A stretch of 63,392 bases of DNA, the filler included, from Dimargaris cristalligena (taxonomy: Eukaryota), in NCBI GenBank assembly GCA_003614675.1. It is 4 parts of 4 records of this genome, joined end to end, with 100 filler letters (N's around TTAATTAATTAA, not from the genome) between each part and the next. Parts side by side here need not be neighbours in the genome. Positions count along the whole stretch, not along the records: positions 47,646 to 63,392 come from ML002875.1; 3 more parts are not named here. The stretch is one strand, 5' to 3'. Each line of letters starts with the position of its first letter. Position 1 is the stretch's first letter. The notes under the pieces were generated by a model. The model saw only the letters and a list, made by a program, of their open reading frames with translations. It made no database searches and had not been told where the DNA came from. The position numbers were made by a program, and so were the translations under genes. Positions 1-63,392 of this stretch are shown in pieces.

Positions 1-3000
1 TCCTTTATTTACGTCCTATTTTAAAGAGTATATCAAGCCTTCGGACAACTCCTGAATAGAGAAGTTGTCATTTCCGAGTGGTAGGGTTATTGGGAATAGG
101 CATCTATTAACGATAATTCGTTTATACAAACTCATTATGTTAATAGAGGGGAAAGAAAAATTTTTCCGTAAAAATATTACTTTCCCCGAAGTAGAAAGGA
201 AAAATTTTCTAGTGAAAATTTGTTTCTCTATCTTTCTCCTTCTTTTATTCCTTCCTACCAGCCGACCCTATTAGTTTATTCCATTTTTACTATCAAAATT
301 TATCTCTGCCGTGTTCTTTACACATGTGCACGACGACTTTCGGTTATTATAGACCGTGGACTTGTCCATTGAGCGAAATAAGAATCGCCAATAAAATAAC
401 AAACGTCGACGGCATCTATTAACGATAATTTGGTGGGTCTCCCACCCCATTGGCCACATGCGCTTTTAAAATTTTACTGATCTTAGATACTTCACACTAC
501 TAGGCCATTGTTATATAATTGAAATTCCCTTATAGAATGAACCGGTGCGGGCGTTTTATTTTTGCGATGAGCGTACTTAGAGTCAAAGTCATCCCGGCTT
601 CAGATTTTCAAAATATTCTAAGTAACCTCCTCGCTTGGATATCGCCTTAAAATAATAAAAAAATGGTTTGGCCCTATAATTGGTTACTGTATTTCGGTTT
701 TCATTATTCAGCATGGTTGAATGGCTGTGTGTCCCATGGTAATTCAAGCGACTAGACTAATGATTTAAGTAACCCATTAGATAATAACCCATGGTTGTTC
801 TTTGAGTACCCTAGCCATTTCCCGGCACGTCTCCTAATTGATGAGCAAAGGTATTATAAAGTAGCACGGACGTATTACACCCAAGTGGAAGCAATCCTGG
901 CTAGTAGGGTATTGGACTTTGAGGGGGGAGTGTTTCCTAAGTTGGGGTCGTCATGGTTGTTTATCCTTTTTTGGTACGATGGAAATCGGTTCACTTCCAA
1001 AAAGAATGACCTGCTGATGAGTTCGAAATGACGGGGTAACTAATAATACACTCCTAATTTATCACCGTTCCATCTTCGGGATTTTATAGCGTTTGGTTTA
1101 GCGATAATTAAGCCACCGTCTCCAGCCAATTATACGCCAAATAGCTGTCGCACATTATCTAAATCAGACTATACTACAGCAGCTGGGCCCTCGGCAGCTG
1201 CTATATAGGCTAAATGAGTTTGCCAATTAGGGGATCCTATGTGGGCCAACTGTCAACGGGATAGGTGTAGTTTAGTTAGTTTTCCCATCGTTACACCGAC
1301 CTTAACGTACGTAGTAGTTTACGAGGGCTTCATTTTTCGGTCAAACTCTTTGAATCACAGCCGTTTAGGGTCTAAAACCCCAACCATGGGAGGGGGAGGT
1401 ATTTGGTTACAGATTCGGCGGATTTTAGTATACGAGAGTCTGTCACTTATAGTATATGCCTAATTTATTTGACTTTTGCTGAGAGACTGGCATGGTGCAG
1501 TGGTGCCAAACTTCCCTCCATTTCTTCAAGTTGAGTCACATCTAATTAATATTAAACTGGCCTGGGTTTAAAAGTCCGGGAACATTCACCAATATCATGC
1601 CAAGATGGGCGTGGTGTAGTAGTTTTGTTTACCCCCAAGACTTGCCACTACATGGCTTTACATTAAAGACCATACATCATTTGGCAATTTCCATTTTCGG
1701 CAATTGGGAGCTGGTCGTCCGAGCTGGCTTTAATGGCAGCTCTTTGTTCCCATGGCACACCGGCTCGCCCGTTTGGCTGCAGCGGTCAATTGAATACAAT
1801 GATGTGTATCCAAAATCCGATCACAATGTAGAAAATCAGCCAATAGGGTTCTTAGGCCCATTTTTTATATATTTATATACATACTTTGTAACATAATTTC
1901 TGAAATTGGCCATCTCCACAATTGCCGTAGCTTCAGTAAAGGGTCTTCAAAGGGACAGTGGATGTACCGCAATTCCCATTTCTTCATCCATGGACCATGG
2001 TTCGGGAAATACTAAGTTTGCAGCCTTGGTCAATTTTACGATGCGCGCTTACTCCGAACCAAATATTTTGGTCCGTGGTTCGTTTATTCCCCCGAAGGCG
2101 CCTTTTCCATAATTGCATACCACACCATACCGATGATGGGGGCGGGTGGTCGGGTGGGGGTATAGCCTTAGGCACTTTCTTGATAAAATCATGATTCTCC
2201 TCTGGATTGGGCCAAGGAAGTGCGGGATCACTCGCCACTCCCGAAACTGCCGCCAGCAACACTTCAGCAATATATGGACTCGGATAAAGGTGATTCACCC
2301 TCTCCTTCTACTTTTTTTTCCGGATCTCCATACATCTTGGAAAATAATCATAATAAACCAAGCCTCTAGATTCAAGGCAGAGAGGGTAAAGTATATGTGC
2401 CAAGCGCACGGTAAGGTCACACCTACGGGTTGTACAAAAGGTCCAGCCCGACACTGATTGAGGGCAAGCGAACGGCCCGTCCTACCTACGGGCCGCCGCT
2501 TAGTTGATGAGTCGTGATGGTTACACTTCCCTCCCTCCCTCTTCGCCCTTTCCCTATTGCTCGTCCACTGCTTCCGCTGCTATCCCCTGGACTCTAGGCC
2601 TTCTCTAGATTTTTTTTAGTATCCTCATTCCTTAATACAACTAGTTAATCCCCTCTTTCCCCCGTTGGACCGCCTCAGTAGCGTTGTGCCGCTTTGGAAT
2701 CCGCCCTCCCCCCTCCTTTTACTCTATTTTTATTTTCTTTCGTCTTGCTGCTTAGTGACCACCGTTTCGTTACCCTTGTGTGTCCAGCCTGATAGTATCA
2801 GCTGCAAGTTCAGCGTTTGAGCATATCAGCCAATAGGTTCAAGGGTTTGGTCAGCGGAAAAGCTGACTGGTTAGCATCCGGCGGTTAAGGTAGGACCAAG
2901 CCAACGCTGGGACCTTTTAGTCGGGTTGATAAGACAGCACGGCGCTGAGTGCCTGCTTTCCCGTCCGGCCGCTTTTGATCATGTTTAGAATCAATCGGCC

Positions 3001-3816
3001 TAACGTCCCTCTCCCTCTCACCTACTCTCTCTCTCTCTCTCTCTTTCTTTCCCGTTTACTTTCCCTTTAACCTATTGGTGTGGCGGCGGTCATCTTCTTC
3101 TCTTTCTTCTACTCCTACAATATATTTTAAAGGATTCCATGATTTAGCGCCCTTTCTTCTTAGACGCATCATTGTTTTTCAATAACTATCCAGCTTTACT
3201 TACCTTACACTGACTCGACCCTTCCCTTGTTCATTTCTATGTTATCTTTGATCTGCATCAAAATTGAAGCCCAGCTTCACTGTAATAATTAGCTATTTTG
3301 CGCGGTCTATACCTCGTCTGTGACTTTAAATTTCTTTTGTATATTCTATATTTCCCCTATTAGCTCAGCCAGTTGCCTGGTATATTATTGTCCAATGCTT
3401 CGCTAGAGATTTTCACTCGATTTCTCTACCACCAGCTCCGTTCATCCAAGCATTTGTCAGTTGCAATCACCACCACCCAATTTATAATTTCCTTATTAGC
3501 CTATTCCAATATAACACAGTTTGGTTTCGTTACCGGAAAACAGCACCCCGTAGACTATCTAGATTTCACCATCATTTTATTGCGGCTTAAACTCCGTATA
3601 CACTCAACTCCTTCCCAATTCGCAATAGCTTAAAAAAAGGGGGCACTATTATAATAGTTTGTCGATAAGCTAGTTCATATCCTATATACCTTTTATTGTG
3701 TCCCAGCCTTAATATTTACGCCCCAACTTGGCAAAATCCGATAAAACCACCGCTTGTTATTATCATTCCCCGTTCACTCTATATCCCTTTTGTGCCCTAT
3801 TTATGTGCCAGCCCCG

Positions 3817-5974
3817 ATGCGTTTGTTTGGGTTGTCCCGAATATGGGCATTTTTTCTGTACGTCGGTTTGTTTTTCGCATGGTATCCCCCAGCCGGAGCC
3901 GACATCACGATACGGAAGGGCGACATCAAGCTTCATGGCAAGCTGTGGGACTTCTTCGGCGACATTCATGTCGAAAATTACCGCCTCACCGGCCTGGTGA
4001 TTAAAGCCGCCGTGCGCCGCGGCTGTAAGCTCACCCCACCTACCAAAAAATACAAGGTCGGGCTGAACAAATTCGAAAGCACCATTATTTTTGTGTATTT
4101 CCGAACTGCCAAGTACACCGACTGTTTCTCATTTACCGACCTGATCAAACAAATGGAAGAGTACCGGTACGAACTCGTTCAGTTGGGCTACCCCACTCCG
4201 CAATTGGCCATTTTTAATTGTCGGCGGAGTTTTCCCGAACCCTTTGGCTCGCCGGACATGGAAAGTCCTGATGATTACTTTGATTACAAGCCCAAACAGT
4301 TTCATATCGCTTTGGTGGGATCCGACACCGGCCAGGAACTTAATTCCCTACTCACCAGCAGTGGTCGGTTAGTAAGAGCGGAAGTTGTTCAAGGTAAGTC
4401 ATACACACACACACATATATATATATATATCCCCGGTATTTTTTTCATCTTTACTCAGGGAGAAGGGGGTCGACACCTTCAGCCCAAGCGACTCTGAGAT
4501 CTTCGCGTGGGCTTCACCAAGTAGTCTCATTCTGGGGGTTGACCATCACCTACCCCGCTTCTTAATCCTTGGGCTCAAATGTCTGAATTGTTCTTGGGGG
4601 GGCGTTCTATTCTAGGGGGTTTTCTATTTAAAGCATTTGGTCACAGTGCCTAATTTATGTTATGTTTCCCCGCCCGCCATTTTATCAACGCTGCATGCTC
4701 TAGATCGGGGACCTTGGAATACACTCCTCAAATCGCCCGGTTGGCTTATTTTGAAATCGGTTACCTACGCGGCCCATTCCTCCATCACCGCCTACGGTCT
4801 GTTCCAGCTCTATCTCTTGTACCAAATACAGGGATTTAAAATTAATATCCGGGTCGCAGTGATTTCCATTTCGTTATTCTACCTCCTGGTCAATGGCATT
4901 CTCCAGTACGGCGAGTTGCAGCGGAACGTGGGCTACATTACCATTTACATTTCGTGGGGTATCGGTAGTATTGCCTTTAACCTGGTCATCATTGTTTGGA
5001 TCCGGGCTTTCCAAAAAATCGAAAGGGGCAGCTTTACCCATATCATGTATGTTGTCATTGTCTGCAATGTCTCCTACATGGCCTTTATGTGTGTCGTGTT
5101 TATCACGTCCATGAAATCTCACGAATCGTGGATTATGTCAGCCACCCAAAATTGGTCATTTGTCCAACCGCTGCTGTGTGGTGTCGAGGGGATGTTCCTG
5201 CTATACTTTGGCGCAAGGGCGTACCTGGTCACCCGTGACATCCGGGACACCACCGGGACCTACAATGCTTTTCATCGCATGACCGTTCTGTGCTTTTTGG
5301 CGTTCATCGGGTATACCTTTCAAGCCGTGGCGTACATTTTGATGAATAACAACGGGCGGGATTATGTCAGCCATTATATACTCAAGTACATCTGCTACCG
5401 GCTGTCCACCATCATCTTGTACGGCAGTTTACTCTGGGTGTTGCGGCTCGACGGTTCCCTGAGTGAGATGCACTGGGATGGCGATGATTCCGAATATTAC
5501 GACGGTAACGATACCCCTAATACCCACTCCCCCCCCTTGTCTACCCGGCGCGACAGCGCCCTATACCACCCCCATACCGCCGTGGCCATGCCTCCTTCGT
5601 CAGGTCCCGCTACCGCGACCGCCTCCCTGGAAGTGCGGGGCAACGGACTCGCTGGTTCGTGCCCTGATTCCCCGCTCGAACCCCCAATAGTACACTACCC
5701 TAAAACGCGCCCGGGGATTGTTGCCCATCTGGGGGATTGGCAGGCTCACCACCTTGACCCGGTCGAGTCCCTTCGGTTACCCCAATTCCCGCCCCCGACG
5801 AAACCCGCGGACCGGGACAGTCAACTCACCCACTGCCCCCCCGAACCCGTTTGTCATACGTGGCCTAATTCGCCCAAGGAACAGGCCCGCCACTTACCCA
5901 TGTCGAGCGACCCCTATATGGCCCCCTTGACCGATTTTTTCACTCCCACGCATCGAAACCATACTCTACATTGA
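3817..5974 (+). CDS. Signal peptide + ectodomain (PA-like) + 7TM receptor-like protein, paralog A; exons 3817-4393 and 4704-5974
   Basis: ATG at 3817 begins a hydrophobic leader. Intron GTAAGT(4394)...CCTAAT...TAG(4703) joins the two ORFs in frame to give QDRGPWN, matching QDPGPWN in the intronless paralog at 10133. Shared motifs WDFFGD, GCK, STIIFVxFRxAK, SFTxLIKQ, LGYP; about 7 hydrophobic helices; Pro-rich tail. Confidence 0.85.
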
Positions 5975-6358
5975 CTTCATTCTTCGTTTCCGCCTCTGAC
6001 CCCCCCCCACCCCGTGAATATAACCGGTTGACTTAGTCCTGCACTTTTAATGGGGCCCTATGAGTACTATGCTTATTATAACTATGCATATTTTTATTAT
6101 TGGTTCCAAAAATCACAGCGACGCTTTTCTCTCTCTCCAAGGTCCATCATTGACCTAATTTTGTAGCACTAACCCTTGTATTATTCCCATTAATTCATTT
6201 ATCTTTGAGTGATTATTATTAAAACGGCCTAATGTATTTGTTGATTGAAATGGCTAGCATAATGGAGTGGAGTAGATTGGATTGGATTCATGGCATAACC
6301 GCATGTCCAGGGGACGCATTAGTACCCCCCCCCTCCTTGGATAAGGGCCACTGTGCAT

Positions 6359-7145
6359 TTAGGAAGACTGAGCCGTATGTTTGGCGATGAAGTCCTTAAT
6401 AAAATTGTAGTTTTGGTTACCGACAAAGCCGTCGATCTCTTTGCCGTTCTCAAATATCTTAACGGTAGGGAGAGCGGTGATCTAGGTATTTTAATAGATG
6501 GTACAAACCATAGGGGAGCGAAGGGATAAACAGGTTGCCAGCCAATATTAGTACCCCTTTTGGGAGATAAAACCCCAATTAGGTACCTCCTTAAGCTCAT
6601 TATACACATAGCTAGGTAAATTAATAAATAAAATGAACGGCCATGGGTTCACCAGCCAACGTAAGCATCAACTTACTTTGTATTTGGAAGCAACGTTCAC
6701 AGCCGCATCGATGTCGAGAACCACCAGATCAATATTGTCCTGCTCTTCGATGTGTTTTTTAAGAACCGGCTTAAGCGAACGGCAGGGACCGCACCATCTA
6801 GTAAATCATAGTCAATAGTGGTGTACCGGATGTCAATAAGGACCATTCACCAAGTCAAGTATGTACATTGTAGTTACAAATCATACATAATGAGTCATGG
6901 CAGTGAACCCCTCTAGCCTGGTCTATTACTTACTCGGCCGTGAAATCAACCATGACGCGTCCCTTGCGATTCTCCACCAGATCGGTAAATGAAGCCTCGG
7001 TGGCAGTAATAACCTTGCCCTTCCAAGCGGCTGCGGAGGTATGAATGCGGTGGGCTAGGCCCGGTTGGGCGGGAGCTAGAACCCGACCAAGCGAGCGAAG
7101 GCCAGTCAGGCGGGCGGTAGAGCAGGGGAGTTGGTTGAAGAGCAT
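6359..7145 (-). CDS. Thioredoxin, probably mitochondrial; exons 7145-6934, 6797-6677, 6481-6359
   Basis: Splicing reconstitutes [20 protein letters not shown]...LDIDAAVNVASKYK-ITALPTVKIFENGKEIDGFVG. Both introns are GTAAGT...TAG. The N-terminus is Arg/Leu/Ser-rich and lacks acidic residues, like a mitochondrial presequence. Confidence 0.93.
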
Positions 7146-10132
7146 GGTGTATTTAAAGGTAGACGAAATGGCGGTATAGACAACAAATAGGTTGCACAGA
7201 TGGGGGGTGACAGGTCAGCAATATAGAACAAAACTCAGTTGGAGGAATGTTGACTGGGGTTGGCGAATTCCGCTGCTAGTAGTAGTCAGGCCTATACTGC
7301 TTGTCAATTAAGCTGCGTCGTGGAGGGTCTCATTCAATGCTCTTGTCTGAGTCATCAGCTTCTCAGGACAGTTGGGCCAACAGGTATAACCGATAGCTAT
7401 TTCCTCAATTTGGTGGGGAGGGGGGGGAGGAGTTCATCATGCCCCTTCGCCACCACCATCCTTGCTTAGTTTATCACAGACTCGTGAGCTCTCTATGTAC
7501 GCTTGCCAGGTCACGTGGTGGGTGATATAATAGAGTCACCAGCGAACTCTCTCCCTTGGCAACTGGATAATGGTTATATTTTGGAGAACAATGCATTTTG
7601 GTAGATAAAATGGATCGGGCGGATTTTATAAGGTGTATTTGTATATCGTCCAGCCTTACCAGTGGCCGGGGAAAAAGTCATCAACTAATTGGGGACAATG
7701 TTAGCTCAACAGGGAAAACTGGTCTTGTAATATCCAAGTGCATGGGCATCGGTCATAATACCCTCCCCCCATGGACGGAGTGCTAGCAACAAGCTCACAG
7801 AGCAATGGGTTTACGAGACGATAGCCCTGTAGTATGGTGTGCCAACGGTAGTGCCAAGGTTACGCACAGCAAGGGTTTACGGTAGGGAGGAAACAGAGAC
7901 AAGTACCGCCTTGTGCGGTGTTGGTCAGCCTCAATGGTCATGGCGGTGGGGTCAAGCAAAAAATCCGTTGGATTCAGAGTGGCCAGAATGCCATTAAAAC
8001 GTACACATGCAGTGGCCATCTCTTTAGCGAGCCTTCACCAACACGTTTATGTATTATATTGGAAATTAGCTAGGTTGGCTAATTAGATCATTTTCACTGT
8101 TTTTTTTTCTTTACAGACATATGCAGCCAACCCATCCCAATATTGTGTAAAATAAAGCTAACCATAGCATTCGTAATATCCTAAATCCAGGCGGTTAAGA
8201 TTCGTGCAAACATGTTTTTAAATTACATTGGCCATTGGCCTCTCGCTCCCTTCCAAACAACTGGCCCCCATTTTCGTACTTGGGAACGATTATCACCGTA
8301 AATACTCGAGACTACTCTATTATGGTGTCTTGGTTTCCCCGTCTTTATCGCATGTCATGCTATATCAGGAATGACTGCTCTGGGGGGTGGAGAGGTATGG
8401 TGGGGGGGGCTCAGGGAAAGCTCGGCCTGTTACACGCTCCATCAGGCAAGATGTATTGGCCCAAATGCACCGACAGATTCGGTAATAATCATCTAGTTAT
8501 TCTACTACCTATAACCCTAAGGAGTAAGCTAAATGTAATATTATGGAATTAAAATAATATATTGGAAAACAATACGCTAATACCACCAATCCATCAGCGA
8601 GAAGGGCTACCTAATCTCGAAGGCAGTGTCGCAGTCAGCTTGGACTATGAAATGGTATTGAACTAGGGCCACGATATTTCAATGTGAGGACTCAGAAGCA
8701 CCCCATCGCCGTTCAGCCAGAACAAGGAGCAATTGGGTAGACACTAACTACCGGGAAGCCGAATTCTTACAGGGCTGCAGCTGTTAGTTGGGAAGGAGGA
8801 AACTTGCACCGTTAGCTCGGAAATATGTTTAATTCATTCGTGATTAACAAGTTGAGTGGGGGGGGCATCACGTTGATATCCGCTTGTTACCAACACTCAT
8901 AACAGAGGACCAGCCTTTAATTTTTAAAGGATAGTAGTTTGGCTTACCTATCTGTTCCACTAAGTTCTCACCTTCCCTTTTGGTTAGCCATTTCCTTTTG
9001 TTTTCTTACCATCGAGCCTTGTGCCTATGTTCGCTGGAATATATCCACACACGCACACACACACACACACTCTCTCTCTCTCGTTTCTCGCACTCTACCC
9101 TCCGCCTCACCCCTCGTTATTATATGAACACTCGTGGCTTGGCCACTTATAAGTCTGTGTACAAGTGAAATCACAATGCTCGGCGTAACCGTCTGTATAA
9201 CCACTGGTATCGGCCCTACTACTCTCTGTTTACCCTTTGGAGTCCGTTGAGCCATGTTAACTCCTAGTATCCCCCGTTTCCCCTTCCTCTCTCGCTCTCT
9301 CTCCGTTTCCACTTTGCCCCACCATTGCACTCCCTCACCCATGTATTTTACGCCTATTAGGCATCCTCCTCCTAGTAGCCAGCGATAAACCTCCATTTGG
9401 GCAGCTGTTTTCAAATATACCCCCGATAACGTTAAACCCCAGTGGGTTAGGCTAGTTCCTGTCTCCCTCTCTCTTTCCTGTTAATATCATTTGATCGCAT
9501 TGTCCATTTGCTCTTCTTAGCTATTATCCACTTTTTATATTTATATATTTCCAAATAACAATAATAGTCTCATTTTTATTGAGGGCGGGGTCATTGAACC
9601 GCTTTATTCGTTTAATAGCATTTCGTTCATTAATTAGTTTTGACAAACGGCCGATTATATGTGAATCTTGGTACTGTTGGCCAGGACTTGTCGGGACAAT
9701 ATCTCGTCTATTCCGTTTTACAGCGAGACTTGCCAACCCAACTGCCATATTTTAGAGTTAGTGCTCACTCGGTTGTTGAAACCTTTTCACTGGTTCGGGT
9801 GACTTTGGCGGTATTTTATCCCGTTCACACTGGCCTGTAGGCTTAGTTGTTCAGTCGTCGACCCTTTAAAGATACGAGTTGTCCCACGAACGTACCTATC
9901 TTCAGTTTATCTCCTCCGTCCCAGTCGTCCACGCCACCTGCTATTAGTGTATTTCCGTTCTGGCCCAGAAACAGACTGCAGGCTGTTCCCCGTAACAACG
10001 GCGGTTTGGTATTTCTAAACTGCGTACTTTTCGTACCCTAGCTTTGGGAGAATCGGTTTATTGAGTGAAATTCCTCTTTATATAACTACAACACGTTGGG
10101 TGACCAACATTCCCCATATTAATCGGTAGACC

Positions 10133-11950
10133 ATGCAACTCAAACTGAATTTTCGGTTACTGCTGGGTCTCGTGGTAACCCTAGCCCTTCTCCAGTCCGG
10201 CCGGGGTGACATCGGCCTGGACTACGACGGAACTTTCAAGATGGCCAAAATGTGGGATTTCTTCGGTGATACCAACGTCAAATACTACGAGTACGAGGGC
10301 CCCGTATTTCGCCTCCAATTTCGCCACGGCTGTAAAGTGATCATGCCCTCGGCCAAGTGGGAGCTGGACGAGGTCGGCACTTGGTTCTCCACGATTATTT
10401 TCGTCCATTTCCGGGAAGCGAAGCACTACGGCTGTATGTCCTTCACCCAACTGATTAAACAACTCCCTCCGGTGATGAGTGCCCTAGTCGAATTGGGGTA
10501 TCCGCCGGTCAAGCTGGCCCTGTTTGGCAGTAGGGTGGACGAAATAAAGTCGTTTGGCCCACCGGAAGTGGAGTTACCCGACAATTACTTTTGGCACCGC
10601 CCCCCGGGGTTGAATCTCGCCCTGATTGGGCGGGACACTGCGATTTGGATTAACCACCGGTTCCTGAGCGGGGGTAATTCGACCATCTTGGGTAGAGCCA
10701 CCCAAGATCCGGGTCCCTGGAACCGTATGATTCACCAACCCGCCTGGGAATTTTTGCGGGCCTTTACGTACATTACCCACGGTATCGCCGCCTCCTACGC
10801 TTGTTACCAGTTGGTCATAACGCTGTATCGGTGCCGGGGCCGCCCCAACGTGACCGCCGCCATCTTTCTCCTGGCCATGTATTATCTCATCGTCAACGCC
10901 GTCTGCCAGTACGGGGACCTCCAGTCAAACGGCGGCTACACGGCCATCTTCATTTCGTGGTCCACCAACAGCATGGCGTTTAGTCTTATGGTATTCCTGT
11001 GGGTCAAAACCATGCACTATTTGGAAATCAGTCGTTTCTTCAATTTCGTATACGTCATATCAGCCCTCAATGCGGTGAATTGGTCTATCCTGTCGATTCT
11101 CATGAGCGCGGCCATCATGACCAGCGACCGCCACCATTACCGCAATGCCACCAAGTTACTCTTGTACGTCCAACCGGTCATCATTATCCTGCAGGGTGGT
11201 TACATTTTCTACTACGGGTTCCGGTTTCTGCGCCTCCTCAAGAACAAACCCCCCAAGGACCCGACCGTCCGGCGCATCCAGTGGTTCACATACATTAGTT
11301 ATTTTGCCTTTGTGGGCTACATGTTCCTCTCGTTGGCCTCCATTCTCATGTGCCAGTACCGCGAAGATGACATCAATACGTACATTGCCCGCAACGTTTG
11401 TTACAAAGTCGCCTCCCTGCTATGCTACGGAGGTATTTTCTGGATGCTCCGGGCCCACCAGGCCGTGGGCAATATTAAGGTATTCGCCACGAATATTCTG
11501 ACCGACCTTTACAGTGGCTTAGGCAGGGGCGTAAGAGGAAGAGGTGGAGGGCTAGGCGGGGGTCGAAGGGGAGGGGGCGGTCGTGGCCCTCCCCGGGCGT
11601 ATAAGCATCATCATCTAGACTATACGCACCGGAATAGTTTGGGCCTGGAAACGATGGCCGGGTTTCCCGGGTCGTCCCCCACGGGCATGACCTCCGATTC
11701 CGGGGCCACGGCCACGGCCGTGGACGGTTCTTACCTGAATGCGTCCCGTACTTTCCCCGGTCCCAGTGGGATTAGTGGAATGGGCGGCGGCGGAGGGGGA
11801 GGGTACCACGTGGGATTCGGCGACTCCCCCGGGTTTATCCTCAACCCTTCGGCTGGCCCTATTCCACCAACTACCATTATTGGTGGTTTGTCAACTATTC
11901 CCGCCCATAAAACGACCTCCCCGTCGAACTTTCGAATGCAAATACCCTAG
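10133..11950 (+). CDS. Signal peptide + ectodomain (PA-like) + 7TM receptor-like protein, paralog B (intronless, 605 aa)
   Basis: Single long ORF with signal peptide MQLKLNFRLLLGLVVTLALLQSGRG, a ~170-aa ectodomain, 7 hydrophobic segments and a Gly-rich tail; colinear similarity to the 3817-5974 gene. Confidence 0.88.
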   Translation: MQLKLNFRLLLGLVVTLALLQSGRGDIGLDYDGTFKMAKMWDFFGDTNVKYYEYEGPVFRLQFRHGCKVIMPSAKWELDEVGTWFSTIIFVHFREAKHYGCMSFTQLIKQLPPVMSALVELGYPPVKLALFGSRVDEIKSFGPPEVELPDNYFWHRPPGLNLALIGRDTAIWINHRFLSGGNSTILGRATQDPGPWNRMIHQPAWEFLRAFTYITHGIAASYACYQLVITLYRCRGRPNVTAAIFLLAMYYLIVNAVCQYGDLQSNGGYTAIFISWSTNSMAFSLMVFLWVKTMHYLEISRFFNFVYVISALNAVNWSILSILMSAAIMTSDRHHYRNATKLLLYVQPVIIILQGGYIFYYGFRFLRLLKNKPPKDPTVRRIQWFTYISYFAFVGYMFLSLASILMCQYREDDINTYIARNVCYKVASLLCYGGIFWMLRAHQAVGNIKVFATNILTDLYSGLGRGVRGRGGGLGGGRRGGGGRGPPRAYKHHHLDYTHRNSLGLETMAGFPGSSPTGMTSDSGATATAVDGSYLNASRTFPGPSGISGMGGGGGGGYHVGFGDSPGFILNPSAGPIPPTTIIGGLSTIPAHKTTSPSNFRMQIP

Positions 11951-14900
11951 CGTGGTTGGTCCTATCCTCAATGCTCTTTCTCGCCTATACACACGCACGC
12001 GCGTGCTGACCTGGATGTATGCCCTCCCCCTACCCCTTAATTGGCTGGGGTTAGCATTTCTGTGATATCGAAGAAGGGCTAGTTGGTATTATAATTAGAC
12101 ATGCGAAGTTTTATGCCTCACCAGTTCGGAACCTTTATCATGCACTCTAGCGGTCAGTTCCACCAGCATGTTATTTGAGACTGGGCTGATTAATGTGAAT
12201 GCTTTAGTGAAAATAGGAGACACTAGTTTGATTTATTTTTATGTATGCCATTTGCCCATTTGTAGCGAACCCAAAGAGTACTTCATAATCCCAATAACCC
12301 TCGTAGGGTCGATCTAATTATCTGGTATTTTTTATTACTTTTATCTTCTGTTCATTAATATATTTAGTTATTCTTAGTCCCAACTATGGGTATCCAATGT
12401 TCTACAGGGACCTTAGGGGAAGAGGGTCTCGCGGGGACAGGCTTAAGCTTGGCAGATGTTTTTGAGAAAATGAATGAGGCAGTGGTTGAGCCTGCCATTA
12501 TATACTTACCTGGCTACGATATCTACCATGGCCTTTACCGAAATAACTTAAATGTAAAAAACAGACAGGGTATTGGCAAGCGTGGTCATTGGAAGGAAAC
12601 ATATAGACATACAAAAAATAGATGAGGAATGCGGCATTGGAAGGGATAATATTGCAGCCAAAGCTATTCTAAAATCGATTTTGCCTATCAGACCAATTCT
12701 CACTTTTACCCATACATCAGTTGTATAGATTTCACCTATGTATGTCGAGACATATCCCCTACATATAATTAAAAACCAATGGCATTAAACGAAGCAACTC
12801 TGTTCCATTATTTCCATTTCCATTTGCGTCGATGAATAAAAATATCGTCCGAAAGGTCCTCTAAAGCCAGCACACAAACTCCTCGATATGCGTTGGCCAG
12901 TCAAGATTCTATATTATTTAAATCGCACTCTTCGAAGACGACCAACGAGGGGGATTTCTCAGGAGCCCATGCATCCATAGGAGTATAGTTTTCCACTATT
13001 ACTTTAACCTTGGGCGGGGCCAATATTCGAGTTCGGTGGCTACCCCCCCCCCCTGCACCACCAGTCTACTTGGTTTACAACCCCGCCATTGCCACTACCA
13101 TTCCACTATACTCGACAGAATTTAAAATGTTCGTTTTATACTACAATCTCCTTGTTTCTAATACCTACCGAATACCCTTCAGCTGGGGTGTATACTAATG
13201 GAAACCCCCCAGCTGGGATGGCTAAGCTAAAAGGGTAGCTTTCTAAAAAGAGTATTTGAAAGGGGTTTGATACTTTGAAATGGTCACCCCCCTACCAGTT
13301 TAACAGTATGCAACTATCAGTCTCCCCACCTGCACGCACACGTGGGTATAGCCAATCTCCCCACTTGGTAACTACGAATGAATGAGACCTATATCCCCGC
13401 ATCGACAATAGGCCAGCATGTCCAGATTTGAAGTATCTTTAATTATATACATGTTCTGCCACCCTGTCCACACCCTTTTCAAATGGGAAATAGAGCGACG
13501 AATTTACCCATGACGAGCTAGGCCCCGAATATAAATAAGTGTAGGGGTGGCTGACTGTAGGATATGCGCGCCCGTTCTTTAATTTGTGTTCACCCCAATC
13601 TCCGTCATTACACCATTCCACAGTTTCAGCCCCTTTCATCCTCGCCATTTTGGAGGCGAGGGGGACTTTAGGCCACTATACTCTAATTTCCCGGCCTCCT
13701 ATTATTGATAATATTGAAATACAATATTAATATCAGGTACACGGTCTTGCACGTTTAAATCTTAGCCATATTAGAAGCCCCTATTTTACGCCACTCCCCT
13801 CCCCACAAAAACATATATACCCCCTCACAATAAGAGAAAGAGCGAAAACAGTGCAGTGTGATTGTTGTAGCCATTTTCCATTCAATGTAAGTCCTACAGC
13901 CATCGATTATCCGCCGCTTAATATTTAATGTCATCATCGAAACCCCCCTAATTGTTGGTGGTCGGCAGCTCCCATAGCCGACGGGGATATATTTCAATCA
14001 CCGCCTCCTCTCCAACGAACACACCACCCTTCCCTCCTTCAACATCCAACTCGACCATCACGGTTTAGATTCTGTACCCCCCCAATCATTCACATTACGC
14101 TTTGGGCTAAACGTGAATAATCGATAAAAATAGCTCTAATCAACCACGGCCTATCATGGTGGATCTGCAGCTTAATACTAACGACGGGGTGAAAGTTATA
14201 CCGGCCATCTACGGCGATGAAGAGATAGATAGAGAGGGAGAGGGGGTGTAGCAAATTACAACCAGCATGCGGTCGGTTATTCTGAGCTTTTTGTGGCTGG
14301 CCTATTAACCCAGCGGTAAGCGAAACCTATTTTAGGAGGCGAGGTTTCGTAAGTATGCCGCAATGGCTCAACCACGTACATATGCCCCACCCATGGCGGG
14401 GATAGTACCGGCCATGTATGCCGGCAAATAAAGCGGGGGGGGGTATGTTTTTATTATGGCGCGCTGTAGGCGTAGTTTTCTGATCTACACCATTTCTATT
14501 AATTATAAGGCGGAAAAATTAAGAGATGGAGCAATTGGATGGCAAAAATGTAGATTTCGAATTTAATTAATTATATAATCCCTTCACCATTATTTCAAAA
14601 TGGGAAAATGACCCTTTTTGCTGGGTGTTCGTAATGTATCCCTCAAGTAACTAATACGTTGGCTGGGCCTGGCTTTGGTTTTTTATGCTTGGGCGGTAGA
14701 TTTGAACCGTCCAATGGAAATGCGGAGTAGTTCGGTAGAAACGCCATATATGTTGAGGTGAAAATAGCAAGTGTATAATGGTTGACTGACAGTAATGTAA
14801 GCACAGGCCGACCCGATTGGATATCGGCATTTATTCCCAATTCCTATTTTCACTAGGCCTTTTTTTTTCACCGGTACATAAGAGATACAGTCTATCAACT

Positions 14901-15805
14901 AACCCTATAGATGTATTGCCAAAGGTCGACTATAGACTCGTTTGGGCGCCCCCCTTCTTCCCACTATGCCATAAAGTGTCCTCGATTTTATGGTCATCTA
15001 GGGGATGAGTCCCCTTAGGAACCTATGCACAAAATAACGACATCTCCTTTTTCCAACCATCCCCGTGGAAGAAGCGTGGGGTATTAAGGTATCGCAAGAG
15101 AAAACCATGGTGGCCTAAAAATACCCAAGGTCCTGGGATACAGTATCCATGGCCTTCGGGCCTTACCCCAATTTACGCAAGCCGTGTGCATTTGGGATTG
15201 AATTGATTACGTGTTTGCCATTTTAATGTACATCTGGGCCCAAATCATTAACTAATTATTCACAGTTGGTGTATTCTTTTCGTAAAACTTTACAAGCCTC
15301 ATTTATATCTGGGGATCACCAAAACCTGCACATCCACACTCGAAATAATAACGGCGCACCAGTGGTGTCCGCGCCTAGCCATTATTGTTACAGGTAAAGA
15401 GTGCCAATCTGTAGGATTGCCTCTATTGCTTCTCCCCAATCCACCAGTTAGTGTTACTCATCTTTCCAAACATAGACCAGTACTCTAGCCTATACCAGCC
15501 CCATACTATACACCAAGGCGGAAGTACCAGCAGGACATATCTTTCAACAGAACTATCGATAAAATGAGGATAGGTGGAGGGGGGGAGTAGGCGAAAAAAA
15601 TGTTTTTAAAGAAAAATGATGAATGAGTAGGGTTGTCTAGTTGCGCCAAGCCAAAGAGTATACGGTCTTAATTTGAACGTAAGCAGCCGAAGGAAAGAAT
15701 AGTCGCCAATGCAATTATGCCGAGGAACATGGAAACTGGTCCCTACCTTTTGGGGTTTAATTAATGGGGCTCGTATTCCAGATTACCGGATATATTAAAG
15801 GGTAA

Positions 15806-15905
15806 NNNNNNNNNNNNNNNNNNNNNNNNNNNNNNNNNNNNNNNNNNNNTTAATTAATTAANNNNNNNNNNNNNNNNNNNNNNNNNNNNNNNNNNNNNNN
15901 NNNNN
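15806..15905. other. Artificial contig spacer (N44-TTAATTAATTAA-N44)
   Basis: 100-nt N run with a six-frame stop linker; identical spacers at 31678 and 47546. Confidence 0.98.
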
Positions 15906-17435
15906 AGCTCAGCGTCAGTCAAACCCATCGATCCCAATCGTCAGTTGCGGGTGGAAGCCGCTGTGTGCGACACTGCCGGGCCTCACCGCGCCCCCCACGA
16001 CAAGAAAAAGGGCCGCCAAGCTGCCGATGAAGACGAGGAGTGCTTTATTTACCGACACGCCCGCCAGCGCCCCCAGAGCGTCGCTTACGATTTTTCCCCC
16101 GACCGCTACATCGATCCTCGCCCCCCTGGTGAGGAGACCTTCCCCCGCCATTTAATTCCCCACGACCACCGTTGGTCCATGATCGGACTCGGGGCCGCCC
16201 ATACCGAGCCGGTCAGCCGGCCATCTATGCCCCGGGGTCGGAGTTCCTATTTCCACCTTCTCCCCGACGAGTACCATGACGCCGAACCTGAACCGGCGGT
16301 CGGCTATGGGGAGGCCCCTACTGGATCGACCCCCGGTCGTCGGGTGGTTTCCTCCCCGCATAACGGCATGTCCCCCACCTCCACTCGGCAACTCCCCCCC
16401 ACCCACAGTGGTCTCATGACGCGCGTCCCCACCGGTTCCGAGGCCCACTTGGCCCCGCCCTCGTTCAATCCCCGCGGCCTTAATCGCCGTTCCAAATACA
16501 TTAGTTCCTCCTTCTTCGGCTCGGCCGACGACCTTGCCGAAACGGTGCCCCTCTTTCGTCGGCATCGGTACGCTAGCGATGCCGCCCCAGCTACCCGCCG
16601 GGGCTTGTGTTGGCAGGCCTTCTCCACTTTTATTACCGGGGTCATTCTTCTACTTGCCTTCTGTCTGGCCCTCATCATGCTGAACGCCACCGGTATTCCC
16701 CTGACCGATGTTAATGCCATCGCCATTACTAACGTTTTGGCAGCTGAAAAACAACTCATGTTCGACATTCACATTACCGGCACCAATGGTAATATCCGGG
16801 ATGTGGAAATCGAGAAAATCGATCTCAATATCTTTGCTGCAGCCGAAGTGCGTAAAAATAACAGCTCCCCCGCTACTGACCCCCACGGTGAGGTGCCTCC
16901 GCTGGCCAATCCGGCACTCTTTCTAGGTACCGTCACCAACTTCAATGAACCTGTGGTGTTCCCCGCCGGTTCTTTCCGTCGAGCCAAGACTGCCATTGTC
17001 ACCACCCAGGTGCAGCTCAAGTCCCCCGGTGGTAACACTGCTTCCCTGCCCCTCGACCTACAACGCTTTGCGGTCCGTGGGGAGTCTTCCGCCACTACCA
17101 CCGCTGCCGGAACCACTCCCACGAACCTCCCCGAATCCCCCGCTCCCCCCCGCGTCCCGGATGAAACCGACCCGGAACGGTGGGGTCAGATTATCCTGCG
17201 CCCGTACGACCTCACCGTTCGAGGCACTCTGCGGTATTCCCTATGGTTTAAGCCCCACGTCATTCGCGTTTGCTTTATTCAGCGAGTGGACCCCACCCGG
17301 GATTCCCACATGGTTATCCCCGTCCATATACGCCAGGCCGAGGGCCAGTCTATCCGGCGGACTTCATCGGAGCCCATGATACGCGAGCTAACCCTCCTAG
17401 AATGCGACCGGGATGAACACCCCAGTTTCCAGTAA
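15906..17435 (+). CDS. VAC7: Vacuolar segregation protein 7-like (Fab1 regulator), 5'-truncated at contig start
   Basis: Disordered N-region, a single TM, then ITNVLAAEKQLMFDIHITGTNGNIRDVEIEKIDLNIFA, LFLGTVTNFNEPVVF and RWGQIILRPYDLTVRGTLRY, matching the conserved luminal domain of Vac7. The ORF is open back to the contig edge. Confidence 0.8.
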   Translation, partial: SSASVKPIDPNRQLRVEAAVCDTAGPHRAPHDKKKGRQAADEDEECFIYRHARQRPQSVAYDFSPDRYIDPRPPGEETFPRHLIPHDHRWSMIGLGAAHTEPVSRPSMPRGRSSYFHLLPDEYHDAEPEPAVGYGEAPTGSTPGRRVVSSPHNGMSPTSTRQLPPTHSGLMTRVPTGSEAHLAPPSFNPRGLNRRSKYISSSFFGSADDLAETVPLFRRHRYASDAAPATRRGLCWQAFSTFITGVILLLAFCLALIMLNATGIPLTDVNAIAITNVLAAEKQLMFDIHITGTNGNIRDVEIEKIDLNIFAAAEVRKNNSSPATDPHGEVPPLANPALFLGTVTNFNEPVVFPAGSFRRAKTAIVTTQVQLKSPGGNTASLPLDLQRFAVRGESSATTTAAGTTPTNLPESPAPPRVPDETDPERWGQIILRPYDLTVRGTLRYSLWFKPHVIRVCFIQRVDPTRDSHMVIPVHIRQAEGQSIRRTSSEPMIRELTLLECDRDEHPSFQ

Positions 17436-18639
17436 TTCAACCATGCCTACCCAACCGGCTTCCGACATTTTTGTACACCGCCCCCCCCTTCACCTCTTTT
17501 TCATTATGTACCCCTGATTAGTCATTTTTCTCCACTATGCCTTTGCCGTTATGTTCTTCCCTTTGTGGTTACTATAACCTATCTACTCCTTTCCCCTTGT
17601 TTTATTTATTATTACTTAGGCCGGTATTTATCCTTTGGGTATTCTAAAGATCCATGTATCTCATTCCTTTTTGCTATCCAGCACGTTTTATCCCTCCCTG
17701 TTGTTTTCTATATTTATATACCCAACTCTATTTGATTTATGCATTCACATCCCCTCTAATCATATTACATTTTGCTCTTATTCCCGGTCTCTACCCGAGC
17801 TGCCATTTCATCCACGTTTATCACATTTTTATTCGCACACTACACATATTCGCATGCCTCGCTCTTATACATATCGCACCACTTATGGAACTTTTCGTAA
17901 CTCCCTTTTCTCCCATCCTTACTCCCTCCTGACATCTCTCTTAATGCCACCCCTTCCCACTCATTGCCACTATTTCTGATGTGTATAAATACTCTATTAT
18001 TATTATTACTATTATTATTTTGAGTCGCCAAGGTCGAACTACTCTGACATCATGGGCCTTTTCACACGGCGCGCCCGGATGCTACAGTGGGGAGGGTGTC
18101 GCCGTGTATCCCAAAAGATATTTTCAATAGATACATGTTGGTGCACGTCGGTCGAGTCTGGGCTCGTAATCGATAACTCCAAGCATGGCCTTATTTATAA
18201 GACTAAAATACTGATGTATAAGTTAATAACCTACTCGGAAAAATGAGCAGTGGGCGCTTTTGGCTGTCTACAGGATCCGATGATTAGATTCACTTCTGAT
18301 TGGCACGATACGCCACGCTGTGGCTAATGAGCAGGTAAATGATTACAGCATTACCATCCCTTGCTTCCCGGATCTTAGTGNNNNNNNNAAAAACCAGGGC
18401 TTGGGCATCGCTTAATGAAGTGGAACCCCCCCCCCCCCACACGCAGCACTTCTCAAGTAAGTTTAAAAATTTATTACACATTTCCTGGTTATCAAAATGT
18501 CCGATATTTACACCTATATAAGGGGCAGATAGTCTGAGGTTTATATTAGGGTGGATTAAAAATATAAGTAAAAGGTAATAGCCGCGACCCCCCTAGTTAA
18601 TACATCACCGATTTCTCGTCCACACAACGCCTTCTCTAA

Positions 18640-20516
18640 TTAAACGCGGAACCGACACGTCCCCAGTGCTGACCAAGTTTTCACCTTGGGTAAATCCCAG
18701 CCATTGAGGGACTCCACCATATCGCTCACTTTGGCAAACTCGTTCATGGGCGCCGATGTGAGCGTGATGAAGCTGTTACCTGGCATGATGACCCGGTACG
18801 ACTGGCGCGTGACCAGATCCATGTAATCGCTATGTCCTAAGGCTATTTTCTTCATCGTCACACAGCACGACTTGCGCATAGATTCGTCCTTGGTAATGCG
18901 TTTGGCCAATTCGACCACCAAATAAGCACTGAGGCGACTTTCGGCCCCGAAAATATCAATGAGGTTTTTGGTTTGGTAGAGTTGGGCGTAGACTTCGTAG
19001 TCCTGTTTGCGAGAAGCTAGGGCCTTGATGTGGAGTTCCCAGATGTCTGATAGGGGGCGGATGTCAGGCCAATGATGTAGCATACCATTGACGATAAGGA
19101 CAATTAAATATAGGGCGATTCGGATGAGTTAGCCAAGTCGACCATAGGTCCGTTTTTTTTTTGTTTTTTTGGATTACGTCAAAGGTCCCGAACATCAGCA
19201 TTGCAATGGCCCCCGAAAACCAGGCGAAAAAAAAATCCTACACACTTACCTTGAACTGATTGCTTGAACATGTTCCGCACCTCTTCCCCCCAACTGCTCA
19301 ACTCCGGGGGGGCCTCACTATCCTGCGCCCCTAATTCGTTGAACACCATAGTTTCGGCCACCGTCACGAGCCACGCCGTTTCGGGGAAACTCACTTTCAG
19401 TATGGTCGTGAACTGGCGAATAAACATATCCCGCCCGGGCCGGACCGCCTTCCAAAGCTTGGTGGACAATTTACCATTGATGAATAAATTGACGGCCTGG
19501 TTAGTCGCTACGGTGGTTTGTCCGGCGTAGGTGGGGTAATAACTGCTCAGTTTGGTGAACATGTTTTGGTTGACCCGCTCAAACGTATCGAAAAAGGTTT
19601 GGATACTGCCGTCGCAGAAGGACAGCAGGTCGTGGTCAATTTTGGAAAACGTGGGGATGCCCTGGCTTTTAATGGGGGCAATGTAGGCCGTGTAGTTCAG
19701 GTCAATTTGGTGCATAAGGTCCACAATGGTAATTTGGCCTAGTAACGTTGAATTCAAGAGAAAAAAAGCCGAGAATAAGGGGGAGGAATACGTAGAAGTG
19801 TGCCGCATAGGGTGGCTGAGTAAATTGGGTGGCCAAAGTGGAGTCTGTGAATCGCTCCCGGTTGGTTGTCCTCATTGGGCATTATGGTAGAGTTGAACAG
19901 GGCTTATTTTTAAAATGATAATGATAAATATATACTACATACCTTTCTCGAAACGCTCATTGACCTCACTGTCACATTTCCGTCCACCAATTTCAAAGAG
20001 TTTCCAGCCCTGGTTGGGGTCATCGATATTGCATGGGCTAAATCCCAGTCTATTATCTAATTCGTTCTCGCCTACCCGGGCCAAGCACATCGTTGCACCG
20101 ACGCTATGGATAAGATATACACTGGGCCCCACCCGAATCCAGTTAAAATTGCTCGATTCTTTGGGCGAGCAGTCAAACAACGATAAGGCCGTGTCCGGGT
20201 CCGTTACTGACGATGAATCAGTGAATCCCACGCATTTGTCAAGCACTTGTAACTTTGAAATGACATTACTGGTGGTCGCATCGACCTGTGGGTCAAGGGC
20301 CGTAAATATCCGAATAGTTAAATTGTCCATGGTGAACGGGGAAAGCTCAACAGCACTAGACACTGCGGCATTTTTGTCAACCAAAGCAAGTGCCCGTTTT
20401 TGGGGGTCTTGGATAGAAAATGAAATAGGGAACCCCGTGACCGTCTCGCCTTGCGCAGATAAGGCTAGTCCAAGGAGGGCCATAACCGCTCCGACTATTG
20501 ACGTTTTGACCAGCAT
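18640..20516 (-). CDS. Secreted protein with N-terminal ricin-B-like (beta-trefoil) lectin domain and ~300-aa alpha-helical C-terminal domain; exons 20516-19943, 19738-19250, 19046-18640 (489 aa)
   Basis: Signal peptide; Cys pairs with (Q/N)xW-like motifs (NFNW, NQGW) and MCLA/KCVG. Phase-1 introns GTATGT...TAG and GTAAGT...CAG link three ORFs; exon lengths 574+489+407=1470 nt, divisible by 3. Confidence 0.75.
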
Positions 20517-21499
20517 GCGAACAAGGAATTTGAGAACAGCGAAGCGAAAGGTACACTAGAATCGAGCTGATATACAGCAATCTTGGGTTGTTTGAGACGG
20601 AAGATAAATAATACAAAAAGACAGGGTAAATGTATAGAATAATTAATAGAACAGTAAAAATAACGATGGGCACCGTATTCAGCAATGGGATGGCTAGTTG
20701 TACTATTATATCTTGGACGAGGCCGGCTGGCTTAGAGCGTATTGGCCATTCATAAAGTTCGGGATATAGTTGACCCATACAATTTCAATCCATCCATCCC
20801 CAGACTATCTATGGGCATGTGTGTGGAAAGGGAGGGGGATATACAGACGAAGGGGAGTGAGTAAACTGCCCGAATAAATGTGAAGTAGCAGCGAGAAACT
20901 AAGGCCCCGGTTGGACGCCTCTTTTCATTAACTACAAGGGACAAGCGGGGCTAATGGATAGCCTAATTACGGGCTCTTTATCGACTTATTCCTAGAACAA
21001 AGACCGCTAATTCACAAAACTATTCGAGGCAAATATGGCTTTAACCCCCCCCCATGCTTAACCACCATTTCCCTTCTCCAGCATTACTCTAAGGACTTCC
21101 CGCTTGCAATGGACGGAAAAGGGGGCGAATTTCCCCGATTACCCCCCCCCCCACCTCCTAGCTATATTTAGATTATAAGTACAGTTTTATAAAATGAACT
21201 TGTATTATTTTAGCTCTACAGGGACGTAGGTAAGTTTGGCACAATGGGTGTCAATTGCCACCGGGCCATGCAGGGCTTAACGGTATCTACTGTATTCTGT
21301 CGTATTTAACGTCGAGCCTTCGCGTCGTAACTTGCTTGTGTATTAATAGGACCTCTATGGGCTACCTCGCCGACACATTCTGTTTTATAGCGTGCCTTTT
21401 ATTACTATTACAATTCCGCAATACTCATTTAAGGAACACAGAGCACAAGGACGACCAAACTTGTAAAGCAGCCTCGCCACTATATTGAATGGGAAAAGG

Positions 21500-22915
21500 T
21501 TAAGACTGCAGCATGACAACCCCGTGCGGGTTGACGACACCTAGGGGCCGGAGAAGTCGTTTAAAGTCAATGCTCATCTCACGCCGCCAGTCCATAGAAT
21601 CCCCCGACACGTCGATAAAATGTAGCATCTTATCTCCTGGAAAATGTACCAGCCCAAAATCCTTTTCATCCAAAAAATAGTCCGTTACTATAAGCGTGGT
21701 CTGATCGGGCCCCAGGGCAAGATAGTGCGGAGTGGCATATGCACCAATGGCGAGTTTGCCCATTAGTTTCAGGTTATTAGGGTCGGTGGTATCGAACATA
21801 TAAATATGCCCGCTGAAAGTGGCCGTCACCCACATGCGGGTTCCGGTATTGTTGACCACCAGGGTATGAAATCCCACATTGGTATCTTGGGCATCATAAA
21901 CTACTTTAAAGGTGGCATTTTGCGTGTCGATGAGGTACAGTTTTCCATCCCCCGTACTCGTGGCCACGGCACAGCCGGGACACGTTGTGGGCGATTTCAG
22001 AAACACAACATCCATGATGCCCCCGTGGAGTTGGGGGGTTAGCACCAGTGTGGCGCGAATGCGACGGCTCCCCAAATCCCAGATACGGACGGTATTACCC
22101 GCCTGTACACCGCGGGAGGGTCGGAGGGTGGTGTGTGGATCGACAAAATCGGAGGTGATCATAACGTCCAAGCTCTCCTCGATGGCAATACCGTGCGGGT
22201 GAAATCCAGTTGGTACATCGGCCTCCCGTTCGGGGTATTCGGCGACCAGTCGGAAATCTTGGTCGTATTCGACGACACGACCCCCGCGCCCGGTGGCCAC
22301 TCCGCCCATCATGGTGATAAGGAACCCCCCGTTCGCCAACGCGACGCAGGCATCCGCCGCCATACCCCGGGTCGGTCGGGATGTTTGTACGAGGCGGGGT
22401 TGACGGCGATTGGTGAGGTCGAAAAAGAAGTTGGGGTCCTGGTGCCGCCGAAAGGAGAGGAGACCACCGGCGAAAGCGGTACGACCATCACGGGAAACCC
22501 CGATATGGTGGGCTTCGTTGCCGCGGGTAGGGACCGGGACTAAATTGACCAAGCTAGGGGGACTACGGCTCGGTAAACTAGGGAGGGCAAACACTGCTAG
22601 AAAATCGCGGCTGGCTTTGTTGTCGGGACTGCACCAGACGTATAGGTAATACGCGGCCGCCGAGTCTGGCGGCTTCCCCGCCGGCGTTTGGGATTGTAGG
22701 ACGGACCGGAGAGCATAGGCAATCTGATCATCCCCAGCATCCGAAGCGCTTGAGATAAAATCGTCCCGGGTGTTTAGCTGGGAGGTTTGGTAGTGGGCGG
22801 GTTTTGGCTGCCACCCGTGGGGTTCGATTGACGCCGGGTCGACCGATACCGGGGAGGCCACAGCCATATGCCATAGCCCAATGGCTGATAGAAGAAATAT
22901 GGAAGAGGTGAACAT
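21500..22915 (-). CDS. Secreted selenium-binding protein (SBP56)/methanethiol oxidase-like beta-propeller, intronless, 471 aa
   Basis: Signal peptide; motifs DFLAV, GNEAHHIG, GGFLITMMG, GRVVEYD, HPHGIA, MITSDF, GNTVRIWDL, PHYLAL, NPHG as in SBP56/MTO-family propellers. Confidence 0.8.
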   Translation of the reverse strand: MFTSSIFLLSAIGLWHMAVASPVSVDPASIEPHGWQPKPAHYQTSQLNTRDDFISSASDAGDDQIAYALRSVLQSQTPAGKPPDSAAAYYLYVWCSPDNKASRDFLAVFALPSLPSRSPPSLVNLVPVPTRGNEAHHIGVSRDGRTAFAGGLLSFRRHQDPNFFFDLTNRRQPRLVQTSRPTRGMAADACVALANGGFLITMMGGVATGRGGRVVEYDQDFRLVAEYPEREADVPTGFHPHGIAIEESLDVMITSDFVDPHTTLRPSRGVQAGNTVRIWDLGSRRIRATLVLTPQLHGGIMDVVFLKSPTTCPGCAVATSTGDGKLYLIDTQNATFKVVYDAQDTNVGFHTLVVNNTGTRMWVTATFSGHIYMFDTTDPNNLKLMGKLAIGAYATPHYLALGPDQTTLIVTDYFLDEKDFGLVHFPGDKMLHFIDVSGDSMDWRREMSIDFKRLLRPLGVVNPHGVVMLQS

Positions 22916-25900
22916 GACTGGAGTTGCAGAACTATTGTGGATACAGTACCGGATATGACTGTATTAAAGTTTATCAGTTACAGGAGAAGAAAAAAAATGA
23001 CTGGAGGAAGGGTATATACCCAACACTGTAACAAACCCGCGACGATACTATCCGTAGAATAGTCGGGCCAAAATAGCGTAATTTACTTGCTGAGTAATTC
23101 ACTGGCTATTGATTAAATGAATTGTCGATAGCGCGCCAAATAGAAATAGATCCAAGGTATACACTAAGGTCGGCGTTGAAATAGCGAACTCGGTTCGGGA
23201 CCAAACGCAGTGATGCTGGTTATAGGAATTGGTGGTTCATTGACGGATTGGGGTGGGTACCCATAGGGAGTATACAATATTGGTAATGGAAAATGCAATC
23301 GTGACAAAATGGTGGTAGGGAATACGTATCGTCACTAGGACGATGTGGAGGGAAAGGACCAGCAAATAATTAAGAAAAACAGTAAAATAATAAGATCAGG
23401 CGGTGGACATGGGGCGGGGCGTCATATTTATATATATATATGTATGTAAATATTTAGAGTGGCAGGCATCGAGAATGGGTTATCACCCAGTCCCCTATTG
23501 CCCCTGGATGGACTGGGCATAGAGGGGGGACGATGGGGATCGTCTGGGAAACGTTAACCTGATAATCCCGCCTACAGTCATCAGTCGCGGCACATCGGTT
23601 CTCGCTGCTGCTGTTGGCCATTGGGAATCCAGGCATAGAGCTTGGTGATAATAGTTGAGATGGATCACTCTAAAGAATATGAATGGCCTTGGTTGGAAAA
23701 GATCAAGGTGGGGATCCTCTAGTACGACAGTATCTTGTCAAGCCTCCAGAACCCTCATTTACCTCCGCTTAAGGGGGGAGGGGGGTGCGGAAATGAACTA
23801 GACTCCAAGAGCGGAAATAGCGAAGGGCACTCTTTCTTTTACCATCGTCTAACCCCCTCACCGCCCCGCTTCTATGATTCACCCCCCCCCTCATACGCCA
23901 CCGCCGGCTTCCATTCGAAACGGCACCGGGTAGTTCATCCGTCCTCCGCTGACCCACACAGTAATGCGCGTGGGGCTGACGCAGGAGGCCTCCTGAATGG
24001 CTAACATGTCCGTTTTAAGGGGAGAGTGTCACTGACAAGTCAACGCCAAAGGTAACAGTCCGCGGGTACATAACAAGACGTGTGACTAGAGCCAGCAATG
24101 TTTTTTTTTTTTTGGGGGGGGGGGAGGAAGGGTGGCACAGTGAAGGCCGCTAGGCTCGGCCGGAAGAAGCAAGCCAGTGCGGAAGCAGGCACTATTTTGG
24201 CGGGAGGGTTGTCGTCATCTCCTCAGCAATGTCTTTCGTGAACAACGCTCCCTTCCCTTTCCTCCCCCTCCCTTCACTAGAAGTAGGTATAGCAGGGCAA
24301 TTCGAGCGTAATCAGTTGCTGCTGCTCACATTCCCCATAGATCCCACCGGATGATGTGCTAGTGAGAAGGGAAAGGGGTAAGAATAAAAGCTGTGGGGAC
24401 TTCATGTAGCTCTAAATAGAAATAGGGAAATCATAGAAGTGTTCCAAAGCGATAAAAAAATAATACCGATTATCAGGGAGGAAGGCAGCTACGGGCGGTC
24501 CATATGTAACAATCGAGCTATTCCACCTCATTCGCGGTATTTTAGAGGAGAGATACGAGCGGAGGGAATTCATTTGGTATGCATTTTCATTGCACGTCTT
24601 CAGTTTAGAGTAGGGTTACAGGGGGTTTATCCTAACTTTTAAGAAGTTAAGCTAAACCCGCCAGAAACCCCGGCAATGCCCAAAAAATAGGGCTAAAAAC
24701 CGTTGGATTGGTAAACAATGCCAATGGGCCAGCCTTTCCGTATTATAGTATTAGCATGTGTAAAGTATTGTACAGTTGGTATCAGCGCGGCTACCCGGGT
24801 TACAAACCACTTATTCTGGACATTGCCAGTATTTAAAAGTATATACAAGTAGTAGACCTTCAGCGGCCCACTTGGTCAGTCAAGTTGGACACGCTACAGT
24901 ATACCTAACGTACGTCGTCAGCTCTTCAGCCTTTGTTTTGGAATATTGAATAGGCGAAATATGAATAAATATCTCAATAAATATACTCCCTTGAACGCAG
25001 CAACCCCAACGTGATAATTAGATGGATTTGTATTTCCTGTCGATCCTGCCCAGTCATGTTATATAGCGAAATGTACTAGTATGGATGAAGGACCACCCCA
25101 TTTAACCCTTGTGCTATATTCACACTAAGATCAAATGATATTAGCCCCCTGTACTGATATTGCTTTGATAGTTGTACTGCCATCCGCGGCCTCACAATGC
25201 TAACGGCATAATATTATTGGGCATGTTATGACAGCATAGGTGTAATTCATGGCTAGTTCGCTAAGATAGGTGTTTCCCTCAGCTCCATTTCCGACAGGGC
25301 CACAGTCAGAATGAATTACTCAACGCATTGATACCAATCACATATGCCGTGCATTCAAACCAATGTAGGTATCGGAAAGAGACTCGCGTCTGTTTTTTGG
25401 GTGTGAAGATGAAGGATAGTGTGGCGCGAACTTGAAGAATCGGTACATCGTGTCTAGATGAAGGCCGTATCAACGGGCGATCAATTAACGGGACATATTT
25501 GTATACCTAGCTTAACGAAAAGATGCTAATGTAGCCACTGGAGGGAGCTAAATTATACTTAAAAATATTCCAGTGGAGTATTTGATGTTTAGTGTATATA
25601 TTCATTCAAACTATTAGGAACCCCGGGACTTTAGGTCTTTGTTTTTATATATAAATTCAAGCGGGGGGATATGCGCATCCAGAGAGAAGTTTTCGTTCCC
25701 TGCGTCCATTGGTGGTAGCAGCTAATCAAGAGTGCGAGAGGGTGCCTCGACAACTCACTCGTCATTACTGTGAGGCTGCAGTTGGTGCGGGATTAAGCAG
25801 GTTATATAATTCGCCCTAGGCCATTGCAGACTAGTGGAGGTATCGGTCCTGGGGCGGATTCGATGTCTATTTATGGGGGGTAGTGCACATACCAATCCAA

Positions 25901-26334
25901 GCTGCTTATTATTAGTGAGTTCAAAAAGGCCCGCTGTCATCTAGTACCTATTATTTACACGAAACACCATTTTATAATATAGCTTCGATTATACGTGCTG
26001 CCACTCATTTTCTTTCAGGAAAGATGTAATGACAGATCGGTCGCCAAAATTATACTTTAGAATAATGTGACAAAATGGTAGTTCTGTGTTAATAGTAAGG
26101 GTTGGGTCTACCGTATGTCAATGTATGTAATCAGATTAAATAAGGCAAATATGCGACTATAGCTATCCAGGAAAATAACTAGGAGCCTAAGCGGCATTAT
26201 AATAAAACGACATAAAAATGGTATTTTTGGTAAGCTGAAGTATCAGTTGAATACTCCCTAATAATATACACATACTTAGCTCAAGGACTATAGTGAATGT
26301 TACTCTATTGAATAGCGGAATATATATATATATA

Positions 26335-26478
26335 TATGGGTGAAATTCGGACCAGCTCTATAGAGTTTTAAATGCCACGTGTATAGGTAAATAGGCGGCA
26401 TATTCATTTTTAAACCTGTTACATTTGCCTCATCCAACGGATTTTTTTGCTATACAGTCTGGATGAACTTATCCCATA
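26335..26478 (+). mobile_element. MITE family 1, full copy (~144 bp)
   Basis: TATGGGTGAAATTC...GAACTTATCCCATA with imperfect ~28-bp TIRs and TA ends; internal CCTCATCCAACGGATTT core shared with other copies. Confidence 0.8.
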
Positions 26479-26989
26479 TTTTAAAACAGCAATTGCAAAA
26501 CAGTAAAATACCTGTTTAAAATGAAATATCAATAACTAGGTATCGAATGTACTATTATAAGTGATATAGTGGGCATTTAAGAGGTTTATTAGATAATCAA
26601 GAGGGAACATAAGCCATATAACTAACATATTGTAGCCTGGAAATAATGATTAAATGTATGAATGTCACTTGAGAGTCTGATATGACCCGGTCCAAGTCAG
26701 ACCTAAATAGCCAACTGGGCCATTTAAATATCTCAAATCTAGTCCCCTAGATTAGTCTGCTACCTAGGTAGAAATGTAGCGGGCTCCAAATTCACTATAA
26801 TAATTCAATTAGGTATGCATTAGAAATAGGCGATATATCCTCCGATATAAATGAGATAAATATTCTTCAGTGGATACCATCAATATAAATATGAGCAAAT
26901 GTGCCTCGTGGTGTAGTCCAAAAGGAATAGGCTAGTTTACAGGTGTCCTACAATTGGTGGTAAGCACCAGAGAGAGCCAATTCACTGTG

Positions 26990-28470
26990 GGATATTAAGC
27001 CAAAGCACCAGACAGCTGAGTTGCATTTTTTATTGCAAATACAACAGGGGGAATGGTGTTGGGGACAGCGGCAGTTTGAAAATCTCTGGGCAGCTCATAG
27101 ATTAGAAACAAGTCTGTAGTATCTAGGACAACTGTTCCATAGAGAGGCCAAACTGTAAAGTTGTGGAATGGCAGCGACCCCTTGCTTCCTAGCAGCCATA
27201 CTTTATTCCGCACCATGGGGGACCCGTTCGACTTGCATTTGACTGGTTGTGTAGCAGTTCATTTGATAAACAATGAAGTTGGTATAGCAACGAATAGGAC
27301 GGGAGGATTTGCCCTCATCAGTTGTTATCAAAACCAAGAGCCCCCGCTCTACCCTAGATCTGATGGAGGTTCCTTCCTTTAGTGCATCTACACAGTTCAC
27401 CGTTTATACATTTATATCATTTGAATCACCATTGATACATAACAGTTGAAGTAAAAAAAGCCACAAAGGCAGCTTGTTACATCGAGCTATCTACAGCCTA
27501 TGCAATGGCAGTCCGGTTCCCTGAGAGTGGGAGAAACCACCAATATGTGCTAATGTATCCTGGTCTTAACTTGCTATGAACATTTGTTTAGCCCCGCAAT
27601 ATAGCCTAGTTTGTGTTCCTTGGTAAACCCTATAGCCATATTCAAATTTCACCCCGGCATCAGTTTCTACTATAAATGACTTGGCATTGTCGGGAGGATG
27701 TGTTTATTTGAAGCCACTAAGTGGACTACAGGTACTCACCAATAAACCAATATTTAATCCGTTGGGGAGCGGGCGGGTTAGACCAACTTCCAGCGTAGTA
27801 TTGATAATGGGATGACCATTAGTTCCACTAAGTTAAGACCATACAATATTATTTCGACTTTAATATAGCCAAGTTAAATGTAGGGTATTTATAAAACCGG
27901 AAGGCTGCCAACATCCATATTATGGTGGTTATTCAAGCCGACTAGGGTGGCAGGAATATATTCTCCCATGGCAGCATCTCTGCATCCGATTGGTCCTTGG
28001 GATACACAAGGGAAGATGTTAAGCTGGTTTAAAGAATATGGCACAGCCAGGGCAATTATATATGGCAAGGAAAACCAAAGGGCTTCTGAGAAGCATGGAT
28101 CACATGGGTATAGTAGTTTGATATCCATCAGTGCTTATGGTTCCCACTGAGAAAAGAAATGCATGGACATTGCCTAGTACCTCAGGTGTGATACCACTCT
28201 CACAAAGGGTGTAGTTTGTTGGAATGGGGGATACATATGAGAACCAATTGTGAATTGGAGGCTTGTATGGAGATATGTATCCCCAGAAGGCTTTGCAATT
28301 ATTGGTTTGGATGCCATGTATGACCTCCATTGTTGTACCCTTCGGTTTCACAGTGTAGTTGGGACCACTAGTCCATTGTAAAAACTGCTCAAAATAGGTC
28401 AATAATATGGTTTGGAGCTGTACAGTAGCAGCTGCTTGGTGGAGTGCAGATTGTATTCATGGCTAAATCA
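26990..28470 (-). pseudogene. Decayed, CpG-depleted coding remnant of unknown family, next to a solo LTR
   Basis: Chained short ORFs (28100-28402, 27889-28128, 27203-27400, 26995-27216) interrupted by stops explainable by C>T changes. Only one CG between ~27990 and ~28585; a GTGAGT donor near 27739. Confidence 0.45.
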
Positions 28471-28642
28471 AGAGTATCTATACTAATATAATTTTTTTCA
28501 ACTGAAACAGATGAGTTTACTCCCCCCATATACACACACACAGTACATAATCATTGAAAGTCCATATAAATAGAGTGCTGCCACCCCGCTACTTTGGTAT
28601 ATTAGCTTTTATAAAAGTATATATTAATTTCAAGCCTATCTA

Positions 28643-29149
28643 TGTCACCTAGGTTAACCACTCTTAGTCCATCAAGAGTCCCGAGGATAGGCTTCTAATG
28701 GTAGGTGGGGCTTAGGCTCAGCCAAGCAGGCTACTAGCATTAGGGAGGGATTAGTACTAACTAATAAAGAATGAGTACAGGCTAATGCAAGGGATGTGTA
28801 GCAGGCACACTTACTAGCTAATATGATGGGTGAGTGTATAGAGTTTATTGAATAAACTGAGGGGGATAAGAAATAAGCTAAGGAACTAAACCAGTCCCAG
28901 AGGGGCCCGGTTATTTATATGCAGGGACCACTCATAACGAGGGGTCCTTAAGAGCAATGGGATGATTAAAGAAGAGGCAAGGGTCAGGGCCTCAACCAGG
29001 GAGCTTACATCTGGAAGACTCTACTAAGAAAGGAGGAACATTAGATCAGCTGGTGGAGTATTGCATGAGAAGTGTTGGGGCCTAGTCATAGTGGGTTATA
29101 TAGTAAGGGAATAATAATGTAGAGCAATAAGGCAAGATTAGATGGGACA
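28643..29149 (-). mobile_element. Solo-LTR-like repeat, family A
   Basis: Begins TGTCAC and ends GGGACA. The first ~300 bp align clearly with the reverse complement of 61626-62120 (e.g. TCAAGAGTCCCGAGGATAGGCTT, AGGCACACTTACTAG). TATA-like and AATAAA signals on the minus strand; only a 3/5 TSD match (ATCTA/ATCAG). Confidence 0.7.
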
Positions 29150-29395
29150 ATCAGTATTCTCATATTTAGGGAGGATTAGGTGGGCCAACAATCCACCATT
29201 TGCTTCCTTGTCTCTTTTGCAGTTATCAGCTTGATATTGCTTTATTAGCCATTCCTTCTCCTACCCCATTTCACTCTCACTCCAGCTGGATTGGTGTGAT
29301 TCCTTCGATAAATCAGACTCCTTTATTTACTGGTTTGCTTCACCCTTCCCAGTTCAACCACCCCTGTGTCTTTCATTGACTTCATTCCATTCACC

Positions 29396-31390
29396 ATGCA
29401 ACCACTTTGTATAAACACACTCAGCCTAGTTGCCCTTGGGCTCAGCTTGAGCCCCAACCTGCAACTTGGTGTAGCTGCACCTTCACTGGGCAAATCCAGC
29501 CCCTCTATCCCAGAGGTCCCCTTTAATGGAGCTCTTGACAACACCGTACCATCAGCCCCCTCGAGTGATTTGTCACTCCCAATTAATGGCAAAGCAGAAA
29601 AAAATAATGGGTAGCTCTTTGTCGGACCATCTGAGCTCAATTCCCAGGGAGCTGCTTTCAGAAATTTTCAAACAAGCTCATAGTTACGACAACCAACTGG
29701 AACTATTTAGTATTTCCAAGTATATTGGGATTTTATTTTCCGGTTCTCCTGCTGAGAAGGTTAAGGTAGGTATTAAATATTATATCTGTAGGAGATTATA
29801 GTGGTCGTACTGAAATTTTTTACCTCAATACCTGCACCAAATTGTACGAGGGATAGCGGACTATGATGGCACGCAAAAATTTATCACTAGGCCAGCTTTG
29901 ATGTTTATTATCGCCAGAATCTCTATTTTATCGATACCAAGGACCCATCCCAGTCTGACTATTTCTCTTGTTTAATTACTCTAAAGGCCAATTCCATTAA
30001 CTACAACTGCTTCGCGGACAATGCCATGCTAATTTTATAATCACAGTGAATTTTTCCTTTTGCCATTTCCCTCGTATAATAGATAAGCTTCGAATCTGTC
30101 TGACAAGGCCTTAAGTATCTCGAGCGATATTTTGTCAACAGATATGAAACCGAGTATATGACTCCTGTCAGCGACATGCGGCAAGTATTACAAGGCTGGG
30201 ACGGGCTTGTGCACCACCAGATTGCAGTGTGTTTACGCTCCGTGACTATACCTCGATGTCACCAATTGCTAACCCTATATGAGCATGCTCCCATAATCAT
30301 CCAAAGAACTGATTGGTCATAGGCTGTCCCCGCCTATCATGCCCTGAAATATATCGGGGACCTCCCACTATTTCAAGAAATGGCCTGGCGGTTTATCAAT
30401 CCAGTGCATTTAGGAAAAATGGCTTTACGTCTGAACCTGCCCCTTGTGGCATTGGTAGATGATCTGCCCAATGGCAGTGATGTTGTCTCGGCGTTTTCAA
30501 TTCTCTCGGATAAAACAATTGAAGAAATTGGCAAGGAATTCATGGAATTCATGGAAGCAAGAGGGTATGAACTGAATTATCCGGCCGAATATATCGGAGG
30601 CGCCACCGATTTTGCCCTTCTGGATCCCGTACTGTAAGCTTGGCTTAATTTTCGAAGCGATGATGCCTTATTCATTGCTGCGGCTGAATTTGGCAGGGAA
30701 TTGATCCGTAATGTTTTTGGAATTGCCATGACCCGCCTGGTCTCTGGGGGCGGTTGGTTGACTTCAGTCAATTCATAGTCAAATTAAGAGAAATGCGCTC
30801 GAATCTACACTGGGGCCATCACCCTATAAAACCCAATGCTGAAAGTCAACTTGCTATTGTTCTGGCTGCTCTGAGTCGGGATACCAACCTTCTGGAGAAA
30901 TTAGGTAGCCCGTTTGATGGTGATGACACCACATCGCCTGAATCTTTAAGGAGAGAGAAGTTCTAGATGGCTCATATCATGCGTAAGTATAAGCTTTTCC
31001 GAAGTGCCCAATTCATCGAGGAAACTTTGGAATGTGGCTCATTGAATCTCGATATTGCAGATATCCAAATGTATGACCCATTATGAACATTTAGGTAGTT
31101 ATTTCCAGGGTCTACAGCTCACTGACAACGACGAAGCGGGGAAATTTCAAATGAGAGTGTCCGTTTTAAGTTCCGACATCACTGCAACCACTCAAGATTC
31201 TTTGGTCGACATAGATTCGGCGACGTTCGCTCCAGGCCACTGGAAATTTGATCGCTATCTGGCCGAGCCCAAATTTTACCAATATCTCCGACATGGTGCC
31301 TACAAACACACTTTGAAACAATCCAATTCGGCAGCCTCTATTGAAGAGCATGTCTCACTGGAATCTGATCAAATCCCGGATGATTTTTAA
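29396..31390 (+). pseudogene. Probable pseudogene of a lineage-specific secreted protein with an F-box-like motif
   Basis: Signal peptide from ATG 29396; frameshift near the A-run at ~29598 into LSSIPRELLSEIFKQ. In-frame stops at 30635 and 30964 are followed by coding-like sequence; further frameshifts near 30750 and 31060; intron donor GTAGGT at 29766. Confidence 0.6.
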
Positions 31391-31626
31391 AGCCCGAAGT
31401 GCGCTGTCAATAGAACTGGTAAGCATGACCTGTTTTTAAATGCAGCCGGCTGTGACGGCCTACTATTGCTTCACTTTCTTACGCCGCGAATTGCTATTTC
31501 TTTTCATCTTTACCCATTCTATTAGTACACCTATACTATACGGGGCACCCAATTAGCAATAAAATTTTGGTATCTACCGTACCAGTTATTTGAGAGAGAT
31601 AAATCAGATACCATAATTAGGTTGTA

Positions 31627-31677
31627 TATGGGTGAAGTTCAGCTTGGTTGTATAAGGTTTTAACCGATATGTGTATG
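31627..31677 (+). mobile_element. MITE family 1, 5' part cut by contig end
   Basis: TATGGGTGAAGTTCAGCTTGGTTGTATAAGGTTTT matches the left end of the other copies. Confidence 0.7.
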
Positions 31678-31777
31678 NNNNNNNNNNNNNNNNNNNNNNN
31701 NNNNNNNNNNNNNNNNNNNNNTTAATTAATTAANNNNNNNNNNNNNNNNNNNNNNNNNNNNNNNNNNNNNNNNNNNN
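31678..31777. other. Artificial contig spacer
   Basis: N-TTAATTAATTAA-N, 100 nt. Confidence 0.98.
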
Positions 31778-31778
31778 G

Positions 31779-32300
31779 TTTAATTGGTGTACTGGTTCCC
31801 AACCCAAGGATATCCAGCCATACATTAACGAGGCTCTCCTCTTTATAGTGTTCGTACATGCCGAGGTCACGGCGATTACTGTGCAGCCCGGTCCGCTTCT
31901 GACGCGTACACTGGAAACCCTCTGCACTAACCTGACCCAGGAGCTTCTGGAAGCTTTCCGCCAAATCGACCAGTTTAGCGAGGGCGGTCTACTCCAGGCC
32001 ATCCTTGAGATTGACTTGTGCGAATTCGCCCTGGGGGCTTTCCTTACCACCGAAGCTCGCCAGAACATTCACCTACTGAAAACGTACCTCCAAGACACGT
32101 ATCAACGGAATGCCCCTCTACTACCAACTACAAACGCCGCTTCTTCCAATGGCCGGGACGCGCGAGGATCCTACGCCACTGCCGAATCGCTGGCCGTTGA
32201 CCCCATCCACTGGCAGACGATCCGGCAGTTATTGGCCCAAGTGCAACAGCGTACCTCAATGCAGTTCCGCTGCCTTATGGCCGATGGAGTCGTTATGTAA
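31779..32300 (+). CDS. SEC5: Exocyst subunit Sec5 (EXOC2), C-terminal fragment, 5'-truncated
   Basis: FNWCTGSQPKDIQPYINEALLFIVFVHAEV...ELLEAFRQIDQFSEGGLLQAILEID...RTSMQFRCL matches the Sec5 C-terminus; frame open to the contig edge. Confidence 0.85.
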   Translation, partial: FNWCTGSQPKDIQPYINEALLFIVFVHAEVTAITVQPGPLLTRTLETLCTNLTQELLEAFRQIDQFSEGGLLQAILEIDLCEFALGAFLTTEARQNIHLLKTYLQDTYQRNAPLLPTTNAASSNGRDARGSYATAESLAVDPIHWQTIRQLLAQVQQRTSMQFRCLMADGVVM

Positions 32301-32562
32301 ACGTAGAGCTATAGCGTCGATGCCTTTTTATATCTATATATTTGTCGGCAACTATCCAGATACTTTAGGCTAGGATTTTTCATTATCAGGATTTTACGAT
32401 CAATATAATCCTTATATGCCTATATATCCATAAATTATATACATATTTATTAATGCGAAATCGTCGCTTTAATGATATGTTTCCTGAATAATATGGATTA
32501 GGTAAATTCCAAGGCATGTTTAATGAAGGGTCGTATAAAACATGTAAGAGCTTTCACAATCA

Positions 32563-32704
32563 TATGGGTGGAATTCAGTGCAGATGTATAAGGTTTTGGA
32601 TACTACGCGTATGGGAAAGTATACGAGAGATCCATTATTAACCAGTGGTTTTTGCCTCATCCAACGGATTTATCGTTATACAGTCTGGTTGAACCTTTCC
32701 CATA
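32563..32704 (+). mobile_element. MITE family 1, full copy
   Basis: TATGGGTGGAATTCAG...GGTTGAACCTTTCCCATA with the same internal core. Confidence 0.8.
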
Positions 32705-32720
32705 TGCAACCTCTCTAAGG

Positions 32721-32907
32721 TGTTGGAAATACTAAAGGGGAAAAATCAGCTAGAGGACGATGGGTGCCTCTAGGTGGGTAGTTTTATTGAATAATGTGGT
32801 CGACAGTGGGCATTTTAAGCGGGTTACAAAAAGGGACGCAGGATAACTAAATAAGCTAACATAGTTGGTCAGAAACAAGAGATAACAATATACCCGTCGG
32901 GACATAT
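32721..32907 (+). repeat. Dispersed repeat family 2, copy A
   Basis: TGTTGGAAATAC start plus CCTCTAGGTGG.TAGTTTTATTGAATA and TCGGGACATAT blocks, colinear with 62947-63158. Confidence 0.7.
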
Positions 32908-34799
32908 GGTTATGTTGAAATATTACTCTATGTATCCTTTTTCTCGCTTAAATACTGGGCCTATTAAGGACTACTATATTTTAGTAGTCAGCAATGTGGG
33001 TGAACTTACGACCCAAACCCAAACCCACACCCACCATAACCTCCCAATTAATGGCAGGTGCTACCAGTCCGCATCCCCTTCTTTTCCTCGGTGCTACTAT
33101 AATAGGGGCTTGCACTCGCCCTTTGCCTGTGGGTTTGTTTGAGAGCTTGTTAACGTTGAACTGACCACGGCACCTAGCATTGGCCAAGTAGTCCATGGTG
33201 ATGGGTCTACGGATAGGGAAGAGCCACCTTCAACCGAATAGAACTTTAATGAAGGATGAACTCAGTACTTTAGTATCTCTCAAATAACTATGGCCCCATT
33301 CGCTTACTATAACCAACTGCTAGTATCTAAACTTCATATTACTCATCGTCATCTTTACCAATGTTAATAAATTCGCCTATCAACCCTCATAACTATAAAC
33401 GCTAGTTAGCTCGCTAATAACTATTCTCTCACCATGCCCATTGCAACTAAACCATGCTTACTATATATAATGCAGATATTTAGCAACTTTTAATTAACGG
33501 GAGCCATCCATATGCCAGTTTATGATGGAGTATTGGTGTTGGGCGAGAGCAAATGGAAATACAACTTTACAATTGTATTTCTGTTTACTATCAACGGTCT
33601 CGAAATGAGCCTTATGGTATATTGGATAAGAGTGATAAACTAACAAGGTATTTTCTGCGACTAGTACGCGGACTTCAAAAACAGTATGTCGCTTTGGTCG
33701 AAGGGCATTAGCACGGAAGGGCAGTCTCCCAGATTCCACAATACCGCCGTGTAAAGATTAACATGGGAGGTTAATATCGGCAGAAATAGATTGGGAACCG
33801 GGCTAGATTGATCGACGTTGCAAGAGTCCAACTTCGAATTGGAAAATGGCCCAAACAATGACTGGGGCATTGTATTTTTAAGTATGCACTATACACCCCA
33901 GTTGGCTAAAGTTCGAAATAGAAGGCCCGGTCGGACATATAGAGGGAGTTCGCCGTTTAGCAGGCACCAGCCTTTCACCTATAGTAGCGGGTTATATTTT
34001 CAAACCAATGTCTCGGGTAAAGCTAGACACCCTATTGACCACCACTAAATTAAGTTTGGTCCTTTAGAAGGGGTATAAAAACGAGCACCGGCAAGTTTTC
34101 GCAGCTTAATCCTTAAAGTCTATACTACCACCAGCGGGGAAGAAGTAGTGGGGCTTTGAGTACAAGGTATCGCCAAGAACATAGAGCCGAGGGATTATAG
34201 ATTACCCGACGATGGGCTAGGATTGTCACTGTATCAACGTAAAGTCGCGAACTGGCAGCCATCTCACTCAAGAGACTTTGAGTTATCCATAGTGTAGTTG
34301 ATTCGGGTTCTCGGCTATCAAAAAATGAATCGACCGCAAGTTAAACCAGGATCGTAGAAGAAAAGGTGATAAGAGGCAGACATGTACTGTATCAGTAAAA
34401 TGCCGGGACGATATCGTAGTGGAGTCCAGGCCACTGCCCACAAGAGCACTCTCTTTATTTACCCAGAATAATGACCTTGGTAATAATAGCAAGGGCTCGG
34501 GGGACCTCTGCTGATAGAGACAACATTTAATAAATGCCCCCCTCGCCCATGGGCTCTCTTCTCTACCAATTTACTCGACGGCCAAGGCAAGCGGACAGTA
34601 CTATATATCCACCACCCTCGCCCACTATCCTGCATTCTCCCACCCATCACATTCTCTCAACTTCGTTAGCCAGTACTTCGTACGAAACACCCATTGATAT
34701 GTTCTCTAGTAGCTCCGCTTCATCCCATCACCTATTCTCATCCACCATCACATTGACTTCATTCCCAGCGTGTTCGTCCATAACTTTTTATTAAATAAT

Positions 34800-35042
34800 A
34801 TGTTTCCCAAATTTACTCTACTGCTCATCCTACCTTTTCTTATCATCCCGGGGCGGTGCATACCCGCTCTTATCTCTAAATTAGGGCCCGTAAAAGGTCT
34901 TGCAATACCCCGGTTTCAACCACCGCGAAAGTCCCCTAAATTCTACGTTGACAATAAATCCAGGCAAAATATCTTTCAAAAAAAACCTAGCGTGACGGGT
35001 GCCATTAAAAAGGGTATAAAAAAACTCGTCGGCCGAGGCTAG
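34800..35042 (+). CDS. Small secreted cationic peptide precursor A (80 aa)
   Basis: Hydrophobic leader MFPKFTLLLILPFLIIPGRC, Lys/Arg/Pro-rich body, C-terminal VTGAIKKGIKKLVGRG; coding and flanking DNA similar to 48533-48778. Confidence 0.65.
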   Translation: MFPKFTLLLILPFLIIPGRCIPALISKLGPVKGLAIPRFQPPRKSPKFYVDNKSRQNIFQKKPSVTGAIKKGIKKLVGRG

Positions 35043-36157
35043 CCCAGGCAGCCAAGCGTATGAATTATACTGGATTGGTTTTATTTTAAGATGTCTGTAT
35101 TTATTCGGTCTTTACTGTGAGTCTCCGCATCATCATCACACACTAGCACCCTCGTACTCCCCCATCACCTTAGTTACGTGGTGTACTCCCTTTATACTAC
35201 ACATTAGCATATTATTATGAGAATTCATTTTTCTTCTTTCCTCAGTTGGGGCCTCCACAGATTAGGCACCGCATAAAAATCGATTAATAAATCCAGTAAC
35301 ACTGCTTTCCTTACCAATTTTACCTTGAGTGTTTCGACCGCAAGCTAGGCCTATTTAAGGAATCTCTTCTAATACCGGTATGACCATATGTCCTATGTAT
35401 ATTGGGCCTGTAACCCCGACATGCACTGCTTCCACTTACTGGTATCACAACTGTATTAATTTCATAAGTACATTGGTACTCGGTAGCCGGTTTCATTGAC
35501 CCATGTCCATGACTTTGGGACACCATTCAGCAGCTCTTCAAACCGAATAGATTTATATGAATGACATACAGCCACCCCCAACTCAAAACCAGCATGCAAA
35601 TGCAATATTATAAAGATGCCTTGTCCACATACGGATGAAGAGCCTCCTGGCAGTCGGTATTAGAATTACTGTTGAGTTAATATCGCGCATTTTAATCCTG
35701 TTGTCTGTCTGATTCTTGACCATAAACTATTAAATGATGATCTTAATGCTTGGCTCAAATAATTGAAGAGGCCTGCTTCGGTACCGGTTTTTAAGTTGTC
35801 TGGGCCAACAGTGGCCAATTACAGCTCAATTTTTTCTAAAATATCTTGGATATTCTTTGGTGAAATGCACCAATTAAACGAGTGTATCTCCTTTTACATG
35901 CAGCATTATACCCAGGAGTTTTCCCGCTTCATAGGGTGGATCTTAGTTGATCTTCCCCAAGGGGTGTAATTAATTATGTGACAGCGTCTCTTGTTTGGCC
36001 CGTAAGCCCAGGCAAATACTCCAACATGTTTATATTTCGTTACAGGCCAATCCCGTATGTTATACACCCACCCTATTTCCCCTAAACCCCTCCTAAATTG
36101 TATAAATGGACGTGGCCAGCTGACCATAGAGATTATAATAGATATTCTCGCCAGACA

Positions 36158-36299
36158 TATGGGTTAACTCCATTCCAGCTGTGTAAGAGTTTACATAATA
36201 CGTATATGGGATAATATGTGTGAGAAAAACATTTGACTAGTAATGTTTACCTTGTCCAATGGATTTTTCGTTATACAGCCTAGATGAACCCCTCCCATA
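36158..36299 (+). mobile_element. MITE family 1, full copy
   Basis: TATGGGTTAACTCC...GATGAACCCCTCCCATA; shared TCCAATGGATTTTTCGTTATACAG core. Confidence 0.78.
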
Positions 36300-37647
36300 G
36301 TGACCATCGAACCACTCTTTGGAATTCCTATCTATGTATGTCTATATTCATATAGGTCAGTGGCTGCTTTTTTCAACGCTCGTGGATGAATTGCGTGAAT
36401 TGACAGTAACGGAGGCCGTCAATCATACCCCTGTGTATATCCACTGATTACACGATCTCGGTGGCCATACACACTAATCCGGATTTTCTTTAGCCCTTGG
36501 CTTAAGCCTTATGAAGATGTCCTCATAATTGCCCTTATTTTCGACCTGTGTATACTGTGTCCGTCATTTTGTTCTGTTTATTAGCACTCGTCGATTTACA
36601 GTAAATCCGGGTATCCGTTTTAGAAAGTCAACAGATTTAACCAATGGGTAGCTTAACTAACGGGAAACCCGAGCCTGGCGTCGGATGACAACTCATCAGC
36701 TTCTCTGGGGCTACAATCCTGGCTTAGCGGCCTACTTTGAGTTATTATCCCCATTGAACTAGGTTAAAATACTGGATGCTTTGCTCATGGACGAACCAAT
36801 AGGGCCACCCTTCCGGATTACGTATATGCCTCCGCTTTAGTGTTCATCGATTGCCTTGCAGTGGTTCGTCGGCGGCTTCCCGTGCGATTTGCCTCCAACG
36901 GTGAGCATGTTACATATATTTATCTCGCTCATCCCCTGACAATCCCCGTTTCAGCGAACGGGGAGACCACGGCGGAAGATATATTTAGCCGAGTACACCA
37001 ATCGCCGACATTTATGACTGGGCCCGGTCGATGCGGGCTGTTGCCGGGACCTCAAATAGATGGCCTACCCACCAGAATCGTCCATATTACTACCCTATAT
37101 TGTCCTGCTTTAATTCAATCTGTCCAGTCCATCGGATTTACAACCCTCCCCCCTGGATGGAATTGGTTCGGGGACTACCAGGTACCCAATATGGCGAAGA
37201 CAAGGGCCATTGCACCGAACTTTGTGGCTTCCCTTGGCGATTTAACTTGCTGCTCTGTCATCCTCATTGGAGACTTCGGTTAGTTGAACAGTCCACCCCC
37301 CTCCACAAGGAACTTCTACCCATTCGGTATACGGCTCTATCCCTGCCCCCGTTTAAAACTCCTCAGTATAAATACCTCTTGGTCTGGTCGATATTTACTG
37401 TTCGCTCATTACTTTCTCTATTCACATCTGGTACCTAATATTATCGCACACTTCGTATATTGCCTCTTTTTTTTTGTTTAATTTCACATTTGCTTTATAT
37501 TGGGTTCCAGTTGTGTCTTCACCTGTGTTGTATCTAGAATTCGGCCATTTTTTCGGCATTCCAGTGCGTTCTAGCCAATCCTATATCCGACCTTCTTTTT
37601 TATCCAGACCGGTTTTCCGCAAATACCAACTGACATCAGACACCACC

Positions 37648-38634
37648 ATGTTGTCCGGCTTATTTGGTTCCTCTTCGCGGCCCAGGGGCTCGGCTCTTGT
37701 CCTTTCGGGCACTCTACTCCTTGCGATAGCCTTAATCATTAGCCAGCTCGGCTTAACCGCCAGCGGCGCGGCGCTATTCCGTCGGGGTAGTAAAAAGAAG
37801 AGCAAGGGCAGCAGCCAGGAGGTGGCAACATCCATCAGCGCAACCCTACCCTCGACTCGCATAGCCACCCTTTCCGGCCTGCCCGCCAACGCCAAATTGG
37901 CGATTATCGGCGATGTCCACGGGTGTATCAAAGAGCTCAATGCACTAATCGCGGAAATCGGCAAGGAGGTCGCCGGGAAGGTGCATTATATTTTCGTGGG
38001 GGACCTGGTTGCTAAAGGCCCCCAGTCCGCGGAAGTGGTAGCCAAGGCGATTGAGCTCCGGGCCAGCTGTATTCGGGGTAATCACGACCAGCGGGTCATC
38101 TCCAGTCAATACCTGTTGGGACAAGATGAGTCCGCAGACACCCTCGGAACCGCCATGCCCGACGGACTCGATATCAAGGAACAGCACCAGGAGCTGGCCA
38201 AGTCGCTATCCTCCGATGCCCTCGACTACCTCCGCAAGTGCCCGCTGGCGATTAAATTGCCGGCGGAGTTCAAAGGGACCGTAGTCCACGCGGGGGTCAA
38301 CCCGACCCGCAGCCTCAAGGACCAGGCCTCGGTGGACCTCATGACGATGCGCAATATGGACGGGAGTAAGGCCGTGGAGAATACCAAAGACGGGGCCCCG
38401 TGGTTCGAGGAATGGGATCAAGCGGTGGCCAGTGGCAGTATGGGGGCCGATTTCAAGGGCTTCGAGAAAATCTACTACGGTCATGCGGCCGGCCGAGGGC
38501 TCCAAGTGCACGGCAATTCCGTGGGCTTGGATTCCGCCTGCGTTACGGGTGGAAAACTCACGGCGGCGATTCTGCCGGGCGACAAATTGGTGAGCGTTCC
38601 CTGCAAGGCGTACGATAAAAAGGGCGGGGACTGA
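37648..38634 (+). CDS. Metallophosphoesterase of the Ppn2/ApaH-like family (type II membrane anchor); possible vacuolar endopolyphosphatase
   Basis: Motifs IIGDVHGC, GDLVAKGP, RGNHD, VHAG, YYGH, GLDSACV; N-terminal TM; ATG in CACCATG context at 37648. Confidence 0.88.
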   Translation: MLSGLFGSSSRPRGSALVLSGTLLLAIALIISQLGLTASGAALFRRGSKKKSKGSSQEVATSISATLPSTRIATLSGLPANAKLAIIGDVHGCIKELNALIAEIGKEVAGKVHYIFVGDLVAKGPQSAEVVAKAIELRASCIRGNHDQRVISSQYLLGQDESADTLGTAMPDGLDIKEQHQELAKSLSSDALDYLRKCPLAIKLPAEFKGTVVHAGVNPTRSLKDQASVDLMTMRNMDGSKAVENTKDGAPWFEEWDQAVASGSMGADFKGFEKIYYGHAAGRGLQVHGNSVGLDSACVTGGKLTAAILPGDKLVSVPCKAYDKKGGD

Positions 38635-40677
38635 TTTATAATATAATTGGGCTTCCTTTCATGATTGGCTCGGGGCCCTCAATAATGAGGGGGGGTGGGC
38701 CGGCCCCATCACTACTTTCCTCCTCTTCTATTCCCCCCTCCTCTTCCTTCCACTCGCTTTTTTATTTTATTTACTCTATGCCGATTTTGCGCACTCACAC
38801 CAATCCCCCCTATTCGCTCTAAATGACTAGCTATGCGGGACCCATTTCTGTAAACGACTCATTTTAATCCATTTATCTTGTTTCTCCCGTAGCCAGCGTA
38901 TCTCTGTAGAAATACTGCCTGGTTTTCAATTATACCATTGAATTGATTAATTAAAGGAATACCATAAATCCAATATGCCATTGCACCGTGCGCAGTAAAA
39001 TATTGTAGATACAGTGCCTATATGGCTAGGTTGAAACCGGCATTTGGGATAGATACCTCCTCCCCAGTAATCTGGTCACATGCAATGGTATTTTAATAGG
39101 TAAGTTCGCGAATAGGGAGCGTGAAATATAGCAACTGCGACTTGCACTAGGTCCGGTTGTCTAGGAGGTTCGCTGGAGGATAATGATCGAGAAGAGATAT
39201 AGTTTGACTCCCAAAACCACGGAATAATAGTTTCAGTCGTTTACCAGTAATGTTAGATATGATAACCCTCCAGGGAAACACCGAGCAACCATCCATTGCC
39301 TGTGGATTTGCAAATCTAGATACTGTAGCAGGTATACAATAATGCCGTGGAGTTGAATGTGGGATGTTAGGCCTGCCGATTCTCCCTTGACTAAACTGTC
39401 CAGCGTCCCTTTTCTTACAATAGAATTACATATGCCCAATAGGTCAAGAGGGATAAAACTATATAATAGACAGCCCATGCCCGTGACATCGAAGGTTGGC
39501 GTACATGAAGGGTAGTTGAACTCAGACGCGGACTAAGTGGTTAGAGGGATGTGGAGAGTGGCCGTTGCGGTTTTGCGGTGGAGGAGAGACGCCCAGCTTA
39601 AGTCAATTTAAGGGCCGACTAACCAGGTTGGCTGGCTTCCGTATGCACTCGATTACGGCAGGTCCTTAGGTAGACTGATTCGGAGGGGGGGTTGGGCCAC
39701 GACGAGCCAATCTACTTGCATGTGGCTTGCAGGCCGACACACACACACTCCTCCCCTGTGACTCCAGCACGGCAGTCATCGAGAGGCGCAGCATATGGGC
39801 TGTAGTACGAACTTATAGCTCGCGCGGGTCACGAAGCCCACACTACCACCCAAGTTCAGAGATATAATATACCCACGAACCTATCCCGAACTTTGGTAGA
39901 AAAAAGGAGGAGGTTCAACACCAAGGGCTGTTGATCCATACTGGCCCGGGAATCAACTGAATAGTAGTGAATGGCTATTTCAGAAGGCGAGAGGGTGTAG
40001 ACTATGAAAAAAACGGGCCCAGAAGGTGAGAAGGAGGCAGTTTTCCATATAAAACCATAACAAAAAAACAGGCCAAGCCCAATCAGCCCTCGGCCAAATC
40101 GGAGCCTGTCCAACGGCAGTGTAGACTGTACATATGGGATAATGGATTTTAATACACACACACGCCAGGCGCGTATTACAGAGCTCTATTTTTACAGCTT
40201 TTTTTCAATCTTTTCGGCCCTATGAAAGATGGCCTTATCAACCCACTACTCAGTCGTTTATCACTTCAATTCTATTGCTGACCTTAGTTTGTCGCTTAGG
40301 TATTGCCTGCTATAGAGATCCCCTATTGATCGCCGAACCCGGAATCCCACACCTTCTCCTCCTCCTTTATTCCTTTGTGACCGCAGCCTTTTTTTACTTT
40401 GAATAGCAAAACCCTCTTCCGCCCGTTCCTCCTGCTATTCAATCGGCCGCTTCTGATTCATACTTCTGAAGCCCGCCTCCGCTCTCTATCCACCGTGCCT
40501 TTTGGCGACATTGCGTTAGGACTTGCAGTGAATCCCCGCTTGTGGGTTGAACGATCTACCATACTCTCTATTAGGCCACTTTTGAACCCCCTTCCTCCCT
40601 AGGTGTTTCATTCCAAGGGAATTACTGGCCCTCCGTATTGTTCTCCCCTCCACCCTAAATAAATATTCACACGCAGT

Positions 40678-42743
40678 ATGGCTAAGCCGACTACGCATAC
40701 TAAACCCCGGCGGGAACCGAAGAAGTCTACCACCCGCCGTGTAACCCCCACCACCAAGGTTCGTTCTTTGCAGCGCGACCAACAAATTAAGCTACGTAAA
40801 GCCTTATCGAAACTCGCCCAAGTCAAATGTGCCGTCCATTCGCAACCTCAACCCGCTTCTACCGTCCTTCCCGTATTGCCCGCTATTGCCACTCTACCCC
40901 AAGGACTCCCCATGCCCCCCATGCCTGTTTTCCGCCCCCTTATACCACCCCCATTCCCCGTCGCTGACTACGGCACCGGAGATAATGCCTCCGAGTCCTC
41001 GGCACCCCAGGCCACTGCCGCCCCCTCCGGGATTCGGCTCCACGTTCGGTTTACCGACGAAGGGACGACTTGCTCCGAGGAGGTGGTGGATACCTGCACG
41101 GCCGCCCTCGAGGCGGTTTACGGCGAGCTCGAAAGTGGCCTGTCCTCAGACATTGAAGAGGACGACCTAGTCTCCGATACTCCTTCGGAAACCGCCCTGC
41201 CGGCTTCCCCCTCCGTTTCGGAAACTCCCTCCGAAGTATCCGCCCAGGACACCGCATCCGATGTCCCTTCCGAGGAACCCATTCAGTTTTCCCCCGCCGC
41301 TTCGGAAAGTCCCGAAGAACCCGCACCCGAATCTATGGCCTCCAAATCCTCCCCGACCACCCCGCTGGTTCACACCGTTTTGGGTAATAACGTGGTGATC
41401 ACCTACCACGATCATGGGGACCCCACTAGGCCAGCCAGGCGGGCTCCTAAGCACTACCACTCGCTGTTCCCGATCCAGGCTGCCTATAAAAAACAACAAG
41501 CCGCCCTCGGATTACCCGGTGCCCCCGAACCCCCCTCGCGCAAGTCTCCGGCCAAGAAGCACTCCGTAAGTCTTTCCTAATTGTTTCGGTTGTGGTACCA
41601 TATTCAACAAGCCGCTCTAAAACAGTGCCGCCCATGGAACTAGCCCTATGAAGGGGGTCTTTAACCCTGGGTTATATTAGATTTGGCCGAGTGCCCAATG
41701 GTCTGATCAATTAATAGCACATTTACTAAACCAAACCATTTTTTGGGACATGTTCGTTGGACGGTACGGCACATTAAATCAGAAATCATCGCCGCGAGCG
41801 GCCAAACCAACCGCCAGCCCCGCCAAAGCCTCCACGGGAGCCCAATTCGAGAATCTTCAACCCGTATCGGGGTCTCCCATGATGGGTGACCTGATTGCCT
41901 TTAAAGTAAGTCGACCTTCCGAACAATCTACCCCAAGTAGCCCCGACGCCGAATAAAACCCCCCATTTTCCTCTTTTTGGGCCTCCTACCACAGACCCGG
42001 GTCGAGTCTATAATATATCCCCACAATTAGGCCTACTTCTCTTATGTTTCCATCTTGTGTCCGGTCATTTCTTTGTTTTTTTATTTGATTTTGTTTTTCT
42101 AAAAATAACCAGTTCTTCGTGTTTTTCCTAATATTAGTAGTAATAGTAATCATAATTCCACCCTTTGGCTTTCTAACGTGAATTGCCTGTTTGTGTCCGT
42201 TGACCTATTTTACAGAGTGTGAGGGAAACTGACCCATTATGCTGTCTGCACTCTCTGTCCTCACACAGACTCTGGACTTGGCCCCTGATTATACCCCGAC
42301 TGTTTCCGCGTGGAAGGTAAAAGCGATACATACATGTATTTCCTATGCGTAATGATACTAGTGTGTAATAGTCGAGCTGATGGTGGTACTCAAAAATATT
42401 GGCTTCTCTATTTTTCAGTTAGCTTCTGAATACTAACTAATACCAAGCAATGTATCCCCTCTTTGCGCCTGAACATCCCCAGGAGGCACTAGTAGTCGCC
42501 ATCCAACCGAATAACGGTCAACTTCAGCTGAAGATTCATTCAGCAGAATCCCAACTCCTCCCACCCGCCAATGATGATAGCCCACGTCAGCGGAAAACTA
42601 ACCGCCACCTGGTTATCACTCCTCCGGCGAACGATATTCGTATCGATGTAGTCAATCCCGAACCGGAAGCTAACGGGCTATTTCATATGACCATCGATAG
42701 CCTTATGGACCTACGCGTAGTGCGCACCGCGGCTACCAACTAA
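40678..42743 (+). CDS. Coilin-like protein (C-terminal Tudor-like domain); exons 40678-41565, 41783-41905, 42269-42316, 42483-42743
   Basis: Phase-0 GT-AG introns give PMMGDLIAFK-TLDLAPDYTPTVSAWK-EALVVAI, the coilin C-terminal signature; basic N-terminus and acidic/Pro-Ser low-complexity middle. Confidence 0.72.
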
Positions 42744-43345
42744 CCAGCGGCCAACATATCAAATACCCATTTGCTGCGATATGAAGGACGTATTATCCGT
42801 TCTTTCATTTCGCCATTTACAAGCCAACGCCTATATCACCTCCCCAACCTCTCCTTCATCTGTTATTAGCACTATTTGCATAATCATTAAAGTTGTTTAA
42901 AGTGTCTACCCGCTCGGGTCTAAGTCTACAGCCAATCCATTGACAGAGTAGGGTCGGCTAGCCCATTCAGTTTTGCAGATAGCCCAAAGGACTGATATAG
43001 TGAAATACTGGGCTGGAAGTGTGCTCCCTTTGGATCCTTAGCAATTCCAGTAGCAGGCCCCCCCCCCAACTGGCTACAGTATGTCGGCGGAATCCCCCTA
43101 TAGCAGGATAACTGGCCCAGACTTCGAATAGTCGCCATTCCCTACATTCCTTACCCTTTATTTCCAAACTCAGTCCACTCATGTCTGGATGTTTAAGCAT
43201 TCCATCTCGGACGGCTCCTTATTTCCCTGCAATTTGCCCTTTTAACCATCCTACCACTTCTCTTATATACATATTAATAACCTAAAGCCACTACCCTTTT
43301 CCGCCTTCTCATTCATTGTACACACGTACCCATTTCACATCAACC

Positions 43346-46300
43346 ATGCCCCTAACTCCCGATGTCCAAGTAGCCATCCAAAGCTGGAAAGGTAAACCCC
43401 CACTCTGGAACAGATGCCCGCACTACTCTGCAATAGCCCCCATGGCACACGCATGCTCCCTTGTCCAACGGTCGTGGACCAGTCAGTCGGTGGGCTTTTA
43501 ATGAATGAATGGGTACTGTCCGCAACTCCACATACTTATCATAATATAGCGGGAGGTTCTAACCTTATTGTAACCCCGGTTTAAATATATGCACCATCTC
43601 TCGGCAATCGTTTAGAGGTTGCCCTGGGTGATATCCAGAGTGAGCTGGACAAATACAGCCTCGAGATTGTCGATAATCAAAAACTCACCTTGCAGGGCCG
43701 TAAGAAGCTTGCGGAACAAACCAAAGGTAAGTGTGGCAAGCCTGCTTTGTACCAGGAGGATCTTGCTGACCCCTCTCTATATTAGACGATCAGCAGCCAC
43801 AATCTCTTTACGCGGCTGTCAATGTGCCTGAATTTCCTGGCGACCGCCGTTCCCGATGTTTCGATAACCAACCTAATCACCATGGATGCGGCCACTATAC
43901 TAAATGACACATTAGATTTCCGTAAACAGCCCGATGATCGCAAACTGGCTGAAGTCAAGACCCTGCTCAAAGGTACTGTTGCATAAAATTAAGTATTCTA
44001 AAGGGGCTGCCATTTAAGTCAACTGCATAACTGGCTGAACCTGAATTTCCCCCGACACTATTCGCTTACTAATATTACAAAACCCCCTAACCGGTCTTGC
44101 GCATTTATTTTTATACCTTCGCTGCCGAATGCCGGACCCCACAGCCTACCAGCAGGAGATTGACCAAATGACCCACCGGATGAAGGCCACCGAAAGCGCC
44201 TACCTGGAACTGTACTCCCAAATTGGCCAAGTCCCGGACCCCGTCCCGCTGCTTGACCAGCTGATGTCTGAAAACGAGCGGCTGGGTCAAATCGAATTGC
44301 TGGAATCTGAAAATAAATTGCTGCGTAAGGAGCTCACCGAGGCGGTGCGTAGCCTAAGTAAGGCCAAATCGCAGGAGTCCCAAACTACCAAAATGAAGGC
44401 CCGTTTGGAACAGCTAGAAAGCCAAGTAAGTGGTCTAGCCGTGTTTTCCTGCTGACCGTCTTTCCTTAACCGTACCGGGCCCGCTTGACTCTGTCCCAAT
44501 CGCCAACGAACTATTGGTGTATGGCACTGACATAATCCGGTATAGTATCTGTGTCTAATCTACCTCTTTCACTGATTCTCATACTATTTGGTTAATAATG
44601 GACAGATGGAGACCCAGGTCAAAACCAAAGTGTCTGAGAAAGTGGCTGAAATCCGTAAGGAGACCGAAGACGTTATTCAGCATCTCAAGGACAGGTAAGT
44701 CGAAGTACGAGCATCTCTGATTGACGTCGCATATACCGAACCTTTGATTCGATGGCCTCGCACTGCACCCAATAGTCCAGATATGACTAACATATTAATT
44801 ATGACAATGTATGTTCAACTATCTAATCCTGGGTAAATCTAAATGCATTACTAATTCGATGTTTTCTAGAGAGGTAACCCTTCAGAAGCAGGTTAATACG
44901 GCTAACCGAACATTGGCCCAGCTGCAGAGCTCGCAGGACTCGGTGCAGGCCCAAGTGATGGACAAATACCAGAGCTACGACGAGTCCACGCTAGCCCGCC
45001 TAGCGGAGATGGATATTATTCAGTCGGAACTGGACCGGGCCAATGGCCGCATCATTAGCCTCCAATCCACCAACGACCAGCTGAAGCGGGACCTGGCGCG
45101 CGTGCTACCTCAGGAAGGGGAAGAGACCACCGACTCCACTTCAGATCCCCTTGCGGCAACCATTGAACTTCAGCAAACGGTGGGATACCTCAACCAGGAG
45201 GTCGACCGCCTGAAGCGGGAATTAGCGGGACGGGAAAAGGCGGCAGCCAGCCTGCCCCAGATGGAGGGCCAGCTGAAATCGAAGGACGCCGAAATTAATC
45301 GACTGCAGGCCCAAATGCAGCAGTACGATGATTACCCGAGCCTGAAACGGGAATTGGAGGTCATGAAGGCGGTCGAGTTCTCACTGAGTAGCTGGGACGC
45401 CCCGGATACCCGGACCAGCGAATCTACCAACGAGGCACAGCAACTCTCGGTCAACGACAGCCTGGAAAAAATCCTGCTCGAGACCAACAAGCGCCTGCAG
45501 TCCGAGGCTACCCATTTGAAAGTAAGTCTTTCTAAACTGAGCAATTACTTGCTATTCGGATGGGCGAAACTACACCCAAGAGATTGGGCTATGTTTTGCC
45601 CTATTATAGATACCCCTCGAATTGATAAGCTATATCGCCTTGCTGGGGTTTGTTTGCAGGCCAGTCTAAGGATATTATTGCCCTAAAAAATATCATGTAT
45701 ACATAATTGCATATATGTGAATATTAATTGATATATATATTTACTTTGGTGCGTACATTTTACTACAATAGAACGAGTTGATGGACCGGCGTCAAGAGTA
45801 TGAGCAAATCGACCGCGAACTTGCCCAGACTAAACACCAACTGGCGGAGAAGAATACACTGGTGGCCAGCTTGGAGGATGATCTAATGAAGATTCAAGAA
45901 CCCGACTCCACGGACCCCTTCACCAGTTTTTCCCCCATGGGTTCGGCCGGCCCTAATTCGCCCGCCCGCGGTGGCACCGATCAGGGTAGTTTAGGGCTGA
46001 GCAAAGGCCAAACCTTGGCTTCGTCCACCCCGCTTGTTCGAAGTGTGGCCTCACCCACCGTATCCCGGAATCCATCACTGAGTGCACTGTCCGTCAGCGG
46101 GGGAGGGGGTCGATCCAGTATGGATTTAACCGTTGGCAATAATGCGACTAACAAATCGCCCATGATTCAAATCATTGCCGGCCAACGGGATCGACTGAAG
46201 CAGCGTGTGCATGAGCTCGAAAATGTAAGTATATCTCCTTAAATTGGGGAATACAGTAGGTTATGAGCCGATTAAAGCTATTCGCCTAGATATATGTATA

Positions 46301-47289
46301 TGGACGTGTACTTGTCGCTTGGATGCTTCCTTTATAAGTCTAGCGAGGAACAAGGGGCTGCATTGCGACCGAGATCATCGATCCCTATGGCACGCTTTTA
46401 ACCCAATGTATATTTATTTATTTACCTTGTAACCAATACTCCCTTTTCCCTAATATTTAGGATGTCGTGCGCGCCAAGAGCGAAATGGCCGACTTGAAAA
46501 TTGAGCTGTCGACTCTGAAGGAAGATAACATCAAATTGTATGAAAAGATTCGCTATATGCAGACCTACCAGACCGATCCATCCCAATTTGTAAGTTCCAT
46601 ATTGAGATATTGTAAATTATAGCACCCCTTCTATTTATAGGATTACTGGGTATATACCCTAATTAGGATTACCAGATACATTCTACTGCCATCCCGGAAA
46701 TGATATTAATTTGGGCTAACTAACTACATATGTGCACATTGTCAAATTTACGGCCTTTCAGCACCAAACCACCGTGGATGTCTCAGGTCAACGGAGCGAT
46801 GCCCAACTGTCCAATCGCCAGCAACGGGCCGCAAATCATATGTCGTACAATGCCAATAATAGTTCATTGATCGATGACGAGGAAAGCGGGTTTGAAATGG
46901 CCCCTTACGGGCGCTCTTGCGGCGAGGGTCTCCTAGGGAGCAGCGACTCAAATTCCAAGGGCTCGACCTGTGGCCAACGCTCGGGCAAGTCGGTTATGTC
47001 GACCGTAACTCGTAAATACCGGGAAATCTATGAAGCGGCCAAAAACCCCTTTGAAATCTTCCAACAGCAGGAGTCTATGCGTCACTACCGGTCCCTCAAT
47101 GCGGCCGACCGCGCTACCCTGAACTTAGGCAGGCTGCTATTAACCAATAAGGTGGGCCGCATCTTCCTCATTGTGTACACCCTATGCCTGCATCTCTACG
47201 TGACGTTTATGGTGTACCGCGGTATGACGGCCCATGAAACGAACTGTGATCAGGTTAAGGTTACCTACCCTACCTCACCGGATGCCTAG
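43346..47289 (+). CDS. COY1: Golgi coiled-coil membrane protein CASP/Coy1; 9 exons (43346-43391, 43616-43726, 43916-43972, 44145-44425, 44606-44694, 44870-45521, 45772-46224, 46461-46589, 46762-47289)
   Basis: Cux/CASP N-terminus (GRKKLAEQTKDFRK...LLKAYQQEID...VPDP), IIAGQRDRLKQRVHELE, LKEDNIKLYEKIRYMQTY, KYREIYEAAKNPF, and a C-terminal TM with YTLCLH; all junctions GT-AG. Confidence 0.92.
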
Positions 47290-47336
47290 GCGGCCTGAGG
47301 CCATAGCGGGAAGCGGGCATTCCTTTCAATACTATA

Positions 47337-47477
47337 TATGGGAGATATTAAGTCAGGCTATGTAACGTAAAAACCCTTTTGATGAGGTAAATGCTACCAG
47401 TTAAACCTGATTACCCCGTCACTTTTCACCTGGTATATATTGTTGAACCTCTGTCCGGTGGCTCTTTCACGGCATTA
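47337..47477 (-). mobile_element. MITE family 1, diverged inverted copy just 3' of COY1
   Basis: TATGGGAGATATTAAGTCAGGCTATGTAACGTAAAAACCCTTTTGATGAGG resembles the reverse complement of the family's right end; the far end is degenerate. Confidence 0.5.
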
Positions 47478-47545
47478 ATGTACGAAACCGTGGAGTCCGG
47501 AGCCCCATTAAAGTGCAGAGGGGGGGTGCTATTAGGTTATTTAGT

Positions 47546-47645
47546 NNNNNNNNNNNNNNNNNNNNNNNNNNNNNNNNNNNNNNNNNNNNTTAATTAATTA
47601 ANNNNNNNNNNNNNNNNNNNNNNNNNNNNNNNNNNNNNNNNNNNN
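47546..47645. other. Artificial contig spacer
   Basis: N-TTAATTAATTAA-N, 100 nt. Confidence 0.98.
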
Positions 47646-48532
47646 TAAATGACTTTGCTTTATTGGAGGTTTTAAATTCTTTGTGGAACGGATTATCAGT
47701 CCCATTCCAGTGAAAGTCGCCACCAATATATTGCCAGTCGAGCTAGTCATCGGGTCAGCGAGAGCATAGCGAGGTGAGGGAAAGTACCCACATGCTGGTT
47801 ATTGTTCTCTCGAGTGATATTATGGCGATGGATAGGGGAGGACGATGGTGCGTAATCCTCCAGACATTTGGTGTGTATCCTCATCTCATATTACCCTCCG
47901 TTAAATAAGCGGGGATCCTTACTTTATGCTCTTCATAACAAAGCCCCATTTTCCTTTGACACATTGTTAAACAATAGAGGATGGGCCATTTAATTGGCGC
48001 TCATATTGGTTGCCGGGATACTGGTCTATTTTCCAGAGAATATGGTAGAGTGACTCTCCAACCTGCTCTTGGACATGGACAAAACCACCCACAGCTATAT
48101 ACGACTTCGGGTGAAATATAGATGTGACAGTCGAGCGGGAGTTGGTTTTTAACCACCGGGATTCTTTAGCAAATGAGGTTTTCGTATTTTCGCAGAATTG
48201 AACCGATCCCCTAAACAGTCTTTGTACTGGCGGAACGGCGGCAAAACGTCAAGCAGTAACGGGCTTGCTCGCCCCTTGCCTGTGGACATGGGAAGGCCGG
48301 CCCATGCAAGCGGGCAATTCGATAAGTTGAAAATATATAAGACCCGTGGCGACCGTCCTACTCCCACACCGGCATTTCACCAGTTAGAATTACATTTATT
48401 TCCCATTTAGCCATCGATATCCCACTACGTATAGCTCCATAGACTTCATTACCCGACTTAATAGTCTACTAGCTCCACTTCGAATACCCCATCCCCCACT
48501 CTCCCCCAAATTTTTCCTACCCCATTCTTTCC

Positions 48533-48778
48533 ATGCTACTCAACATGAACTTTTCCTTCGTTTTCGCCGTTTTACTCGCCATTATTGCCGTCGCTAGCCA
48601 AGTACATGGTGCACCAGTCTCTGGTTATGTTGAAAGTTTAGATAGCAATGGTTTTTCTGTGTTTAAAAAAGCACCCCCCGCCCCTAGATCCGGACTTCAA
48701 AAGGTTAAGGATTCCTTGGTGGGAGTTGCTAAAAAGGGTATTCATAAAATTGCAGGTGTTTTCGGTAAGAAGAAATAG
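48533..48778 (+). CDS. Small secreted cationic peptide precursor B (81 aa)
   Basis: Classic signal peptide ...FAVLLAIIAVASQVHG|AP, short propeptide, then GLQKVKDSLVGVAKKGIHKIAGVFGKKK; TATATAA at ~48334 upstream. Confidence 0.75.
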   Translation: MLLNMNFSFVFAVLLAIIAVASQVHGAPVSGYVESLDSNGFSVFKKAPPAPRSGLQKVKDSLVGVAKKGIHKIAGVFGKKK

Positions 48779-49106
48779 CTCTCCGGCGACCAACGTCCAA
48801 CATTCCTATATATTTTTAAATACACATCATTAGCATAGTATACACGAGTATTATTCAACTCCCGCGTCTCCACTACTTCGATATGTCACCTAAAATTTCT
48901 CTTGTATAGACGTTAATGCATTTAGTAGACATCAATATAGCACAACAAACTTATTCCTCCCCTTTATTAGCCTAAATTTTTCTTTAATATTGGACATGCC
49001 AGTCTGTTGATAATATTGTATAAATAACCGGTAGAATATTACATTTTATATGCCCATTCAAACCATTTTACAAGACTCCTATAACGCTTTGGTTATCCGA
49101 CATTAC

Positions 49107-49882
49107 TGTCACGCCATCGCCATAAGTATGTGAAATACTAATCCTTTTTGACCCGGACCTAGACCTTAATTACCGCTGACCAAATGTCTATTTAGTCATG
49201 GTAGGGTATGTGCTAACACAGTTTTGTTGGAGTTTAACAGTTCTAGTTCTTATCACCCAACGCCCACTGGTAAATAAAACGAATAAGACCTACCCTTACT
49301 CCTGCTAGTAAACGAGTGCAGCGAGTTTTAAATAGGTATACTAAGGTTTATTAATACATTTAGGTAAGGTGGTAAGCGAGTTACAGAGCGAGTATAGGTT
49401 GTGGACAAATGGGGGCAATAGTCAGCTGAAGGACCTTGTTATACCGAGCTGTCCTTCCTTTTTATATCAGAGGTTGAGGTACCCGAGAAGTCAGTGAGGC
49501 CGAGCAGGTATCTCTTTTATTATTGGGGTGGAGCTATCACCCTGGCTCAACTGCAGGAGTCGGCTCTGGGTTAACCCTGGCAATAATAGCAGCCCCGCCT
49601 TCTCCAGGGTGTGCCTCGGTTGCGGTAGTTGTTATCCTGGCCACAGGCCTACTGCCAGAGGGTGCTTGGGTACTGCTAGGTGCCTCAGCGGCCCCTCTAT
49701 TAACACTCCTATGCCCTCTCGCAGTCAAAGGACCACTATACTCGGTTCTAGTAGCTCCAATTGCAACAGAGGGGAACCGCTATCCTTCATGGGTGAGAGG
49801 CCAATCCACCTCACAGTACCCCTCTCCTGGGTGAGGGGGACCCGCTGGACTATGTCGGTGTCTATCTGACTCCCCCCCTCCA
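49107..49882 (-). mobile_element. Possible LTR remnant (different family) with polypurine tract
   Basis: On the minus strand a GGAGGGGGGGA tract precedes GTCAG; TATAAAAA (~49460) and AATAAA (~49350) signals; ends GTGACA at 49107. Single copy in the window. Confidence 0.3.
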
Positions 49883-51653
49883 ACCACACAAGAACGGCAC
49901 CTCAACTCAAAAGGGTAAAATATACCGCCCAAGTCACCGATTATTGTCCGGTGCCTTTAAACAAACCACTAAATTTATTCTTCCGGTTTAGAGTGCCATC
50001 TTAATATTTCATTACCTACCCAGCTCTGCATCTTTAAGTATGTCTCACAAGTTCTCCCTGTCCTATTCGGTATGCTCGGTTACACTATATGCCATGTCCC
50101 GGTAGTTAACCAATTTGAATTTACCAAAAGCACACACAAGCAGACTTATATCGAATATACCTCTGGAAACCACCTCAACTGGTACTTACTTACTAAGGTG
50201 TATGTATAAGGGATTGTTATCTACATACAAGTTTACTTCACTAATTTCGATCCATAATGACGTGGGACCAGTAGACTGGAGGCTGTGATATTGCAATTAC
50301 TTAGTGTTGGTATTTATGCCCAGAAAATGGAGAGATCACACGACGCCGTCTCCGAGGATACGCTATCAAGCAAGCGGCGAATAGTTAATGGCCTAATATA
50401 CCCCAATATTGAACCTGGGGCATAAAGTGGGTAATAGACCGATGTCATCTCGGGTTTTACTTATGATTCAATAAGATAAATATCATACTTTTAAAATTGC
50501 ATATGCAATAGTCCTACACTATTTAGTAACTCGACTCCTCTCGCCCTAGTGTTATAATATGGGTAAAACGAAATGGAAGAAAATGAAAAGCGGAAAAAGA
50601 GAATTTGAATGCAATATATAGAGGGAGGGGGTGCAGGTGCAGAGCAAGATGTGAAGAAGGGGGAGCCCCAGCTAAAAAAAAAACTAAAGTATAAAAAGGG
50701 TATAGAGCAGTCTATAAGGTTAACTGGCTCTACATTGAATGACTGCCGTTGGTCAATAAAGACGGGGGCCCTCCTCAATGGGACACTACCTCATTGGTAC
50801 TTATACAAGGGCCATGGATGCACATAATTTCCGTCTCGATAATAAAAGTGTAGCGTTGTACCAATCGTGAACTTTCATCCCAAACCCTTTGCAGTTACAT
50901 TGAACTACTACTGGTTACGCTCAATTTCCCATATATATGAGCTTTATATAGTCACGAATAACGGAGTAAAAAATACTTATGTTCATATTAGAACTGCAAG
51001 TCGAACATTTAATATCATGATTTAGCTCAAGTATAGCGAAGTAGAATACCGCGATCATTTTTCATGCCCGCTTGTACATACATTATTCGATATCCGGGCG
51101 ATTATGAATACTATCAGCTGTTTTTAAGAATGGGAAGAACTACTCCCTGCTAAAGCATGTAATCATCGAACGGCGGATATACAATCAACAGTGGCTGGCC
51201 CGTGTTCGCTATAGGTCACATACCGGTAAAGGTGGATAGCCACGGGGCCAACCAGTTGGCTAATAGTTATAGGGGGGTGATGTCCTTTCGTATAATGCAG
51301 GAAAGTCACCAACACAAAATCCTTAAATGTGATGTGTCGCGATCTTGGTTTAAACCTTTACATAAAAAGGGGAACATCGGCCCAATACTTCGTGAATTAA
51401 GCACCGCTTCACTCGCCACATACACTGTAGCTACTTCACATCCACTCGGCGCCATTTATATACGTGATACCCTCTCTACTTACAGACGTATTTACCTATT
51501 TATATAATATCCTACTTCCAAACTTTGTGGTAACCTCGCCAATCAACTTGTTCCACTTTCTCTTCTATTTCCCATTGCCCCTCCTTTGTTTTTGGCTGTA
51601 TTTACCATGCCCTTTGAATCTTTACCCAGGTAAAGTGCCCTTCCTCTGTAATA

Positions 51654-51950
51654 ATGGGGCACAAGTACTCCCATATAGCCACCACGTTTCTTGCAGTGGG
51701 CATAGCTCTTATTAGTGCTAGAGATACTTTATTAGTTCATGGCCAACCCGTTCCACCGATTGACCAGGCCTCAGCTGCTACGGATTTGACATATACGGCC
51801 CCAATCGTTGGCCCGCCCACCATTCTAATACTATGGGGGCCCGAAACTCCCCTTTCCACAGATGTGATGATCGAACAGCGTTATTGTGACAGATTGGGTG
51901 GTTTTTGCTATTTCGCGAGCGAAGGCCAGGGGTTCCTCATCAAAAAATGA
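51654..51950 (+). CDS. Small putatively secreted protein (98 aa), possibly truncated
   Basis: Hydrophobic leader ending LVHG|QP, Pro-rich spacer, CDRLGGFC motif; pyrimidine-rich 5' region. Confidence 0.4.
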   Translation: MGHKYSHIATTFLAVGIALISARDTLLVHGQPVPPIDQASAATDLTYTAPIVGPPTILILWGPETPLSTDVMIEQRYCDRLGGFCYFASEGQGFLIKK

Positions 51951-52677
51951 GCTGATTGATTTGGTTATGGAATATTCCCACCCATGACAATGTTTTTGTA
52001 CCAGGCCAACACGTCGGGGATTTATTGGCCGTCTTTATAAGATGGGGGATGCTTTGGCGATTGTTTATTAGGATGTATCGGAAAAATTCATTTAACCTCA
52101 TTTAATTATGCCCGCAATAAAGAATTAAAGCGATTAATTCACTTCCCTCTGTTACTTTTATGAGCTATGTAATGCGAACCAATGTTTAATCGGTAATTGT
52201 ACTGTTATAGGTGCATGTATTACTTAATGATGAGTGTTAACTGGAGTTGCGTGCCCTGTGTTAAAGAGTGGAATGGTAAAGACGGCAATTATTTTTGTAT
52301 TGGTGAACACTTGCGATATCTTCGTCAACATCCTAAGGGGTCTTACTCTCGTATCCCGAGAACCATCTCTAACCTGTAGTCCCTAGCTTTTACTCGTCTT
52401 TATGTTTGAAAGGAAATTCAAATTAAGAGTATTGCAACCTATGCTACTCTAGACGGTACTCTGTAGTTATATTGGCCAGGGTGACCATGTGAAGTTAGGT
52501 GGGGGATGGGCCCATGCCTGGAAATGGCCAACCCAAGTCAGGCTATTTATATTGATATATTTATAGATAAAAATAAACAAATATATTTTATTAGTTAGAC
52601 CTTGTGTATTATTGACCTGGTTAAGTATTTTCCAATTCAGGCATTAGGCCCCCACTAGTATCAGTGAAGCAATAGAT

Positions 52678-52731
52678 TTGGTCTCATCCAATGGATTTTT
52701 CGCCATACGGCTTAGTTGAACCTCCCCCATA
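52678..52731 (+). mobile_element. MITE family 1, 3' fragment
   Basis: CTCATCCAATGGATTTTTCGCCATACGGCTTAGTTGAACCTCCCCCATA matches the right third of the family. Confidence 0.7.
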
Positions 52732-54636
52732 TATAGACACACAACTGTCACAAGTGATTGTCCTTCCAAGTGAAGAAACTATGTGAGGGCGAATTCCCAG
52801 TCAGGGACAATGCTCTGGTTTCATAGGTGAAATGGGTTGTCGGTGGACGAGGATGGAGGACTAGAGACATTTCTTGGGATTCTAGGTATTAAAGCCAACT
52901 CAGGTCCGAGAAACTGCATTGTCACTTGCAGCTTCTAACAGGGGAGAACAGTATATATATATCTGGATTATTAGCATGTGGCCCGAAACAATTCTGCTAT
53001 TATTAGAGAGGGCCTATATGAGCACTTACCACGTCTTTTTGCTAACCTACACTGCTAATTAACCACTATGGATCATTTATTTTATAACCAAATGGGGAAG
53101 ATGGCCCTTCCCCTTTTTCTCCAAGGCCGGGTATGTTCACACCCTGGTGAGAAGCCTGACCTGAATCAGTGTGATTACCCCTCACTGGTCGTTCTTAACG
53201 GTAAGCTGACCAACAGGGGACAAGTTGGGGGGTATAACAGGCTCGTAAGCCAGGAAGCGAAATGGTTGGTAATTGGGCATATTTTTATTAAGGACAATCA
53301 ACTAGTGAGTGAAGTAAAAGCAGCTGTGATATTTATTCACAGATTAACGCAAAAATACCCTCTATGCTTGGACACGCGGTCGGTCAATCTGGGAAACTTG
53401 CATTGGTTTCGAGTTACGCGAACCGGACCCTAGCAGAAGTTGTAATTATATAAATAAGTTATTAACCCTATTTCGCAACCCAAATGGCCTTTAGACTATC
53501 AAACGACCCACCACGGCCTTGAGTCTCGAGCTGTTGGTATGGGCGGGGATATAGCAAGGGTCGTCTCCGAGACACGTGGTGCATTGGTTAAAAATAGGCG
53601 GGCTTTGGGTAGCGGTCGCTTGGCCGGTAGTCGAACCCGTAACATTGAGGAGGGTATTGTCGTTGAAGAGAAATGGTGAACATGGGGCCGATTAGCCAAT
53701 GTAACTTTATTTACGGATGCTCCTCTTTCACAGCTAACGGACAAAGCAAAGGGGCAACATATAAGATCAATGAACAGAGTAAGGGGATGCGATAGGAGGA
53801 GGCAGCGCAAATGTGGGCGAGGAGCCAAGGGGTGTGGATGCTACTGTACCTTGGTCTCCGCACCGTCCCCAGGGTCGTGGAGATGGTCCATCGAGTTAGG
53901 CCGAGGGATATCAGCCCTCTATGACCACGGGATGCACCGAGGGGACACCGGCTTGTTTGAGGGACTAATTATGGAAGTGATTTAGTAATGGTGGAGGCTC
54001 GGCCTCAGCCACCGCCCTGGCTCCCGAAATGACCTCACCAATGAGACTTTCGGGCCCCGAACGAAGGGCGCCAATTCACAGAGAGGGAGCACTCCGTTTG
54101 GTATATATATATATATATGGGCACCACACCGCACCTATCCAGCTCCCCCAATTGGCCCTATTGATTGGTATTTCCGTATTCCGCTCTTCGCGACTCCATC
54201 CGTGTTCCTTTTAAGTCCGCAATACTCGTCGTATTGACCATATACGGCACCTACGCCCTACGAGAAAGCGAGCCTCTCTCCCCCCCGCTTCTCTTTGTTC
54301 AGCTGAACCTTTTCGCCAGCTCCATTTTGCGAGTTATAAGTGAATACAAGTCTCACCCACTGTGGCCCTCCCTCCCTCCCTTCCTTTCCCACTGTTTTAA
54401 ACCTTATTAGTTTCCCTGTTTTTCCCAGCTGTCTCAGGGTCCCTCCTCCGCACGCTCTCCCGAAATTTACCAAACGTTTCCACTCCGACATTGTTTCTCC
54501 CTCACCCGCCCAAGTGAGACACCATCGTGCTTTTCCACCCACTTGGCCCGTATTATCGGCGTACTGCTTAACCTATTCCAACCAGGCCCCTTGTCCCTCT
54601 CTCGTACCATCCTCCCTGTTCCAAATTTCCACCACT

Positions 54637-56464
54637 ATGGATTCGCTGCCGTCGCCCGTCTACGGTGCCCTGACCCTACTCGCCGGTTTCATCTTCATTT
54701 GCGTTGGTTTTATGTTTACCTTTCTTACCCTGATTAGCCCCAAAACCCACCCCCTCACCGACGAAGAGAAGTACTACCGGGACACGATCTCGGACACGCC
54801 CCACCCGCTGCCCAGTCTATTCGATACCCCCACCGTCACTCTGAGTGTCGTGGTCCCCGCCTACAATGAAAGTCAGCGTCTGCCCAAAATGCTGGAGGAG
54901 GCCCGTGACTATCTGGAAGCCCTGGTTGCCACCACTACCCAAGCGGGTCGGAGCGGCACTAATGCGATGGCTGACGACTCCCAGGCGGAGGGAATGAGCG
55001 ATAGTGCCGCGTCGTCCGACTCGGAAACCCTCACCGGCTCGACTCCCACCGAGGCCGAATTCCCCACCGCCGCCCGGTCCACCGCCGACCGGCTACCCTT
55101 CACTTACGAGATTCTCCTCGTGGACGATGGGAGCCGCGACCAAACGACTCAGGTCGCTTTGGACTACGCGCGGGAACACAACGTCCCTAACCTTCGGGTG
55201 TTGACGTTTTCCCTCAACCGCGGCAAGGGGGGCGCCGTCACTCAGGTAGGTTAATATCCTCTCTTTATTCATTGGTCCGTGGATTTAAGGAGGGGGCAAG
55301 CGAAACGGTGGCACTAAGGAAGATTCGAGGTTCGATTCCATGATCGATGTCTTCGAATGCGTTCGCTTAGCCCTCCCTCTGTTCCAGCTGCCAAGGCTAT
55401 TCAATGACACATTGGTTTATCGCTAAGCTAGACTGCTTTGCAGGGAGTTACCGAAAGTAAGCTCGCATTGTCTTTAACAATTGAAAGGGGGGGATCCAAA
55501 AAAAAGGAACCCCCGTGGCCGTGAATGGTACAAGTGCCAATGTGTTACACAGTCAGACTAACTCGTCCATGGATATGCTTGTTGTACTACTATGGACTTG
55601 GCTTCACTGGAACAGGGCTTTCTTCACGCTCGAGGTCGTTATATCCTTTTTGCCGATGCTGACGGAGCCACCAGCTTCCCTGATTTAAGCAAATTGATGG
55701 ACGGCATCCAAAAGGTCACCCGCAGTGAAATGGGCGTCGCAGTCGGGTCTCGGGCCCATCTTAAAGATCCCGGGGTTATTGTTAAGGTAGGTGCCCATAA
55801 TCTCTACCCCTCTATGGCACTAATGTTGGTTCGGTTGGCCTACGGGCCTTAATTTAAGGTCCCGTGGAGCGGCCACCGTAAGATATTTCCCGATAGAGTG
55901 CCCCCCGCGACCACCCGGGGGGTTCTCCTTATTAAGTGGCTCATGCCTAATGTCAACATCACCTTGCAAACCCGTATATTTGTATCTGTATTCCAATAAC
56001 TCACTATGTCTTTATTTTACCTCCCGACCCATATTGTTTGCTGAACCACCCGCTCCTGTGGCTTCATCCAACTCCAGCGCTCTATCATCCGTCGTTTTCT
56101 TATGCGTGCTTTCCACGCGTTTGTTTATATCTTTGGTATTCGGGAAGTCGAAGACACCCAATGCGGCTTCAAACTCTTTACCCGACGCGCCGCCCAAGCC
56201 ATTTTCCCCAATATCCACGTCGAACGCTGGATTTTCGATATTGAAGTTCTTTTGCTTGCCACTAATTTCCGGATCCCCGTCGTGGAAGTTCCGGTGACGT
56301 GGCACGAAGTGGCCGGCTCTAAAATGCACCTGATGCGGGACTCTATTATTATGGCCGCCGATTTATTACTATTACGACTCAATTATGTTTTCGGCGTTTG
56401 GAAAGCCACCCCCATTGACATTATGCACGACCGACGAGGCTCGATGCTGACCAAGACCAACTAA
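54637..56464 (+). CDS. ALG5: Dolichyl-phosphate beta-glucosyltransferase; exons 54637-55245, 55616-55786, 56078-56464
   Basis: [92 protein letters not shown] introns in phase 0. Confidence 0.95.
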
Positions 56465-57347
56465 TTATTTGGACCGACGGGTTTATTACCCTCCACCCCC
56501 ATCTACTACAGTTTACCTGTTCACCCCTTTCCCCTGTGCTACTGATGCGAGAGAGTCCCTTGCTCATGCATATCTGAATCCCACCTTGTTTTATTAGACC
56601 ATCATTATACTTGCTACCTTCTTTTGCCCCTCTTCATTTGTTTTTTATTTTTTATCCTCGGTTTTCAGATGTTGAGTTTAGGCTAATCTCCTATTGTCAC
56701 AGCTCATGCCCCCCTTTCTACGCCTAGCCTATTTATTTATTTACTACCACTATCCAGTTTGGTTTTTGCTGATTTTATATCCGGATTGCTCTGTAGATTT
56801 GTCGAATAAGTCGAGTCCTGTCGTTTTACGACGATAGTCCAAATAACCCTTTTTTTTTGGAAATTTTATTATATATATATATATATATATAAGTAAATTC
56901 AGACACCTAATACTTCCTACAATTCCATGTGAAGAAAATGGATTTGGTAAAAATCAATCTTGGGCATATATTATACCCATTCATGACGAGATTATGGCAA
57001 AAAAATACATTTAAATGTGGTATAGTCGGATAAACCTAGGTAGCGATTCAAACGATTAGGTTTGAAGAGATGAGACCGATGATCATAAAAATTTACATGA
57101 CTAAAGTGGGTCAACGGAATACGAGGTAAGAATGGGAGGCGGTCGCAGGTTGAGCGTAGATGGCCGTCTACGAAGGGTTTAATGCTGTAGCAGATAATAT
57201 CGCACGAGAACACTATTCATAAAACGATTTTCTATGATATTAATAACATGTTGTTGTTTTTTTTTAAAAAAAATGGACCTGCTGGGGGAGAGAGGGGTGA
57301 CGCGTAAACTACAGGGTGCTCCTAAATCGGTTGAAGGGGATCGGCTC

Positions 57348-59495
57348 TTATTCACAGACCAGTTTGGGGTCGAAACTCGCGAGAGCAATCCCGAAGGCCT
57401 GTAGCGGGGTCATGGGGAACTGGAAATCAAGTGTAAAAACACTCTGCGAGATTCGGCCAAACTGCAGAATAATGTAGTCCACTAAGCTCAAATCAACCGG
57501 CCAATTTTTGTTTGGTTTTACAATGGTCAGGTAGTAATAAAGTACAGAGAAGTTGTTTAACGGGTTATCATGTGGGGAGGTAAATGCAGTAGTGGCTGTG
57601 TTGCCCTCTAGCAGTCACTGGTTGGTGGAAATAAGTTATCAGTCACAGTCATCCATCCCAGACATATCAATCGCACGCAGACCTATCACGGAGCTCAAGC
57701 ACTTACTGTCGAGGTCGTTCACTAGTTGAAAATTCTTGACGGATGCCACCGTGACTCGGCCGTTGAAGTTGAGTACATAGGAGTGCGATTCTAATAGATG
57801 GCAGGCGTTTTTTTTTTTGGTATAAATATATATGTCGAGGGTCCGGAGGGGGCCATTTATAATTTAAACCAGGTTAGCAATTCGCGTTAATTGGTACGTT
57901 GTAAGTGGTTCACAGCCCTTGATTATCCTTTGGTGGGGCCTGTTTACAAGATAAAAGGTATCACGGGATACCATTATAAACTTTCAAACTTACCTTCGTT
58001 CCACTGGGGCGACTTGTTATAGAGAACCAAGAGGGATGGGTCGTAGCACCGCCGGTACATATTGACGAGGGACGTGTCTTCCTGGGGGGGGCCGGTAAGG
58101 CCGGCGCACCCCGTCAATGGATAGGGCGGGGATAATGACCGCCATTTTACGGGGGCCCTTGAAACCCATAATGTTGGGTTCGTAGAGAACGGCACAAAGC
58201 TCCTCGCGATACCGCTCTGATGCATCCTTAGTTGTGGTGGATGTCGTCTGGGTGGAGGATGACGTATTTCCGGGGGATTCCATCGAAGCGGCCGCTGGAA
58301 CCAAAGTTAAGGGGGAATCGGTCGTGGCGGCCGTTGCTGCGGGAGGCGGCTGCACCGGGGAGGGTGCTGACGATGCCACCGATGATGTTGCTGACTCCGA
58401 CCCGGCCTCCACCGGGGGACCCCCATCGGAACCCGCCGGTCGCGCAGGTGAGGTCAACGGGGATGGGGATAAGTCTGATAATGATGGTGGTGGTGGCTCC
58501 GGCCCGTACACCACATACTCAGTGCCCAAGAAATTCGACCTGACCGTACCCAGGATATCGGGCGAGTCCTGGTGCAAGTCGCTCCGGGATCGGCTAATTA
58601 AGTAGCACGAATTCCGGGCCTTGCGGCGCTTGCGCGCGGATAGCAAGAAAATTCGGGGTTGGCCATCGCTACTTTCAGCGAAAAAGTAGAACTGGGGTTT
58701 GGTGCCCCGTTTGGTTTTTTGGCGGATAATCTTGCATTGAATTTGATGGCCGACGGGAAGGGGGCGGTGGACAAAGTCATCAATGAACTCCTTGGAACTT
58801 TGGGGAACGTCAAATAAACATAGATAATCGCATTGATTGAGGGTGGGGGGCGTTAATGAGGTTTAAAATGATATATAATAGTCAACAAAAAGCAATGGCC
58901 AAGCTTGGCTAAGGAGCTGCATTACATAGATTCGGTTACTTGCTATGCCCGATACATTTATTATTATTTTTCCAATTAGATTTGAATGTAAAAGTCGACT
59001 TTCCCAAAATTGTCAACAGGGGAACACGTTCGATGGAGAGGATCTAAAGACTTACTCGGTGCCGGGATCGCCGGTATACCCGATATTTAATAGCAACTCG
59101 TACGCCAATTGGCGCGACCACTCGTCTTCGCCAATTTCGTCGCGGTTGGGCACTAACGGATCATCCGCTTCTCCAGCAGCACCGCCGGGATTACGGTTCT
59201 GAGCCGCATGGGCCTGGCCATTATCATTGGCCCTCTCGTCGTCGCCCTCACTTTCGCCGTTGTTACTATCCCCATGTTGGTCGGCGGGGGTGATAACAGT
59301 GGTAAGGGGCGTAGCTGTATCGGCAACCGGCTGTACGTGGTCGATTCCGGCGGTGGATGGAACAGTGTGGGGCGAATGGGCCGGGGATGCCGGCTGGAGG
59401 GGTACACCTTGTCGCTGAGCCGTTGCCATGGTACCACCAGCCTCGGCAGAATTGTGAGACGGTGCTATCGCGCCTTCCAATGGCTGACTAACCAT
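57348..59495 (-). CDS. Tubby-like protein (TULP); exons 59495-59056, 58797-57994, 57790-57707, 57481-57348; one apparent +1 indel in the G8 run at 58084-58091
   Basis: [102 protein letters not shown] form a canonical Tubby domain. Confidence 0.92.
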
Positions 59496-61363
59496 AACCG
59501 AAATGGAGGTTCTACCTTAGGTCGACAACTAATATCGCGTAATAAGGGGACCACGAGGACACCGGCACGATTCGGCAGCTCAAAGTAGAGCGAATATAAA
59601 AAGGCAGCAGTGAAAAAGGCCCGAAAATGGAGAGACTAGCCGGCCGGGATTAAGTAGAAAATGCAGTGGTATAGTGCCACCGGCGGCCTTGTGAAACTTT
59701 TGGACACAATACACGGGGTGGTAATATTTAGATACGGGCGATAAGAAGCGACAAAATATATATATCGGAAGAGTAAATATATATAGCTGGAAATGTGATG
59801 ATGAATAGAAAGTGGAGAGGATGGGGAGGAAAGAAGTGCAAAAAAACAAAAGGGTCCAGAGCTGTTATTGCCTTATTGTTGCGAATGAACCAAGTCGGGG
59901 AGTAGTATAGCCCTGTGAACCAAGAATAAAAGGAACTCTACAACAAAACGCGATTCCTTACTTTCTCCCCTCCCACCCTCCTCCTCTCACTCGCTTAATT
60001 CATACACCCTCTATACAGCATACACTACTGCTATTAAAGGGGGGGGGGGGTGACACTGTGGTCGATCCACGCCAATTTCACCAGATTTCCCAAAATTACA
60101 TGGCAAAGTAACCACTACATACTAGAAATTGGAACTGGCCACTCCGACTTTGTTGGATACACGCCTCGATATCCCACTCTATAAAAGGGTAGCAAGCATA
60201 ATAGAATCCAGAGGGCTCGGCATATGTGGGAACTACTATATAATACAAAGAGATGGGGGTGATGTCTGATTAATAAGCCCGTTCATTTACTGGCTGTGAT
60301 GCCATTATCAATAGAAAATGCGTTCTCCGAAATTATAATCATATATCCCAAGCCTTGTAAACTCCACTATTGTAGTGCAGGAAAGGGAAAGTTGGATCAG
60401 TTACCCGAATCATTTGCCGGTTGTAACTTCGTTATCAAAGTACATCACGGCTACTTCAATCATATTCCTTTATTACGCCTCGTAAAACCAATTATTCATC
60501 AAATATGCATTAAATATCAGAAAACGATGAAAACCCCAACCATTCGACTATTATATTTGAAGATGGTTACTCATAGCCCATTGTTTTTTTATCCGTACAT
60601 CTTAATTTCTATATCGTTTTATTATACATTTATCAACATAAGCGATATCATCACATTGGACAGTTCCCTACGTCGGCCTAACGAGCACACCCAGCATTGT
60701 CAGATTTCCGAGCATCCTGCGTTTACTATTTTCTACTTATTTTCTACTTATCTTTTCTTATAAATAAGCATTATAGTTCCGACGAACTTAGAAGCGCCAA
60801 GCTGTCAGTCGCCAGCAAAGTCCTAAATAGCCACTGATATTCTTCAAACTCATCGTGTATTACCATTAAATTCTAATGGGCATTTATGCATCCATTATTG
60901 AGCATTCCGTACGGTGTCTTCCCGCAAAGCACCGAATTAATCACATTGTTCACTCTATTATTCTAAAAAAAAAAAAGAGGTAAAAACCCCGCAATACCCT
61001 GGATATTATCAATCTAACACCCGCCTCCCCTGCAAGAATGATGATCTACACGCTAAACCCCGTTTATCTGGAGCCGGAACTGAGTCTCCTGTCGGGCTAT
61101 CCAGCATTACAAACTGGTATCGCATTGCAAGACCTTACCAGTCTACCGGGTCTTGAAGCTCTATACTTATAGGTTTTGGATGGACCAAAACCTGATAACG
61201 AGGTATACTTCGGTATCTTTATATTGACATGATGCGATCTCAAAAATCCATTTGTTAAAATTTTAAATAATATGGGCGAGAATATAATAGTATTGGTCCT
61301 ATAACCAGGACTTACTTTCATAGTCAAGCTCAGGACTACTTATGCGTTTAATTTTGTTGTGTA

Positions 61364-61503
61364 TATGGGTGAAATCCGACCCAGCTGTATAAGGTTTTAT
61401 ATGATAAGTGTATGTGATAATATGTGAGATTTATTTTTAACCAGTAATACTTGCTTCATCCAACAGATTTTTTGTTATGCAGCTTGGTTGAACCTCTCCC
61501 ATA
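61364..61503 (+). mobile_element. MITE family 1, full copy
   Basis: TATGGGTGAAATCC...GGTTGAACCTCTCCCATA with the shared core. Confidence 0.8.
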
Positions 61504-61625
61504 TGGAAATGGCTGGATGAAGATTATATGGTCAATTTACTATTATTAGCCCTTCTAATCTGACTTAATCCGGGTATAGTAATCACCTATAACTAGGCCA
61601 TATAGCACCATATATAACATCCTAT

Positions 61626-62120
61626 AGTCACCCCCGGTACTATGGGATCACCCTATTCAATATAACCATCCCCCTTCCAGACTCTTAGGTTTGCACCACT
61701 CACTCCGGTACTAATTTGATGACTCTTCCAGTTACCACCCAAGTCTTCCAGACCCTCACAACTGTCCGGTCAGCTTATTTAGTATACCTTAGTCTTAGTA
61801 ACATTTCCCTTGGGACCTCCCTCTGGAGTTGTCCCCTGTGTATATATAACTGGGCCCCATTAGGACCAGTTAGTTTCCTTAGCTTATTCATAACCCCCAG
61901 TTTATCCCAATAAACTCTATATATGCTCATCCCCTTGTATTAACTAGTAAGTGTGCCTACTGCATATCCCTTGCATATGCCTGTGCTTATCCTTTATTGG
62001 TTAGTACTGTGCCCTCATCCTAATGCTAGTAGCCTGCTTGACCAAGTCTAAGCCTTGCCTACTGTTATAAGCCTATCCTCGGGACTCTTGACAGACTAAG
62101 GGTGGTTAACCTGGGTGACA
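61626..62120 (+). mobile_element. Solo-LTR-like repeat, family A
   Basis: AGTCAC...GTGACA ends, TATATATAA at 61841, AATAAA at ~61909; homologous to 28643-29149. No clear TSD. Confidence 0.7.
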
Positions 62121-62780
62121 ACCCCATCTCTGATTTGGATTCATATGAATTTCTTGAACTTATGTTTGGGGGTATTAGTTCCATGATTATGTTTTGTCTA
62201 TCTACTACTAACCAGGTGGAACATTTCAACATCTTTTTAGAGAAATATAGGTGCTATAATCAACAAAAGAGATCCACAGCCTGATTGTTTTACAAGATGT
62301 TACAGACAATATTCAAGAAGATCAGTGTACACTAGTGCATTCATTGGATGAGGGTGGATTCCCTGAAGGAGCAGTATTCTTGGCTAGGCAATGGAAATGT
62401 TTCCAAACTGACAGACATGCAAATATGGAGATGGAAGAGTCAGATGCTGAAGAGTCTGCTGAAGTAAATAGTGGGGGGGCCTTGGACCAAGTGCAATAGG
62501 ACATTGTCAACACAGATGATTTGGACAATGGGGCTACATATGCTTGGTGCCTTTTCAAACCAGATGTTGTGGAGGATATGCAGGATATCCTTCTGGTCTG
62601 GGCACTACTCACTAACTATAACCAAATTGATGTATTGATGTTTATGCCTGGATTGGAATCTGAGGAGCACACCATGGTTCTAGAGGTGGAAAAGTCCTGG
62701 ATGGAACAAATTATTGAGTTTGATGTCTGCAATGTTTGATCCAAAACTCCTGGAGCTACTTCAACAGACTTTAAGTGATG
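62121..62780 (+). pseudogene. Decayed CpG-free coding remnant, possibly of the same secreted-protein family as 29396-31390
   Basis: Interrupted frame ...CTLVHSLDEGGFPEGAVFLARQWKC...VQ*DIV...; weak resemblance to MAHIMRKYKLFRSAQFIEETLEC at ~30970; no CG dinucleotides. Confidence 0.45.
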
Positions 62781-62946
62781 AGAATTTAGGGCCTGTCCAT
62801 GGCCCATAAATTCTTGAGTGGTTAGCCAGTGTTGCTTTCATTGGCTAAACCCCCAAAAAATAAATCATATAATATGAGGGAGAGGGTATTTGGGGGCAAC
62901 ACCTCCCATTACTGCACCCCATAGATTTACTTTATGGGCTTTACCA

Positions 62947-63167
62947 TGTTGGAAATACAAAAGTATTATTAATGGAACTGGGTGTCAGGGAAGATAACAG
63001 CTACAAGGCGGTAGGTACCTCTAGGTGGTTAGTTTTATTGAATAGCATAGTCGGCAGGGGGTATTGGAAGCAGTTAAAAGCAAATGACATATTGTAACAA
63101 AATAAACAAATATAGCTGATCAAAAGCAGGAGGAAGTAATAGACCCCTCGGGACATATTTCTCAACA
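62947..63167 (+). repeat. Dispersed repeat family 2, copy B, with terminal inverted repeats
   Basis: TGTTGGAAATA ... TATTTCTCAACA termini; body homologous to 32721-32907. Confidence 0.7.
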
Positions 63168-63392
63168 TATAATAATCTATATGGGAGATGGGGCATTGGT
63201 TCATCACGCTTTACTGTGCAAGTCCCACCCAGATATCCTGCCCTAACTACATCAGACTCCCGCACACCCATACTAGTGGGTGTTCACTGGCATTTATAGT
63301 GACTGTTACACACTCTCTTAATTCCTCTGAATGTATGCTGCAATTTAGGGCAATAAACTCCTCACACCCTTAGGCTAAACACCAGTTTAATA

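Follow-up and report, generated by a model that had tools for sequence, protein, structure and literature searches.

A candidate family of secreted, cysteine-free cationic helical peptides in the mycoparasitic fungus Dimargaris cristalligena

A short intronless gene of Dimargaris cristalligena was found to encode a putative secreted precursor that ends in a lysine-rich amphipathic helix, and to belong to a group of paralogs in which this helix is under selection, its charge and amphipathicity being held while the sequence drifts. The gene lies in the window, by which is meant the whole stretch of DNA analysed (63,392 nucleotides of assembly GCA_003614675.1, in four parts separated by N gaps). 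At a probability of roughly one half, the loci represent a family confined to this lineage and subject to birth-and-death evolution, whose products are linear cationic helical peptides, secreted and free of Cys; that the secreted peptides bind and permeabilise anionic membranes of bacteria or of the host mould is given the same even odds. The wider proposal, that a linear cationic alpha-helical antimicrobial family evolved apart from the animal ones in an early-diverging mycoparasite for use against bacteria or the host mould, is put forward tentatively and falls somewhat short of even odds. If true, the animal-style single-helix design, scarcely described so far in fungi, would extend to them, in a mycoparasite of the Zoopagomycota lineage, and would supply candidate weapons for a parasitism that has no characterised effectors in the literature examined. 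Apart from candidalysin, which is derived from a polyprotein, the fungal antimicrobial peptides and toxins described in the cited portions of that literature have Cys-rich folds or are enzymes. The natural helices of 29-47 residues, which vary in hydrophobicity at constant moment, would be cheap to assay.

Gene structure and predicted precursor

The 81-codon open reading frame reads exactly as in the first-pass annotation, which had also described its translation, and contains no cysteine (Table 1). Its ATG at 48533 has a T at position -3, and the start common to the paralogs is Met5 (48545), which has an A at -3 and yields 77 residues. The hydrophobic N-terminus (best 10-residue Kyte-Doolittle mean 3.42, a heuristic measure) and a helix at this place in the structural model agree with the signal peptide that had been proposed, and the signal cut was presumably made where the -3/-1 rule (small residues at both positions) allows it. 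The translation carries KK at residues 45-46 and PR at 51-52, and ends in GKKK. An AlphaFold2 model from a six-sequence alignment placed helices at residues 7-25 and 54-77 with coil between them, at low confidence (mean pLDDT 60.6).

The C-terminal segment had been described as Cys-free, cationic and amphipathic, and the calculations bore this out. Its last 29 residues have a net charge of +7 and a periodicity that peaks at 97 degrees. Their hydrophobic moment is 0.37 when the entire tail is taken and 0.52 in the best 18-mer (p=0.015 and p=0.024, respectively, in shuffle tests). When 2.52 Mb of sequence was simulated by an order-3 Markov model trained on the window, 1 of its 3449 ORFs in the 60-125 aa range passed a filter for a signal plus a cationic amphipathic tail, whose thresholds were chosen after the family had been seen.

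Upstream of the gene, the profile of the family alignment, in which the window copy was included, covers 47656-48542. The TATA run was found in the C1201 relic too, and the C888 relic ends before the TATA position. Downstream, AATAAA stands at one aligned place in four of eight copies, where the window copy has AACAAA; local alignment scores of its 3' UTR were 20-32. A splice-donor-like G|GTAAGA occurs at 48764, with the GT at 48765. The gene that precedes in the window, beyond the N gap before the start of contig C668, encodes a CASP/Coy1-type golgin (CASP_C).

It had been expected that a gene of this size would be easily missed by annotation, and neither the 81-aa nor the 77-aa product had an exact match in a collection of 15 billion proteins. 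The same was true of all six intact family proteins, and two of eight other proteins tested from the window were present in that collection by exact match. The gene family is unannotated, and would show that annotation misses short intronless genes of this sort. A search for RNA runs listed none, which counts neither for nor against expression.

Table 1. Coordinates of the window gene, its paralogs and other features (window positions, or positions in the named contig or locus)
Feature	Position	Strand	Remarks
Upstream region common to family (promoter and 5' UTR)	47646..48544	+	starts at contig start after N gap
TATA-like box	48334..48340	+	~200 bp before start codon; aligned TATA run in 8/9 upstream regions
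Intronless ORF (window copy, intact), 81 aa (77 from Met5)	48533..48778	+	start and stop aligned with 5 other intact copies
Putative signal peptide	48533..48610	+	hydrophobic core; helix 7-25 in model; cut likely after V-H-G26
Variable, Pro-rich, disordered spacer, residues 27-52	48611..48688	+	pLDDT <50 at residues 27-35 and 37-46
Family motif P-[KR]-[ST]-x-x-[QE]-[KR] at helix start	48683..48703	+	7/7 uninterrupted copies
Cationic amphipathic helix S53-F77	48689..48763	+	periodicity, family profile moment, neutral-drift simulation
Basic tail G-K-K-K	48764..48775	+	lysines a family feature, glycine not
Probable 3' UTR	48779..48980	+	alignable among copies, weakly for window copy
C418 copy, intact, 80 aa	C418: 634-876		tail HKKK
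C888 copy, intact, 94 aa	C888: 8485-8769 (possible mosaic at L012:6486-6970)		tail HKKK
C1340 copy, intact, 95 aa	C1340: 4063-4350		tail GKKK
C818 copy, intact, 114 aa	C818: 11397-11741 (L014:6398-6742)		tail HIKK
C1569 copy, intact, 73 aa	C1569: 1224-1445		tail SKSK
C910 copy, broken	C910		one in-frame stop in spacer; tail GDK
C2205 copy, broken	C2205		~0.5 kb repeat inserted in helix; tail CKKK
Promoter-only relics	C778, end of C888, C1201		upstream DNA alone left, cut off by repeat
Integrase-like retrotransposon fragments	C1340 (L013:327-1995)		broken; identified by eye
Signal-like F-box ORF	C888 (L012:704-1153)	+	upstream of family copy
Look-alike intronless ORF, 80 aa	34800-35042	+	TATA run ~200 bp upstream
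Signal-like ORF overlapping an F-box-like frame	29396-29801	+	signal-like ORF at 29396
Lectin-like ORF	19935-20516	-	signal-bearing
SBP56-like ORF	21500-22915	-	signal-bearing; adjacent to lectin-like ORF
ORF of 98 aa	51654-51950	+	signal-like N-terminus; two Cys
Related-looking membrane-protein genes	3817-5974; 10133-11950	+	signal peptide, ectodomain, multi-helix membrane part

The paralog family and the constraint on its helix

The homologue search of the genome itself, performed with single family queries, identified at least 11 homologous loci, and the window gene is thus not a lone one: six copies are intact, two have broken coding regions, and three are promoter-only relics. The seven uninterrupted copies referred to below are the intact ones and C910; C2205 is interrupted within its helix. 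The loci have in common about 0.8 kb of upstream DNA with the TATA box, which part C2205 lacks, and the window copy has the C888 relic as its sister (support 100/100), the two being 87% identical over 571 bp. Global pairwise identities of about 0.6 lie at the shuffled baseline of 0.58, and homology was therefore assessed by local scores against shuffles, which gave z values of 17-30 for the window copy against the six other members. A weak genome match on C560 was rejected since it has no signal or helix ORF.

All seven uninterrupted copies have an N-terminal hydrophobic core (best 10-mer Kyte-Doolittle mean 2.8-3.6, by the same heuristic). The spacer varies widely in length and sequence, with 15-31% Pro and a net charge of -1 to +5, and is shrunk to about a dozen residues in C1569. 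The seven tails are free of Cys, carry +7 to +11 with 0-2 acidic residues, have a period of 96-102 degrees and best 18-mer moments of 0.45-0.59, and draw 0.75-1.0 of their basic residues from Lys. Lysines stand on either side of the hydrophobic face, near 100 and 240 degrees. The K:R ratio of eukaryotic helical defence peptides is likewise in favour of Lys, about 5:1 (PMC7494827, in part).

Copies share about 37% identity in the 24-residue helix core, whose hydrophobic moment is 0.40-0.46 in all seven. The column-mean hydrophobicity profile of the family peaks at 100 degrees (p=0.00025). When neutral drift to matching identity was simulated from a family member on a star tree under a simple model, the mean moment was 0.29, and 1 run of 6000 attained the observed mean; about 1% of runs attained the observed charge, and none of the 6000 attained moment and charge together. 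About 3% of runs were free of stops in all seven sequences (p about 0.03), so that the open-frame test in the core is weak alone. Upstream DNA showed 1.05 non-triplet indels per 100 aligned bp, from which about 2.5 would be expected per coding pair, and all seven coding regions are in frame from the start to the common stop, although gap counts are rough at such divergence. Tails measure 29, 36 or 47 residues, and in six of the seven the last Phe or Leu falls on the hydrophobic face (220-240 degrees); this argument for a preserved register depends on two indel events, of +7 and +18 residues.

Residue identity itself appears nearly free to change, because nucleotide identity is equal at the three codon positions (0.60, 0.59 and 0.58), pooled pN is 0.39 and pS 0.49, and omega, about 0.7 by counting, is indistinguishable from 1 (lnL -498.9 vs -499.4). 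Positive selection is not shown by these values. The CpG observed/expected ratio is 0.83 in the window upstream region and 0.83-0.86 over the window locus, vs 0.07-0.45 in the relics. The C418 copy is intact yet CpG-poor (0.10 in its coding region), and may be silenced.

Several features bear on how the loci have changed. The C888 copy is possibly a mosaic: its upstream DNA and signal are nearest those of C1340 (L013; 82%, score 58), and its tail and 3' UTR are nearest C2205 (L042), with scores of 55 and 195 vs 22 and 28, a pattern that suggests recombination between paralogs. The longest helix, in C818, derives from an internal 33-bp (11-residue) tandem duplication that is visible in the DNA. 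Under the wider proposal, diversification would have involved gene duplication, shuffling between paralogs, and extension of the helix with its register kept. Most family loci (L012-L015, L034, L042 and L071) are found no more than about 2 kb from an abundant repeat that is TA-rich and poor in CpG. A 70-bp stretch of this repeat matched about 40 places in the genome, and the repeat truncates or interrupts four of the five dead copies. The retrotransposon fragments on C1340 are about 2 kb from the family copy.

Searches outside the genome depend on words that query and target share, or on annotated proteins. The window protein (P0001) matched no Pfam family; weak matches of one of six members to Nsp2_AV and Conotoxin were rejected as compositional, as was sorting nexin-5 (E=1.3) in a PDB search that returned no relevant match and no antimicrobial family. 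One search for outside homologues gave two candidates, neither of which scored, and another with an alignment of five members gave 2427 candidates, none at E<=10. A 1421-aa repetitive protein, the sole match of a single query among 1.84 billion representatives, was rejected on inspection; Atlas searches gave no usable match, and none of 414 pattern matches in metagenome contigs was confirmed as a homologue. Orthologues in other Dimargaritales could be missed, because a conserved neighbouring enzyme, the phosphoesterase, shares just 55% identity with the closest named relative, which bears the label Dimargaris cristalligena; next come proteins of Dispira, Coemansia and Dimargaris xerosporica. 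That value between proteins of one label points to paralogy or to deep divergence within what is called one species. No description of such a helical family was found in the literature, mostly open-access papers considered in their main text and in part; the consulted text of a review of fungal antimicrobial effectors (PMC9438471) does not contain the word 'helical', and that of PMC8778642 contains neither 'antimicrobial' nor 'Dimargaris'.

Processing, proposed membrane action and alternative readings

The processing scheme of the first-pass annotation did not carry over to the family. The C-terminal Gly, taken there as an amidation signal, precedes the basic tail in only two of six intact copies, and PAM, the sole enzyme for such amides, is reported missing throughout fungi (PMC6529398, in part); the PF01082 search of the genome gave no matches, and its control was likewise silent. 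KK occurs in the spacer of one of seven copies and within the helix in six of seven, and is not a plausible cut site since cleavage in mid-helix would halve the helix. The PR read as a cleavage site recurs in no other copy (1/7), the rest having PK. A search for Kex2 had been suggested and a kexin gene is present in the genome; the enzyme usually cuts at KR or RR and less often at KK (PMC6339444, in part). KR or RR directly before the helix was found in none of the seven copies, RR occurring once, in the C1340 spacer, and the absence from 7/7 copies of a conserved kexin site that would release the helix counts against the proposed membrane action.

The motif at the start of the helix is probably its N-cap and possibly a cut site as well. 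An S/T-x-x-E/Q capping box is a helix N-cap, and the former reading is the better one because the predicted helix begins at residue 54. An ER-retrieval KKxx signal requires lysines at -3/-4 and was rejected for the basic tail, whose lysines are not so placed and which would be lumenal.

The term cytolytic was not upheld by hydrophobicity. On the Fauchere-Pliska scale the mean (H) ranges from -0.07 to 0.23 among the family tails, that of the window copy having 0.19, below melittin and mastoparan B (H/moment/charge 0.51/0.39/+6 and 0.56/0.40/+5; PMC8879275 Table 1). Without the end lysines the other six tails have H of 0.37, 0.29, 0.22, 0.09, -0.04 and 0.09, and that of the window copy reaches H 0.32 with a moment of 0.44. 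As the values of the window copy are near those of cecropin A (0.31/0.20/+7) and a magainin (0.42/0.52/+3; PMC8879275 Table 1), it resembles peptides selective for anionic membranes more closely than it does cytolysins. The alpha-core formula of PMC7494827 (as given in the part consulted), of which iteration 1 of 18 was applied, was matched by three of seven copies, the window copy included. Against lysis, mean hydrophobicity is below 0.1 in three of the seven tails (C818, C1569 and C910), with faces rich in Ala, Thr and Ser.

Under the preferred reading, the precursor would be secreted and lose its signal peptide, and the spacer would be kept as a disordered tail or be trimmed near the P-[KR] motif by some protease. 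The terminal lysines might be trimmed by a Kex1-type carboxypeptidase, and no amidation would take place. The tail would be unstructured in water, be drawn to anionic lipid surfaces, and there fold with lysines flanking a narrow hydrophobic face, so that the membrane would be permeabilised or depolarised in a carpet or toroidal manner, as by cecropin- and magainin-type peptides. A high charge coupled with only modest hydrophobicity fits anionic targets better than it fits a general cytolysin; the targets would be competing dung bacteria or host-mould membranes at parasite contact. The relatives of the neighbouring gene are Dimargaritales, haustorial mycoparasites of moulds that occur almost exclusively on dung (PMC9866270, in part), and a coprophilous mushroom maintains paralog families of antibacterial peptides (PMC6461984, in part).

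The low hydrophobicity of several tails would also suit a non-lytic, host-directed effector acting at the appressorium or haustorium, where the helix would bind host membranes, organelle lipids or polyanions or, in a variant of this reading, would carry the spacer into the host cell so that its physiology was altered without killing. Such a role, for which the biotrophic and haustorial habit of the lineage (PMC9866270, in part) and the helminth defence molecules as a precedent (PMC3708846, in part) speak, as do the proximity of copies to the abundant repeat and the position of the C888 copy downstream of a signal-bearing F-box gene, is nevertheless considered unlikely. The spacer, its would-be cargo, is not conserved and amounts to about a dozen residues in C1569, and physicochemical properties alone are kept, with no specific binding face.

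Walls of Mucorales contain anionic polymers, polyuronides and polyphosphate, and a rather improbable alternative is that the proteins form an amphipathic polycationic coat or adhesive for spores or aerial hyphae, or for attachment to these polymers of the host wall. A Pro-rich stalk with an amphipathic end would fit this role, as would the C818 helix, lengthened by an 11-residue internal repeat as in surface-binding helices, and Ustilago Rep1 offers a model in that amphipathic peptides derived from it form surface fibrils (PMC9769878, in part). The charge of +7 to +11 opposes self-assembly, however, Kex2-flanked repeats are absent, and rapid sequence change with frequent gene death fits conflict better than a structural role.

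That the product is a signalling peptide, secreted to act through its helix as the ligand of a receptor in the fungus itself or in the host, is given little credence: the motif at the helix N-terminus is conserved and a kexin is encoded in the genome, but a core about 37% identical, with tails of 29-47 residues and the face alone preserved, is unlike a lock-and-key ligand. The slightest chance is given to a family once functional whose window copy is silent, or is spliced at GT 48765 to another C-terminus, as might be suspected from the five dead loci among 11, the GT[AG]AG near its stop and its lack of the AATAAA that four of eight copies have, since its frame, TATA box and motif are intact, its CpG is retained as described above, and the donor-like motif, present in two of seven uninterrupted copies and absent from five with the stop position common, is not a family feature. 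An LEA-type or apolipoprotein-type helix, which carries balancing acidic residues, was rejected given the 0-2 acidic residues in the family tails.

Comparison with known systems and other features of the region

The family resembles linear helical antimicrobial peptides in the design of its sequence and is a member of no named family. Frog-type precursors carry an acidic propiece followed by a dibasic cut site. The layout of animal linear antimicrobial precursors (cecropin, magainin/dermaseptin), which the first-pass annotation had recognised in the window gene, was retained in part: the signal peptide, the spacer and the Cys-free, Lys-rich, Gly/Ala/Ser-containing helix stand, whereas the acidic propiece (the spacers range from -1 to +5), the conserved dibasic site and the conserved amidation Gly are wanting. 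Charge and moment are in the animal range and the genes are likewise multi-copy and fast-evolving; several copies are less hydrophobic, and there is no sequence match to the animal families. The likeness would be convergent at most.

Candidalysin (Ece1-III) of Candida albicans is likewise a ribosomal, secreted-type fungal amphipathic helix with basic C-terminal residues. It is released by Kex2/Kex1 from a polyprotein of eight peptides, each flanked by KR (PMC9852700, in part), whereas the family has one helix per precursor of 73-114 aa, with KR on neither side of it and with lysines all the way along its strongly polar face. The helminth defence molecules FhHDM-1 and Sm16, small secreted proteins with a C-terminal amphipathic helix, belong to an animal-parasite family with a conserved helix of 32-35 residues, are released by cathepsin L, and are immunomodulatory, being neither bactericidal nor cytotoxic (PMC3708846, in part); the likeness is in layout, with no homology shown, and they serve as the model for the non-lytic alternative. 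Copsin-type CS-alpha-beta defensins of Coprinopsis cinerea are secreted peptide paralogs in another dung fungus, made with a signal, a pro-region and a mature peptide that has 12 Cys and binds lipid II (PMC6461984, in part), unlike the single helix with 0 Cys in all six intact copies. KEX2-processed repeat proteins (alpha-pheromones, Rep1) are also secreted linear-peptide precursors, and a kexin gene is present here too; their repeated cores stand between KR, RR or KK (PMC6339444, in part), and the family has neither repeated cores nor KR or RR flanking a core.

A second ORF in the window, 13.5 kb away, passes the same filter as the family: its N-terminus is signal-like, its net charge is +14, and it ends in a short amphipathic helix with a moment of 0.49 and H 0.19. 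Compared with the family it gave no BLAST alignment, an HMM E-value of 29 and DNA z scores of at most 3.7 (17-30 for true members), and its product is absent from the protein collection. This look-alike hints that such genes are common in the genome. The 98-aa ORF 2.9 kb downstream of the window gene had no Pfam match and is absent from the protein collection, and the gene at 10133-11950, one of two related-looking membrane-protein genes, had no Pfam match.

The ORF upstream of the C888 copy combines its signal-like N-terminus with an F-box (Pfam E=1.8e-6), and the frame downstream of the signal-like ORF at 29396 is F-box-like by eye; secreted F-box proteins, if such they are, would be effector candidates. 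The two adjacent minus-strand ORFs of the window gave matches below the cut-off, a weak one to a ricin-type beta-trefoil lectin (E=5.5e-4) and one to SBP56 (E=2.4e-7).
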